From positions 1 through 58,002 of the forward strand of contig JAZOLL010000060.1 of assembly GCA_045653105.1 (NCBI GenBank): a stretch of DNA of 58,002 nt, given 5' to 3'. The notes under the pieces were generated by a model. The model had not been told where the DNA came from, made no database searches, and worked only from the letters and a program-made list of their open reading frames with translations. Origin of the DNA: Eubacteriales bacterium (lineage in GTDB: Bacteria; Bacillota; Clostridia; Oscillospirales; CAG-272). Shown here one piece after another: positions 1 through 58,002 of the stretch (position 1 is the stretch's first letter; every line of letters begins with the position of its first letter). A program made the position numbers and the translations under genes.

Positions 1-2
1 TT

Positions 3-50
3 GTATAACGAAAACCACGCGATAGTCGCGTGGTTCAAAAGAGGTTAACC
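3..50 (-). mobile_element. IS200/IS605-like end hairpin (remnant, no transposase)
   Basis: AACCACGCGA-tag-TCGCGTGGTT hairpin next to a short palindrome (GGTTAACC); resembles IS200-family subterminal hairpins; at the window edge. Confidence 0.35.
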
Positions 51-97
51 GATGAGAAGAATCAAACAAAATATAGTGTGAGAACGCTCATGTGCCA

Positions 98-227
98 AAG
101 GCTCCCTTGTGTAAAGGGAGCTGTCAGCGAAGCTGACTGAGGGATTGGTTTGCATTGATTTTATGGGTTGCAATCCCTTCGTCATTTTCCCCGGAAAATG
201 CCACCTCCCTTTACACAAGGGAGGCTT
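98..227. repeat. Palindromic intergenic repeat family A, copy 1
   Basis: Terminal inverted repeats CTCCCTTGTGTAAAGGGAG...CTCCCTTTACACAAGGGAG with inner GGGATTG/CAATCCC arms; homologous copies at 25898-26018 and 54954-55138. Confidence 0.85.
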
Positions 228-235
228 GGGGTTAG

Positions 236-372
236 TCCCGCTCCAAGCGGGGTGTACGTAACATATTGCATGGCTGGCAGGCCAATAAAAAGCGCATTTG
301 TGCGCAGCCGGTAGTATTAGGGCTATGCCCGAAACTGAAATACCCCCCCGTTTTACGGGGGGGTATTTATTT
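236..372 (+). mobile_element. IS200-like 3' end remnant (non-autonomous)
   Basis: GGGCTATGCCC palindrome followed by the AAATACCCCCCG-tttta-CGGGGGGTATTT hairpin, an arrangement resembling IS200-family right ends; no tnpA ORF. Confidence 0.4.
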
Positions 373-409
373 AAACCGCCTGCGCGCAACCTATCCAAAG
401 CTGTTCCCC

Positions 410-439
410 GTCACACATTCGCCCTCTCTAGCATATACT
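410..439 (+). promoter_or_regulatory. Putative sigE/sigK (mother-cell) promoter
   Basis: GTCACA-N16-CATATACT about 30 nt upstream of the ATG at 472. Confidence 0.45.
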
Positions 440-471
440 TTCAAGTGAAAAGATCTTTTGGAGGTACAGAT

Positions 472-690
472 ATGCAGATAGACAGAGCATCCCTTGATCG
501 ACTTCTTTCACTCAACGACAGACAGCTACAGAAATTCATCGTCAAGCTTGCCGCGGACAGCGGCATAGATCCCGCGGCATTCAAGATAGACGTAGGCGAC
601 GTCAAGAGCATCAGAGACGCGCTTCGCGGCGCGACCGACGCCGATCTTGCGCTCATCGGCGAGATGTACGAGAAAAACAAGCGCAAATAA
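472..690 (+). CDS. Small hypothetical protein (72 aa)
   Basis: GGAGG RBS at 460-464 before ATG 472, in frame with ORF 298..690; first of three tightly spaced genes. Confidence 0.75.
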   Translation: MQIDRASLDRLLSLNDRQLQKFIVKLAADSGIDPAAFKIDVGDVKSIRDALRGATDADLALIGEMYEKNKRK

Positions 691-711
691 GCGCGGGAGG
701 GGGATTTTTCT

Positions 712-1152
712 ATGACAGAAGCAGAATCCAGGCGAGATGACTCCCCCGCGGAGAGCTCGCCAAAGGAGGACACGCGGATATCCGACGCCATAAACAAGCT
801 GATGGCAAATCCCGAGCTTATCGGAATGATAGGCAGGGCGATGGCATCGGCGAAGGCGGAATCGCCGCCGAGCGCCGAGGCGGCAGAGCCGCCCGTGGCG
901 GCTGCCGAGACCGAGCGAAGCGAGGCATCGCCCGCCGCAGCGGATATGAGCAAGGTAATATCGACCATCGCGCCGATGTTATCCTCGCTATCGGGGATAT
1001 CACTGCAAAAGAGCGCGGAGACTGACCACCGTAGCTGTCTTTTGCGCGCGCTCAAGCCATACTTATCAAAGGAACGCGGTGAGGCGATAGAGCAGATGAT
1101 AACCGTCGGGCGCATATCCGAGATAATTCGGGGCGCAAATCAAGGGAGGTGA
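712..1152 (+). CDS. Hypothetical protein, acidic Ala/Pro-rich with LLRALKPYL C-terminal motif
   Basis: GGAGG RBS, 146-aa ORF, operon spacing. Confidence 0.75.
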   Translation: MTEAESRRDDSPAESSPKEDTRISDAINKLMANPELIGMIGRAMASAKAESPPSAEAAEPPVAAAETERSEASPAAADMSKVISTIAPMLSSLSGISLQKSAETDHRSCLLRALKPYLSKERGEAIEQMITVGRISEIIRGANQGR

Positions 1153-1156
1153 TCGA

Positions 1157-1540
1157 GTGTACGCGAGATATCCGAATTACAGATTTGGCGGCGGCATAAA
1201 GATACCCGAAAACTACAGCGGAAACGCGTTCTCAAACGAGGCGACCGCGCCCGAGCCCGACCCCGTTGAAGTAAATTCCGAGCCCTCCGAAGAAGCAGAT
1301 AACACCCCCGTGGCAGCGATGGATAAGAACGATGAAAGTATCGAGACTTCCCTTTTCCGAGGCGGTGAGAAGCGAAGACGCGCGTCTCCGTTCGGCTTTC
1401 GATTCGACCTCGGCAGACTCTTTTCGGGCGGCTTCGGCTTCGAGGAGCTGCTTATCCTCGCCATCATTCTCCTCGTCTCGCAAAACGAGGCACAGGACGA
1501 TCTGATCCTATTCCTTGCGATACTTCTTTTCATAGGTTGA
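1157..1540 (+). CDS. Hypothetical protein with hydrophobic C-terminal hairpin
   Basis: GGAGGT RBS, GTG start; C-terminus EELLILAIILL...DDLILFLAILLF. Confidence 0.75.
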   Translation: MYARYPNYRFGGGIKIPENYSGNAFSNEATAPEPDPVEVNSEPSEEADNTPVAAMDKNDESIETSLFRGGEKRRRASPFGFRFDLGRLFSGGFGFEELLILAIILLVSQNEAQDDLILFLAILLFIG

Positions 1541-1561
1541 GAATAGCCGAAAAAATTGGGG

Positions 1562-1590
1562 TTGCTTTTTTTCACGGGTGGTGCTATAAT
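1562..1590 (+). promoter_or_regulatory. sigma-A promoter of coaW
   Basis: TTGCTT-N17-TATAAT with extended TG. Confidence 0.65.
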
Positions 1591-1638
1591 GGTCCTAGAT
1601 AAGACTCCTTGCCACGCGGTGAAAGAAAGGATATCAAG

Positions 1639-2490
1639 ATGAAAACAGTTATAGGAATAGATATCGGTGGCTCAACCACCAAAATAGTCGGCGCGAAAAA
1701 AAGTGATGACGGCAACGTCACTCTCATAGATCCTATATTCGTAAAGGCGACAGACGCGATAACCTCGGTCTATGGCGCGTTCGGAAAATTCACAATGCAA
1801 AATTCTATCTCGCTTGACGAGATAGACGCGGTCAAAATGACGGGTGTTGGCGCGTCCTTCATAGATAAGCCGATATACTCCCTGCCCTGCGAAAAGGTCT
1901 CCGAGTTCTCCTCGGTGGCGCTTGGCGGACTTCATCTCTCGGGTCTTGACGAGGCGATAGTCGTGAGCATGGGAACGGGTACGGCATTCGTTCACGCGAA
2001 AAAGACGGCAGACGGCACATCGATAAAGTACCTCGGCGGCACGGGTGTCGGCGGCGGAACACTTATAGGTCTGTCGAAAAAGATGATCGGTGTTGACACG
2101 GTCGAGCACCTTGAAGCTCTCTGTGAGGACGGAAATCTCGACAACGTGGATCTTCGCATCAAGGATATCTCTGCCGACAACAATTTTCAAATAAACGAGG
2201 AGCTCACCGCGGCAAACTTCGGCAAGCTCTCTGATATGGCGACTAAAAACGACCTCGCGCTCGGCATCGCGAACCTCGTTGCCGAGACGATAATGATGCT
2301 CGGTGTCTTTGCTGCCCGAAATTACGGACTCAAAAACGTGGTCCTTACAGGAAACCTCACCTCGATCTCCGCTATAACCAGCGTATTCTCAAAGTTCGAG
2401 GAGCTCTTTGACGTGAAATTCATTCTCCCCGAAAACGCCCAGTTTGCTACCGTCATCGGCGCAGCACTCGACGGTATATCAAGGGTATAA
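1639..2490 (+). CDS. coaW: Type II pantothenate kinase
   Basis: GIDIGGSTTK, SMGTGT, GGTGVGGGT and AANFGK motifs; AAAGGA RBS before ATG 1639. Confidence 0.85.
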   Translation: MKTVIGIDIGGSTTKIVGAKKSDDGNVTLIDPIFVKATDAITSVYGAFGKFTMQNSISLDEIDAVKMTGVGASFIDKPIYSLPCEKVSEFSSVALGGLHLSGLDEAIVVSMGTGTAFVHAKKTADGTSIKYLGGTGVGGGTLIGLSKKMIGVDTVEHLEALCEDGNLDNVDLRIKDISADNNFQINEELTAANFGKLSDMATKNDLALGIANLVAETIMMLGVFAARNYGLKNVVLTGNLTSISAITSVFSKFEELFDVKFILPENAQFATVIGAALDGISRV

Positions 2491-2504
2491 AGCAAAAAAC
2501 GCGC

Positions 2505-2538
2505 AAAAAAGCCGCCCACTCGGGCGGCTTTTCTTTTT
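2505..2538. terminator. Bidirectional intrinsic terminator
   Basis: AAAAAAGCCGCCC-actc-GGGCGGCTTTT between convergent genes. Confidence 0.8.
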
Positions 2539-2545
2539 GTCGGTC

Positions 2546-3706
2546 TCAAAGACCTATATTCTCCAGGAATGCTCGCGTATTTGCTGCTTCCTCTTTCGAT
2601 ATATCGTTGTTATATTGCAGCTCTCTTGTCGTGCGTCTCAAATGACCGCAGAATATCAGTTTACACCATCTTCGTACCTGCATAAACGGGGTAAGCCAGC
2701 GGTGCTTTTGAAGAATGGGATAATGGAACTTGATCACGTCGTAGGGCAGAAAGATCTTTGATAATACATACCCTAATCTTCCGCCTTGCTTTTGCTGCTG
2801 TACGGCAATTCGATTTTCGTTTGTCCCATATACGCCACCGCGCAAAATATAATTCTGCATTTGCTGCGTAATATCAGTATGCTCAGCGTTGCCAAACCAT
2901 ATTTCCGAAAGCAACTCGGATCGTTGTGCAAAAGTTAGAAGCTTGCCTTTTGCAAGTAAGCTGTTACGTTTGTCTTTGTCAAAGGAAACCTTGTGATCGA
3001 GTATCCAAAGGTCAAGAAACGTACGAACACCGCATCCGCCGTTTTCAAAGTGCTTTGCCATGTGCGCGATATGATAAAAGTAAAACATCTCATCGGGCAT
3101 TTCGAACCAATACTCAAAGCCCTCGCGAGCACGCGCAGACTCCCAAACAGCCTTTAGCACCTCTGAGGATTCCTTCGCAAGCCCCTCCTCGACAAGGTCG
3201 TAATGCAGTTCAACATGAATCTTTGTGGGCGCGAAAAGTGAAACGTCATGCGAGCCCTTGCCCTCAAAAGTGTATCCATACTCCTCGATCAATATCGACT
3301 TAGCTCGATCAAGGTCCTCTTCTCTCACAAGAATATCGATATCACAGCTTGTCCTCATCCACGGCTCAGGGTAGAGCTTGCGGATCACCGAGCCCTTGAG
3401 CGGGAGAAAGCGTATCTGCGCCTTTTCGAGCGCGGCACAGAGATTTTCATATTCATATTGCAGCATCTCATATCGATATACCGCTTTGAATATCTCGGTT
3501 TCAAGCTGACCGGCATTCTCATCAAGCAAATCATTATTTTTCAGTCCAAGCGCGAGCAGATGCAGAACGTCGTGCTGCTTTGCGATCTTTGTAAGCTGCG
3601 GCAACATTTCCGTGTCATAGAGCGATTTTTCCTCATCAGAAAGAAGAGTGCCACAAATATTCGAGCTTAGCAATGCGAACATTATCTTACTTGTCTTATC
3701 ACTCAT
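2546..3706 (-). CDS. Nucleotidyltransferase family protein (NTP_transf_5-like)
   Basis: LPLKG...YP...R..CDIDILV, VELH and H..KH motifs. Confidence 0.8.
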   Translation of the reverse strand: MSDKTSKIMFALLSSNICGTLLSDEEKSLYDTEMLPQLTKIAKQHDVLHLLALGLKNNDLLDENAGQLETEIFKAVYRYEMLQYEYENLCAALEKAQIRFLPLKGSVIRKLYPEPWMRTSCDIDILVREEDLDRAKSILIEEYGYTFEGKGSHDVSLFAPTKIHVELHYDLVEEGLAKESSEVLKAVWESARAREGFEYWFEMPDEMFYFYHIAHMAKHFENGGCGVRTFLDLWILDHKVSFDKDKRNSLLAKGKLLTFAQRSELLSEIWFGNAEHTDITQQMQNYILRGGVYGTNENRIAVQQQKQGGRLGYVLSKIFLPYDVIKFHYPILQKHRWLTPFMQVRRWCKLIFCGHLRRTTRELQYNNDISKEEAANTRAFLENIGL

Positions 3707-3775
3707 AGCAATCTTCCTTTCCCGAAAAAGTCTTACCTCTTTATCACAAATCTATGGCTGAGCTGAAGCCGGTCA

Positions 3776-4669
3776 TCACGCTCCTGCGTAAAGGGGGTCT
3801 ATTTTTTTGAGTTCGTTATATGTGTCAATTTCTACGATATCATCAAAGCGGCATTCTCTGATGGATACCTGATAATTTTCTTTTTTGTATACGAGCGGAA
3901 CCTGCTCCCAATAGCGCTCCTTACCGCCGGGAGCGTTGTATACCTCCGCGATATCGCGCTCAAGATTTTTACCCGCATCGGCATCCCAATAAGATATTCC
4001 AACCAACTGATGACAGTTTTTTCCGCCAACGCACTCCTCGATGATGATTCCGTTTTCATTGGTGTATAAGCACCAATCGTCCGAGGTTTCCACGGGAATA
4101 CCGAGGAAATTCGAGCTGTACTCGTATTTGCGAATAAGCTTCGGGTTAGATAATACGAGGTCTGCCTCAAGCGCATAAGCATTGCTGAACAAATCGCGAG
4201 CGCACATAGCCGACGAGATATTGTTTGCCTCGTTGTATAGCGGGTTGTCGATAAACTTGATGTTCGGGTACTTATAAAGCAACTGGTCGAACTGTTCCCC
4301 AAGATATCCGCGAATAATGTATATCTCCTCGATGCCTGCGGCAACTATAGCGTCAAGCAGGGTGTCTATCATTCGCGTTCCGTGTACTCTGATAAGGGGC
4401 TTGGGCGTATTAAACGTAAGCGGGATCATTCTCGAGCCAAAGCCTGCCGCCAAGAATACTGCGCGCTTTACACGATACGGCTCAAGGGCTTCGATTCCCT
4501 TCTCCGTAATTCTGCCCTCTTCCACAAGACCGTCAGCCACCAGCTCTTTCATAATGTCACTGACTGCCTCGGCAGAAAGTCCAAGCGCCTCGGCGATCTC
4601 TCCTTGAGTAGATGCCTTTTTTTCTTCATCCAAAAGAAGAATCATTAATTCAAATGTGTTTTTTGTCAT
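3776..4669 (-). CDS. licC: Winged-HTH fused LicC-like CTP:phosphocholine cytidylyltransferase
   Basis: N-terminal TQGEIAEALGLS HTH; LAAGFGSR, PKPL, NNISS and EIDT motifs. Confidence 0.75.
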   Translation of the reverse strand: MTKNTFELMILLLDEEKKASTQGEIAEALGLSAEAVSDIMKELVADGLVEEGRITEKGIEALEPYRVKRAVFLAAGFGSRMIPLTFNTPKPLIRVHGTRMIDTLLDAIVAAGIEEIYIIRGYLGEQFDQLLYKYPNIKFIDNPLYNEANNISSAMCARDLFSNAYALEADLVLSNPKLIRKYEYSSNFLGIPVETSDDWCLYTNENGIIIEECVGGKNCHQLVGISYWDADAGKNLERDIAEVYNAPGGKERYWEQVPLVYKKENYQVSIRECRFDDIVEIDTYNELKKIDPLYAGA

Positions 4670-6446
4670 ATTTTACCTCCATCGATAAGTTCAATATTCT
4701 TGTTTTTCGTTCATTCAGATGATCCACAAACGGTTGAATTTCATCTTCACTGTAGTTACTCACAAGGTTTTTGATTTGTCGCGGATCATTTTTTAAATCA
4801 TACACCTCAGTAACGGTTGCCTTTGTTATAGGCTCCTCTAATTTCGCCAAGGTTCCCACAAACAGATCTTCGTTATACGACGCCATCTTTATCTCGCGTC
4901 TTGTCAGATCGGGACAACCTCCGCCACAGTACTCGATGAGTAGCGCTTCGTATGAAAAATCCTCAAAAACGCTGTGACCCGAAAACTCTGACGGAACACT
5001 TCCATCCGCCAGATCACACAATGTAGCCGGAATATCTTTACTTTGTCTTAAGCCCTTGATTTCCTTGTGTTCTACTTCAGGACCGTAAACAACAAACGGA
5101 ATATTATAATTTTCCAAATACAAGTTAGTTACCGCGCTATCTCTGAGGGGATTTCCGCCAAATGAAAATCCATGATCAGCACAGATCAATATCGCGGTGT
5201 CATCTAAATACCCTTTTTGCTTCATTGCCTCAAAAAAGTCTTCAATCACGCTATCTATATAGCGCAAAGACAGATCGTGTGACAGACTTCCTTGGTAATC
5301 AGACGGTATTCTCGAGAGCAATTCAGTTGCTATGTTTTTCTCTTTTTCTAACAGGTCTTTATCCTCTGTGTCATAGGTGAAAAACATCTCAGGATTATGA
5401 ATATCGTCAACGTGTATAACAGCAAAATGGGACTTGTCGGAGGAACGCTCTTCTCTCCAATTCAAATAGTGCGCCGCGTGTGTTCTCATGCTCGGAGCAT
5501 TTTTAAAGGAATCATAATTTGAAGCTACGCGGTCAAACAGATCCAAATCAAATACCTGATTGATCGAAAGCAAGGCACCCTTGGCTAGGTTTTTCAGGCT
5601 ATAAACGCTTGGCTTTTTAAGAAAACGGCCAAATTGCTTGAATGGGCCCTTGTAAATGCCTCGGCAATTTTTCATATTCAGCCTGAAATCCATTGAGCGA
5701 ATTTTCTTCATCAGCGGCGTATATTCTTTACGAACATACTCAAGCACCGAGCGATCCTTTATTTTGTTATCTTGAAAATGTGCCGGTATTGAAAACAGCC
5801 TGTGCGAAGTTCCACTAGTCAAAACCTCAGTAATATATTCGTTGGTATCCGCTGAATATTTTTCATATTCACTAGAGACCATATCCTTCACAGCGCTTGC
5901 GTCGTATTGCTTTGTGTTTCCACCGATCATATTGACCGATTTATCGCCAGACAACAGATCATCAAGAAAACGAAGCCATTCCGAAAAATTATCCTCGAAT
6001 ATCTCTCTGAGGGTAGCGAAATCGGCATCTGTAATGCTTTTTTCCTTTAGCAGTTTTGCATAATGAGAAAGTCGATATGACCAAAGCGCGCCCAGATCGT
6101 ATCCGACACTGTAATATATCTCGTCAACTCCTCGTCTTAGCGACGAAGGATGGCATTGCGGTTGAAAGGAATTAAAATAAGTTTCATACCCTTTTTGCTT
6201 CATTGCCTCAAAAATCGTCAATGGAGCATCCTTGTAACGAAACAGATACCCACCGTTGTCCAAAACGTCCGTGCCACAATAAATTCCCATAGTAGCAGCT
6301 TCTGTATAAGGAGCTTGCGAGTACATCGTATCACAATATACACCTTTTTCTTTGAGCGAATTTAAAAACGGGGTTAATTCCACGCTTGATTCTTTAATGT
6401 GAGTATTGTTCATCGAATCTATTACTAACATTAAAATATTATTCAT
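4650..6446 (-). CDS. Sulfatase-like / alkaline phosphatase superfamily enzyme, cytoplasmic
   Basis: LVIDS, HVDDIH, ADHG and YDLKNDP motifs; Thr instead of CxPxR at the nucleophile position; no signal peptide. Confidence 0.75.
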   Translation of the reverse strand: MNNILMLVIDSMNNTHIKESSVELTPFLNSLKEKGVYCDTMYSQAPYTEAATMGIYCGTDVLDNGGYLFRYKDAPLTIFEAMKQKGYETYFNSFQPQCHPSSLRRGVDEIYYSVGYDLGALWSYRLSHYAKLLKEKSITDADFATLREIFEDNFSEWLRFLDDLLSGDKSVNMIGGNTKQYDASAVKDMVSSEYEKYSADTNEYITEVLTSGTSHRLFSIPAHFQDNKIKDRSVLEYVRKEYTPLMKKIRSMDFRLNMKNCRGIYKGPFKQFGRFLKKPSVYSLKNLAKGALLSINQVFDLDLFDRVASNYDSFKNAPSMRTHAAHYLNWREERSSDKSHFAVIHVDDIHNPEMFFTYDTEDKDLLEKEKNIATELLSRIPSDYQGSLSHDLSLRYIDSVIEDFFEAMKQKGYLDDTAILICADHGFSFGGNPLRDSAVTNLYLENYNIPFVVYGPEVEHKEIKGLRQSKDIPATLCDLADGSVPSEFSGHSVFEDFSYEALLIEYCGGGCPDLTRREIKMASYNEDLFVGTLAKLEEPITKATVTEVYDLKNDPRQIKNLVSNYSEDEIQPFVDHLNERKTRILNLSMEVKYDKKHI

Positions 6447-7917
6447 TATTGCCCCCCCTTATCTTCGCTACCTGCGTCCAAACCTTTTTGATCTGTGAAA
6501 TCAAAAACGGATCTCTCAATATAATTGTCATAATAAAATAAGTACCGCATCCGCCAATGAATTCAAGCATTATTTTATATATCAATGCAACTTGGACCTT
6601 TGAGATCAGAAGCATTACCATCAGCATAAGTATTGCGGAAATAATATACCGTATAGATTTGACCCAAAAATGCTTGATACAAATTTCCTTTTTTGCTTTG
6701 TTTAGCAAAAATATCACTAGCAACGCCTCAGCACTAACAGAAGCGAACACCGCACCGTAGGATTGAAAATACGGTATTAAAGAGAGGTTCAACAAACAGT
6801 TCACCATCAAAATAACTATGTAATACCGATTCATAGTGCTTTGTAATCCCTTGGGGAAAATATACATCGCCTGCAAGAGTCCGCTTATAGTCAAGCAAGG
6901 AATGATCCAGACAAAGATATACACAAGGGGTATGACCGAATCATATCCCGCGCCGAAAAACAACGGAACAAAATCTCTGGCTAGTCCCATAATACCAAAC
7001 ATTATCGGCCAACAAAGGAACATAGAAAAAGAAATAAAGGTTTCACAGTATGATAAATATATTTCTTTCGTTTTATTTTCCACAACGTAGCTCATTCTTG
7101 TGCGAACTATCGTAAAGGACGCGGTTACAAACGCTATCGCAACCTTTACAAGCTTTTCCGCTTGTTCGTAATAACCGGTCGTTACCTTCGTTTGATCAAA
7201 AAGACCAAGCATGGTTTTGTCGATCATAGAATACAGTGCACTGGCAAGGGTAGGAACAAAATACACCAACGACTCTTTTATCGTAACAAAAAAGTCTTTT
7301 TTATCAAAGCGTACCCTTCCTACGTCCTTCAGCACGATCGGAATAAACATGAGCGCGATCGCAAGTGGTATTGCGTTAAAGAACAAAACGTATAACCACA
7401 GATCCTCTTTGTTGTTGACAAACACATAAACACAAACCGCATAAACTATCTGGGAAAATATGTTCAAAAGAGAAACCAGTTTAAATCTCTCAATGCCCTG
7501 TAAATACCATACCGGATTTATCATCTCTTTCACAAGATATACCGTCCAGCACAGATAGATCAGGCGCATAAAGGGGTCGGCGGGCAATACCACAAACGCT
7601 ACAATATAGGCACAAAGACTAATAAAACAGCATGTCATTTTCACGAGGTAAACCGACCAAAACACCTTGCTTCTGGCCTCTTCATCGTCTTTAACGATCG
7701 CAATTCTCCTTTGTCCATACATATCTAATCCAAGCGCGCCAAATATAGCAAAGTAATAAACTATGGAAAAGGTAAAGCTCCTTACACCCACGTAGTCAGG
7801 CCCCATTACTCTTGAGAATTTCGGTGTTACCACCAATGGAGCAAGAACTACAACGACCTGATAAATAACGTTAAATATTAAATTTTGTTTTAGGCTTTCT
7901 TTGCGTATGGTCCGCAT
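6439..7917 (-). CDS. wzx: Wzx oligosaccharide flippase
   Basis: 492 aa with many hydrophobic segments; YGQRRIA, QGIERF and IDKTMLG motifs. Confidence 0.85.
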   Translation of the reverse strand: MRTIRKESLKQNLIFNVIYQVVVVLAPLVVTPKFSRVMGPDYVGVRSFTFSIVYYFAIFGALGLDMYGQRRIAIVKDDEEARSKVFWSVYLVKMTCCFISLCAYIVAFVVLPADPFMRLIYLCWTVYLVKEMINPVWYLQGIERFKLVSLLNIFSQIVYAVCVYVFVNNKEDLWLYVLFFNAIPLAIALMFIPIVLKDVGRVRFDKKDFFVTIKESLVYFVPTLASALYSMIDKTMLGLFDQTKVTTGYYEQAEKLVKVAIAFVTASFTIVRTRMSYVVENKTKEIYLSYCETFISFSMFLCWPIMFGIMGLARDFVPLFFGAGYDSVIPLVYIFVWIIPCLTISGLLQAMYIFPKGLQSTMNRYYIVILMVNCLLNLSLIPYFQSYGAVFASVSAEALLVIFLLNKAKKEICIKHFWVKSIRYIISAILMLMVMLLISKVQVALIYKIMLEFIGGCGTYFIMTIILRDPFLISQIKKVWTQVAKIRGGNNE

Positions 7918-7922
7918 AAACG

Positions 7923-9005
7923 TTATTTTTCCTTTCTACACGATCTCTCCCTACATTTTGATACCGCTGAGAAGAGACCCTTGCGAGCTTGATCAAGCAA
8001 GATGCAAGTAATAAACACTATAGAAACACATGCCACAAAATGAAGTATAAACACAGGGGATGATATCATTCCCTTTGCATTAAACAGTTCGTTCCATATA
8101 AACTCTCTCCACAGGAAATTTTCGTGGATAAGATACACCGAGAAAACAGAGGGAGCAACAAAATGAACGACCTTTGTCACAGCGAGACTCTCGCACCTTA
8201 TTCTTGTAAAGAATACAAACAAAAATACCGATGCCAGGAATACCGTGATCGAATCATAATGATATAACAAATTCTGTCCGGTAGCTAATACCGAGAATTT
8301 TGTTGAAGCAAAAATCGCCGCCATCTTAACCAAGACCATCAATACGGAAATTCCAAAATACGAGGCAAGGTTCAAGTAATTCTTTTTGAACAAATTAAGT
8401 CCGTACTTGTTTATGTATGCGCCGCACAGATACAGCACGATAAACCAAGTCAAGCTATATCCCTTTCTGTCATCAATGGTTTCCGCAAACGGCAAAACAC
8501 ACTTCCACACAGAGAAAACAACGATCAGTATAAGGATCAAATTTCTATGCTGTGTCCGAGAGAGATTGTTGCACAATATGTTGATATACGGGCTTATCAG
8601 ATACAAAACCAAATACACCGTAATAAACCAATACGTGGACATAGAGATCGGCAAAAATGATGACAGCGCAGCACCTATAGACGCTCCATAAAAAACTGCG
8701 TATATTATAAAGAAAATCGCAGAATAAAAAATCGTCGTAAAATATAAGTGCTTTACTTTCTTCCATTTAAAAGTGCTGTTTATCAAGAAATAACCGCTGA
8801 TCAAAACGAAGCAGTTAACTCCAACGATCGATAGTGCCTCCAGCCACGATGCCAACAAATAATTGGGTGTGATCTTGGCGATGTTTCCGTCATATATGTT
8901 ATAATAAGCGCCCCCCACACCCAAATAGTGCAGGCTTACAATAAATAACATAGATAAGACTCTAAGTAGATCCAAGTTTATTTTTCTTTCACGCATCACT
9001 AACAT
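7923..9005 (-). CDS. Acyltransferase family 3 (O-acetyltransferase)
   Basis: LDLLRVLSMLFIVSLH, FVLISGYF, WFI and VYLIH motifs; multi-TM. Confidence 0.85.
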   Translation of the reverse strand: MLVMRERKINLDLLRVLSMLFIVSLHYLGVGGAYYNIYDGNIAKITPNYLLASWLEALSIVGVNCFVLISGYFLINSTFKWKKVKHLYFTTIFYSAIFFIIYAVFYGASIGAALSSFLPISMSTYWFITVYLVLYLISPYINILCNNLSRTQHRNLILILIVVFSVWKCVLPFAETIDDRKGYSLTWFIVLYLCGAYINKYGLNLFKKNYLNLASYFGISVLMVLVKMAAIFASTKFSVLATGQNLLYHYDSITVFLASVFLFVFFTRIRCESLAVTKVVHFVAPSVFSVYLIHENFLWREFIWNELFNAKGMISSPVFILHFVACVSIVFITCILLDQARKGLFSAVSKCRERSCRKEK

Positions 9006-9018
9006 CCTTACTACTCAA

Positions 9019-9792
9019 TTACAGTTCGATTTTGTAAAAAGAATGATTGCTGACCCTTTGATCCTCGGGCGGCAAATTCATATAGGCATTATAGAGCCTT
9101 GTTAAGAGAGAATCGTAATTGCTCGTTCCCATAAAACGATCCTCTCCAAACTGAAGCAGTTCCAGCTTGTTCATATCTTCTTTCTTCAAGTAGGTTTTTT
9201 CATCCACCATACTTGAATCGCGCAACAAGCTGCCTTTCTCATTTTTATATACCTCTCCGCACGACTTAGCAAGCTTGTTATAAGGAATGCACTTTCTAAG
9301 CAGACGGGCAGGTATTCTCAGCACCCGATTGATGTTAGATATATTCAAGGTGCAGAGTCTATACATTTTGTATTTTATCAGGAACTCGGTTTTTTTCAGC
9401 GCGGCGCGTAAACCACCGGGCACCTCATCCAGAACAAAAATGTCTATATAAAGACCAATATTGTAATTCAGATCGGATATATTGTTTTCTATCAAAACTG
9501 TTCCTTTTTTTCGTACCTTAGGAAACAAGTAAGGGTATTTCTCGTCAATGTCAGAATCCACCAACTCATAGCAATCGCTCTTGTAAATCTCCTTGAATTT
9601 TTCATATTCCGAGCGAAGCATAAAAACATCCACATCATCGTCCCAAGGAATAAAGTCGCCATGACGAACAGCGCCAAGCAGCGTTCCATATGCCATTGAA
9701 TACTGAATATTATTTTTTTCACAAGCATCGTGAAATGATTTCAGAATTGAATATACATTTGTCTGAATTTCTTTTGTTAACAAATCTTCCAT
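9019..9792 (-). CDS. licD: LicD family phosphotransferase
   Basis: GTLLGAVRHGDFIPWDDDVD, IDIF and C-terminal PP..R..H. Confidence 0.9.
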   Translation of the reverse strand: MEDLLTKEIQTNVYSILKSFHDACEKNNIQYSMAYGTLLGAVRHGDFIPWDDDVDVFMLRSEYEKFKEIYKSDCYELVDSDIDEKYPYLFPKVRKKGTVLIENNISDLNYNIGLYIDIFVLDEVPGGLRAALKKTEFLIKYKMYRLCTLNISNINRVLRIPARLLRKCIPYNKLAKSCGEVYKNEKGSLLRDSSMVDEKTYLKKEDMNKLELLQFGEDRFMGTSNYDSLLTRLYNAYMNLPPEDQRVSNHSFYKIEL

Positions 9793-9842
9793 AGAACGCC
9801 CTCGCTTTCATACGACACGAAAAAATTTAAATCTATTTGCTC

Positions 9843-11120
9843 TTATGATAACTCCGATAACTCCTTCGACTTAAACGATACCGTACCCACAGCGATCAAC
9901 GCAAAAAGCATTCCTCCGGAGAAAAATACCGTTATCGCCGAGCCGTCGTTCAAAGAAATAAAGAACAACAAAAACATTCCCAGCAATCCGCGATTTAACT
10001 TGGGATCATTATCTTTCATAAAGGCATCAGCCAAGGATATAACAACACACAAAAAGATCGAGATCAAAAGCATTCCCGGCAATCCCATGTTTGAATAAGC
10101 GTCTGCCATAAAGCCTGTATTTGTCCACATTTCAGGCTTATTAAAATAGACTTCTCCGATCAAATTAGGGATATCTTGCGCGTACGCGCTCTCAAGTCCC
10201 AAAACCGATCCGATGGTTGTTTGTGAAAAGTACGCAAAGTTATGCTCGGAAAAATAATCAAAATAAGAATATTTGATTTTTGCAGGGAGGAAAAGAACTC
10301 TCTCATTGATCAATGCGTAAGGATATATCTCGTCGAAAAGCACATACAGCAAGCTACACAAAATACATACTATCGGTATAGCGCACAGCATCAGCTTGTT
10401 TATATCCAACTTGTGGAAAAATGACAGCGCAATAACCACGAGCGGAATAAACAAAAACGTTTTGAATCCCGTAACACTATAGGTGTACAGCTGCACTATC
10501 AAAACCAACCCAAAATAAAACCATTTTTTCTTCAAGAAAAGTACCATCATCAGAATAGGGACGAGTATTCGACACACGAAATTCTGAACTATACTCATTA
10601 ATGTTGAAAGCTCTGCATTGTTTCTTATCTCGCTTATAGTCGCAAGCGATAACAGATTGAAATTGGGCATTCCGTATTTAGCGAAAGCATATATAAAATA
10701 CGCCATTAGCGCCAGAACGGCAAAAAGACTCACTATTTTTGCGGAATAAGGTACTTTTCTAATGTTAAGCTCCGAAAACAAGCGCATTTTATTCATGATC
10801 ACGTGCATAATCAACAACATCGCTACCTGCGATATCAGCATCCAGGTCTTTGCTTCTGGGTTGTACTCATAATACACGAATGCCGGCGTTAGTCCCAGAC
10901 ACATCGTTGTATATAAGAACAGTGTTCGACAATTAATTGTTTCGCTGGAAATACATGCCGCTACAATAATAAACAGTAACCAGCTAATGATTTTCTTAGA
11001 TATACTGGGTTCAAAGCCAAAGCCATAATACCCAAACAGATCTTTGTGAAGATATACATAGGTTAGATCCAAAACTATTTTAAAAATTACAAACCACAGA
11101 GTATCTCTTTTTTTAAACAT
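9843..11120 (-). CDS. wzy: Probable Wzy polysaccharide polymerase
   Basis: 425-aa multi-TM protein with a large loop and ADAYSNMG motif, in a Wzx locus. Confidence 0.6.
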   Translation of the reverse strand: MFKKRDTLWFVIFKIVLDLTYVYLHKDLFGYYGFGFEPSISKKIISWLLFIIVAACISSETINCRTLFLYTTMCLGLTPAFVYYEYNPEAKTWMLISQVAMLLIMHVIMNKMRLFSELNIRKVPYSAKIVSLFAVLALMAYFIYAFAKYGMPNFNLLSLATISEIRNNAELSTLMSIVQNFVCRILVPILMMVLFLKKKWFYFGLVLIVQLYTYSVTGFKTFLFIPLVVIALSFFHKLDINKLMLCAIPIVCILCSLLYVLFDEIYPYALINERVLFLPAKIKYSYFDYFSEHNFAYFSQTTIGSVLGLESAYAQDIPNLIGEVYFNKPEMWTNTGFMADAYSNMGLPGMLLISIFLCVVISLADAFMKDNDPKLNRGLLGMFLLFFISLNDGSAITVFFSGGMLFALIAVGTVSFKSKELSELS

Positions 11121-11934
11121 TGTAATAATTCCTACTCCTCACATGGGAAATCCCTTTTTTTATGATCTTATATATTTTTCCGCGGGTCATTTTTGACTGG
11201 CAAACATAATCCTTGTGCCGAAAAATAAGCAGCAATGCCATAGCCTTGCACAATCTCGGATGTGCAATAGCTAAAAATACGCCCTTATCATAAAAATATT
11301 TTTCCGTATATCCCTCAAACCAAGTTGACTCTCTTTCTTCGGTCAATGATGCCAATGCGTCCGGGACAGCAATGACGTTCAGCTTATATCGAAGGCAAGT
11401 ATTTATAAAGAGTGAGTCTTCACCGCACTGATGGGGTGTTCCGCCACCAAACATAGTGTTAAACAAAATTGCATAATAAGCCAAGCTTTTCCTTCTAAAC
11501 GCAATTCTTGCCGCGCCGTAATTCATATAATTGTGAACGCCTATCTTTTGCGCTTCTTTTACAACACGTCTGCCTTGACTCTCGTTTATGAAGTTAAATA
11601 TTATAACGTCGGCATCAGGATATTGATCAAAGCATTTTCTCACGATATCCTCATAGTCGTCGCAAAAATGCATATCATCGTCAGCTAATACGCAAATATC
11701 GGCTGTAGCACGCTCGATAATACTATTTCTGTTTTTTCCGACACCTCGCAGATCGGTTGATACAATTATTCCGTCATCGTTCTTCTGAACCAAATTATAA
11801 GTTGTTTGATTACCAATTATATAATTGTGTTTAACATTCATTCTGCTCAGCAAGTCTTGATGATCAACTAAATTCATAGTTGTAATAAGAGTCTCAACAC
11901 TTAACTTGCTTTCTTGCTTTTCATGAAAGCTCAT
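11113..11934 (-). CDS. Glycosyltransferase family 2
   Basis: GVGKNRN, ADDD and GED motifs. Confidence 0.85.
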   Translation of the reverse strand: MSFHEKQESKLSVETLITTMNLVDHQDLLSRMNVKHNYIIGNQTTYNLVQKNDDGIIVSTDLRGVGKNRNSIIERATADICVLADDDMHFCDDYEDIVRKCFDQYPDADVIIFNFINESQGRRVVKEAQKIGVHNYMNYGAARIAFRRKSLAYYAILFNTMFGGGTPHQCGEDSLFINTCLRYKLNVIAVPDALASLTEERESTWFEGYTEKYFYDKGVFLAIAHPRLCKAMALLLIFRHKDYVCQSKMTRGKIYKIIKKGISHVRSRNYYNV

Positions 11935-11935
11935 A

Positions 11936-13258
11936 TCACAGTCTCCAATATTTCATTCCACTCTCATCGAGCTCAGACACCTTGTAAAGGCCCTTTACGT
12001 CGATAAGTACCTTTTCCGCATCATCGCAAGCTCTGTAAAGCTTCTTGATATCGTCAAGCGTAAGTGCTTTAAACTCATTGTGGGCAACAGCCGCGATAAC
12101 GCAATCCGCGTCCTTCACATCCTCAAGCTTTGTGAGCGTAACACCGTACTCGTGCATAGCATCTCTTTCACTTGCCCAAGGATCTACAACAACAGGTGTG
12201 ATCTCATACTCATTCAAGCGCTTGATTATATCGTCGACCTTGCTGTTTCTTGTATCGGGACAGTTCTCCTTAAATGTCAAGCCAAGTATAACCACTTTGG
12301 ATTTCTTGGGTGCCTGTCCTACCGCGATCATATTTTTGATCGCCGCGTCTGCCACAAATTTACCCATACTGTCGTTAACGATACGGCCGTTGAGGATGAT
12401 CTGGCTATGGTAGCCAAGCTTTTCTGCCTGATATGTAAAATAGTAAGGATCAACGCCAATGCAGTGACCGCCAACAAGACCGGGGCGGAAGCCAAGTGCG
12501 TTCCACTTTGTATTCATACCGTCAACAACTTCGTTGGTGTCGATATCCATCTTGTCAAATGCCATTGCAAGCTCGTTCATAAACGCAATATTTATGTCGC
12601 GCTGGCTGTTTTCTACAACCTTGACAGCTTCAGCGGTTCTGAGGTTGCTCACAGGATATGTTCCTACCTCTATAACGATATCATATACCGCTTTAATGAT
12701 CTCAAGCGCTTCCGCATCACAGCCGGATACGATCTTCTTGATGTTTTCAAGTCTATGCGCTTTGTCGCCGGGATTGATTCTCTCGGGAGAATAACCAACC
12801 TTAAAATCAACACCGCACTTCAAGCCGGACTCGCGCTCCAGGATCGGGATACATACGTCCTCTGTACAGCCGGGATATACCGTGGATTCAAACACAACGT
12901 AAGAACCCTTTGTCAGGTTTCGTCCGACGATCTCAGACGCGCCGATAACAGGAGAAAGATCGGGTGTGTGGTCGGTATTAACGGGGGTGGGAACCGCAAC
13001 GATGTGGAATTTTGCCTTTTGAAGATCCTTTTCATCGGAAGTAAAATAAACCGTTGTTTCCTTAATAGCCTCGTCGCCGACTTCCTTAGTCGGGTCAACA
13101 CCGTTTTTATACAGATCGATTTTAGCTTTGTTCAAATCAAAGCCAACAACATCAATACCCTTTTTAGCAAATGCTACGGCAATAGGCATACCTACATAGC
13201 CAAGACCGACAAGAGAGAGCTTTTCTTCTTTATTCACAAGTTTAGAATACAAAGACAT
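11936..13258 (-). CDS. UDP-N-acetylhexosamine dehydrogenase (TviB/WbpO-like)
   Basis: GLGYVG, ESTVYPG, SPERINPG, GGHCIGVDP and GLTFKENC motifs. Confidence 0.9.
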   Translation of the reverse strand: MSLYSKLVNKEEKLSLVGLGYVGMPIAVAFAKKGIDVVGFDLNKAKIDLYKNGVDPTKEVGDEAIKETTVYFTSDEKDLQKAKFHIVAVPTPVNTDHTPDLSPVIGASEIVGRNLTKGSYVVFESTVYPGCTEDVCIPILERESGLKCGVDFKVGYSPERINPGDKAHRLENIKKIVSGCDAEALEIIKAVYDIVIEVGTYPVSNLRTAEAVKVVENSQRDINIAFMNELAMAFDKMDIDTNEVVDGMNTKWNALGFRPGLVGGHCIGVDPYYFTYQAEKLGYHSQIILNGRIVNDSMGKFVADAAIKNMIAVGQAPKKSKVVILGLTFKENCPDTRNSKVDDIIKRLNEYEITPVVVDPWASERDAMHEYGVTLTKLEDVKDADCVIAAVAHNEFKALTLDDIKKLYRACDDAEKVLIDVKGLYKVSELDESGMKYWRL

Positions 13259-13278
13259 ATTATCCTCCTAAAATTTGA

Positions 13279-14298
13279 TCAGATTTTTTTGTTGGTGTAA
13301 TTAGCATTTTTAAATTCTTTGGAAAAGAGCTTTGTGATACCTATCATAGATCCCATTCCGTATGCGACGTGGAAGATCGGGAAGAGTATGAACAAAGCCA
13401 AAAACTCTTTTACAGTGGATGCCTGTTTTTCGGAAAACAGCACGTCCAAAATAAAATACAGCGACAATTCCAAGCCTAACAGCATCCAGAATATCGAATG
13501 CAGTATGCCCAAAATTCCAAGTCCGAGAATAGAGGCGACAAACAAAAGCGGGATAAAATGCCTGCTTCCCATCGATCCGGGACACAGCTTCATCGTGATG
13601 ACGTTCCACATGCCGTTTTTTCTCGCCATATCGGATATTCCCTTGATAGAATCTCTGCAATAGTATGAAAGGCGTATATCGTTTGCCAAATATATTTTTC
13701 CGCCGTTTTTTCTTATGCGGAAATTCATTTCGTTATCCTGATTGCGAACCAGTCGTTCGTCATAACCGCCGTATTTAGAAAAGACCTCTCGCTTAAACGC
13801 TCCAAACGGCACGGTATCAACGTATCCGCTCTCTCCATTCGTTCTGAACTGCGAATTGCCAACTCCGAACTTCGATGAAAGCATTTTCGCGATAGCGTTC
13901 CCCATAAATCCGTTAGCCTTTGTTTCTGCAACGCCTCCGACGTTTTCCGCCTCGGTGTTTTCCAAATAGTAAATACACTTGGAAATATAATCTGTCGCAT
14001 AGTCGGCATGAGCATCAAGGCGCACGATATATTTGCCGAGGGAAGCCTCGATACCGATATTCATAGCGTACGGAACTATCTTATGAGGATTGTTGAATAT
14101 TTTTATAAGCTCGGGATATTTGCTTTGGTATTTTTCCAGGATCTCAACCGTTTTATCCTTTGAATTGCCATCAACAAAGATCCACTCCATTTTTTCTGTC
14201 GGATAATCCTGCAGCAGCAAAGACTCAATACACTTTTCAATATATTTTTCTTCGTTGTAAACAGGCATGACCACCGAAACTACAATTTTATCTGTCAT
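13279..14298 (-). CDS. Glycosyltransferase family 2 (ExoA-like)
   Basis: MPVYNEE, RLDAH, DTVPFG and RNQD motifs; C-terminal TM helices. Confidence 0.85.
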   Translation of the reverse strand: MTDKIVVSVVMPVYNEEKYIEKCIESLLLQDYPTEKMEWIFVDGNSKDKTVEILEKYQSKYPELIKIFNNPHKIVPYAMNIGIEASLGKYIVRLDAHADYATDYISKCIYYLENTEAENVGGVAETKANGFMGNAIAKMLSSKFGVGNSQFRTNGESGYVDTVPFGAFKREVFSKYGGYDERLVRNQDNEMNFRIRKNGGKIYLANDIRLSYYCRDSIKGISDMARKNGMWNVITMKLCPGSMGSRHFIPLLFVASILGLGILGILHSIFWMLLGLELSLYFILDVLFSEKQASTVKEFLALFILFPIFHVAYGMGSMIGITKLFSKEFKNANYTNKKI

Positions 14299-15035
14299 AC
14301 ATCCATTTCCTCTTTCTCTTGAGAGACTTCCTCATAATCTCCCTTGTACTCCTTGCCGCACACGGCAAACACCGTCATGAACAGCACCTTTATATCTCCA
14401 AAAAAGCTGAACTGCTCTATGCCCTTGAGGTTATAATACATCTTGCCGGGGAGTATCTTTTCTACGTAGACCTTGTCGGTATCCTCCGCTCCGTCGAGCA
14501 GCTCCGCCTCGTCCTTATAGTAGATGCTGGCAAGGCTTGTAACTCCCGCGGGGAGAAGAAGGGTCGCCATCATTTCCTTTGTGTACTCGGCAACGTATTT
14601 CGGACTTTCGGGGCGCACACCGACAAGTGTTACCGTTCCCCTTATCACGTCAAAGAGCTGCGCTGTCTCGTCAAGTCGGCATTTTCTTATCAGCTTGCCT
14701 ACGCGGGTGATTCGGCTGTCGTTATTGAGTGTGACCTGCGAGCCACGGTCCGCGTTCTGCACCATTGTGCGGAACTTGTGGATGCGAAAGCTCTTGCCGT
14801 ACTGTGTGATCCTCTCCTGTCTGTAAAACACAGGGCCGGGAGAATCTATTTTTATCGCGATAGCCAGTATCAAAAACACGGGCCAGATAATGAGAAGTGC
14901 AAAGATAGATGCAAAAAGATCAAACGCTCTTTTGAAAAAGAGAGCCGCCTTTTTCTTTTTGAGAATATCATAATATTTTCTGACTTCCTCGGTCTGCATC
15001 TCGGGAGGAAGCTGTTCCCATTTTACGATCTTCAC
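14295..15035 (-). CDS. Priming polyprenyl-phosphate sugar-1-P transferase (WcfS/Spr1655-like)
   Basis: KRAFD, KFRTM, RLDE and GVRPE motifs; KWEQLP N-terminus. Confidence 0.9.
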   Translation of the reverse strand: MKIVKWEQLPPEMQTEEVRKYYDILKKKKAALFFKRAFDLFASIFALLIIWPVFLILAIAIKIDSPGPVFYRQERITQYGKSFRIHKFRTMVQNADRGSQVTLNNDSRITRVGKLIRKCRLDETAQLFDVIRGTVTLVGVRPESPKYVAEYTKEMMATLLLPAGVTSLASIYYKDEAELLDGAEDTDKVYVEKILPGKMYYNLKGIEQFSFFGDIKVLFMTVFAVCGKEYKGDYEEVSQEKEEMDV

Positions 15036-15037
15036 TT

Positions 15038-16264
15038 TTATATGTACTCCTTAAGGATCTCTGCGTATTTTTCGCATATATAATCAACGTCCTCGTCGCT
15101 AAGACAAGTGTGAAGCGGCAAGGTGATCTCGTTTGCGTAGTGAGCATACGCGCACGGATAGCTCTCGATATCAAAGCCGAGCTTTTTGTATGCCGTGTGC
15201 ATAGGAAGCGGCTTGTAATGTACGTTACAAGCGATACCCTGCTCTGCCATTTTGATTATTATCTCGCTCCTTTGGTCTGCGGTGATACCGGGGATCCTTG
15301 TCAGATAAAGGTGTCCCGAGGACTCCCACTTGTCGGTGTAGTGATCAAGCGTTTCCACACCGAGAGGTCTGAGCGCTGCGTCGTACTTTTCGATAAGCTC
15401 TTTTCTGCGTGTGAGCATATCGGGGTAGCGCTCAAACTGCTTAAGTCCGATCGCCGCCGCGACGTCTGTCATGTTGCACTTATAATAAGTGCCTACGATA
15501 TCATACTCCCAAGCGCCGAGCTTTGTCTTTGCCAAAGCGTCCTTTGACTGTCCGTGCAGGCTGAGGAGCTGAAGCTTTTTGTAGATCTCATCATTGTCGA
15601 TGCCGGGGATAGTTCTCCAGGTGAGCGCTCCGCCCTCCGCCGTGGTGAGGTTTTTCACCGCGTGGAAGCTGAAACTTGAAAAATCGGCAACAGAGCCTAT
15701 CATTTTGCCCTGCAGCTTCGCGCCGAACGCGTGCGCGGTGTCTGCCATTACGGCAACCCTGCCAAGTGCCTTCTGTATCTCACAGCTCGGCTTGAAAAGA
15801 TGCTTTTTGCGCTCTACTATCTCAAATATTCTGTCATAATCACAAGGTATTCCCGCAAGGTCAACGGGGATTATCGCCTTTGTTCTCTCGGTGATAGCCG
15901 CCTCAAGCGCGTCGTAATCCATCTCAAAGGAATCCTTCTGCGTATCAACGAGCACTATCGTCGCGCCCACGTGCGCGATGACCGAAGCGGATGCCGTATA
16001 GGTGTAAGCCGAGGTTATTACCTCGTCTCCCTCTCCGATGCCCATAACGTGAAGCGCCATTTCCGCGCAAGCGGTCTGCGAGTTGAGGCAGACGCACTTT
16101 TCTGTGCCTACCCACTCCGCGATATTTCTCTCAAGCTGTTTGGTTCTCGGTCCTGTTGTGATCCAACCCGATCTGAGCGCCTCTGCGACCTCGGCGATCT
16201 CAAGCTCACTTATGTCGGGGGGGCTGAATGATATGACTCTTTTGTTTTCGCTCATAATACTCAT
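15038..16264 (-). CDS. DegT/DnrJ/EryC1/StrS sugar aminotransferase (WcfR/Spr1654-like)
   Basis: FSPPDI, GWITTGP, DTAHAFG and FSFHAVKNLTTAEGG motifs. Confidence 0.9.
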   Translation of the reverse strand: MSIMSENKRVISFSPPDISELEIAEVAEALRSGWITTGPRTKQLERNIAEWVGTEKCVCLNSQTACAEMALHVMGIGEGDEVITSAYTYTASASVIAHVGATIVLVDTQKDSFEMDYDALEAAITERTKAIIPVDLAGIPCDYDRIFEIVERKKHLFKPSCEIQKALGRVAVMADTAHAFGAKLQGKMIGSVADFSSFSFHAVKNLTTAEGGALTWRTIPGIDNDEIYKKLQLLSLHGQSKDALAKTKLGAWEYDIVGTYYKCNMTDVAAAIGLKQFERYPDMLTRRKELIEKYDAALRPLGVETLDHYTDKWESSGHLYLTRIPGITADQRSEIIIKMAEQGIACNVHYKPLPMHTAYKKLGFDIESYPCAYAHYANEITLPLHTCLSDEDVDYICEKYAEILKEYI

Positions 16265-16471
16265 TCACTTTCTGTTCTTCCGCCTATAGCGTGTATATTG
16301 TTTTGGTCGATATAACCTGATAAAGCCATGTAATCTTATGCAGGAAAATTTTACTTTTTGCAAAGTTTTCAAGCGGAATATTTTACCTATTCATCAATAA
16401 TAGATAATCAAAAACTCTTTTTATTTTCAAAGTTTGTCGAATTCCACCTATTTTAATTTACATACATAGAC

Positions 16472-16500
16472 ATTATATCACATATCCCCCAAAAAGTCAA
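16472..16500 (-). promoter_or_regulatory. sigma-A promoter of the polysaccharide operon
   Basis: Minus strand TTGACT-N17-TATAAT with extended TG. Confidence 0.7.
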
Positions 16501-16567
16501 TGGGAGGCGGCATTTTAGCTTGATTTGGGGTCTTTTTATACTTTGATATATAAATAGCGCAAAATCA

Positions 16568-16596
16568 TTGCGCCTGACAGGAGAATATGATATAAT
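16568..16596 (+). promoter_or_regulatory. sigma-A promoter (divergent)
   Basis: TTGCGC-N17-TATAAT with extended TG. Confidence 0.55.
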
Positions 16597-16657
16597 ATTT
16601 TTATCCCGATCTCTTTGGGTCGGAATGCAAAAGACGCAAGGTAGGAATTGACCGTTT

Positions 16658-17827
16658 ATGAAAATGATGTTGCGGATCTTGTCCGCGTTTGTACTTATAA
16701 TTCTTCTTTTTTGCTCGGCTTCGGGCTGCTCGCTCTTCCGCTCCCCCGAGCCCGAGCCTATCACAACAACGACAACGACGACAACGGCAACAACGACGAC
16801 AACGGCGACAACGGCAACGCCTCCCCCACCCCGTATGCCCGCGCCCGACAGGGAGCTTATATTCTCGGTGGACAGCGAAAAGGAGATAAAGATCCTCAAG
16901 TTCGCCGACCTACACTTCGGAGTAGAAGGAACTGCTTATCACAATGCTGACATTGAGCGCACGCTGGAGTTTATCGACTACGCGATAACTACCGAAAGCC
17001 CTGATCTTATCGTACTTCTCGGTGACAATATGATGTCGCAGGGCGTCGAGGGGGCGCGCTTTATCGTGGAGACCTTTGACAAGTACAAGATACCCTACAC
17101 CTTCGTTTTCGGCAACCACGACGCGGAGCTCTACGTACCCGATTTCACTAAGCGCGACGTGTCTCTCTACCTTGAGAGCTGCACCTCGCCCTATCTCCTC
17201 TACAAATGCGGATATATTCAGGACGACTCGGAAAACAGATACGGAAATTTCTCGATCTCGATAAGAGACAAGGAAACGAAAAAGCTGCTCGGCGCGTTTG
17301 TAATAATCGACACAGGCGTTTACGATTACTCAAAGGGGTGCTACCAGACGATAACAAAGGAGCAGATAGCTTGGTACAAGGGCGAGATAGAAAAGCTTGA
17401 CGCTATCTACGCGGCAGAGGGCGGCGAAGCCGACACCGTGCCGACGATCACCTACGGACACATACAGCTGCCCGAATATGACGAGGCTTACCGAAAGGCA
17501 CAGAGCGGCGAAGGCGCGGAGTTTATCTACGGCGGACCCTCTCAAAGCGGCGGCGCGCTAATTCAGGCGGTGAGCGAGAAATACGGCGAGGCTGAGCAAA
17601 GCTTTTTCGAGGCGATGAAGGAGATGCAAAGCGCGAAAGCCTACATTTGCGGACATCTGCACGGACGCACCTACCACGTGAGAATGGACGGAATAATCCT
17701 CGGATTTTGCCCGCAGTCAGGTGTGACAAACCCGAACAAAAAGACTATTACGACCTTCTGCTACACGCTGGATAAGAACTTCACCCTCACCCCCAAGCTC
17801 GTCACCGAGCTAAGAGTTGAGGAGTGA
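16658..17827 (+). CDS. Calcineurin-like metallophosphoesterase lipoprotein
   Basis: Lipobox ASGC, Thr/Pro linker, DLH, GD, GNHD and GHLH motifs. Confidence 0.85.
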   Translation: MKMMLRILSAFVLIILLFCSASGCSLFRSPEPEPITTTTTTTTATTTTTATTATPPPPRMPAPDRELIFSVDSEKEIKILKFADLHFGVEGTAYHNADIERTLEFIDYAITTESPDLIVLLGDNMMSQGVEGARFIVETFDKYKIPYTFVFGNHDAELYVPDFTKRDVSLYLESCTSPYLLYKCGYIQDDSENRYGNFSISIRDKETKKLLGAFVIIDTGVYDYSKGCYQTITKEQIAWYKGEIEKLDAIYAAEGGEADTVPTITYGHIQLPEYDEAYRKAQSGEGAEFIYGGPSQSGGALIQAVSEKYGEAEQSFFEAMKEMQSAKAYICGHLHGRTYHVRMDGIILGFCPQSGVTNPNKKTITTFCYTLDKNFTLTPKLVTELRVEE

Positions 17828-17864
17828 GTGGTTAAAAATGAAATTTTGAGAATGAAGAATCAAT

Positions 17865-17892
17865 AAAGCGCAAGGAAATTCCTTGCGCTTTT
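17865..17892 (+). terminator. Intrinsic terminator
   Basis: AAAGCGCAAGG-aaatt-CCTTGCGCTTTT. Confidence 0.75.
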
Positions 17893-17915
17893 ATATTATT
17901 TGACAGCATGCGGAT

Positions 17916-18199
17916 TTCTTTTTAAGGCAGAGAGATTCTTCTCGGCTTTGCCAAGAGCCAAGTTGCTCAAAATCTCCCTTTGCCCTTTGTATGCTTGCAA
18001 CTTGGGGAATTCTTTTTAAGGTAGAGAGATTTGAATCCCGCCACCGTCGCATAGTCGTCTGCCTTCGCCTCGATGCACTCGGCTTGCCACACTCCTTGCT
18101 TTAGGCGGTTTCACTCGTTCAAAAGGATACTCAATCCTTTTGAACTTCGCTACCCGCGCCTTTTTGCTTTGCAAAACGGCGCTCAAAAATTCAAATCTC
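17916..18199. repeat. tRNA-3'-end-like repeats downstream of tRNA-Ser
   Basis: 22-bp direct repeat with 1 mismatch at 17916-17937 and 18010-18031; 11-bp inverted repeat at 18026-18036 and 18189-18199; GAGAGATTTGAA shared with the tRNA T-arm (18260-18271). Confidence 0.6.
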
Positions 18200-18208
18200 G
18201 ACTTCGTG

Positions 18209-18248
18209 AAAAAACAAGGGGTATCCCGATGGGATACCCCTTGTTTTT
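18209..18248 (-). terminator. Terminator after tRNA-Ser
   Basis: AAAAAACAAGGGGTATCCC-gat-GGGATACCCCTTGTTTTTT. Confidence 0.8.
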
Positions 18249-18340
18249 TGGCGGAGAAGGAGAGATTTGAACTCTCGCGCCGGTAAACCCGGCCTACACC
18301 CTTAGCAGGGGCGCCTCTTCGGCCTCTTGAGTACTTCTCC
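18249..18340 (-). tRNA. tRNA-Ser (GCT)
   Basis: Minus strand GGAGAAGTACTCAAGAGG...CT-GCT-AA...long variable arm...GTTCAAATC...CTTCTCCGCCA with encoded CCA. Confidence 0.97.
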
Positions 18341-18373
18341 GTATCGCGGACCGCCGTTTCAGTCCGCTTTGTT

Positions 18374-18402
18374 ATTATAACCCATATTTTTTCTTTTGTC
18401 AA
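18374..18402 (-). promoter_or_regulatory. sigma-A promoter of tRNA-Ser
   Basis: Perfect TTGACA-N17-TATAAT on the minus strand. Confidence 0.85.
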
Positions 18403-18428
18403 GATGTTTTTTCGCTTTTATCTCGATT

Positions 18429-18956
18429 TTACTCGCCTTTATTCGCGCCCCCCTCTGTTTTCTCCTTGAAAACAAAGATCTTACTGATAAAGTAGTTCGA
18501 GATTATCACGATCGCCGCCGCGACCACCTTTGCCCCGATCTCATTTATATTCAGCGTTCTGCCAAGCAGCTCTGCCGAGTTCCATGCGGGGATAAGTCTT
18601 GAAAGTGCCAGCGCGCCAAAGTATGTGACCACGAAATCCACACCGAAGGTGAGAAGTCTGCCCGCCGCAAACTTTGTGAGCTGGGGCAGCATTTTTGCTT
18701 CCTTATCCGCCGCTGTGAAAACCCAAGCGCGATTTGTAAAGTAGGCAAACAGCACCGCCGCTATCCACTGTATCACCTGCGCCGCGGTATATATCGCAAG
18801 GTATTTTCCGCCCGTTGTGACCTCTGCGGGGATCCCAAGCGCCGCCTTGCCAACGAGCAGCACCGCGAAATACACCGCCCAGCCGACGAACGTGGTGAGC
18901 ACGCCAAAGAAAAGATACGAGATGATCTCTCTGTATTTTCTGAAAAGCTCTCTCAT
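18429..18956 (-). CDS. GtrA family membrane protein
   Basis: YLFFGVLTT, FAYFTNR.WVF and NYFISKIFVF motifs. Confidence 0.85.
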   Translation of the reverse strand: MRELFRKYREIISYLFFGVLTTFVGWAVYFAVLLVGKAALGIPAEVTTGGKYLAIYTAAQVIQWIAAVLFAYFTNRAWVFTAADKEAKMLPQLTKFAAGRLLTFGVDFVVTYFGALALSRLIPAWNSAELLGRTLNINEIGAKVVAAAIVIISNYFISKIFVFKEKTEGGANKGE

Positions 18957-18957
18957 A

Positions 18958-20175
18958 TCAGTTCCCCTTTATCTTCTCCGCATAAGCCTTTGCCGCCTGC
19001 TCGGTCTTATTGTCGCCGTAGGTATAGTACTTTCGGTCCTTCAGATCGTTTGGAAGATAGCTCTGCTTTACGTAGTGATTCGGGTAATCGTGCGGGTATT
19101 TATATCCCTTAAAGAGCGGACTTTGCAGGTGCGCGGGCACTTCTCTGCCGAGCCCTGCCTCAACGTCTGCCATTGCCGCGTTTATAGCCGAATAAGCGGT
19201 GTTCGACTTTGGAGCGGTCGCCAGCATTATCGCCGCGTTGCCGAGAGGCACGCGTGCCTCGGGCATTCCGAGCTCCTTTGCCGACTCGCAACAGGCTCTC
19301 GTGATAGCCGCCGCCATCGGATAAGCCGCGCCTATATCCTCGCTCGCGATGACCTGAAGTCTGCGACACACCGATATAAGCTCGCCAAGCGAGAGCAGCT
19401 TTGCCACGTAAAATGCCGCCGCGTCGGGATCAGACCCTCTTATCGACTTTTGCAGGCAGGAGAGCAGATCAAAATGCGTATCGTCGTCAAAATTTCCGAC
19501 TCTCACGTTAAATCCGTTCACGCACTCCTCGGTCAGCTCATCCTCTGCCGCAAAATACGCATTCTCAAGCAGACCTATCGCGCGTCTTACGTCGCCCGAG
19601 GTGCTTTTTGCTATGTAGGTGAGGGTTTCGTCGCTCGCCTCTTTACTTGTGCCGCCCTGCTCGTTGAGATGATCGAGTGCGCGTCTGAGCGCCCTGATGC
19701 AGTCCTTTGCCTCGACGGGCTTGAACTCAAACAGAGAGGAGCGCGAGATTATCGCGTTATACACGTAAAAATGCGGATTTTCGGTGGTCGACGCGATAAG
19801 CGTGACTCTGCCGTCCTCGATATATTCAAGGAGCGACTGCTGCTGTTTTTTATTGAAATACTGTATCTCGTCTATATAAAGCAGGATACCGCCCGTGCAA
19901 AAAATAGAATCTGTCGAGCTGAGTATTCCCTTTACGTCAGAGAGACTTGCCGAGGTCGCGTTGAGCTTGTGAAAGACCATATTCGACTCTCTCGCGATTA
20001 TCTCTGCCGCCGTTGTTTTTCCCGTTCCGGGAGGGCCGTAGAAGATCATATTCGTGACTCTTCCCGCGCCTATCATTTTTCTTATGACTCCGTTCTGACC
20101 GAAGAGATGCGCCTGACCGACTATATCGTCAAAGCTCTTCGGACGAAGCTCGTCTGCAGTTCTGATATTTATCAT
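18958..20175 (-). CDS. rarA: Replication-associated recombination protein A (RarA/MgsA)
   Basis: LRP..FDD.VGQ, GPPGTGKTT, DEI, STTENP, KSIRGSDPDA and SEDIG motifs. Confidence 0.93.
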   Translation of the reverse strand: MINIRTADELRPKSFDDIVGQAHLFGQNGVIRKMIGAGRVTNMIFYGPPGTGKTTAAEIIARESNMVFHKLNATSASLSDVKGILSSTDSIFCTGGILLYIDEIQYFNKKQQQSLLEYIEDGRVTLIASTTENPHFYVYNAIISRSSLFEFKPVEAKDCIRALRRALDHLNEQGGTSKEASDETLTYIAKSTSGDVRRAIGLLENAYFAAEDELTEECVNGFNVRVGNFDDDTHFDLLSCLQKSIRGSDPDAAAFYVAKLLSLGELISVCRRLQVIASEDIGAAYPMAAAITRACCESAKELGMPEARVPLGNAAIMLATAPKSNTAYSAINAAMADVEAGLGREVPAHLQSPLFKGYKYPHDYPNHYVKQSYLPNDLKDRKYYTYGDNKTEQAAKAYAEKIKGN

Positions 20176-20196
20176 ATTCTCTCCGTTATCCGCCGA

Positions 20197-20868
20197 TCAC
20201 ACTATCTTACTCTTGCCGGATGCGCCTGCGGCGCCTATAAAAGTATCAACAAAGTCAAGTATTTTGGGCATTACGAAAAGAAGCACGATGGCAAGGACTA
20301 CCGTCAGCACCGCGATAAGCGCAAATCCGCCCCAGCTTGTGCCGCGCTTGTTGAACTTCATATCCGCCTTGTATTTCTTCTCCTCGGGGATATAGAAGTG
20401 GTCTCTGTCCGCGTCTACCTTGTAGGGTATTTCGACAAACTTTCTGCCCTCGCGCTCAGCCGCCTCGCGTTCAGCTGCCATTTTTTCATTGTACTGCTCT
20501 TCCTCAACGCATCTGACCACGCTGCGGATATTCGTACCCCTGCGAACGCTGTTTCGTATGATATATTTCTCGGAGTATCCGAGCTCATCGAGAGTCTTTG
20601 CGCTCTCCTTTGAGAGGCATTCCTCGGAAAGCAGGGCTCTTATAAAGTCGCCAAGCACCCGCTTGTCTATTACAGACGCAAACGCGGCGATAATTATGCC
20701 TATCGCGAGCGCTATGATTATCATGGGAACAGATATCATCGTTCCCGTGCCGAAGCCGAGATTTTCATAGGGCTTGCTGTAGGCTATGCTGAAATAATTG
20801 CGAAAATACTCTACCGCCTCCTGCCAGAAGGTCGGCTCTTTCGCAAAGATCATTGTTGGTATATACAT
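20197..20868 (-). CDS. Hypothetical membrane protein (2 TM)
   Basis: 223-aa ORF with AGGAG RBS and two hydrophobic segments. Confidence 0.75.
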   Translation of the reverse strand: MYIPTMIFAKEPTFWQEAVEYFRNYFSIAYSKPYENLGFGTGTMISVPMIIIALAIGIIIAAFASVIDKRVLGDFIRALLSEECLSKESAKTLDELGYSEKYIIRNSVRRGTNIRSVVRCVEEEQYNEKMAAEREAAEREGRKFVEIPYKVDADRDHFYIPEEKKYKADMKFNKRGTSWGGFALIAVLTVVLAIVLLFVMPKILDFVDTFIGAAGASGKSKIV

Positions 20869-20903
20869 AGTTTCTCCTTAGATTAGGGGATATAAGCAGA
20901 AAT

Positions 20904-21040
20904 CGTTTGCCGCTTTTTCTTTTGAGTGAAGAGGCCCAAAAGAAAAAGCTAACAAAAAGAAAAGTGCCGTGAAAGACCTCAAGGGGCTACTCGCCCCTTG
21001 AGATCCCTCGCAACCTTTTAGGAAAAAGGTTGACGAAAAC
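20904..21040 (+). repeat. Intergenic repeat family B, full copy
   Basis: GTTTGCCGCTTTTTCTTTTG...CAAAAGAAAAAGCT...GC hairpin...CAACCTTTT..GAAAAAGGTTGACGAAAAC; near-identical copies at 27624 and 38285. Confidence 0.85.
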
Positions 21041-21056
21041 CGTTGGCAAAAGAATA

Positions 21057-23600
21057 TTATTCTTCTGTAGCCGCTACTTCCTCTGCGCCCTCTGTCTCCT
21101 CTGCTATCTCCTCGTCCTCTTCACGCTCTACCTTTGTAAAGTTCACGAGAGTCTGACCCTCGGAGAGTCTCATTACGATAACTCCTCCCGCGGTTCTCGA
21201 ATAGCTGGGAATGTCTCGGGCGGGTGTTCTGATGATCGTTCCCGAGTCGGTTATCATCATGATATCGTCCTCGTCGTCAACTGCCGCGATTCCGCAAAGC
21301 TTTCCTGTCTTTTCGCTGAGGTTGTGGCAAACGACTCCGTGTCCACCTCTGTGCTTCATCTCTCTGAAGTTCTCGAAGGGCGTTCTCTTACCAAAGCCGT
21401 TTCTGGTTATCGTGATAAGGTCCTTTGTCTCGTCAACTACCGCAACGCCTGTTACGTAGTCGCCGTCGCGAAGCGCGATACCTCTTACACCTCTTGCGGT
21501 TCTGCCCATCGATCTTACGTTGTTTACAGAGTATCTTACCGCGCAGCCGTTAGCGGTAGCGAGGAGTATCTCGCAGTCGTCAACGGTGTGCATTACGAAT
21601 ACGAGCTCGTCGCCCTCGTCAAGATTTATAGCGATCTTTCCGCCCTTGCGCTGATACTCGTATTCCTTTATCGGAGTTCTCTTGATAACTCCGCACTTTG
21701 TTACCATTGTGTGGTACTCGCCCTCGTTGAACTCGGGCACGCTGATGAGAGCTGTGATCTTCTCTCCGGGGAGCATCTCGATGATATTTACGATGTTCGT
21801 TCCCTTTGCGGTTCTCGAGGATTCGGGTATCTGGTACGCCTTTCTCATATGTACCTTGCCCATATTCGTAAACATCATGATGTAGGAATGGCTGTCCACA
21901 GCCACCACCTGCTCGATAAAGTCCTCTTCCTTGGTGGACATACCGATGATTCCCTTTCCTCCGCGTCTCTGCGCCGAGTAGGTGTCTGCGGGAAGTCTCT
22001 TGATATAGCCCGCGTGTGTCATTGTGATAACACACTTGTGGCGCTCGATAAGATCCTCAAGGTCGATGTCGTCTGTAGACTCAACGATATCTGTTCTTCT
22101 CTCGTCAGAGAACTTGCGCTTGATCTCCTGCATCTCGTCCTTGATTATCTGATTGATCTTCTGAGGATCGGCAAGTATGCCCTCAAGCTCAGCTATTGTC
22201 GCGTGGAGTCTTGCGAGCTCGTCCTCTATCTTGTCTCTCTCCATGCCTGTGAGCTTGCCGAGAGTCATCTCAACGATCGCCTGCGCCTGAATTTCGGTGA
22301 GCTGCTTTACGCCCTCGATCTCTGTTGAGAACTCGTCAGCAAATTTCACCGTGAAGAACTCACCCATAAGTCTCTCCTTAGCCTCGGGGATAGACTTAGA
22401 TGTCTTCATTATCTCTATTATTCTGTCGATATTGTCGATAGCGATGTGGTAGCCCTCAACGATATGCGCTCTTGCCTTTGCCTTGTCAAGATCAAACTTT
22501 ACGCGTCTGTAGATGACAGACTGCTGATGCTCGATATAGTGATCGAGTATCTGCGGGAGCGAGAGGATCTTGGGCTCATTGTTGATAAGCGCGAGCATAT
22601 TGACAGCGCAGGTATCCTGAAGCTGTGAGTACTTGTAGAGCTGGTTGAGGATTATCTGACCGTTTGCGTCTCTTCTGTACTCGATAACGATCCTCATACC
22701 GTCTCTGCCCGACTCGTCGCGCATGTCGGTAATACCCTCTATTCTCTTGTCGTTAACAAGATCGGCTATCGCCTTGCAGAGCATACTCTTGTTGACACCG
22801 TAGGGGATCTCTGAAACGATGATACGGTGCTTGTCCTCCTCGACCTCAGCCTTGGCTCTGACAGTTATTCTGCCCTTACCTGTGGTGTAAGCCTGAAGTA
22901 TTCCGCTTGTTCCGTAGATAGTAGCATACGTCGGGAAATCGGGTCCCTTCATATACTGCATAAGCTCGGGAACTGTGCTCTCGGGATTGTCTATTCTATA
23001 GACTGTAGCGTCTATAACCTCACCGAGGTTGTGAGGGGGGATATTTGTTGCCATACCGACGGCAATTCCCATAGCTCCGTTGACAAGGAGGTTGGGGAAT
23101 CTTGCGGGAAGGACCTTGGGCTCTTTTCTTCTGTTATCGAAGTTGGGCATAAAGTCAACGACGTCCTTTTCAAGGTCAGCCATAAGCTCGTCGGATATCT
23201 TTGCCATTCTCGCCTCGGTATAACGGTAAGCCGCAGCTCCGTCTCCGTCGACAGAACCGAAGTTTCCGTGGCCCTCAACGAGGGGATATCTGTAGGAGAA
23301 GTCCTGCGCCATACGAACCATAGTTCCGTAAACGGCAGAGTCACCGTGGGGGTGATAACGACCGAGCACGTTACCGACAGTGGTAGCGGACTTACGGAAG
23401 GGCTTATCGTATGTGAGGTTGTCCTCGTACATAGCGTACATTATACGTCTCTGACCGGGCTTCATACCGTCACGCGCATCGGGAAGAGCGCGCGCGGCAA
23501 TAACAGACATTGAGTATTCGATAAAGGATTTTTTAACTTCCTTTTCCATTTCAACGTCAACTATTTTTTGGTCTCTGAATTCTATGTTTTCGTTTTCCAA
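21057..23600 (-). CDS. gyrA: DNA gyrase subunit A
   Basis: [14 protein letters not shown], GyrA-box QRRGGKG, acidic tail. Confidence 0.98.
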
Positions 23601-23630
23601 TTTAATTACTCGCCTTTCTGATGTTTGTTC

Positions 23631-23818
23631 TTGTAGGGCTCTGCCCTACAACCCGTTCAAAAAACTTTTTGAAAAAAGTTTCTTGAAAATCTTCAAAAAC
23701 TTCCTAAAAGTAGCATACTTAAAATTAAGCCTACCCCCTCTTTTAAAGTTTTTGAAAGGGGAGGAGGTGCAGGAGGAGGGCGAAAACTTTTTCTAAAAAG
23801 TTTTCCACTCCTCCTGCA
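23631..23818. repeat. Inverted doublet of family B/C palindromes between gyrB and gyrA
   Basis: AAACTTTTTGAAAAAAGTTT core and GAAAACTTTTTCTAAAAAGTTTTC core with GC-rich arms. Confidence 0.75.
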
Positions 23819-23831
23819 TTATTCACACCAA

Positions 23832-25784
<1,953 letters not shown>

Positions 25785-25804
25785 TTATTGTAGGTATGGG
25801 TTTA

Positions 25805-25862
25805 TGCGGGGCTACTCGCCCCACTCCCCCGCCACTTTTTGAAAAAAGTGGACAAAAACTTC
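25805..25862 (+). repeat. Family B half element
   Basis: GC hairpin plus CCACTTTTTGAAAAAAGTGGACAAAAACTT. Confidence 0.75.
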
Positions 25863-25897
25863 CGTAAAGGAAGTGTATATAATTTGATTTTATTTTT

Positions 25898-26018
25898 AGC
25901 CTCCCTTGTGTAAAGGGAGGTGGCACGGCAACGCCGTGACGGAAGGATTGTGAATTATGTTTTAAGAACAATCCCTCACCCATCTTTGATGGGGGCTCCC
26001 TTTACACAAGGGAACCTT
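25898..26018. repeat. Palindromic repeat family A, copy 2
   Basis: CTCCCTTGTGTAAAGGGAG...CTCCCTTTACACAAGGGA. Confidence 0.85.
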
Positions 26019-26043
26019 GGTATTATGTAACCTAAGCTACTCT

Positions 26044-26298
26044 CTACCCAACGATATCCATTCTGCCGTAAAGTGCCGCGCTTGAGAGCTGAGAGAAGCA
26101 GACGTTCATTTTTCCATCGGCTTCATAGAGCACAAAGGATTTAGGTATCTCCTCATTTGCGCTCTCGACAAGCCCTTTTTTCTGGCTATCACTGAGAAAT
26201 TTTCTCGTTATCATTGAGACCGTTGCGTTATCCATATCAAAGATCCCGATTATATCTTTTTTTCTTATATTTTTATTATTTCCGACGTGAAGAAACAT
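26044..26298 (-). CDS. remB: DUF370 / RemB-like protein
   Basis: MFLHVG...IIGIFD...PKSFV...S.LSS; position between recF and gyrB. Confidence 0.85.
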   Translation of the reverse strand: MFLHVGNNKNIRKKDIIGIFDMDNATVSMITRKFLSDSQKKGLVESANEEIPKSFVLYEADGKMNVCFSQLSSAALYGRMDIVG

Positions 26299-26314
26299 TT
26301 GTCACCTGTCTCCT

Positions 26315-27418
26315 TTACTCGAAATAGTGTCCGCCCTCGACTCGGATCAGCTTAAATTCCCCGTCGACAAGGCTCTCGCAACAGGTCATAATTACCTGCT
26401 TATCCTTTATCCTGCCCGTGAGGTACGCGCGCCTCTCGGCGTCAAGCTCGGAGAGAACGTCGTCAAGGAGCAACACGGGATAGTCCCCAAACTCCTCACA
26501 GCAAATATCTCCCTCGGCAATTTTAAGCGCCAGAGAGAGCGATCTCTGCTGTCCCTGAGACGCATATACCCTTGCCTCTTTCGAGTTGAGGCGGATATCT
26601 ATATCATCCTTGTGGACACCCCAAAGCGTAGCTCCGGCTCCAATCTCACGCTCGTAATTAGAGGTGAGCAGCGAGATATATCTCGCCTCGGTAGCAGATA
26701 CGTCAAGGCATTCCTCCTCGCTCGCGTGTGAGGACGAGACGTAGTGAAGCTCTGCGACCTCTCTGCCCGAGGTCATATCAGAAAAGCACTCGCGCACGCA
26801 AACGTCGGCTCGCTTTATAAACTCCGCGCGGTATTTGGATATCACCGCCGCCTCGTGAGCAAGCTTTAGAGACCAAAGCTCGATAGTGGCATCAAAGGTC
26901 TCTCTGTTCTGCGGAGCGTCCTTTATAAGCGCATTTCTCTGCTTTAATATGTAATTGTAGGTCTGAAGAGTTCTCATATAAAGCGGATAGAGGCGGCTGA
27001 TCGCGATGTCGAGATAATTTCGTCTGACAGACGGACCGTCCTTGATAAGTGAGAGATGCTCGGGGCAAAACAGCACTGCTCTGAAATTTCCCACAAGCTC
27101 GGACATTTTATCGATCTTTAGCCCATTTTTCTCCACTCTGCGGACACGGTCTCGGAAAAGACTTATCGTCAGCTCGTTATCTCTTTTCGCATCGTTGTAA
27201 TCCAGCTTTATTTTAGCCGAGCTCTCGCCGAATCTTATTATTTCTGCCGCGTGAGTCGAGCGGAAGCTCTTGCCCACAGAGGCATAAAATATTGCTTCTA
27301 AGAGGTTTGTTTTTCCCTGTGCATTAGCTCCTAGCAAAATGTTAGTCCCCTCGGAAAAGCTTACCTCTGCCGACTCAATGTTGCGAAAATTTTCAAGTGT
27401 TATCTTTTTACAATACAT
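26315..27418 (-). CDS. recF: DNA replication/repair protein RecF
   Basis: NFRN, GANAQGKTNLLEAI, SQGQQR and LLLDDVLSELD motifs. Confidence 0.97.
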   Translation of the reverse strand: MYCKKITLENFRNIESAEVSFSEGTNILLGANAQGKTNLLEAIFYASVGKSFRSTHAAEIIRFGESSAKIKLDYNDAKRDNELTISLFRDRVRRVEKNGLKIDKMSELVGNFRAVLFCPEHLSLIKDGPSVRRNYLDIAISRLYPLYMRTLQTYNYILKQRNALIKDAPQNRETFDATIELWSLKLAHEAAVISKYRAEFIKRADVCVRECFSDMTSGREVAELHYVSSSHASEEECLDVSATEARYISLLTSNYEREIGAGATLWGVHKDDIDIRLNSKEARVYASQGQQRSLSLALKIAEGDICCEEFGDYPVLLLDDVLSELDAERRAYLTGRIKDKQVIMTCCESLVDGEFKLIRVEGGHYFE

Positions 27419-27427
27419 TGTTACATT

Positions 27428-27491
27428 AGGGGTTTTTTCGGGACGCCGTCCCGTACCCTGCCACCTTTTAAAAAAGGTGGACGAAAACTTT
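27428..27491 (+). repeat. Family B half element
   Basis: GC hairpin plus CCACCTTTTAAAAAAGGTGGACGAAAACTTT. Confidence 0.7.
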
Positions 27492-27623
27492 CTGAAAAAT
27501 ATGTGTTTTTATTACTTACGAGATTATTATATCAAATAAAAAGGCTCTGTTACTGACAGAAAATTGTCAGTAACGGTTTTTTGGGGTAGAATTTGGTGTG
27601 AAATGTGTGGAGAACGTCTTGGT

Positions 27624-27796
27624 CGTTTGCCGCTTTTTCTTTTGAGCGAGTAGGCGCAAAAGAAAAAGCTAACAAAAAGAAAAGCGCCGAAAGAGAGGAA
27701 GGTCGTAAGGCGCTCCGCGCGCCTTACTAACCGCGCAACCTTTTGAAAAAGGTTGACGAAAACTTTCTTGATGGAAGCATGCTTTGACTAAGACTT
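27624..27796 (+). repeat. Intergenic repeat family B, full copy
   Basis: Matches 20904-21040 and 38285-38438, including the GCATGCTTTGA..AAGACTT tail shared with the latter. Confidence 0.85.
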
Positions 27797-27886
27797 AGGC
27801 AGCACCCATTCTGAATCCCATAACCGTCTATAAACAAGTTTGCTTTGCAAACTTGGCGTTTAAGCTCACATCGTGAGCTTAAACAG

Positions 27887-29041
27887 TTACTCCTTCATTC
27901 TTACAGGGAGGATCATGAAGATCTCTTCCTTGCCCTCAACCTCCTCGCCGGGCTCGATATTGATGCTTGTGAGCGCGCTTGAGAGGGAGATCTTTATCTT
28001 TTCAGAGTCACATGCTCTGACGCTGTCTATAAGGAATCTGTTATTGAACGCGATAACTATATCGGGTCCTTCCTGCTCAACCGCAAGCTCGTCGTAAATA
28101 GCGCCCGACGCGGATGTAGCGGATACCTTAAAGAGTCCGCCCGCGATATCGAGCTTAACGTGAGAGCGAACGCTTCCCGCGATTCTCTCCTCTGTTACGA
28201 GTGCCGCACGCTCAAGCGCGCTTACAAGCTCTGCCTTGGGAGCTACAACAGTTATCTTGTGGTTTCTTATAACTATTCTCTCAAAGTCGATATAGTTGCC
28301 GTCGATAAGGCGGGAGAAGAATGTCAGCTCGCCGATAAGGCATACTATATGCTTTCTTGTAACGTAGATCTGTGTGAGAGCCTCCTCGTCGTCAGAAAGG
28401 AGTCTGGAGAGCTCGTTTACTGTCTTTACGGGTACGATAAAGGAATAATCAAGGTGCGCGTTGCCGTTTGTGTTCTTATTCTCAAGCTCCGCTGTGCACT
28501 TGCACTTAGCGCTCTTGAAGCCGTCGCAGGCAACCGTCATGATAGAATCGTCAGCTATCTTGAAGAAACAGCCGTTGAGCACTGCTCTCTGGTCATTGGA
28601 TGCCATAGCAAAGCCGACCTGACCGATCATCTTTTTGAGTATCGCCTGAGAAACGATAAAGCTTCTGTCGCTCACGAGATCGGGGATCGCGGGGAAATCA
28701 GAGCCCGCGAGAGCGCTCATTCTGTGAGAGGATCTTCCGCAGCTGATACAAGCGATCATCTTGCTGTCGACCGAGAGGGTGATCTCGTCGCCACCCATGA
28801 CCTTGATGGTCTGGTTGAACTTCTGCGCGTTGATTATAAAGCTTCCCTCTTCTATTACCTTAGCCTCTATAGTAACTCTTACACCCTTTTCAAGGTCGTA
28901 GGTCGTGAGTGTTACGGTGTCGGGCATTTTTGCTTCTATGAGTATTCCCTCTATAGTAGAGAGAACGGATTTACCGGATACCGCACACATAAGAGGCGCT
29001 ACCGCAGAGATGACCGTGGACTTGTCAAAAATAACTTTCAT
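27887..29041 (-). CDS. dnaN: DNA polymerase III beta clamp
   Basis: SRLIDGNY, IAFN..FL and C-terminal ILPVR motifs; adjacent to dnaA. Confidence 0.96.
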   Translation of the reverse strand: MKVIFDKSTVISAVAPLMCAVSGKSVLSTIEGILIEAKMPDTVTLTTYDLEKGVRVTIEAKVIEEGSFIINAQKFNQTIKVMGGDEITLSVDSKMIACISCGRSSHRMSALAGSDFPAIPDLVSDRSFIVSQAILKKMIGQVGFAMASNDQRAVLNGCFFKIADDSIMTVACDGFKSAKCKCTAELENKNTNGNAHLDYSFIVPVKTVNELSRLLSDDEEALTQIYVTRKHIVCLIGELTFFSRLIDGNYIDFERIVIRNHKITVVAPKAELVSALERAALVTEERIAGSVRSHVKLDIAGGLFKVSATSASGAIYDELAVEQEGPDIVIAFNNRFLIDSVRACDSEKIKISLSSALTSINIEPGEEVEGKEEIFMILPVRMKE

Positions 29042-29044
29042 TTC

Positions 29045-29540
29045 GCTGTCTCCTTAAAATAAAATAACATAAATAAATAAAAATAATTTTTTAGCAGTAT
29101 AAGTATTAGGGGCTGTTGAAACTGTGGAAAAGTTTTTGTGCCTTGAAATATAAGGCTTTGCGGGTGGTGTGGGTGTTGACAGAGCTCTTGAAAAGGCTGT
29201 TTGTTGTGTGTGGAAGGATTGTGGACAAGTCGGTTTTTTGATTTTTTGTCCTTTTTTCACTCTGTTTTTTATGAGATTTTTACCCAAAAAATCAAAGCCT
29301 ATTTTATCAACAGAAAATTCCACAGGCTTTTTTGAGGCTTTTCTGTTGACAACTTCTGTCGCCTTTTTTATTGCCGTATTTTTCCACAGCCAAAAGTCGA
29401 ATTTTGTCAACAGGTGAAAATCTCGCGAGAAGCCAAACATCGCCTGTATTTTAGAGTTTTTCTTTTATTCTGTCTGCCACAGGATATCAACAGTTTATCA
29501 ACAGGTTTTTCTCCTGTTGGATTCCTGTTGAAAAGCTGTT
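29045..29540. other. oriC: Replication origin oriC (DnaA-box cluster, DnaA-trios, AT-rich unwinding element)
   Basis: More than 10 DnaA-box-like 9-mers (29114, 29123, 29174, 29220, 29304, 29344, 29380, 29404, 29484, 29495, 29526); minus strand reads box-box-GCCCC-TAA TAC TTA TAC TGC TAA (29091-29108)-AT-rich tract toward dnaN. Confidence 0.9.
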
Positions 29541-29541
29541 A

Positions 29542-31002
29542 TCAGTATATCATTTCCTCAAGCTCACGCTTGATATCGTGTATCTCGATATTGAAAAGCG
29601 GGTCGACGTACATCTGCTTTTTGACCTTGTCGTAAGAGGAGATTATCGTGGAGTGGTCTCTGTTGCCCATCATCTTTCCGATGTTCGGGAAGGACATCTC
29701 TGTCACCTCTCTGATAAGATAGCACATAATGTGACGCGCGTTTGCTATTTCTTTATTCTTTTTAGGTCCGATTATATCCTCCTTGCTCACTCCGTATTTC
29801 TTATATACGGTGGAGAATATCTTATCGACCGTGATGCTTATCGGCTCTGCCCCGCCAAGGAGCTCTGCGATGCATCCGTTTGCGGTCTCGACCGATATTT
29901 CCTGACCTGTGAGGAAGCTCAGCGCACTGAGCTTTTTGACTGCTCCCTCTATCTGTCTGATGTTTGATCTGAGGTTTTCCGCAAGGAAGCTCAGCACGTC
30001 GTCAGAGAGCTCGATAGCTATCTGCTCTGCCTTTTTCTTGATTATCGCGATGCGAAGCTCAAGATCCGGCGGCTCGATGTCAGCAAGCAGTCCCCACTCG
30101 AATCTCGTTCTGAGTCTGTCCTCAAGCGTGTTGATGTCCTTGGGAGGACGGTCAGACGAGAGGATTATCTGCTTTCTCTGTTCATAAAGCTCGTTAAACG
30201 TGTGGAAGAACTCCTCCTGTGTGGATGTCTTGCCCGCGATGAACTGAATATCGTCGATGAGAAGTATATCGCAGTTTCTGTATTTCTGGCGGAATTTATC
30301 CATCTCGTGCTTCGAGAGGCTCTCGATCATCTGATTTGTGAAATCCTCGCCCTTTATATAAACGACCGTGAGAGATGCGTCCTTCTTTCTGAGCTCGTTT
30401 ACTACCGCGTGCATAAGGTGTGTTTTTCCAAGTCCGCTCGGTCCGTAGATAAAGAGCGGATTGTATGTCGCGGGCGAGCGCTTTGCGACAGCAAGGCAAG
30501 CCGCGTGCGCGAATTTATTTGAGTTTCCGACAATGAAGTTGTCGAATGTGTATTCAAAATTGTAGTTCTGAAGCTGGAGAATTTTTTCAGCGTCGCTCGG
30601 GGACTCTTCTCCGTTTGCCTTTGCCTCAGCCACCGCTTCCTCAGCGACCCTCAGCTCCTCGCGGTGCTGCTCCTCTTCAGCCTCGATCCTCGCGGAATAT
30701 CCGCCGATATGCTCTCTGGGTGCCTCGAGATCTATTCCCTCGGGGTCATAGATGACCTCGCAAGTGATATCAAAGCCCAAAAGCTTTTTGAATTTGTCCT
30801 CTACCTTTACGAGGTAGTGGTCCTTTATTATCGTGTATTTAAACTCGGAATCGGTTACAAAAGTGACTTTTTTATCTTCAAAATTTGTGAGATCAAGATC
30901 GCGGAACCAAAGGTCAACGACAGACTGGGAAAGCCCGTCAACCTCAATAAAAGAGGTCTTGACCATCTCCCATATAGCTTTTATTTCGTCAAGATAAGCC
31001 AT
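29542..31002 (-). CDS. dnaA: Chromosomal replication initiator DnaA
   Basis: YTFDNF, YNPLFIYGPSGLGKTHL, LLIDDIQF, QEEFFHTFN and RDHST motifs. Confidence 0.98.
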   Translation of the reverse strand: MAYLDEIKAIWEMVKTSFIEVDGLSQSVVDLWFRDLDLTNFEDKKVTFVTDSEFKYTIIKDHYLVKVEDKFKKLLGFDITCEVIYDPEGIDLEAPREHIGGYSARIEAEEEQHREELRVAEEAVAEAKANGEESPSDAEKILQLQNYNFEYTFDNFIVGNSNKFAHAACLAVAKRSPATYNPLFIYGPSGLGKTHLMHAVVNELRKKDASLTVVYIKGEDFTNQMIESLSKHEMDKFRQKYRNCDILLIDDIQFIAGKTSTQEEFFHTFNELYEQRKQIILSSDRPPKDINTLEDRLRTRFEWGLLADIEPPDLELRIAIIKKKAEQIAIELSDDVLSFLAENLRSNIRQIEGAVKKLSALSFLTGQEISVETANGCIAELLGGAEPISITVDKIFSTVYKKYGVSKEDIIGPKKNKEIANARHIMCYLIREVTEMSFPNIGKMMGNRDHSTIISSYDKVKKQMYVDPLFNIEIHDIKRELEEMIY

Positions 31003-31065
31003 TTATTTTGCGATCCTCCTTTCTGTATTTATACGTCGTCCATTATATTTTAATATATATATAGT

Positions 31066-31094
31066 ATTATAATATATAATGTGCCTTTTTGCAA
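31066..31094 (-). promoter_or_regulatory. sigma-A promoter of dnaA
   Basis: Minus strand TTGCAA-N17-TATAAT. Confidence 0.7.
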
Positions 31095-31218
31095 TATTTT
31101 TTTCACTTTTTCAGCCAAAAGTTTACAGAAAGTTTATATTTTAATGGGTAGAAAAAAGCCAAAATGAGGTGAGATGGATCTGATCAAAGCATTCCTTACT
31201 ACATATCCTAAAAAAATA

Positions 31219-31247
31219 TTGACAGTTTTAAAATAATATGGTATAAT
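31219..31247 (+). promoter_or_regulatory. Consensus sigma-A promoter divergent from dnaA
   Basis: TTGACA-N17-TATAAT with extended TG. Confidence 0.85.
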
Positions 31248-31325
31248 ACTTATGCAAAGAAACCGAATAGTTCGACGACTATGCGACAGCAAAGCCGCCA
31301 GACATATTAAAGCTTAAACCGCTAT

Positions 31326-31364
31326 ACGCATAGACTTGCTAAAGAGCAGATCTGTGCGTTTTTT
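31326..31364 (+). terminator. Terminator/attenuator hairpin in a 5' leader
   Basis: ACGCATAGA..TGCT-aaag-AGCA..TCTGTGCGT followed by a T run, upstream of the next CDS. Confidence 0.7.
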
Positions 31365-31458
31365 GTTTGTTTTTTTCTGTGGAGGTGATTTGATATGGTA
31401 AGTGAATGATCAATCTTACCACAAAACTTTAATATAATTTAATAACGGGAGGATAATT

Positions 31459-32765
31459 ATGAAGAACAGTTCTACCATTAAAAAGCTTTATGCTTTCTTT
31501 TGATAGCTTTGCTCATAATTCCAAACGTATCCTTTCCCACGGCATCATTAAGCGAATCTGACGGCTCTGAAGAACAGCCTGCAAAGCTTAATGAAACGGT
31601 TGTTGATACTACTACGGATTTTATAGATTCAAGCACAGCTTTAGGAGAAAGTGCTTTCAGCTCTGTCGGAATTAACAACGGAGATTATTATATAATAAAC
31701 GTGATTTCCGAAAAATTTTTAGAAAACCCCGGCGATTTTACAGTGTCTGTATCATCGCTTTCAACCCAAGCGGATATTTCTTGGACATTTGAAGATCTTG
31801 GATATGGAGATTATTGCATCAAAGATCCCCTGAATAATAATCTTGCTTTGTTTGCTATAGGCGACGAGGTGGAATTAGGTAATGCAGGCAGCGCTCCGTC
31901 TCCATATTATCGTTGGAACATACTGTCAGCGGAAAATGGTGAATTTATAATAAAAAACAAGGGCTCTGAGAGCGTATTAAGATTTGACGGAGGCAGTATA
32001 ATTTTAGATGAGGACCCTAACCCGAGCGATGATGATTATGCTCAACACACTTGGGCGATTTTTGAAGACGATACGTATATAACCTTTATAGATCATCTAT
32101 ATGATCAAGGGTATAGCGTTAGATTTGCTGTCATGGACACGGACACAGAAAGATTAATAAGAAACTACCACTATGAAGCGGCTCAAAGACTTTTTAGCTT
32201 TTTCAATGTAGCAACCTTAGCTATATATAACCCGTGTACCTCTATAGCAGATGAATGCAAGCTTCAAACAGACGGTGCGCTAACACCAAATAGTTGCGAC
32301 AACCCTTGCCTTCATTTAAACCAACAGCATATTGTTAGAGATCGACTGGTAATATATAACTTGTTTGTTGGTACAGATATTTCAGGCTCGGCTCTTTGGA
32401 CAGGACATGTGTTGAAAAATGATGAACCTTCAGCCTTTTATGGGGGGTGGAATGCCATAATTATCTCCCCTTGTGTAACGTCTAGATATCATCCGGAAAC
32501 GGAAGCAGAAATTATTGCTATACAGACCATTTATAGCTTAACACATGAACTTTCCCATCAAATTGGCGCTCCCGACCATTATTGTTATGGAGCAACAGAA
32601 ACGGAGAATTGTGTTAACGAGAATTGTGATACTTGCAGAAAAGGTTTTATGGAGACAAGAATATGTCTCATGGGAAAACGAAACACTAGTCTTATTTACT
32701 CTGAAGAAATGTACTGCGATGATTGCATCGATACAATAAATGATCACTTAGAAGATCATCACTAA
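31459..32765 (+). CDS. Secreted protein with ricin-B-like N-domain and Cys-rich zinc metallopeptidase-like C-domain; frameshifted in the signal peptide as assembled
   Basis: GGAGG RBS and ATG at 31459 are out of frame with ORF 31500..32765 by one base at an A5 run (31480-31484); HELSHQIGAPDH motif; GDYYIIN/GDYCIK/GEFIIKN beta-trefoil-like repeats. Confidence 0.65.
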
Positions 32766-32782
32766 TTTAAGGAGGGACCACT

Positions 32783-33487
32783 GTGAAAAAATTTTTAGCC
32801 TTATTTCTTGCAATAATAATTGCGATAACGCTCGTATCCTGTCTTGACCAAAAGGACACACCAACACCCGCGCCCGGCGGAGAAAATGGTTCCACCACCA
32901 CTACTACCCAAAAAGACTATACACCTAAAAAGCTTGAGGGTTTCTCTTCCGGCGGTTCCGGAGAGCCTCCGATAACGATTTCTTTTGACTCAATACAAGA
33001 GGTTCAGGATTTCATAAAAGCGGCAAACGGAACAGAGGAAGAGTTTGAAAAATATCGTGACAGCAAAGAGGATCTTTATTATTACGTTAGAAGTCAGAAA
33101 GTTGCGCAGGCAATGGCTCACAATATGGATATAATCGACTTGCCTTTAATGCCATCAAAAACACCCGACGAAACATTTCGCATGGAATATTGTTTGAGTT
33201 ACAACACTTTCGAGGTGATTTACGGAGACGGGGTCTATTTTAAATATCGTTTTATATATTTCTATAACAAAAATACACTTCCGTTGATAGAAGACCAGCC
33301 GATCAAAGAAAATGTAACGATTGGCCCATATTCCCTTGACTTATATGAAGAAACAGGTACTAACGGCAGATTGGTTGGATGTTACCTTGACAAATCTGTG
33401 TGTGTTTCTGTAAGAATCAATACGGTTCAATTTGGGGATCTGCCTCTTGACATATTCAATATGGCGCCCATAGAAAGCGTAAAATAA
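32783..33487 (+). CDS. Hypothetical lipoprotein
   Basis: AAGGAGG RBS, GTG start, MKK...LVSC lipobox, Pro/Thr linker. Confidence 0.8.
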   Translation: MKKFLALFLAIIIAITLVSCLDQKDTPTPAPGGENGSTTTTTQKDYTPKKLEGFSSGGSGEPPITISFDSIQEVQDFIKAANGTEEEFEKYRDSKEDLYYYVRSQKVAQAMAHNMDIIDLPLMPSKTPDETFRMEYCLSYNTFEVIYGDGVYFKYRFIYFYNKNTLPLIEDQPIKENVTIGPYSLDLYEETGTNGRLVGCYLDKSVCVSVRINTVQFGDLPLDIFNMAPIESVK

Positions 33488-33527
33488 GCGCTTTTATCAC
33501 GCAAAATAAAGTTTAACGACAAATAGC

Positions 33528-33567
33528 TACCCCCCTCTCTCAAAATCGAGAGAGGGGGGTATTTTTT
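33528..33567. terminator. Terminator between convergent genes
   Basis: TACCCCCCTCTCTC-aaaatc-GAGAGAGGGGGGTA-TTTTTT. Confidence 0.75.
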
Positions 33568-33581
33568 ACTTTTTGAATTTT

Positions 33582-35825
33582 TTATATCTTCGCTTTTTTG
33601 AGCCTTATCGAATTGAGCACCACGCAGATCGAGGACACGCTCATCGCCGCCGATGCGATCATCGGGGAGATAGCGATGCCGAGGAAAACAAACGCGCCTG
33701 CCGCTATCGGGATACATATCGCGTTGTATATCAGCGCCCAGAAAAGGTTTTGCTTTATGGTACGCATCGTTGCCTTTGAGAGCTTTATTGCCTTTACGGC
33801 ATCTCCAAGGCTGTTTTTTGAGAGAACTATATCCGCGCTGTCTATAGCCACCTCAGTTCCCGCGCCTATTGCTATTCCTATATCAGCTGACGCGAGCGCG
33901 GGCGCGTCGTTTATGCCGTCTCCCGCCATCGCGCAAACGCCCTTTGACTTGTGATCTTTTATTATCCTTTCCTTGTCCTCAGGAAGAAGAGCTGCATATA
34001 TCTCGTCTATGCCGCAGGCATCGCCCACCGCCTCTGCCACCCTTTGGTTGTCTCCTGTGAGCATTACCGCGGATATTCCCATCTCGTGAAGCTCGCGTAT
34101 CGCGTCCTTTGAGTCCGCGCGCGGAGAGTCGGCAATTCCTATCACACCGAGAGTTTTGTTGCCGAGCGCTATCGAGACCGCAGTTTTTCCCTCTTTTTCG
34201 AGTTTTTCTGTATTTGAGCGGATAAAGTCACAGCCCGCGTCGGAAAATCCCTCAGAGAGCAAAAATTCGGGTCGTCCGAGGGCTACTATACCCGCGTCGG
34301 TATCCGCAATTATTCCCCTGCCCGAGACCGAGCGGAAATTCTTTGCTTCCATAGGCTTTATTTCCCTGCCCTCTGCAAAGGAGCAGACTGCGTGAGCGAG
34401 CGGGTGTGCGGACATTATCTCCGCGGTGTAAGCCGCGCGTATAAGCTCCGCCTCGCTGACATCTTCTGTACAGACCACGTCTGTCACAGTAGGCTTTCCC
34501 TCTGTGAGTGTGCCTGTTTTGTCTGTCATAAAGTATTTTACCGAGCTGAGCACCTCAAGTGCTTCTGCGCTCTTTATGAGTATTCCGTGCTCAACTCCGA
34601 GCCCCGTTCCTACCATAATCGCGGTTGGAGTTGCCAGACCGAGCGCACAGGGACAGGAAATTACGAGTACAGAGAGCGCGTATCTGACTGCAATCTCACC
34701 CTCGCCAAGCAGCGCCCAAACAAGCGCGGTTACGATAGATATGAGCATTACCGCGGGCACGAATATCGAGCTTATCCTGTCGGCAACTCTGGCGATCGGC
34801 GCTTTTGATGCCGCCGCGTCCTCAAGCAGCGCGATTATCTTGGCGTGCGCGGTGTCAGAGCCGACCTTTTCAACTTCCGCTATGACATAGCCCGAGAGGA
34901 GCGTACAAGCGGCGCTTATCATATCTCCCGACTGTCTCTCTACAGGGATACTCTCGCCTGTGAGCATAGACTCATCTACCGAGCAAGTACCCTCTGTTAT
35001 CTTTGCGTCCGCGGGGATTATCTCGCCCGCCCTTATCGCTATTCTGTCACCGACCGAGATCTCGGATATAGACACCTTTTCGGGATTTCCGTCTATTATT
35101 TTAGTGACGGTGTCGGGGAGCATGCGCGAGAGCTTGCCTATCGCGTCAGCTGCGGAGTCCTTTGCCCTGCTCTCAAGCGTTTTGCCGAGAGAGACCAGGG
35201 TAAGTATCATCGCGGCAGACTCAAAATAAAGGCTGTGCGCGTAGGTGTGGAGCGTGTGCGCGTCTCCATTGGCGCTTGATATAAATATCATCACGGTCGC
35301 GAAAATTCCGTATATAAATGACGCGGCAGAGCCGAGGGCTATGAGTGAGTCCATATTAGGAGCTCGGCGCATGAGCGCTGATGCTCCGTTTTTAAAGAAC
35401 TTTCGGTTGAGTATCATCACGGGGAGCGTCAGTGCTATCTGAAGCGCGGAAATTATCCTCGCGTCCGCGGGGAGTGGGAGCGAGAGCATATGCCCCATCG
35501 AGACGTACATAAGGACAAGCGTTATGATTATAGACGCGATGAGCGTGCGCAGACTTTTTTTGTAGTCCTCGCGGCTTGCCCTTGACCCACCCTCTTTTTC
35601 ATCGCGCGACTTTTTGAGGGTGTAGCCCGCCGTCTTGAGGGCTTTTTTAAGCTCTGTAAAGAGCGCGTCCTCGTCGGTGTCGTCAGCAACCGTAACGATT
35701 GCGGAATTTGTGAGCAGACTGACTACGACAGAACCCTCTCCGCATATTTTTGTTATCGTTCTCTCAACGTGGCCTACGCATACCGCACAGCCCATGCCGA
35801 GCACAGTGTATCTTATCTTTTTCAT
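33582..35825 (-). CDS. copA: Copper-translocating P1B-type ATPase
   Basis: GMGCAVC HMA domain, TGES, CPCALGLATP, DKTGTLT, GDGINDAP, YN and MSVSS motifs. Confidence 0.9.
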   Translation of the reverse strand: MKKIRYTVLGMGCAVCVGHVERTITKICGEGSVVVSLLTNSAIVTVADDTDEDALFTELKKALKTAGYTLKKSRDEKEGGSRASREDYKKSLRTLIASIIITLVLMYVSMGHMLSLPLPADARIISALQIALTLPVMILNRKFFKNGASALMRRAPNMDSLIALGSAASFIYGIFATVMIFISSANGDAHTLHTYAHSLYFESAAMILTLVSLGKTLESRAKDSAADAIGKLSRMLPDTVTKIIDGNPEKVSISEISVGDRIAIRAGEIIPADAKITEGTCSVDESMLTGESIPVERQSGDMISAACTLLSGYVIAEVEKVGSDTAHAKIIALLEDAAASKAPIARVADRISSIFVPAVMLISIVTALVWALLGEGEIAVRYALSVLVISCPCALGLATPTAIMVGTGLGVEHGILIKSAEALEVLSSVKYFMTDKTGTLTEGKPTVTDVVCTEDVSEAELIRAAYTAEIMSAHPLAHAVCSFAEGREIKPMEAKNFRSVSGRGIIADTDAGIVALGRPEFLLSEGFSDAGCDFIRSNTEKLEKEGKTAVSIALGNKTLGVIGIADSPRADSKDAIRELHEMGISAVMLTGDNQRVAEAVGDACGIDEIYAALLPEDKERIIKDHKSKGVCAMAGDGINDAPALASADIGIAIGAGTEVAIDSADIVLSKNSLGDAVKAIKLSKATMRTIKQNLFWALIYNAICIPIAAGAFVFLGIAISPMIASAAMSVSSICVVLNSIRLKKAKI

Positions 35826-35930
35826 TTTTTGTCTCCTTTAAGAGCGCAAATTTGAGTTATCCACATATATTTTACCATGACACAAGATAAAAAACAAGAA
35901 AAAAGATAAGAAAAAGAAATATACTCTTTC

Positions 35931-36100
35931 TGCGGGGTCTCCCCCTGCACTCTACCGCATTTTGAAAAAGGCGGTCGAAAACTTTAACCTACATACGTCA
36001 CCTTAAATCACCGCCCCCATACTAAAAGTTTTTTGAAAAGTGGGGGGAGCCAGGGGGGGGAGGAAAACTTTTTTCTAAAAAAGTATTCCTCCCCCCTCGC
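35931..36100. repeat. Inverted doublet of family B/C palindromes
   Basis: CCGCATTTTGAAAAAGGCGGTCGAAAACTTT...AAAGTTTT...GAAAACTTTTTTCTAAAAAAGT. Confidence 0.7.
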
Positions 36101-36120
36101 ATATAACACTTAATTACTAA

Positions 36121-38211
36121 TCACACACAGAACATAAGTTCGCCGTATGTGGGAAGCGGCCAATATTCGGTTGCGGTCATAGTTTCGAGAGTGTCTATCT
36201 CAACTCTGAGCTCTGCCATAGCGGGAAGAACACGAGTTTCGTAAACCTCTGCCTTTGCCTCGTAGTCCTGCTGCGAGGTTGCAAGCTTTTCAGCGCTCTT
36301 CAGCGACTCAAGCTTTTCATAAGCGCGCGCGTTGGTAGCGGAGAGCTTCATAATAAGGTCGCGCTCAACGTCGCAGTTAGCCTCGGAAATAGCGGCAAGC
36401 TTTGCCATAAGTCCATTCGAGAGCGTTCCTATGTAAGAGGTTACCGCGGGAATGATATCTCTGCTTACCATTTCTATCATGGTAAGAGCCTCGATGTTCA
36501 CTATCTTCGCGTAGTTCTCGAAAAGGATATCCTTTCTCGACGCTATCTCTGTCGCGCTCATTACGCCGTGATCAGCAAAGAGCTTGATGTTCTTTTCGTC
36601 GTCATAGCGCTTGAACGCGGATACGGAAGTTCTGAGATTCAGAAGTCCGCGGCGCTCTGCCTCGTGCTCCCACTCAAGAGAGTATCCGTTTCCGTCAAAT
36701 ATGATCCTGCGGTGCTGAGCAAAGGTCTTCTTGAGAAGCTCAGCTATTGCCGCGTCAAGATCCTCTGCACCCTCAAGCTCGTCGGCAAACTGCCTGAAGC
36801 TCTCGGCAACGGCGGTGTTGAGGACTATGTTCGGCATTGCGATGTTCTGCGACGAGCCGAGCATACGGAACTCAAACTTGTTGCCCGTAAACGCGAAGGG
36901 AGAGGTTCTGTTTCTGTCGGTGGTGTCCTTGCGGAAGGTGGGAACAGAGGGGATACCAAAGTCCATAATGTCCGCCTTCTTGCCCTCGTAGCTCTCGCCG
37001 CTAACGATAGCGTCGATGATAGCGCCTATCTCTTCTCCGAGGAATACCGAGATTATAGCGGGGGGCGCCTCGTTAGAGCCGAGACGGTGATCGTTGCCCG
37101 CGAAAGCGACGGAAAGTCGCATAAGATCCTGATAGTCGTCAACCGCCTTGAGGATAGCCGCAAGAGTGATAAGGAACTTTCTGTTCTCTGCGGGGGTCTT
37201 GCCGGGATCGAGCAGATTTCTGCCGCCGTCGCTGTTTATAGACCAGTTGTTGTGCTTGCCCGAGCCGTTTACACCCGCATAGGGCTTTTCGTGGAGCAGA
37301 CACACAAGTCCGTGCTTCTCCGCTGTTCTCTTCATGTACTCCATCGTGAGGAGGTTGTGATCTACCGCCATGTTGGTGGTAGAGTAGATGGGCGCGAGCT
37401 CATGCTGAGCGGGAGCCGCCTCGTTGTGCTTTGTTTTGGAGTTTATGCCGAGTGTCCAGAGAGTTTCGTCAAGCTCCTGCATAAACGCGCTGACACGCGA
37501 GTTGATAGGACCGAAGTAGTGGTCCTCCATCTCCTGTCCTTTGGGCGCTGGCGCGCCAACGAGCGTTCTGCCCGTGTATATGAGGTCGCGGCGCTTGTCG
37601 TAGAGCTCCTTGTCGACAAGGAAGTACTCCTGCTCTGCGCCTACTGTGGTTGTCAAGCGCTTTGATGTGGTGTCTCCGAGGATTCGGAGCAAACGGAGTC
37701 CCGCGTCGCTTATCGCGTCCATAGAACGGAGCAAGGGCGTCTTTGTATCGAGCGCCTCTCCCGTGTAGGAGCAGAATGCGGTGGGGATATAAAGAGTTCC
37801 GTCCTTGACGAAGGCATAGGAAGCGGGATCCCACGCGGTGTAGCCTCTCGCCTCGAAGGTGGCGCGAAGTCCGCCGGAGGGGAAAGAGGACGCGTCGGAC
37901 TCACCCTTGATGAGCCCCTTGCCCGAGAACTCCATTACAACTCTGCAGTTGCCGACAGGCTTGATAAAAGCGTCGTGCTTTTCGGCGGTAACGCCCGTGA
38001 GGGGCTGGAACCAGTGAGTGTAATGAGTTGCTCCCTTTTCTATTGCCCAGTCCTTCATTGCGGAAGCGACAACGCCCGCAATAGACGCATCGATCGTTTT
38101 GCCTGTGGCAATCGTTTTTGTAAGTGATTCGTAAACGTCTTCGGGGAGACGCTCTTTCATAACGTCGTCGTTAAAAACTGCGCTGCCGAAGATCTCGGAA
38201 ATACTGACCAT
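36121..38211 (-). CDS. Glutamine synthetase type III
   Basis: HYTHWFQPLTG, DASSFPSGGLRATFEARGYT, NGSGKHNNWS and RNRTSPFAFTGNKFEFR motifs. Confidence 0.95.
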   Translation of the reverse strand: MVSISEIFGSAVFNDDVMKERLPEDVYESLTKTIATGKTIDASIAGVVASAMKDWAIEKGATHYTHWFQPLTGVTAEKHDAFIKPVGNCRVVMEFSGKGLIKGESDASSFPSGGLRATFEARGYTAWDPASYAFVKDGTLYIPTAFCSYTGEALDTKTPLLRSMDAISDAGLRLLRILGDTTSKRLTTTVGAEQEYFLVDKELYDKRRDLIYTGRTLVGAPAPKGQEMEDHYFGPINSRVSAFMQELDETLWTLGINSKTKHNEAAPAQHELAPIYSTTNMAVDHNLLTMEYMKRTAEKHGLVCLLHEKPYAGVNGSGKHNNWSINSDGGRNLLDPGKTPAENRKFLITLAAILKAVDDYQDLMRLSVAFAGNDHRLGSNEAPPAIISVFLGEEIGAIIDAIVSGESYEGKKADIMDFGIPSVPTFRKDTTDRNRTSPFAFTGNKFEFRMLGSSQNIAMPNIVLNTAVAESFRQFADELEGAEDLDAAIAELLKKTFAQHRRIIFDGNGYSLEWEHEAERRGLLNLRTSVSAFKRYDDEKNIKLFADHGVMSATEIASRKDILFENYAKIVNIEALTMIEMVSRDIIPAVTSYIGTLSNGLMAKLAAISEANCDVERDLIMKLSATNARAYEKLESLKSAEKLATSQQDYEAKAEVYETRVLPAMAELRVEIDTLETMTATEYWPLPTYGELMFCV

Positions 38212-38284
38212 TTTTGTATTCCTTTCTTTTTCTATGTTCTATAACGGTGTAGAAAGCGGTGTGAAGGTGAAAAACGCTTTAATT

Positions 38285-38524
38285 GTTTGCCGCTTTTTCT
38301 TTTGGGCGAAGAGGCGCAAAAGAAAAAGCTTACAAAAAGAAACACGCCGTTTTGCGGGGCGTTGCCCCTGCACCCTACGACTTTTTGAAAAAAGTCGACA
38401 AAAACTTCCTTGCAGGGGGCATGCTTTGATCAAGACTTGTCCCATAGTTGAAAGTTTTTGAAAGAGGTGGGGGTGCAGGGGGAGGGCGAAAACTTTTTCC
38501 AAAAAGTTTTCCACTCCCCCTGCA
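38285..38524. repeat. Family B full copy plus inverted family C palindrome
   Basis: Matches 20904 and 27624; the second unit matches 23745-23818. Confidence 0.85.
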
Positions 38525-38540
38525 AAAAACACCCTAATCC

Positions 38541-39611
38541 TTAATACGTCGCGCTGTCGAGCATCCAGACGCCGTCCTGCTTTATCATGGACAGCTTGAC
38601 CTTGACGCGCACGTCTGGTTGTCCTTCAAGGTAGCTCTCTACCTGAATATTTACAAAATCGCGGCGGCGAGGTCTGACTATCCTTGCGGTGGACAGGTCG
38701 TATATTCTCTTGCCGGGGATAAGCGACTCGTAATCGTCAGAGGACATGAGCCAGACCTTGCCGTCTGCGTCCTCGTAGTTATAATATCTCGCTCCGCGAA
38801 TGCCGCTCGCATCGTCAGAGATCGCAGCACCCGTAAAGAGCATCTCGTAAACACCCTCAAGATATCCCTTTGAGTAAACGCCTTCCGCGTAAAGCTTTAT
38901 CGCCTCGGCGCTCCAGTAGGGAGAGTCAAGTCGCACGTAGCTGTAGCCGTCGGGATCGCTCTCGCGGTAGTACATCTCGTAGGTAGGCTCGGTGTATTCT
39001 ATCTCGTAATAGAAATATCCGTCAGCGGTGTAGGTCGGCTCACTTCCCTCTTTCTCCTCTGTGGAGCGAACGAGGTACTGTCTGCCCTGCGTGTTGGTAT
39101 AGCGGTATATATCCTTGCCGAGCTCTGAGTCGTGGAACATATAAAAATAGTATTTTTTGCCGGACTCGCTGTCCTCAAAAGGACCTTTTACCTCATCATT
39201 GATATTTTCGGGCTCTGTATATTCTATCTCATAGAAATATCTGCCCTCGGTATCGAGGAGCCAATACTCCTCTCCTGCTCTCTCGGTCGTCTCGAGCAGG
39301 AAATAGTGATACTCGGTGGTACGGAGAACGAATATCTCGCCCAGAGTCTCGTCCGCGAGCGTGTAGTAATAATACACCTCCTCGCCGACTCTGTGCGGTA
39401 TGAATTTGTTCTCATACACCTTTTCATACACCGCGGGACCTGCGCCGAAAAGTATCTCGTTTACACCGTAGGATGCCTCGATAAGCTCGGCAAGTCTGCC
39501 CTCTATCTCCTCAAGGCTTGGCGCCTGCGAGCAGGATCTTATACCGAGAAAGGAGAGAAGCGCGATTATGACGGCGAGCGCCGCCACAAATACTTTTTTC
39601 AGCTTGTTCAT
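38541..39611 (-). CDS. Hypothetical membrane-anchored protein with internal duplication
   Basis: N-terminal hydrophobic segment; YEIEYTEP occurs twice; 25 nt downstream of serS. Confidence 0.75.
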   Translation of the reverse strand: MNKLKKVFVAALAVIIALLSFLGIRSCSQAPSLEEIEGRLAELIEASYGVNEILFGAGPAVYEKVYENKFIPHRVGEEVYYYYTLADETLGEIFVLRTTEYHYFLLETTERAGEEYWLLDTEGRYFYEIEYTEPENINDEVKGPFEDSESGKKYYFYMFHDSELGKDIYRYTNTQGRQYLVRSTEEKEGSEPTYTADGYFYYEIEYTEPTYEMYYRESDPDGYSYVRLDSPYWSAEAIKLYAEGVYSKGYLEGVYEMLFTGAAISDDASGIRGARYYNYEDADGKVWLMSSDDYESLIPGKRIYDLSTARIVRPRRRDFVNIQVESYLEGQPDVRVKVKLSMIKQDGVWMLDSATY

Positions 39612-39636
39612 TCGGTTGCCCTTCCCTTTTGGCGGC

Positions 39637-40914
39637 TTACTTTATAACGTCAAAGCCAAGGTACTTTCTGAGAACCTCGGGAACTACGACAGAGCCGTCT
39701 GCCTGCTGGTTCTGCTCAACGAGCGCGGGAAGGATTCGGCTGGTCGCGAGACCCGAGCCGTTGAGTGTGTGGAGATACTCGATCTTGCCGTTATCTCTCT
39801 TTACTCTCATCATGCCGCGGCGAGCCTGATAATCTCTAGCGTTGGATACAGAGGATACCTCCTTGTAGCCGTCCATCGAGGGGATGTTGATCTCGATGTC
39901 GTAGGTTCTCGCCATAGATGCCGAGCAGTCCTCTGCCGCGAGCTTAACTGTTCTGAAGTGGAAGCCGAGACCCTTTACGAGCTGCTCCGCGCAGCCTACG
40001 AGCTCCTCAAACGCCTCGTCGCTCTTCTCGGGGAGCGTGTACTGTACCATTTCAACCTTGTTGAACTGATGTCCGCGCACCATTCCGCGCTCGTCAGCTC
40101 TGTAGCTTCCTGCCTCACGTCTGAAGCAAGGTGTGTAGCTTATATATTTCTTCGGGAGATCTGCCTCTGTGAGGATCTCGTCTCTGTGGAGAGATACGAG
40201 AGCGGTCTCCGCTGTGGGAAGCATAAAGCGGCGTCTTTCATCCTCTGCGGTCTCGAGCCAGTAAACGTCGTCAGCAAACTTCGGGAACTGTCCCGCGGTG
40301 AGTCCGCACTCGTAGCCGAGCATGTGAGGAACGAGCATAAGCTCAAAGCCGTTAGCGATATGTGTATCGATAAAGTAGTTGAGAAGCGCCCACTCAAGAC
40401 GAGCACCCACTCCGCTGTATATCCAGAATCCTGCGCCGGAGAGCTTTGCGCCGCGCTTGTAGTCGATAAGACCGAGGTCTGTGCAAAGATCTACGTGGTT
40501 CTTGGGCTCAAAGTCAAACTGCTTCGGTTCTCCGAAGTATCGGAGAGGCTGGTTGTTTTCCTTGCCGCCAGCGAGAAGGTCTGTATCCGGAAGATTGGGA
40601 AGACCGAGCATGAGAGTGTTGAACTTTGTCTCAACCTCCTTGAGCTTTTCCTCCGCAGCCTTTACCTCTGCGCCCATCTCCTTCATCTTTGCAAAGATCT
40701 CCGCGAGGTCGCGGCCCTCCTTTTTGTACTGAGGAATGAGCTTGTTTACTTTGTTCTGCTCTGCCTTTATTGTTTCGCTGGAGGAAATGAGAGCTCTTCT
40801 CTCTGCGTCAAGCGCGAGAATTTCTGCGATCTCCTCTTTTGCGTCCTTGCCCTTTTTCGCGAGTCTTTCAATGACCTCGTCGGGGTTTTCCTTTATATAT
40901 CTGATATCAAGCAT
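39637..40914 (-). CDS. serS: Serine--tRNA ligase
   Basis: MLDIRYI, PTAE, CFRREAG, HQFNKVE, EVSSVSN and HTLNGSGLA motifs. Confidence 0.98.
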   Translation of the reverse strand: MLDIRYIKENPDEVIERLAKKGKDAKEEIAEILALDAERRALISSSETIKAEQNKVNKLIPQYKKEGRDLAEIFAKMKEMGAEVKAAEEKLKEVETKFNTLMLGLPNLPDTDLLAGGKENNQPLRYFGEPKQFDFEPKNHVDLCTDLGLIDYKRGAKLSGAGFWIYSGVGARLEWALLNYFIDTHIANGFELMLVPHMLGYECGLTAGQFPKFADDVYWLETAEDERRRFMLPTAETALVSLHRDEILTEADLPKKYISYTPCFRREAGSYRADERGMVRGHQFNKVEMVQYTLPEKSDEAFEELVGCAEQLVKGLGFHFRTVKLAAEDCSASMARTYDIEINIPSMDGYKEVSSVSNARDYQARRGMMRVKRDNGKIEYLHTLNGSGLATSRILPALVEQNQQADGSVVVPEVLRKYLGFDVIK

Positions 40915-40944
40915 TTTTCTGTTCCTTTCTCTTGGTTGCCAAAT

Positions 40945-41835
40945 TTATTTTTCTTCGGTATCGGAAAAAATATTGTTTCCGCAAAGATTTGTGAGAAGCG
41001 CCTCAAGATCCTCGTCGCTGTCGTATGTGAGCTCAACGACACGTCTCTTTGAGGAGCGTGATATTCTCACCTTTCTGCCGAGAGCCGACATCGCGCGACG
41101 CTCAAGCTCCTTCATGTGTACCTTTATCTGCGGATGGACCTTTGCCTCCTCGTCCTCCTCCGCGCGAGCGTTCATGCGCTTGACCGCGTACTCGACCTCG
41201 CGGACTGAAAGTCCCTTGGAAACTGTGCGCTCCGCAAGCTTTATTATCTGCTCGTCGTCCTCAAGACCGAGGAGCGCTCTCGCGTGGCCTGCGGTGATGT
41301 CGCCTGCCTTGAGCATCTGGAGCACCTCGTCGGGAAGCTCGAGAAGTCGGAGCATATTCGCAACTGCGGGACGGCTCTTGCCGACCTGCTTTGCCACCTG
41401 CTCCTGTGTGAGACCGAATTTTTCGATAAGCGCGCCGTATCCGAACGCTTCTTCAACGGGGTTGAGATCCTCACGCTGGATATTCTCGATAAGCGCTACC
41501 TGAGCCGCCTTGAGCTCGTCACCGTCAAACACGATAGCGGGAATTTCTGTAAGTCCTGCCATTTTTGACGCTCTCCAACGGCGCTCGCCCGCGATTATCT
41601 CGTAAAATCCGGGAGCTGTAGCGTTTTCGCGCACGATTATAGGCTGAAGCACACCGTAAGCCGCGATAGAATCCGCAAGGACCTCAAGCGACTCGCGGTC
41701 AAAGGTCTTTCTCGGCTGATCGCGTCTGGGCTCTATATCAGAGATCCTGAGTGTCTGACCCGTGCCTTTTTCAAATGTATTGTCGTCGTAAATATCGTAA
41801 AAGCCTCTGCCGAGACCTCCAAGTTTCTTTGCCAT
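40945..41835 (-). CDS. parB: Chromosome partitioning protein ParB/Spo0J
   Basis: QPRK.F, AGERRWRA, ENIQREDL, HTH KSRPAVANMLRLL and GHARALL motifs. Confidence 0.95.
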   Translation of the reverse strand: MAKKLGGLGRGFYDIYDDNTFEKGTGQTLRISDIEPRRDQPRKTFDRESLEVLADSIAAYGVLQPIIVRENATAPGFYEIIAGERRWRASKMAGLTEIPAIVFDGDELKAAQVALIENIQREDLNPVEEAFGYGALIEKFGLTQEQVAKQVGKSRPAVANMLRLLELPDEVLQMLKAGDITAGHARALLGLEDDEQIIKLAERTVSKGLSVREVEYAVKRMNARAEEDEEAKVHPQIKVHMKELERRAMSALGRKVRISRSSKRRVVELTYDSDEDLEALLTNLCGNNIFSDTEEK

Positions 41836-41845
41836 ATCTATCTCC

Positions 41846-42037
41846 TTACTTCTTGTAGTTAGATTTTATGCTCTTATTTCTGATTATCTCGGGGTAAATT
41901 TCAGAGGTGGATGTCATAGGAACCTTTTTTGTTTCGGTTCTGATGACTACCTTTGCCGTGCTTTTTCTTATCTCGGGAGAGTTGTCCTCGAGAAGATCTC
42001 CGAGTCCTCTGCCAAGACCTGATGTTTTTTTCTGCAT
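41846..42037 (-). CDS. Small protein consisting of a ParB-like N-terminal LGRGL motif plus a basic tail (63 aa)
   Basis: GGAGG RBS 9 nt before ATG 42037 (alternative GTG 42043); MQKKTSGLGRGLGDLLEDN; the stop codon overlaps the parB SD (TAAGGAG). Confidence 0.75.
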   Translation of the reverse strand: MQKKTSGLGRGLGDLLEDNSPEIRKSTAKVVIRTETKKVPMTSTSEIYPEIIRNKSIKSNYKK

Positions 42038-42055
42038 TTTCACACGCCTCCGATC

Positions 42056-42817
42056 TTATATTCTCGTGACAAGCTCTTTTGCGACCTCGATATACTCCTT
42101 AGCGCCCTTAGAGCTCTTGTCGTGGTAGAATGCGGGTCTGCCGAAGCCGGGTGCCTCGGTGAGCTTGACGTTTCTGGATATCTTTGTCTCGAAAAGCTTG
42201 TCGTCATAGTGCTTCTTAAGCTCTGCCATGACCTGCATGGAGAGAAGCAAACGCGCGTTGTACATAGTGATAAGTATTCCGCAAACATCGAGATCGGGGT
42301 TGTAGAGACGCTTTATGCGGTTTATCGTGATGAGAAGCTGTGAAAGTCCCTCAAGCGCGTAGAATTCGCACTGCATGGGCACGATAACTCCGTCACTTGC
42401 GGTGAACGCGTTGATCGTGAGCATTCCGAGAGAAGGAGGACAGTCGATGAGTATGTAGTCATAGACGTCTTTTACGGGCTCAAGCGCGTTTTTCATGCGC
42501 TTTTCGGTGTCCTCAAACTCGTAAAGGTCAAATTCTGCGCTGGAGAGCGCGGTGTTTGTGGGGATCACCGAGAGATTTTCAAAGGGAGTCTCAACGATTA
42601 TCTCCTCAACGGGGAGTCTGCCCGAGAGAAGCTCTCTCGTGCCGCCCTTAAGCCCCTTCTTTGCAATTCCTACTCCGCTTGTAGTATTACCCTGGGGGTC
42701 GAGGTCAACTATAAGAACTTTTTTGCCGAGAATACCGAGAGAAGCCGCGATATTAACGCAGGACGTTGTCTTACCAACGCCGCCCTTCTGGTTGGCAAAA
42801 GAAATGATTTTTCCCAT
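42056..42817 (-). CDS. parA: Chromosome partitioning ATPase ParA/Soj
   Basis: NQKGGVGKTT, DLDPQGN, DCPPSLG and QCEFYALEGL motifs. Confidence 0.97.
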   Translation of the reverse strand: MGKIISFANQKGGVGKTTSCVNIAASLGILGKKVLIVDLDPQGNTTSGVGIAKKGLKGGTRELLSGRLPVEEIIVETPFENLSVIPTNTALSSAEFDLYEFEDTEKRMKNALEPVKDVYDYILIDCPPSLGMLTINAFTASDGVIVPMQCEFYALEGLSQLLITINRIKRLYNPDLDVCGILITMYNARLLLSMQVMAELKKHYDDKLFETKISRNVKLTEAPGFGRPAFYHDKSSKGAKEYIEVAKELVTRI

Positions 42818-42880
42818 TTATACTTCCTTTCTGTCGCCACGGGCTGTGACGACGGCAGATTTCGATAGTTAGTTAAAAGA

Positions 42881-42909
42881 ATTATATCACACGCGCGCGA
42901 GGAATGCAA
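42881..42909 (-). promoter_or_regulatory. sigma-A promoter of parA
   Basis: Minus strand TTGCAT-N17-TATAAT with extended TG. Confidence 0.7.
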
Positions 42910-43004
42910 TAGCTTTTCTGCATATTTTTCGCGTTTTTAGAGAGATTTTAGGTGTTTTCATGAAAAAACCGCCCTTTTGGGGCGGATCTTGGTCTCTGCG
43001 GCGA

Positions 43005-43138
43005 TGTTTCACGTGAAACAAGAGCGGCTTTGAGGCGGGCCGTAAACCTCTGTTTTACGTGAAACAAGCAAAGGGGTGAGCGTGAATGTTTCACGTGAAA
43101 CAAGCAAAGAGTTCAGCGTAAATGTTTCACGTGAAACG
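43005..43138. promoter_or_regulatory. parS: Cluster of four parS centromere sites
   Basis: TGTTTCACGTGAAACA at 43005 and 43087; 1-mismatch copies at 43051 and 43123. Confidence 0.93.
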
Positions 43139-43184
43139 GTGGACTGCAAAGCAAAGGCGGGCGGAAACTTTTTGGCGCTATATA

Positions 43185-44033
43185 CTACTTTCGAAGCACC
43201 ACGCGCACCTCTACGCTGCGTTCTCGGGTGATGACCTCACAGGTCGCCTCTTGGCCTTGTTTCTTGAGCGCGTCGATGCGCTTTTGAATGTTAGATATGA
43301 ACTGACGTGCCTTTTTCTCTGCGGAAAAGACCTCTTTTTCTGCTTTTTCTACCTCTTTTGCGCTATTTTTCTGCTTTTCGAGGATACGGTCTATGTATTG
43401 CTCGGTGTTCAGAACGTTCATAGATCCCTCGCAAATATAGCGGATCGCCTCGGCTCGCGCCTCGTGAGAGTCAAGCCGCAGGAGAGCTCGCGCGTGTCTC
43501 TCGGAGAGGTCGTTCTCAAGGATCGCACGCTGCTCGGCATCCGAAAGCCGCAAAAGACGTATCTTGTTTGCCACCGCGGACTGACTGAGCGACATTTTCC
43601 TTGCCACCTCGTCCTGCGTGAGTCCGTGGTTTTCTATCAGCTTTTTGAATCCGTATGCCTGCTCAAACATATTCAGATCCTTTCGCAAGAGGTTTTCGAT
43701 TATCGCAAGCTCTGCCGAGGTCTGCTCGTCCGCCTCGATAACTATGCACGGTACGGTGAAATATCCGAGCATTCTTGCCGCGCGAAGTCTTCGCTCTCCC
43801 GCCACGAGCTCGTATGTATAGATGTCGTCGCTATCCGATCTCCTTACCGTCAGCGGCTGGATTATCCCGTATCGCCTTATCGAATCCGCGAGTCTTATGA
43901 TAGAATTGTTGTCAAAATCCGCCCTCGGCTGCGCGCGGTTAGCTCTGATATCGTCTGTCTTTACCTGGATCACCTGAGAAGAGACGGGATACTCCTCGAG
44001 GTTTCTTCTCCTGAAATACTTAAAATCCGTCAT
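43185..44033 (-). CDS. noc: Noc-like ParB family protein
   Basis: QPR, AGERRLRA, ENL.R.DL and SQSAVANKIRLL motifs; lies between rsmG and parA; AAGGAG RBS favours ATG 44033. Confidence 0.8.
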   Translation of the reverse strand: MTDFKYFRRRNLEEYPVSSQVIQVKTDDIRANRAQPRADFDNNSIIRLADSIRRYGIIQPLTVRRSDSDDIYTYELVAGERRLRAARMLGYFTVPCIVIEADEQTSAELAIIENLLRKDLNMFEQAYGFKKLIENHGLTQDEVARKMSLSQSAVANKIRLLRLSDAEQRAILENDLSERHARALLRLDSHEARAEAIRYICEGSMNVLNTEQYIDRILEKQKNSAKEVEKAEKEVFSAEKKARQFISNIQKRIDALKKQGQEATCEVITRERSVEVRVVLRK

Positions 44034-44064
44034 TTTTATCTCCTTTTCCTTAAATATCTCCCAA

Positions 44065-44080
44065 AGTTTCACGTGAAACA
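44065..44080. promoter_or_regulatory. parS: parS site upstream of noc
   Basis: AGTTTCACGTGAAACA (1 mismatch). Confidence 0.85.
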
Positions 44081-44211
44081 TTTGGTAATAACATTCTACT
44101 ACGGGGGAAATAAAAAATCTGTCAGAATAAGGGGGTGGAAAATAAAGGACTTCTGCGGTGTTTTGTAAGCTCTTGTCGGTATTTCTTGCCGAGCAAAAGA
44201 AAAAACCGCTA

Positions 44212-44946
44212 TTAAAGCGGTTTTTTCGATATTTTGGCGAAAGCCCTCGGATATATTTTCGGGGTTGTCTCGACCTTTTTTGTTATTATCAAACGGCGGC
44301 TCTCAAAATTCTCGCCGTTTTCTGTCAGATCTGCACGAACTATCTCGGAATCTGCTCCGCCGCAAAGCTTGATGGCACGGAGCGCGCCGGAGAGCTCCTC
44401 CTCGCCTTTCTGACCCTTCATTGAAATGAAAAGTCCGCCTATCTTTACAAAGCCAAGGCAAAGCTCGGAGAGAGTTGAAAGCTCGGCTACCGCGCGAGCA
44501 AGCGCGATATCATATGCCTCGCGGTTACCCGCGTTCACGTACTCCTCAGCTCTTGCCGCAACAGCCCTGACGTTTGCAAGACCGAGCTGTGCTGCCGCGC
44601 TCTCTACGTATCTTATTCTCTTTGCCGTCGCGTCAAGCGCGGTGATATCAAGGTCGGGGCGCATTATAGCGAGCGGGAGAGTAGGGAAGCCTGCTCCGCA
44701 GCCGATGTCTATTATACGCGCGCCTTCAGGCAGATATTTCGATACTGTGAGCGAATCTATATAGTGTTTGAGTAAAATTTGTGAACAATTTGTTATCGTG
44801 GTGAGGTTAAGGCTCTTATTTACCTCAAGCATAAGCTCGGTCAGAGCGTGGAGCGAGGATATCTGCTCGTCGCTCGGCATCTCTACAAGCTCGCCGTTGA
44901 GGGCGAAAAGTCGCTTCGCCTCGGCATAGAATTCTTCGTATATCAT
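44212..44946 (-). CDS. rsmG: 16S rRNA m7G527 methyltransferase
   Basis: NLT.I, KHYIDS, DIGCGAGFP, RAEE, ARAVA and YPR motifs. Confidence 0.95.
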   Translation of the reverse strand: MIYEEFYAEAKRLFALNGELVEMPSDEQISSLHALTELMLEVNKSLNLTTITNCSQILLKHYIDSLTVSKYLPEGARIIDIGCGAGFPTLPLAIMRPDLDITALDATAKRIRYVESAAAQLGLANVRAVAARAEEYVNAGNREAYDIALARAVAELSTLSELCLGFVKIGGLFISMKGQKGEEELSGALRAIKLCGGADSEIVRADLTENGENFESRRLIITKKVETTPKIYPRAFAKISKKPL

Positions 44947-44958
44947 AAAGACCTCTTT

Positions 44959-46815
44959 TTAGTGTATTCCAAGGTAGATCAGAAGCACGGTAATGTCCGC
45001 GGGGTTAACTCCGCTTATTCTCGATGCCTGACCGACGCTTGCGGGACGGATCTTGTCAAGCTTTTGAGCCGCCTCAAGGCGAAGTCCCTTTATAGCCTTG
45101 TAATCTATATCCGCAGGGAGCTTTTTCGACTCAAGTCTTGCCTGTCGCTCTACCTCGGAGCGCTGGCGCTTGATATATCCCTCGTATTTTACCGCGGTCT
45201 CCACCGTGAGCGCTTCTCTCATAGAAAGGGCAGGGCGCGCGGGGTCTATCTCGGCAAGCGCCTCATAGGTCACAGAGGGTCTGCGCAAGAGATCCGCAAG
45301 AGACGCGCCGCCCGAGAGCGGTGTCTGACCGAGAGATTCGAGCAAGGGGTTGGCTTTTGTGGGGGAAAGGAAAGTAGAGACAAGTCTCTTTATCTCGTTT
45401 TCTATGTTATTTTGCTTGGTTTTGAAGGCTTCGTAGCGCTCGTCGTCGATAAGACCTATTCTTCTGCCGATGGGGGTAAGTCTTGCGTCTGCATTGTCCT
45501 GACGGAGAAGAAGCCTGTATTCAGAGCGCGAGGTCATCATTCTGTAGGGCTCGTTAGTGCCCTTGGTGACAAGGTCGTCGATGAGCGTTCCGATATAACT
45601 CTCGGATCTCTCAAGTATCATCGGCGGCTCGCCAAGCAGACTCAGAGCGGCATTGATACCCGCAACAAGACCCTGCGCGGCAGCCTCCTCATATCCCGAG
45701 GTCCCGTTGAACTGCCCCGCGCCGTAAAGTCCTGAGATCCCTTTAAATTCAAGGGTCGGGAGCATCTGCGTGGGGTCGGCGCAGTCGTATTCTATCGCGT
45801 ACGCGTAGCGCATGATCTGCGCGTTTTCAAAGCCGTCAAGCGTTTTCAGCATTCTGTGCTGAACGTCGACGGGCAGGGAAGTGGAGAAGCCCTGAATGTA
45901 CATCTCGTCGGTGTGCGCTCCAACGGGCTCGACAAAAAGCTGATGTCTCTCTTTGTCTCTAAACCTGACGACCTTGTCCTCGATAGAGGGACAGTATCTA
46001 GGGCCTGTGCCGTGGATATGGCCCGAATACATCGCGCTTCGCGTGATATTTTCATGAATGAGCTCGTGTGTTTTCGCGTTTGTGTATACAACGTGGCAGG
46101 GCGTCTGCTCGAGCGAGTCGAAAAATGACTCATCGGTCAGAGCAGAGTATGGGATTATCCTCTCCTCGCCGTCCTGACGCTCGAGAGAATCAAGGTCTAT
46201 CGTGCTCTTTAGCACTCTCGCGGGAGTTCCCGTCTTGAATCGCATAAGGGTTACACCGATGCGCTCAAGGGCCGCCGAGAGTCCGCGAGCGGCAAGCATT
46301 CCGTCAGGTCCTGCGGAGTAGTTGACGTCGCCTACGAATATCTTTGATTCGAGGTATGTTCCGGTGCATATCACCGCCGCCTCGCACTCCCACACCTCGC
46401 CGAGCGAGGTCGTGACGCTCTTTATTTTGCCCTCCTCTACCGAAATATCCACTATCTCGGCCTGAACGAGGCGCAAATTCGGGGTTTTTTCGAGGATTTG
46501 CTTGATTATTTTCTGATATTCGCGTCTGTCTGCCTGGATTCGCTTTGAGTGGACTGCCGCGCCCTTGCCGAGGTTGAGGGTCCTTGACTGAAGCGTGCAG
46601 AGGTCTGCTGCGCGACCCATCTCGCCGCCGAGCGCGTCTATTTCATACACAAGATGGCCCTTGCCCGTGCCTCCGATCGAGGGATTGCAGGGCATATTGG
46701 CTATCGCGTCAAGTGACATCGTGAAAAGGACAGTGTCAATACCAAGGCGCGCGGATGCCAGCGCGGCTTCAACTCCCGCGTGTCCCGCTCCTATTATCGC
46801 TATTCTTGTTTTCAT
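44959..46815 (-). CDS. mnmG: tRNA uridine-5-carboxymethylaminomethyl enzyme MnmG/GidA
   Basis: GAGHAG.EAA, MPCNPSIGG, GPRYCPSIEDK and GTSGYEEAAAQG motifs. Confidence 0.97.
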   Translation of the reverse strand: MKTRIAIIGAGHAGVEAALASARLGIDTVLFTMSLDAIANMPCNPSIGGTGKGHLVYEIDALGGEMGRAADLCTLQSRTLNLGKGAAVHSKRIQADRREYQKIIKQILEKTPNLRLVQAEIVDISVEEGKIKSVTTSLGEVWECEAAVICTGTYLESKIFVGDVNYSAGPDGMLAARGLSAALERIGVTLMRFKTGTPARVLKSTIDLDSLERQDGEERIIPYSALTDESFFDSLEQTPCHVVYTNAKTHELIHENITRSAMYSGHIHGTGPRYCPSIEDKVVRFRDKERHQLFVEPVGAHTDEMYIQGFSTSLPVDVQHRMLKTLDGFENAQIMRYAYAIEYDCADPTQMLPTLEFKGISGLYGAGQFNGTSGYEEAAAQGLVAGINAALSLLGEPPMILERSESYIGTLIDDLVTKGTNEPYRMMTSRSEYRLLLRQDNADARLTPIGRRIGLIDDERYEAFKTKQNNIENEIKRLVSTFLSPTKANPLLESLGQTPLSGGASLADLLRRPSVTYEALAEIDPARPALSMREALTVETAVKYEGYIKRQRSEVERQARLESKKLPADIDYKAIKGLRLEAAQKLDKIRPASVGQASRISGVNPADITVLLIYLGIH

Positions 46816-46842
46816 CGGCAAAACACCTCCTTCTAACCCTAC

Positions 46843-46871
46843 ATTTTAACAGATTTCGAGGGGAAAGTCAA
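46843..46871 (-). promoter_or_regulatory. sigma-A promoter of mnmG
   Basis: Minus strand TTGACT-N17-TAAAAT with extended TG. Confidence 0.65.
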
Positions 46872-46873
46872 GT

Positions 46874-46918
46874 CGGGGGAGGAAAGCTTTTTCAGAAAAA
46901 AGCTTTCCTCCCCCCTTG
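46874..46918. repeat. Family C palindrome
   Basis: GGGGGAGGAAAGCTTTTTCAGAAAAAAGCTTTCCTCCCCC. Confidence 0.7.
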
Positions 46919-46938
46919 CATACAACATCCGCAAATCC

Positions 46939-47727
46939 TTATCCTATCTTTCTCGCTCTTGCGGCGAACTCGGATGGGGTTTCGGATGTGAGAGATTTAA
47001 ATACTTTGCAGAAATATGACGCGTTGGCAAAGCCGACGGCAACTGCGATCTCATCGATCGAGAGCTCTGTATTTACAAGCAATTCCTTGGATTTATCCAC
47101 TCTATACTGCTGGATATACTTTGTGGGCGGGGTATTAAATACGGCAGAGAAGATATTTCTGTAATATGTCTCGCCGATGCCCGACATTTCTGCGAGCTGA
47201 GGGGTATAGAGATCGGGATCCTTATAGTTTGTCTCGATGTATTTTACCGACTTGTGTATGATCGAATACTTGCCCGCGAGGGTAGAGCCGAAGGATTTTT
47301 CATCCGCGATCATCGTGAGGAGTCCGTAGAGCTCAGAGAGGCACTTGGATCTGTAAGCGGGGCCGCGGAGCGACCAGAAATGCGCGAGATTTATAGCGGA
47401 TTTGACTATTTCGCGGTTTCCCTCGATGCGAACACCCATAGGGGAGAGGTCGGCGGCGGGGGTGAGTGTGTCAAACTGCGCCACGATGCACAGACCGAAT
47501 CGCTCAACGTCGAGCTCGTATTTTGTACCTGCGGGCAAAAAAAGGACGTTGTCCGCGTCAACCGTGTACTCTTTTTTGTCGACTGTGTAGGTGGAGATAC
47601 CAGATTGTCTGATAATGAGCGCGCTGCGCTCGAGCCTTGTCTCGGCGGTAGTGTGCTTCTTTAATTTAAAGCTGTGAACGTCCTTTATCTCGGAGATCAC
47701 AAGCTCGGAAATCTCAAAATTTTTCAT
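46939..47727 (-). CDS. AraC family transcriptional regulator
   Basis: C-terminal double HTH: LAEMSGI..TY, SIDEIAVAVGF..ASYF.KVFK...TPSEF. Confidence 0.9.
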   Translation of the reverse strand: MKNFEISELVISEIKDVHSFKLKKHTTAETRLERSALIIRQSGISTYTVDKKEYTVDADNVLFLPAGTKYELDVERFGLCIVAQFDTLTPAADLSPMGVRIEGNREIVKSAINLAHFWSLRGPAYRSKCLSELYGLLTMIADEKSFGSTLAGKYSIIHKSVKYIETNYKDPDLYTPQLAEMSGIGETYYRNIFSAVFNTPPTKYIQQYRVDKSKELLVNTELSIDEIAVAVGFANASYFCKVFKSLTSETPSEFAARARKIG

Positions 47728-47916
47728 AAAATCCTCCGTGGATGCATGATAGTGATCTCATTTTAACAAATATTTCGAAATTTGTCAATAAAAAACGAAA
47801 AATCCGCGAAAACTTTAATATTTTCTGAAATATCAAGTGAGGAAAAATTGAGATTTTCGGTATAAAATATAAAAAATCGTCAAGAATAAAGAAAAAAGCG
47901 AAAGCGAGATCTCGGA

Positions 47917-48366
47917 ATGGATATAGAAAAGAAGACCTACAAAAAATATGCCGACGCGCATGCGCCAAAATCCCCGTTGATAAAGGATTGTATCCGCGCA
48001 TTTTTGTTTGGAGGAGGGATATGCGCCTTTGCGCAGGCGTTGACGAATATATATGTAGGATTTTTGGGAGCGAGCGAGGAGACCGCGGGCACGCTCACCT
48101 CAGTCACGCTCATATTCATCGCGGTCCTTTTGACCGCGCTCGGTGTTTTTGACAAGATCGCGAAGTGCGCGGGGGCGGGAACTCTCGTTCCGATCACGGG
48201 ATTTGCCAATGCCGTCGTCTCCCCCGCGATAGACAGCAAGGCGGAGGGCTTTATTTTGGGCGTTGGCGCAAAGATATTTACCGTCGCGGGCCCGGTTCTG
48301 CTTTACGCGATGCTCTCGGGCGCGGTGACGGGCGTGCTTTACTACCTCTGGACTCTGATTTTTTGA
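47917..48366 (+). CDS. spoVAC: Stage V sporulation protein AC
   Basis: AFLFGG.IC, AGAGTLVPITGFAN and KIFTVAGPV motifs. Confidence 0.9.
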   Translation: MDIEKKTYKKYADAHAPKSPLIKDCIRAFLFGGGICAFAQALTNIYVGFLGASEETAGTLTSVTLIFIAVLLTALGVFDKIAKCAGAGTLVPITGFANAVVSPAIDSKAEGFILGVGAKIFTVAGPVLLYAMLSGAVTGVLYYLWTLIF

Positions 48367-48449
48367 CGGCGGGGCAGGGAGGCTCTTGTTTATCGTAAAA
48401 AACGACAAAAAATTCTCAAACAAAAGAATATATTTGTTAAAATTATACA

Positions 48450-48478
48450 TTGAAATCGAGACTTTTTTGTGGTAAAAT
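48450..48478 (+). promoter_or_regulatory. sigma-A promoter of the riboswitch leader
   Basis: TTGAAA-N17-TAAAAT with extended TG. Confidence 0.65.
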
Positions 48479-48499
48479 GATAAAGTAAATTAAATATTT

Positions 48500-48620
48500 A
48501 CCGACGAAATTCTCGGGATCTCAAAGAGACCGAGGACGGAGGAACTCTGGAGAATCTCCCAGTGAGTGCCGAAGGTGCAAGGCGATAAGTCGCTGAATCT
48601 CTCAGGCAAAAGGACAGAGC
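48500..48620 (+). ncRNA. Glycine riboswitch (single aptamer with 5' hairpin)
   Basis: CTCTGGAGA...GCCGAAGGTGCAA...AATCTCTCAGGCAAAAGGACAGAG upstream of an AGCS transporter. Confidence 0.9.
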
Positions 48621-48731
48621 TGATGAATTTGATTTCATTGTTTTTTTCTTTATCAGGGGAGTTTTTGCAGCTGCAGAGCTCCCCTGAACTGTTTGTATAA
48701 ATAACTTATATAAAAATGAAAGGAAATCTCC

Positions 48732-50120
48732 ATGGAACTCATCACAAAAATCGTACAAACCATCAATGCCTATCTTTCGGACTACATTTTGATCTTTTTG
48801 CTCGTCGGAACAGGTCTTTTTTACACGATCAGGACGAGATTCGTTCAGATCCGCTGCTTTGGCGAGGGTATGAGAAAGGTATTTGGCGGTATTTTCTCTA
48901 AAAAATCGGGTGCAAAGGGCGGACTTTCCTCTTTCCAGGCACTCGCTACAGCTATCGCGGCGCAGGTCGGAACGGGTAACATCGTCGGCGCGTGCGGAGC
49001 TATCCTCATAGGCGGTCCCGGAGCTATCTTCTGGATGTGGCTCATCGCGTTCTTCGGAATGGCGACGATATATGGCGAGGCGATACTCGCACAGGAGACT
49101 CGCGTCGTAAATGCCGACGGTTCTGTTCTCGGTGGACCTGTTTACTACATAAAGCGCGCGTTCAGCGGCAGATTCGGTAAATTCCTCGCAGGCTTCTTTG
49201 CGGTCGCTTGCTTCCTCGCACTTGGATTTATGGGCACTATGGTGCAGTCCAACTCTATTTCCGAGGCTGTCAGCACCGCGTCGAACGGCGTTATCAGTCC
49301 TTGGGTGATCGGTCTTGTCCTCGCGGTGCTTTGCGCGTTCATTTTCATCGGCGGCATCAAGAGGATCGCCTCTGTCGCGGAGAAGATAGTTCCCGTAATG
49401 GCGGTGGTCTACATAGTTCTCGGAGTTGTTGTCCTCGCTATCAACGTCAAGGTGCTCCCCGAGACCTTCGGTCTTATCTTCAAGTACGCGTTCATGCCTC
49501 AGGCGATCCTCGGAAGTGCGGTCGGCGTGGCTATCAAGGCGGCTATCAGCCAGGGTGTAAAGCGCGGACTCTTCTCTAACGAGGCGGGCATGGGCTCGAC
49601 TCCCCACGCACACGCGCAGGCAGAGGTGAAAGATCCTCACGATCAGGGCGTTGTCGCTATGATCGGTGTGTTCATAGACACATTCGTGGTCCTCACTATC
49701 ACAGCTCTCGTTGTTATCTCCACGCTCTTCGCGGGCGGAGGCCCTCTCGGTACGGAGGCGGGACTTGCGGCTACAACGCTTGGCAAGGCAAACCTCATGC
49801 AGACCGCGGTCGGCACGGCTCTTGGCAGCATGACGCTCGGAAACATATTGATCGCCGTCTGTCTGTCCTTCTTCGCGTTCACAACGATCATCAGCTGGAA
49901 CTTCTTTGGTAAGCAGAACGTACAGTACCTCTTCGGCAAGAAGTCTACAGTTGTATACTCCGTACTTGCTGTTGGCTTTATATTCCTCGGCTCGCTCCTC
50001 AAAAACGACCTCGTTTGGGAGCTGGCGGATATGTTTAATAACCTTATGGTGATTCCCAACGTGCTCGCGCTCGTTGCTCTCTCGGGGATCGTCGTTGCGG
50101 CATGCAGAAAGAAGAAATAA
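48732..50120 (+). CDS. Alanine/glycine:cation symporter (AGCS family)
   Basis: AQVGTGNI, GGPGAIFWMW, GGP.YY and RGLFSNEAGMGS motifs. Confidence 0.95.
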   Translation: MELITKIVQTINAYLSDYILIFLLVGTGLFYTIRTRFVQIRCFGEGMRKVFGGIFSKKSGAKGGLSSFQALATAIAAQVGTGNIVGACGAILIGGPGAIFWMWLIAFFGMATIYGEAILAQETRVVNADGSVLGGPVYYIKRAFSGRFGKFLAGFFAVACFLALGFMGTMVQSNSISEAVSTASNGVISPWVIGLVLAVLCAFIFIGGIKRIASVAEKIVPVMAVVYIVLGVVVLAINVKVLPETFGLIFKYAFMPQAILGSAVGVAIKAAISQGVKRGLFSNEAGMGSTPHAHAQAEVKDPHDQGVVAMIGVFIDTFVVLTITALVVISTLFAGGGPLGTEAGLAATTLGKANLMQTAVGTALGSMTLGNILIAVCLSFFAFTTIISWNFFGKQNVQYLFGKKSTVVYSVLAVGFIFLGSLLKNDLVWELADMFNNLMVIPNVLALVALSGIVVAACRKKK

Positions 50121-50136
50121 TAGACTTTGCATCTGA

Positions 50137-50236
50137 GCGGGAGGAAGGCTTTTCAAAAAGCTTTCCTCCCCTCTTTTCTATTTAGGTTGAAGTTTTTGTC
50201 CACTTTTTCAAAAAGTGGCGCAGGTGCGGGGCAGGG
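50137..50236. repeat. Family C palindrome plus reversed family B half element
   Basis: GGGAGGAAGGCTTTTCAAAAAGCTTTCCTCCC and AAGTTTTTGTCCACTTTTTCAAAAAGTGG (reverse complement of the 25805 unit). Confidence 0.75.
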
Positions 50237-50672
50237 AAATACATGCTTCGGGCGCTCCTTTTCACTTCTTTTGGCAACGTATGCGCGAAACCGCTCTGAA
50301 GAGGCGGATTTTTTGCCCCGACGTATGAAACTTGAGCGCAAATATCTATAAAAATCCGCCAAAAACAGGGGAAAAGCAGGGGGTGGCGAAAAAGTATAAA
50401 AACAAGGCTTTTTTGTGCAAAATCAATGGTTTGGTTGTGCATAGTGCAAAAAACAAAGAACGCTAAACTATGGAATTTGTATGCTATGTTGGTTGTATTT
50501 GTTCTTTTTTGCTAAAAATCAAAAAGCGTGTATGTTTGTTTTTGAACAATATTAGTCATTATTTTGTACCTTTTGTGGAGAATAATGTACACATAGCAAA
50601 AAACTTTGTGGTATAATGTTTGTACAAGAGGGGAAATCCCCGATAAGTACATTATATTAAAGGAGAAAAACA

Positions 50673-51806
50673 ATGAAAAAAGTACTTGCTCTTATCATAG
50701 CAGTTCTCATGCTCAGCTCTCTCGTAGTTGTTTCTACAGCTGCAGAAGATGAGATCAACTGGGAACTTGTTACTCACTCCATCGGAATGAACATTTACAT
50801 TGGTGACGCAACAACAACCGCTCCCACTACAGACGGTGTTGTTACCGAAGGCGAATATCCTTTCACTGTAGATGTTACTCCTGAGGAGATCTATGGCTAC
50901 GCTTCCGGTGAAATCCAGAGTGGCGTTAAAGAGTATTTTGCACACGACGCTGACTACGTTTACTACGCAGTTGAGTTCACACAGGAGAACGACAACCGCG
51001 CATTCCAGTGGCAGTTCAAGCCCTTCGACACCTTTGATATCTTCAGAGGCAACCAGGACATGACAAAGTACTACTACACAAGAGTATCTTGGCAGGCAAG
51101 ATACAAGGTTGACGATGAGGGCGCATGGACCGACTATGCAGGTTCCTACCAGCCCAACATCAACGACGGTTGTGTAAGAGTTCCTACAGCAGTTGATGAG
51201 ACATCCGAGCTCTACTGCGTAGCTGGTAAGGACACAGAGACAAACCTCAAGACATACGAGGTTAGACTCGCTAAGGCTTACCTTGCTGAGATCAACGAGT
51301 GTGAGGCAAGCGAGCTCAGAACACTTTCTTACTTCACATACTTCCACTCTGCAGCAGCAGTTGCACACCTCTACACAGAGGATGATCTCGTTGCACTTTC
51401 CGACGCTGACTACTCCGTATTCCTTCCCTCCGCTAATGAGGCTGGATACAGATTCATCGTTCTTGCTGACGAGTCCACAGCTCCTCACATCCACGTATGG
51501 GATGAGGGCGTTGTAACAACTGAGCCCACAGAGGACGAAGAGGGTGTTAAGACCTACACATGTGAGTGCGGTGAGACAAAGACAGAGTCCATCCCTGCTC
51601 TCGGTGGCGGTGACGACGATGACGACGATCAGACAACAACCACAACAACAACTACAACAACTAAGAAGGACACAACAACTACCACAACAACAAAGAAGGA
51701 AGAGCCCAAGAAGGGCGGATGCAAGGGATCCATCGCGATCTCCGCTCTCGTAATCGCTCCCGTTCTCGCTGGTGGCGCAGTTCTTCTCAAGAAGAAAGAA
51801 GACTAA
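50673..51806 (+). CDS. Cell-surface protein: signal peptide, one CBM9/DOMON-like domain, His/Cys repeat, Thr linker, C-terminal anchor
   Basis: MKK signal; P..DGVV..GEY and YFAHDADYVYYAVE motifs; C-terminus GCKGS-hydrophobic-KKKED. Confidence 0.8.
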   Translation: MKKVLALIIAVLMLSSLVVVSTAAEDEINWELVTHSIGMNIYIGDATTTAPTTDGVVTEGEYPFTVDVTPEEIYGYASGEIQSGVKEYFAHDADYVYYAVEFTQENDNRAFQWQFKPFDTFDIFRGNQDMTKYYYTRVSWQARYKVDDEGAWTDYAGSYQPNINDGCVRVPTAVDETSELYCVAGKDTETNLKTYEVRLAKAYLAEINECEASELRTLSYFTYFHSAAAVAHLYTEDDLVALSDADYSVFLPSANEAGYRFIVLADESTAPHIHVWDEGVVTTEPTEDEEGVKTYTCECGETKTESIPALGGGDDDDDDQTTTTTTTTTTKKDTTTTTTTKKEEPKKGGCKGSIAISALVIAPVLAGGAVLLKKKED

Positions 51807-51847
51807 TTCAATACAGAATTAGTTTAGATTAACACTTAAATAAGATT

Positions 51848-51886
51848 GCGGGATCAAGAGGGTTAACTAAGCTTTCTTGGTCCCGT
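51848..51886 (+). terminator. Hairpin between the two surface genes
   Basis: GCGGGATCAAGAG...TTCTTGGTCCCGT with a weak T tract. Confidence 0.45.
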
Positions 51887-51971
51887 ATGTCTACTTTTAG
51901 GTCCAACGACTGTTATATATTCAAAAGGATATATATAAAATTAATTTTCTATCTAAGAAAGGAAACCGCTT

Positions 51972-54773
51972 ATGAAAAAAGTATTGGCGCTGATCTTAGC
52001 AATGATCATGATCTTCTCGACAGCAGCAATGCTCGTTTATGCAGAAGATGCTCCGGCTACTGACTGGAAGGCTCTTACAGAGTCTCTTGGTCTCCATGTA
52101 AAAGTAGCTTACACAGATGTAGCACCTGTTCTTGACGGTGTTATCGGCGAAGACGAGTACCCCACCTCTAAGGAGTGGGCACCCGCAGACATTGTCGGTT
52201 ACGACGAAACCCTCGTTGGTGACGGCGTAACAGAGTATTTTGCTCACGATGATTTCTTCATCTACTATGCAGCAGAGTTCACACAGACAGCTGCTAACAA
52301 GGCATTCCAGTGGCAGTTCAAACCCCACAACTCTTATGCAATATTCAATGCAAAAGAGCCCGACATCGACACAACACTCTTCCAGAGAATTTCTTGGCAG
52401 ATGAGAATGGTAAGCTATGAGGGTGAAGACCTCTGGTGTGACGCTACAGGTTCTTGGGCCCCCGCATGGAACTACTCCGGCGGTGACTGGAGACTCCCTG
52501 TATACAACCAGGACCTCTTCTACGCTGGTTCTAAGGACGTTGACACCAACAAGGTTGTCTACGAGATCAAGCTTACAAAGGCATACGTTGCAGAGCTCAA
52601 CGAGTGCGAGATCGACGAAGTAAACGTAATCTCTTACTTCACATACTTCCACAGCGCATCGTTCCTTGGTCATACCTACACTGCAGAGGATGTAGCAGCT
52701 CTCACAGCAGCTGGTGCAACACGTGCGGACGAAGGTAACATCTTCTTGTTCATGGATCTCATTCCCAAGGAGACTACCGCTATCAACATCAAGGATGAGA
52801 CCGAGGCTAAGTGGGCAGAAGTTACAAAGGCAATGGGAACCCACATTTACGTTGGCGGCGAGACAAAGAACTCTCCCGTACTTGACGGTGTTGTAAACTA
52901 CGGTGAGTACACAGCTTCCGTTTACAACGCTCCCGAGACCATCCTCAACTATGGCGATGGAACAGGCGAGATTCAGAGTGGCGTTACTGAGTACTTTGCT
53001 CACGACGCTGAATGGGTTTACTACGCAGTAGAGTTCAAGCAGGCAACAGAGAACAACCGTGCGTTCCAGTGGCAGTTCAAGCCCTTCAACACATTCGATA
53101 TCTTTAACGGCAACGACGATCTTACAGAGTACTACTACTCCAGAATTTCTTGGCAGGCAAGATATCACACTGCTTACGCTGATACATACAAGTACTTCAA
53201 CACAGACTATACAGGTTCTTGGGCTCCCGCTTGGAACGTAACAGGCGTAAGAGTTCCTTACATCTTCGCAACTGCTCCTGAGGGCGCTAAGGATGAGCTC
53301 CACTGTGCAGCAGGTTACGTAACAGATACACAGATGAAGACATACGAGGTTAAGCTCGCTAAGTCCTACCTCGCAGAGATCAACGGTTGTGCCGCTTCTG
53401 AGGTTGACGTTATCTCCTACTTCACATACTTCCACTCTGCAGCAGGTGTTGGACACATCTACACAGAGGAAGACATCGCAGCTCTTACAGCAGCTGAGGC
53501 AGCATTCCTTCCCGAGAACGGCGCAGGCGAGCTTGGTTACAAGTTCATCGTTCTTGCTGACGAGATCAAATATCCCGAGGCAGCTGTTATCACACTTGAG
53601 GACGAAGACGAGATCAAGTGGGCAAACGTTACTAAGGATATGGGTGCTCACATTTACATTGGCGCAGCCGGCGAAGGCAAGCCCGTTGTTGATGGCGTTA
53701 TAAACAAGGGTGAGTATGCAACTTCTGTATACAACGCTCCTGAGGCTATCTACAACTACGGCGACGGAACAGGCGAGCTCCAGAGTGGCGTTAGAGAGTA
53801 CTTTGCTCACGACGCTGAAAACATTTACTACGCAGTTGAGTTCACACAGACAAACGACAACCGCGCAGTACAGTGGCAGTTCAAGCCCTTCAACACATTC
53901 GATATCTTCAACGGTAGTGACGATTTGACAGAGTACTACTACACAAGATTCTCTTGGCAGGTAAGATACCAGACAACGTGGCATCATCCTCTCCACCCGA
54001 ACACAGACTACTCCGGATCTTGGGCTCCCACGATCAACGGTAACTGTGTAAGACTTCCCGTTATATTCACAGGCCTCAACACTGACGAGCTTATAGCTGG
54101 AACAGTTCAGGAAGAGCTTGAGTGCGCAGCAACTAAGAACTTAGATACCAACGTTAAGGTTTATGAGTACCGTATCTCCAAGGCATACCTCGCAGAGGTC
54201 AACGGTTGTGAAGTTGAAGACCTCATGGTTATCTCTTACTTCACATACTTCCACTCCAGCGCAGCTCTTGGACACGTTTACACTGAGGAAGACATCGCAG
54301 CTCTCACAGCAGCTGAGGCAGCATTCCTTCCTGAGAACGGCGCAGGCGAGCTTGGTTACAAGTTCATCGTTCTTGCTGACGAGCTCCACGTTCATGACTA
54401 TGACGACGGTGTTGTAACAACTGAGCCTACACACACAACAGTTGGTGTTAAGACATTCACTTGCGAGTGTGGCGATACATATACAGAGGAAGTTGCTAAG
54501 ACAACCGAGCACAACTGGGGCGAGGGCGTTGTAACAACTGAGCCTACAGTTGACGCTGAGGGTGTTAAGACCTTCACATGTGAGTGCGGTGAGACAAAGA
54601 CCGAGGCTATCGCTAAGCTCGATCCTCCTGCAACCACAACAACCACAACAACCACAACAACTACAACAGAGGCAAAGAAGAAGGGATGCAAGGGATCCAT
54701 CGCGATCTCCGCTCTCGTAATCGCTCCTGTTCTTGCTGGTGGCGCAGTTCTTCTCAAGAAGAAGGAAGACTAA
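51972..54773 (+). CDS. Cell-surface protein: three tandem CBM9/DOMON-like domains, two His/Cys repeats, Thr linker, C-terminal anchor
   Basis: EYFAHD, QWQFKP, SWQ.R and SYFTYFHS each occur three times; same C-terminus as the upstream paralog. Confidence 0.8.
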   Translation: MKKVLALILAMIMIFSTAAMLVYAEDAPATDWKALTESLGLHVKVAYTDVAPVLDGVIGEDEYPTSKEWAPADIVGYDETLVGDGVTEYFAHDDFFIYYAAEFTQTAANKAFQWQFKPHNSYAIFNAKEPDIDTTLFQRISWQMRMVSYEGEDLWCDATGSWAPAWNYSGGDWRLPVYNQDLFYAGSKDVDTNKVVYEIKLTKAYVAELNECEIDEVNVISYFTYFHSASFLGHTYTAEDVAALTAAGATRADEGNIFLFMDLIPKETTAINIKDETEAKWAEVTKAMGTHIYVGGETKNSPVLDGVVNYGEYTASVYNAPETILNYGDGTGEIQSGVTEYFAHDAEWVYYAVEFKQATENNRAFQWQFKPFNTFDIFNGNDDLTEYYYSRISWQARYHTAYADTYKYFNTDYTGSWAPAWNVTGVRVPYIFATAPEGAKDELHCAAGYVTDTQMKTYEVKLAKSYLAEINGCAASEVDVISYFTYFHSAAGVGHIYTEEDIAALTAAEAAFLPENGAGELGYKFIVLADEIKYPEAAVITLEDEDEIKWANVTKDMGAHIYIGAAGEGKPVVDGVINKGEYATSVYNAPEAIYNYGDGTGELQSGVREYFAHDAENIYYAVEFTQTNDNRAVQWQFKPFNTFDIFNGSDDLTEYYYTRFSWQVRYQTTWHHPLHPNTDYSGSWAPTINGNCVRLPVIFTGLNTDELIAGTVQEELECAATKNLDTNVKVYEYRISKAYLAEVNGCEVEDLMVISYFTYFHSSAALGHVYTEEDIAALTAAEAAFLPENGAGELGYKFIVLADELHVHDYDDGVVTTEPTHTTVGVKTFTCECGDTYTEEVAKTTEHNWGEGVVTTEPTVDAEGVKTFTCECGETKTEAIAKLDPPATTTTTTTTTTTTEAKKKGCKGSIAISALVIAPVLAGGAVLLKKKED

Positions 54774-54826
54774 TTTAAGCGGTTTTAAAAACTAAATAGA
54801 ATTAGTTGACTAAACAATAAAGCATG

Positions 54827-54854
54827 CGGCTCTCCCCTCGGGGAGAGCCGTTTT
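54827..54854 (+). terminator. Intrinsic terminator
   Basis: CGGCTCTCCC-ctcg-GGGAGAGCCG-TTTT. Confidence 0.8.
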
Positions 54855-54953
54855 GTGTTATCCGGAGTGTTCGCATCTATCCAAAGCCTCCCTCTGGGAG
54901 GACTTGGGTTGACTTGCGGACGAACGGGAGGCTTGTTTTGCTTCGCTTTAACT

Positions 54954-55138
54954 AAAGCCTCCCTTGAGTAAAGGGAGGTGGCACGGCTAAACCGTGTCGG
55001 AGGGATTGTAAAAGCTTGGGGGAGAAGAGAACAATCCCTCAGTCAGCTTTGGCGACCCGCGGACGCGCCGTCCCCTCTCTCTGCTTCGCAGACGTCTCCC
55101 CACACCGTGGGGAGCGAGCCTTTGCACAAGGGAGGCTT
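54954..55138. repeat. Palindromic repeat family A, copy 3, with nested insertion
   Basis: AAAGCCTCCCTTGAGTAAAGGGAG...CTTTGCACAAGGGAGGCTTT; extra GC-rich hairpins at about 55051-55118. Confidence 0.8.
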
Positions 55139-55472
55139 TTTTAGATTTCTGCTCTCTCATTTCCGCTTTTTGCGTTCACAAAACACAGCAGAAGTATATC
55201 AGATTAACGTCGAAAGTAATCAGAAGCGAGCCTGAATTCTATCGGAAGCGCATCAAAGCCGCCTTCAATGCCCCAACGTCACCACCAAATCACCTCAAAA
55301 CCTCCCCCAAAGCGCCTCAAAAACGCCTGTGCGCAGGCTTGTCAAGAAGAATTTTCAAAAAGTTCCAAAAAAGAGCTGTTTTTTCGCCAAAAACAGCCTG
55401 TTTTTGTATATATTGCATACATAAATGCGAATAATACATCGAAAGTTCTCTTTTTTGACGATGAAAAAGGAC

Positions 55473-55501
55473 TTGATTCTTCGTATTTTATATGATATAA
55501 T
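55473..55501 (+). promoter_or_regulatory. sigma-A promoter of the S10 operon
   Basis: TTGATT-N17-TATAAT with extended TG. Confidence 0.75.
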
Positions 55502-55509
55502 TATGGAGC

Positions 55510-55605
55510 TTGATATGCGTTGAAACGAGAGGTTGCTATGCCCGTCCTTGTTGCGGTCGTAGGTAATTTTCGTGGAGTATGTCCGTCAACCGGGCGACAG
55601 CGCTT
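55510..55605 (+). ncRNA. S10 operon leader RNA (Firmicutes/Clostridia type)
   Basis: TGAAACGAGAGGTTGC...GGTAATTTTCGTGGAG..TGTCCG...CCGGGCGACAG in the 5' UTR of rpsJ, resembling known Firmicute S10 leaders. Confidence 0.6.
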
Positions 55606-55822
55606 TTTCGAGGGCTTTACCTCGTGATTTCGCAGGTCCTTATATCCCGGAGATCGTTTGCAGATGCTGATGCCAACGGTTCCGGTTTTTAAATGGAGAA
55701 CGAAGAAACACGCGGGCGAGTGTTGAGAGAAAGCGAGCCCCCAGAAAACAAGTGTCGGCGCGAAAAATATTTCATTTATATATATACGCGCGGACAAAAA
55801 TCTAAAAAGGAGGCAAATAACA

Positions 55823-56134
55823 GTGGCAGTCAAAGAAAAGATCAGAGTAAGACTCAAGAGCTACGATCACACACTCATCGATGCAGCAGCAGAGAAGATC
55901 GTTGAAGTAGCAAAGAGAAACGGCGCAACCGTTTCCGGTCCTATCCCGCTTCCCACCGACAAGGAGATCGTTACGATCCTTCGTGCGGTACACAAGTACA
56001 AGGATAGCCGTGAGCAGTTCGAGATGCGCACACACAAGAGACTCATCGACATCATGAACCCCTCTCAGAAGGTTGTTGATGCTCTCATGGGAGTAGAACT
56101 TCCCGCCGGTGTTGAGATCGAGGTAAAACTTTAA
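55823..56134 (+). CDS. rpsJ: 30S ribosomal protein S10
   Basis: [18 protein letters not shown] and [15 protein letters not shown] motifs. Confidence 0.98.
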
Positions 56135-56262
56135 TCAAGCACCCCAACTCACCCAAACAAAGATAACAGCCGTTGCGAGTGGCCTCGCAGATCGGTAACT
56201 TTGTAAATCATGTTGGCGCGCAAAGGCGCAGTCAACCAATAATTTACAGGAGGAAAAGAAAA

Positions 56263-56892
56263 ATGAAAAAGGCAATTATCGGTAAGAAGATCGGTATGAC
56301 ACAGATCTTCGACGACAACGGAAATGTAATTCCCGTAACGATAATCGAAGCAGGCCCGTGCTACGTAGCACAGAAGAAGACCAAAGAGACAGACGGATAC
56401 GACGCAGTTCAGCTCGGATTCATGGATCTCAAGGAAAAGCACACAAACAAGCCCATGAGCGGACACTTTGCAAAAGCAGGTGTTAGCGCAAAGAAGCATC
56501 TCAAGGAATTCAGACTTGACGATTGCTCCGCAGTAAACGTTGGCGATGTTATTACCGCCGATACCTTCGCCGCAGGCGAGAAGGTCGACATTACAGGTAT
56601 AACAAAGGGACGTGGTTACACCGGTGCGATCAAGAGATGGAACCTTGCAAAGCTTCGCATGACCCACGGTGTGGGCCCTGTACACCGCCAGTCCGGTTCT
56701 ATGGGTGTTATTGACCCCGCAAGAATCTTCAAGAACAAGAAGATGGCTGGTCAGTACGGTAACGAGCAGGTTACAATTCTCAATCTCAAAGTAGTAAAGA
56801 TCGATGCTGAAAAGAATCTCATTGCTATCAAGGGCGCAGTACCCGGCGCTAAGGATGGCATAGTATTCATCAGAAACTCGGTCAAAGCATAA
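56263..56892 (+). CDS. rplC: 50S ribosomal protein L3
   Basis: [19 protein letters not shown] and KGAVPG motifs; AGGAGG RBS before ATG 56263. Confidence 0.98.
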
Positions 56893-56912
56893 GCGGAAGG
56901 AGGAACTAAACA

Positions 56913-57623
56913 ATGCCAAACATTAAAGTAATGGATATGACCGGTAAGGAAGTTGGTGAGATCACTCTCTCTGACGTTATATTCGGTGCAGCGGTCAATG
57001 AGGCTGTCCTCCATGCAGCTGTAAGAACCTATCTCCTCAACCAGAGACAGGGAACACAGTCCACCCTCACTCGTAGCGAGGTATCCGGCGGCGGCAAGAA
57101 GCCCTGGAGACAGAAGGGCACAGGAAGAGCACGTCAGGGCTCTACTCGTTCTCCTCAGTGGACACACGGCGGTATCGCTTTCGGCCCTAAGCCCAGAGAT
57201 CACCGCATTGCAATGAACAAGAAGACAAAGAGAGTTGCACTCTTCAGCGCACTTTCTGCTAAATTCGCCGCAGGCGAGATCATTGTAGTTGACGACATCA
57301 AGCTCGAGACATTCAAGACCTCTGCTATCGTTAAGATGCTCAAGGCTCTCGGATGCGAGAAGGAAGTTACAAAGAACTACAAGACAATAGAGATCGTTGA
57401 CGGCTCTGTTCAGAAGGACAGAAAGACAAGAACAGCAGTTGTTCCTCAGAAGGCACTCCTCGTACTCGAGAGCGCTGACAAGACAGTTGTAAAGAGCTGC
57501 GCAAACATTCCCACAGCGGAGTGCACAGTTTGCAACACCATCAACGTCTACGAGGTTCTCAAGGCAGAGAAGGTAATTCTCACTGCCGCTGCAGTTAAGA
57601 AACTTGAGGAGGTATATGCATAA
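56913..57623 (+). CDS. rplD: 50S ribosomal protein L4 (with insertion)
   Basis: RSEVSGGGKKPWRQKGTGRARQGS and FGPKPR motifs. Confidence 0.98.
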   Translation: MPNIKVMDMTGKEVGEITLSDVIFGAAVNEAVLHAAVRTYLLNQRQGTQSTLTRSEVSGGGKKPWRQKGTGRARQGSTRSPQWTHGGIAFGPKPRDHRIAMNKKTKRVALFSALSAKFAAGEIIVVDDIKLETFKTSAIVKMLKALGCEKEVTKNYKTIEIVDGSVQKDRKTRTAVVPQKALLVLESADKTVVKSCANIPTAECTVCNTINVYEVLKAEKVILTAAAVKKLEEVYA

Positions 57624-57916
57624 TGAAAATGGTTCAGGATATCATCATCAAGCCCGTTATCACAGAGGCTAGCATGGACAGAATCGCTGATAAGACTTAT
57701 ACCTTCAAGGTAAGAACAGACGCAACGAAGCCCGAGATCGCAAAGGCGGTTGAGGCAATGTTCGGCGTAAAGGTTGCTAAGGTTAACACCATCAGCATGA
57801 AGAAGAAGCCGAAGAGACTCGGAGTACACGCAGGTTATACCTCCGAATGGAAAAAGGCTATAGTAACACTGAAGTCCGATTCAAAGACCATTGAGTTCTT
57901 TGACGGTCTTAACTGA
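57623..57916 (+). CDS. rplW: 50S ribosomal protein L23
   Basis: PVITE, ATKPEIAKAVE and WKKAIVTL motifs. Confidence 0.98.
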   Translation: MKMVQDIIIKPVITEASMDRIADKTYTFKVRTDATKPEIAKAVEAMFGVKVAKVNTISMKKKPKRLGVHAGYTSEWKKAIVTLKSDSKTIEFFDGLN

Positions 57917-57935
57917 TAGTAGGAGGTAATGCGTA

Positions 57936-58002
57936 ATGCCTACGAAGAAATTTAAACCGACGACACCGTCGAGAAGACACATGTCCGTGCCTACTTTCGA
58001 GG
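57936..58002 (+). CDS. rplB: 50S ribosomal protein L2 (5' partial)
   Basis: AGGAGGT RBS; MPTKKFKPTTPSRRHM; runs off the window end. Confidence 0.93.
   Translation, partial: MPTKKFKPTTPSRRHMSVPTFE

Follow-up and report, generated by a model that had tools for sequence, protein, structure and literature searches.

A small gene in the parA-parB unit of a Clostridia clade, predicted to encode a disordered ParA-activating protein

The window analysed here, a stretch of 58,002 nt from a Clostridia genome (GenBank assembly GCA_045653105.1, contig JAZOLL010000060.1), contains a partition locus in which a small gene lies between parA (soj) and parB (spo0J) (Table 1). The first-pass annotation had described a 63-aa ORF filling this gap, with a GGAGG of its own and a stop overlapping the parB Shine-Dalgarno sequence, and a re-reading of the coordinates gives the same picture: the ORF starts 18 nt after the parA stop (an alternative GTG start lies at 42043), and its TAA (41846-41848) overlaps the AAGGAG of parB. 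Since a consensus scan found no terminator-like hairpin between parA, the small gene and parB, the three genes look like one transcription unit, as judged from these signals. A pattern search of the window gave five palindromic parS sites (10 strand-wise matches against 0.13 expected). DnaA-box-like repeats (TTATGAACA) were rejected as a general feature; they occur twice each in only 3 of 43 loci, apparently in the spacer between the small gene and parB.

Table 1. Features of the partition locus and the evidence on which each was placed
Feature	Position	Strand	Basis
parB/spo0J, 296 aa	40945..41835	-	ParB_N E 2e-31; HTH_ParB E 5e-39
Divergent N-terminal motif of ParB, residues 7-19, GLGRGFYDIYDDN	41779..41817	-	ParB alignment
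AAGGAG Shine-Dalgarno of parB, 6 nt 5' of parB ATG	41842..41847	-	sequence reading
Small gene, 63 aa, ATG start, disordered ParB-N-peptide protein (predicted)	41846..42037	-	ORF between parA and parB
Second conserved motif of the small protein, residues 46-63, EIYPEIIRNKSIKSNYKK	41849..41902	-	alignments; AF2
Canonical ParA-binding motif of the small protein, residues 7-19, GLGRGLGDLLEDN	41981..42019	-	alignment, 38 homologues
GGAGG Shine-Dalgarno of the small gene, 9 nt 5' of its ATG	42047..42051	-	sequence reading
parA/soj, Walker-type partition ATPase, 253 aa	42056..42817	-	PF13614 AAA_31 E 3e-65; CbiA E 1.5e-24
Terminator-like hairpin upstream of parA	42969..42985	-	consensus scan
Four parS sites, cluster just upstream of the parA unit	43005..43138 (43005, 43051, 43087, 43123)	.	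pattern search

Within the genus, each of the 22 assembled parA-parB junctions has an intact ORF with an ATG start, 61-148 aa long; the set is made up of the window, the 19 of 24 other genus genomes that matched and two genomes drawn later. Four of the five non-matching genomes have no parA match at all, and in the fifth parA ends at a contig edge. All 20 genus loci examined have a GGAGG-like purine run within 25 nt 5' of the orthologous ATG. Related ORFs occur in three further genera of the family (g142, g151 and g198), and in these, as in the 22 genus loci, the ORF lies 3' of parA. When 1.84 billion proteins were searched with an HMM, all matches measured 39-160 aa, in about 70 clusters of small proteins, except for a single weak one of 577 aa. 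No RNA run was among the sequencing runs matched, and the DNA runs share only 6-9% of the words.

The first-pass annotation had taken the ORF for a genuine third par gene rather than a recent neutral duplication of the parB 5' end, and had proposed looking for it between parA and parB in relatives together with dN/dS. Besides the intact junctions, this comparison gave NG86 dN/dS values of 0.10 (L006/L007, dS 0.52) and 0.21 (L008/L010, dS 0.80) for the small gene, from two unsaturated pairs only, synonymous sites being saturated across the species of the genus; the same two pairs gave 0.016-0.056 for parA and 0.027-0.11 for parB. The invariant motif residues of the small protein are each encoded by 2-4 different synonymous codons across 20 species. 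The small protein evolves much faster than its neighbour, its genus-wide identity being 36-62% whereas that of ParA is 77-87%. The intact junctions, the dN/dS values and the varied codons show that the ORF is a genuine par-operon gene on which purifying selection acts, in keeping with the earlier claim. The opposite view, that it has no protein function and is either a decaying partial parB duplication or an upstream ORF coupling or regulating parB expression, could draw on its shortness, its fast evolution, its homology to the parB 5' end and, in the window, the overlap of its stop with the parB Shine-Dalgarno sequence, but it is largely refuted by the intact ORFs across species with saturated synonymous sites, by the low dN/dS and by two motifs conserved as amino acids with varied codons, and we regard it as hardly credible. 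It is further opposed by the distance from the small-gene stop to the parB ATG, which lies anywhere between 10 and 142 nt among members of the genus and is about 2 kb in g198, where the small gene is some 400 nt 3' of parA; because of this variation, tight coupling to parB is not conserved. A read-through or frameshift fusion with parB was likewise rejected, the spacing being 10, 12, 11, 85, 50... nt and the frame not constant.

Residues 1-22 of the small protein align with residues 1-22 of ParB (BLASTP, 12 of 22 identical, E 3e-6 as a single comparison), and a profile-profile comparison by hhalign gave 97.8% probability (E 8e-13) over only those 22 columns, so that the match between the two protein starts noted earlier holds. 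Pfam gave no family above threshold for the 63-aa protein (best E 0.19), and NCBIfam matched none. The ParB_N CTPase fold (Box I-III, GERRxRA), a feature of ParB/Spo0J partition proteins (TIGR00180; PF02195 + PF17762), is absent from it by Pfam and NCBIfam, with hhalign aligning residues 1-22 only; Pfam gave no match to HTH_ParB; and AF2 returned a disordered chain with no dimerisation domain (pLDDT 66.6, pTM 0.17), in which only two short helices, 12-17 and 57-61, were predicted. The earlier statement that the small protein has neither a CTPase nor an HTH domain holds, and in the absence of the ParB_N fold, the HTH and a dimerisation domain it could not on its own be loaded at parS or make a clamp. 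In a PDB sequence search the sole match was that of the N-terminal motif to the N-terminus of Thermus Spo0J (1vz0), with no family found beyond that motif. No folded domain that could act as a localising module for cargo, DNA or a scaffold was found by Pfam, NCBIfam or AF2; a conserved C-terminal motif is present.

The small protein therefore appears as two conserved motifs joined by a disordered linker of variable length and composition, with a total length of 61-160 aa. The N-terminal motif has the near-invariant family consensus GLGRGLG[DE]LL[ED]DN (in a longer form KKxSGLGRGLGDLLEDN), and S6, G7, L8, G9, R10, G11, L12, G13, D14, L15, L16 and N19 are invariant in the alignment of 38 homologues. 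Of 20 genus sequences, 18 read LGRGL at residues 8-12 and all have L8, G9, R10 and L12; LGRGL agrees with the ParA-binding motif as defined in a published account, (L|F|I)G[K|R]G(L|F|I) (PMC12704722). The C-terminal motif occupies the last ~18 residues, is basic and reads [ST]xLY/F-E-x-x-P-K-N-[RK]-S-[VLI]-K-[AS]-x-[FY]-[KR] in the alignments, or ...LYExxPKNRS[VLI]KA[NLV]F[KR]. The tail, once described as basic and of low complexity, is more than a low-complexity stretch, as it ends in this conserved motif; the net charge of the protein is +7. Because the motif differs between genera (KNRSVKANFKK in g1 vs SYVxKTPRRSGS in g142), a single shared target is not assured. A by-eye suspicion that it derives from the 'EPRRDQPRKTF' segment of ParB was dropped, the C-tail profile giving 0.6% probability against full ParB in hhalign.

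Terminal amphipathic membrane-targeting helices are found in MinD and Noc. The C-tails of the long forms of the small protein (RSLKALF[KR]SYK) are likewise terminal, cationic and amphipathic, with a hydrophobic moment of 0.7-0.9 and a charge of +3/+4 against 0.26 +/- 0.13 for control 11-mers; the tail encoded in the window (NKSIKSNYKK, charge +5) is only weakly amphipathic at 0.24. Membrane binding is purely conjectural. These tails, the terminal helix predicted by AF2 and the reported weakness of free monomeric peptides as activators (PMC12462528) would suit a competitive anti-activator or membrane sequestrator, in which the peptide fills the ParB pocket on ParA unproductively, or the C-terminal helix holds ParA dimers at the membrane, limiting ParB-ParA tethering instead of speeding turnover. 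We consider this account unlikely: the tail encoded in the window is not above the control, and all 20 genus sequences retain the Arg that matters for catalysis, which favours activation over mere blocking.

The N-terminal motif of ParB itself is shifted where the small gene occurs. The comparison covered 20 genus and 10 outgroup ParBs, with two genus ParBs added later. All 22 genus ParBs have F-Y after GR-x, in the motif GLGRxFYDI[FY]; of the other genera with the small gene, the sister genus g142 has ALGRDFF and g151 GLGRLM; and in the outgroup, where the start of ParB is resolved in 10 cases, all 10 read GLG[RK]GL and the small gene is absent. The motif comparison thus bears out the earlier remark that the small protein has the canonical LGRGL..LL form and ParB of the same genomes a divergent one. 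The small gene and the ParB motif shift co-occur, as far as these alignments reach, through what would be one or very few evolutionary events, and their association is not statistical evidence. The shifted motif is itself conserved and retains its hydrophobic positions and the Arg; as ParB thus has an Arg-containing motif of its own, none need come from the small protein.

This pattern bears on a further explanation, that the small protein docks through its C-terminal motif on ParB or the partition complex and gives the canonical peptide in trans to clamps whose own peptide has drifted, ParA activation staying centromere-bound. The second conserved motif at the far end of a flexible linker, the altered ParB motif in every lineage with the small gene, the overlap of the small-gene stop with the parB Shine-Dalgarno sequence in the window and the reported superiority of clamp-juxtaposed peptides over free ones as activators (PMC12462528) would all fit such an adaptor. 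It is nevertheless improbable in our judgement, given that the altered ParB motif is itself conserved, that the C-terminal motif resembles no ParB segment in hhalign and that in g198 the small gene travels with parA, far from parB.

ParA is the candidate partner. The small gene adjoins the ATPase gene, as expected of ParA ATPase-activating partners (ParB, ParZ, PomX, McdB and ParG), and no ParA/MinD-type positioning ATPase besides Soj was found in the genome (80% complete), where two further AAA_31 matches appear from their sequences to be tyrosine autokinase-like and Mrp/NBP35-like proteins. Among 30 ParAs, D125, C126, P127, P128 and L130 of the Walker-B-proximal stretch are invariant, and S129, G131 and L133 nearly so. 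A complex prediction with two ParA and two small-protein chains, ATP and Mg gave a best score of 0.30 against a mark of 0.32, which counts neither for nor against binding. Free ParB1-20 is reported to bind dimeric ParA (Kd range 1-100 uM) and, together with non-specific DNA, to stimulate the ParA ATPase strongly and raise the affinity of ParA for DNA (PMC12462528).

It is proposed that the small gene most likely arose from the parB 5' end before several genera of this Clostridia family diverged; its product keeps the ancestral canonical ParA-binding peptide. This N-terminal peptide would occupy the pocket that receives ParB, where the two subunits of the ParA-ATP dimer meet on DNA, and the small protein would act on ParA in trans, most probably by stimulating ATP hydrolysis as free ParB1-20 peptides with DNA do in vitro, thereby providing an activator pool that does not depend on parS-loaded ParB clamps and that would tune the amount of ParA dimer staying on the nucleoid. 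ParB, with its own altered peptide, would keep the centromere-bound contact, and the C-terminal motif may be a docking element concentrating the small protein on a surface or partner, the candidates being the membrane, ParB, ParA and DNA. The best explanation as a whole, to which we assign a probability of about 0.6, is that the ORF is a genuine, translated member of the operon whose disordered product activates ParA in trans; that it is translated, that its product binds ParA, with which sign it acts and what its C-terminal motif does are all predictions from sequence. Because it has the canonical ParA-binding peptide and no other ParB domain, the small protein probably acts on ParA independently of the centromere. 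Strong activation, according to the published account, needs two peptides juxtaposed by the closed ParB clamp (PMC12462528), and for this reason the free, monomeric small protein, if neither concentrated nor dimerised, may stimulate ParA only weakly, and might compete instead. More tentatively, and with appreciable doubt, these features may be drawn together into a scenario for this gut/rumen Clostridia clade in which the ParB peptide was duplicated onto a free disordered mini-protein and the roles were then split: the mini-protein would keep the ancestral high-fidelity peptide and dock through its C-terminal motif as a second, parS-independent (or trans-docked) control point of ParA/Soj, the ParB peptide would be retuned, and the result would be a naturally occurring system of four parts (ParA, ParB, parS and mini-activator) that separates the turnover of ParA genetically from the tethering of the centromere.

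Among the known systems closest to the small protein is the N-terminal LG(R/K)GL peptide of ParB/Spo0J, which binds ParA, activates its ATPase and has the same motif at the same distance from the N-terminus; the neighbouring ParB is homologous to it over 22 residues and the Thermus Spo0J N-terminus is almost identical. The small protein is encoded directly after parA; unlike in ParB, its peptide comes without the ParB body. The closest precedent is Borrelia ParZ, also the product of a separate gene directly downstream of parA, for which an origin from the N-terminal coding sequence of parB has been proposed (PMC9712426). As described there, ParZ binds the centromere and spreads on DNA, and the peptide has been lost from Borrelia ParB (PMC9712426), whereas the small protein is tiny and predicted to be disordered, with no recognisable DNA-binding fold, and the ParB studied here keeps an altered peptide. 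Besides these systems, two activators of one ATPase have a precedent, as far as it has been described, in PomX/PomY. McdB and ParG are further carriers of ParA/MinD-activating peptides. Such peptides are also reported for PadC and KorB (PMC12704722). All of these proteins, as described, resemble the small protein in that a short basic peptide at their N-terminus targets an ATPase of the ParA/MinD type, and differ from it in having a structured cargo, scaffold or DNA-binding part where the small family has only a linker and a terminal motif of ~15 residues.

In ParABS models the ParA-activating peptide is taken to act from the parS-loaded ParB clamp alone, and recent studies emphasise that closing of the clamp limits activation to the partition complex. 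A separate conserved copy of the peptide in the operon, together with a retuned ParB peptide, would amount to a natural experiment separating activation from tethering, and could reveal a new way of setting ParA/Soj turnover and hence nucleoid occupancy. In Firmicutes the small gene might also bear on other outputs of Soj; a Spo0A gene is present in the genome, and the proposed link of the small protein to DnaA and sporulation is speculation. The first-pass annotation had called the gene previously undescribed, and our literature searches and the passages of papers examined yielded no stand-alone LGRGL mini-protein; paper supplements might list such ORFs. The second conserved motif, the spread over several genera and the co-occurring ParB motif shift are points that were absent from that annotation. 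Filters against short ORFs hide parts of even the best-studied bacterial machines. The databases that name these small proteins give only 'hypothetical protein', and the matches in the ESM Atlas were Bacillota clusters without names, apart from a single weak lead to a cluster with 18% ParB_N.

A 63-aa ORF separates parA/soj from parB/spo0J. Its start follows the parA stop at a distance of 18 nt, its ATG is preceded by a GGAGG at 9 nt, and its TAA is overlapped by an AAGGAG located 6 nt before the parB ATG. Pfam and NCBIfam scans placed the small protein in no family. Its residues 1-22 and those of ParB are identical at 12/22 positions (pairwise alignment, E 3e-6), and a profile-profile comparison of the two proteins gave 97.8% probability (E 8e-13), restricted to the same 22 columns.

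Features of the par region in the window
Feature	Coordinates	Strand	Location	Basis
mnmG	44959-46821	-		gene order
rsmG	44212-44946	-		gene order
Noc-like ParB paralogue	43185-44081	-		gene order
parS cluster	43005-43138		between Noc-like gene and parA unit	pattern search
Terminator-like hairpin	42985-42969	-	upstream of parA	
parA/soj	42056-42817	-		gene order
Small gene (63-aa ORF)	41846-42037	-		gene order
parB/spo0J	40945-41835	-		gene order
serS	39637-40914	-		gene order

The small ORF is a real gene. Matches to its product occur in 19 of the 24 other genomes of the genus, and the gene is also present in two further genomes sampled later. Four of the five genomes without a match (68-83% complete) have no parA match either, and in the fifth parA reaches the contig end; hence all 22 assembled parA-parB junctions of the genus, the window included, carry an intact small ORF of 61-148 aa with an ATG start, and the loss or disruption in close relatives against which the first-pass annotation had set its proposal was not encountered. 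A GGAGG-like purine run lies within 25 nt upstream of the ATG in each of 20 loci checked. Identity to the window copies across the genus is 77-87% for ParA, 69-84% for ParB and 36-62% for the small protein, which is fast-evolving yet has its reading frame kept open. Two locus pairs had unsaturated dS and gave usable Nei-Gojobori dN/dS values for the small gene, 0.10 for L006/L007 (dS 0.52) and 0.21 for L008/L010 (dS 0.80), compared with 0.016 and 0.056 for parA and 0.027 and 0.11 for parB; in the other five pairs printed, dS of the small gene was saturated or undefined. In the motif GLGRGLGDLLEDN, the L, G, R, D and N residues that never vary are encoded by two to four different codons among 20 species, so the conservation is at the protein level. 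An ORF devoid of protein function is thus highly improbable.

A word-indexed search recovered 39 small proteins of 61-105 aa, one of which a source labels as a "hypothetical protein" from a Ruminococcaceae MAG. Profile search of 1.84 billion representatives returned 70 proteins at E <= 1e-3, of which 69 have 39-160 aa and the remaining one is a weak 577-aa match; none of the 70 is ParB-sized (~280-380 aa). Among 200 other genomes of the order, in all 38 with a match the matching part was the N-terminus of a frame of 281-374 aa, namely ParB, and parB directly follows parA in 11 of these loci (gap roughly 0-85 nt). Among 150 genomes from 97 genera of the family, small-frame matches are confined to the window's genus and three others, g142, g151 and g198, indicating that the small gene is older than the genus, belongs to a small clade only and moves together with parA. 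In g142 the ORF has 70 aa (2/2 genomes) and ParA is 67-68% identical to that of the window. In g151 an ORF of 145 aa lies between parA and parB, its LGRGL motif not N-terminal but ~30 residues into the protein, and ParA (L042, G336:C145, 1993-2817) has 274 aa with an N-terminal extension of ~20 residues. P0099 and P0101-P0104, divergent forms from the databases, show a similar offset of LGRGL (~15-35 residues); three of the five begin MIIRK. In g198 (L043, G302:C7, ~1660-4370) a 75-aa ORF is found ~400 nt after parA, with parB ~2 kb beyond; that spacer holds no convincing gene, and its overlapping ORFs have repetitive translations suggestive of tandem repeats.

Alignments divide the small protein into a nearly invariant M-x-K-K-x-S-G-L-G-R-G-L-G-[DE]-L-L-[ED]-D-N-x-P, a short V-V-x-R segment, a linker conserved in neither length nor composition (some lineages have a short basic one, others a long acidic one) and, at the C-terminus, the motif ...[ST]-L-[YF]-E-x-x-P-K-N-[RK]-S-[VLI]-K-[AS]-x-[FY]-[KR].., whose long-form version is RSLKALF[KR]SYK. 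An AF2 model from a 65-sequence alignment (pLDDT 66.6, pTM 0.17) has helices only at 12-17 and 57-61, and the protein is predicted to be disordered apart from two short helical motifs. Having neither the CTPase fold nor the HTH, it is not a ParB; if it belongs functionally anywhere, it would be with carriers of ParA-activating peptides. The N-terminal motif matches the Thermus Spo0J peptide, and PadC and KorB are further bearers of the motif (PMC12704722). Closest among known cases is Borrelia ParZ, which has its own gene behind parA and whose ParB-like N-peptide controls ParA; ParZ is described as a centromere-binding protein that takes the place of a ParB lacking the peptide (PMC9712426), whereas the small protein has nothing but a linker and two motifs and occurs alongside a ParB that bears a peptide. 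PomX and PomY are reported as two activators of a single ATPase. In the literature searched, no free-standing mini-protein of this type was described.

The ParB N-terminus differs between relatives with the small gene (window motif 41779-41817 on the minus strand; loci L002-L020 and L033-L036), where it is generalised as GLGRxFYDI[FY], and those without it. Outgroup ParBs with a resolved start have GLG[RK]GL and then x-x-[LIF][LF] (10/10), whereas those of the genus have GLGR-x-F-Y-x-I-[FYML] (22/22), indicating that the small protein keeps the ancestral peptide and that the ParB peptide has shifted to a new, itself conserved form. Arg is followed by G in 14 genus ParBs and by S, D, T or Q in the other eight; the motif as defined in PMC12704722 has G there. 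The other genera with the small gene have ALGRDFFNIL (g142), GLGRLMDDLL (g151) and GLGRGLYEIF (g198). Such a split of peptides fits specialisation after partial duplication, and reflects one or a few evolutionary events, not a statistical association.

According to PMC12462528, a 20-mer ParB peptide alone barely stimulates the ATPase, stimulates it strongly together with non-specific DNA and increases the DNA affinity of ParA; ParB clamps activate far better when closed, a state that juxtaposes two peptides, than when open. Part of the pocket is a Walker-B-proximal loop, DCPPSLGML in the ParA of the window, with little or no variation among 30 ParAs from inside and outside the clade; by position rather than alignment, it would be equivalent to M. 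xanthus L150-L152. We propose that the small protein occupies in trans the ParA pocket used by the ParB peptide and modulates, probably as an activator, ParA turnover independently of parS loading (probability about 0.6), while its C-terminal motif would concentrate it locally on some surface or partner. The idea is directly testable in vitro. A split-ParB adaptor, docking onto ParB itself, is doubtful; similarity of the C-terminal motif to ParB was undetectable. A competitor or membrane tether is also improbable: the C-tail is strongly amphipathic in the long forms (hydrophobic moment 0.7-0.9, charge +3/+4) but not in the window (0.24 vs control 0.26 +/- 0.13), and activation is preferred over blocking because the Arg is invariant. 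The first-pass annotation had described the ORF correctly, apart from the tail, which is not featureless; its interpretation, a free protein acting on ParA, is partly supported: the gene is real and conserved and keeps the ancestral peptide, and any function assigned so far is based on motif identity and conservation.

Soj is the sole ParA/MinD-type positioning ATPase found in the window's 80%-complete genome (G000), where an AAA_31 search found no MinD; the other AAA_31 matches appear from their sequences to be a tyrosine autokinase-like and an Mrp/NBP35-like protein. Spo0A is present (Spo0A_C, E 2e-41). Contigs C65 and C41 (L045, L046) and C12 hold these two AAA_31 matches and the Spo0A gene. 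A link of the small protein to DnaA or sporulation would be speculation by analogy with Bacillus biology.

Five parS sites matching TGTTNCACGTGAAACA with <=1 mismatch are present in the window (10 strand-wise matches vs 0.13 expected), four clustered within 134 bp and the fifth (44065-44080) where the Noc-like gene is annotated to begin. Translation of ATGTTTCACGTGAAA gives M-F-H-V-K, so each site creates a spurious MFHVK ORF start, and short ORFs at 42887-43149 are among those affected. The listed start of the Noc-like paralogue (44081) coincides with a parS site, and its true start may be an ATG further downstream (MTDFKYF...). An LGRGL motif is absent from this paralogue; against TIGR04285 (Noc), each of the two ParB paralogues reaches 246 bits, short of the cut-off of 315. 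In 3/43 loci (L008 1441-1460, L009 468-487, L033 1471-1490) there is a direct repeat, TTATGAACA-nn-TTATGAACA, which, by comparison with spacer sequences, appears to lie in the spacer that separates parB from the small gene; the window's 10-nt spacer lacks it. The repeat unit is one mismatch from the DnaA-box consensus.
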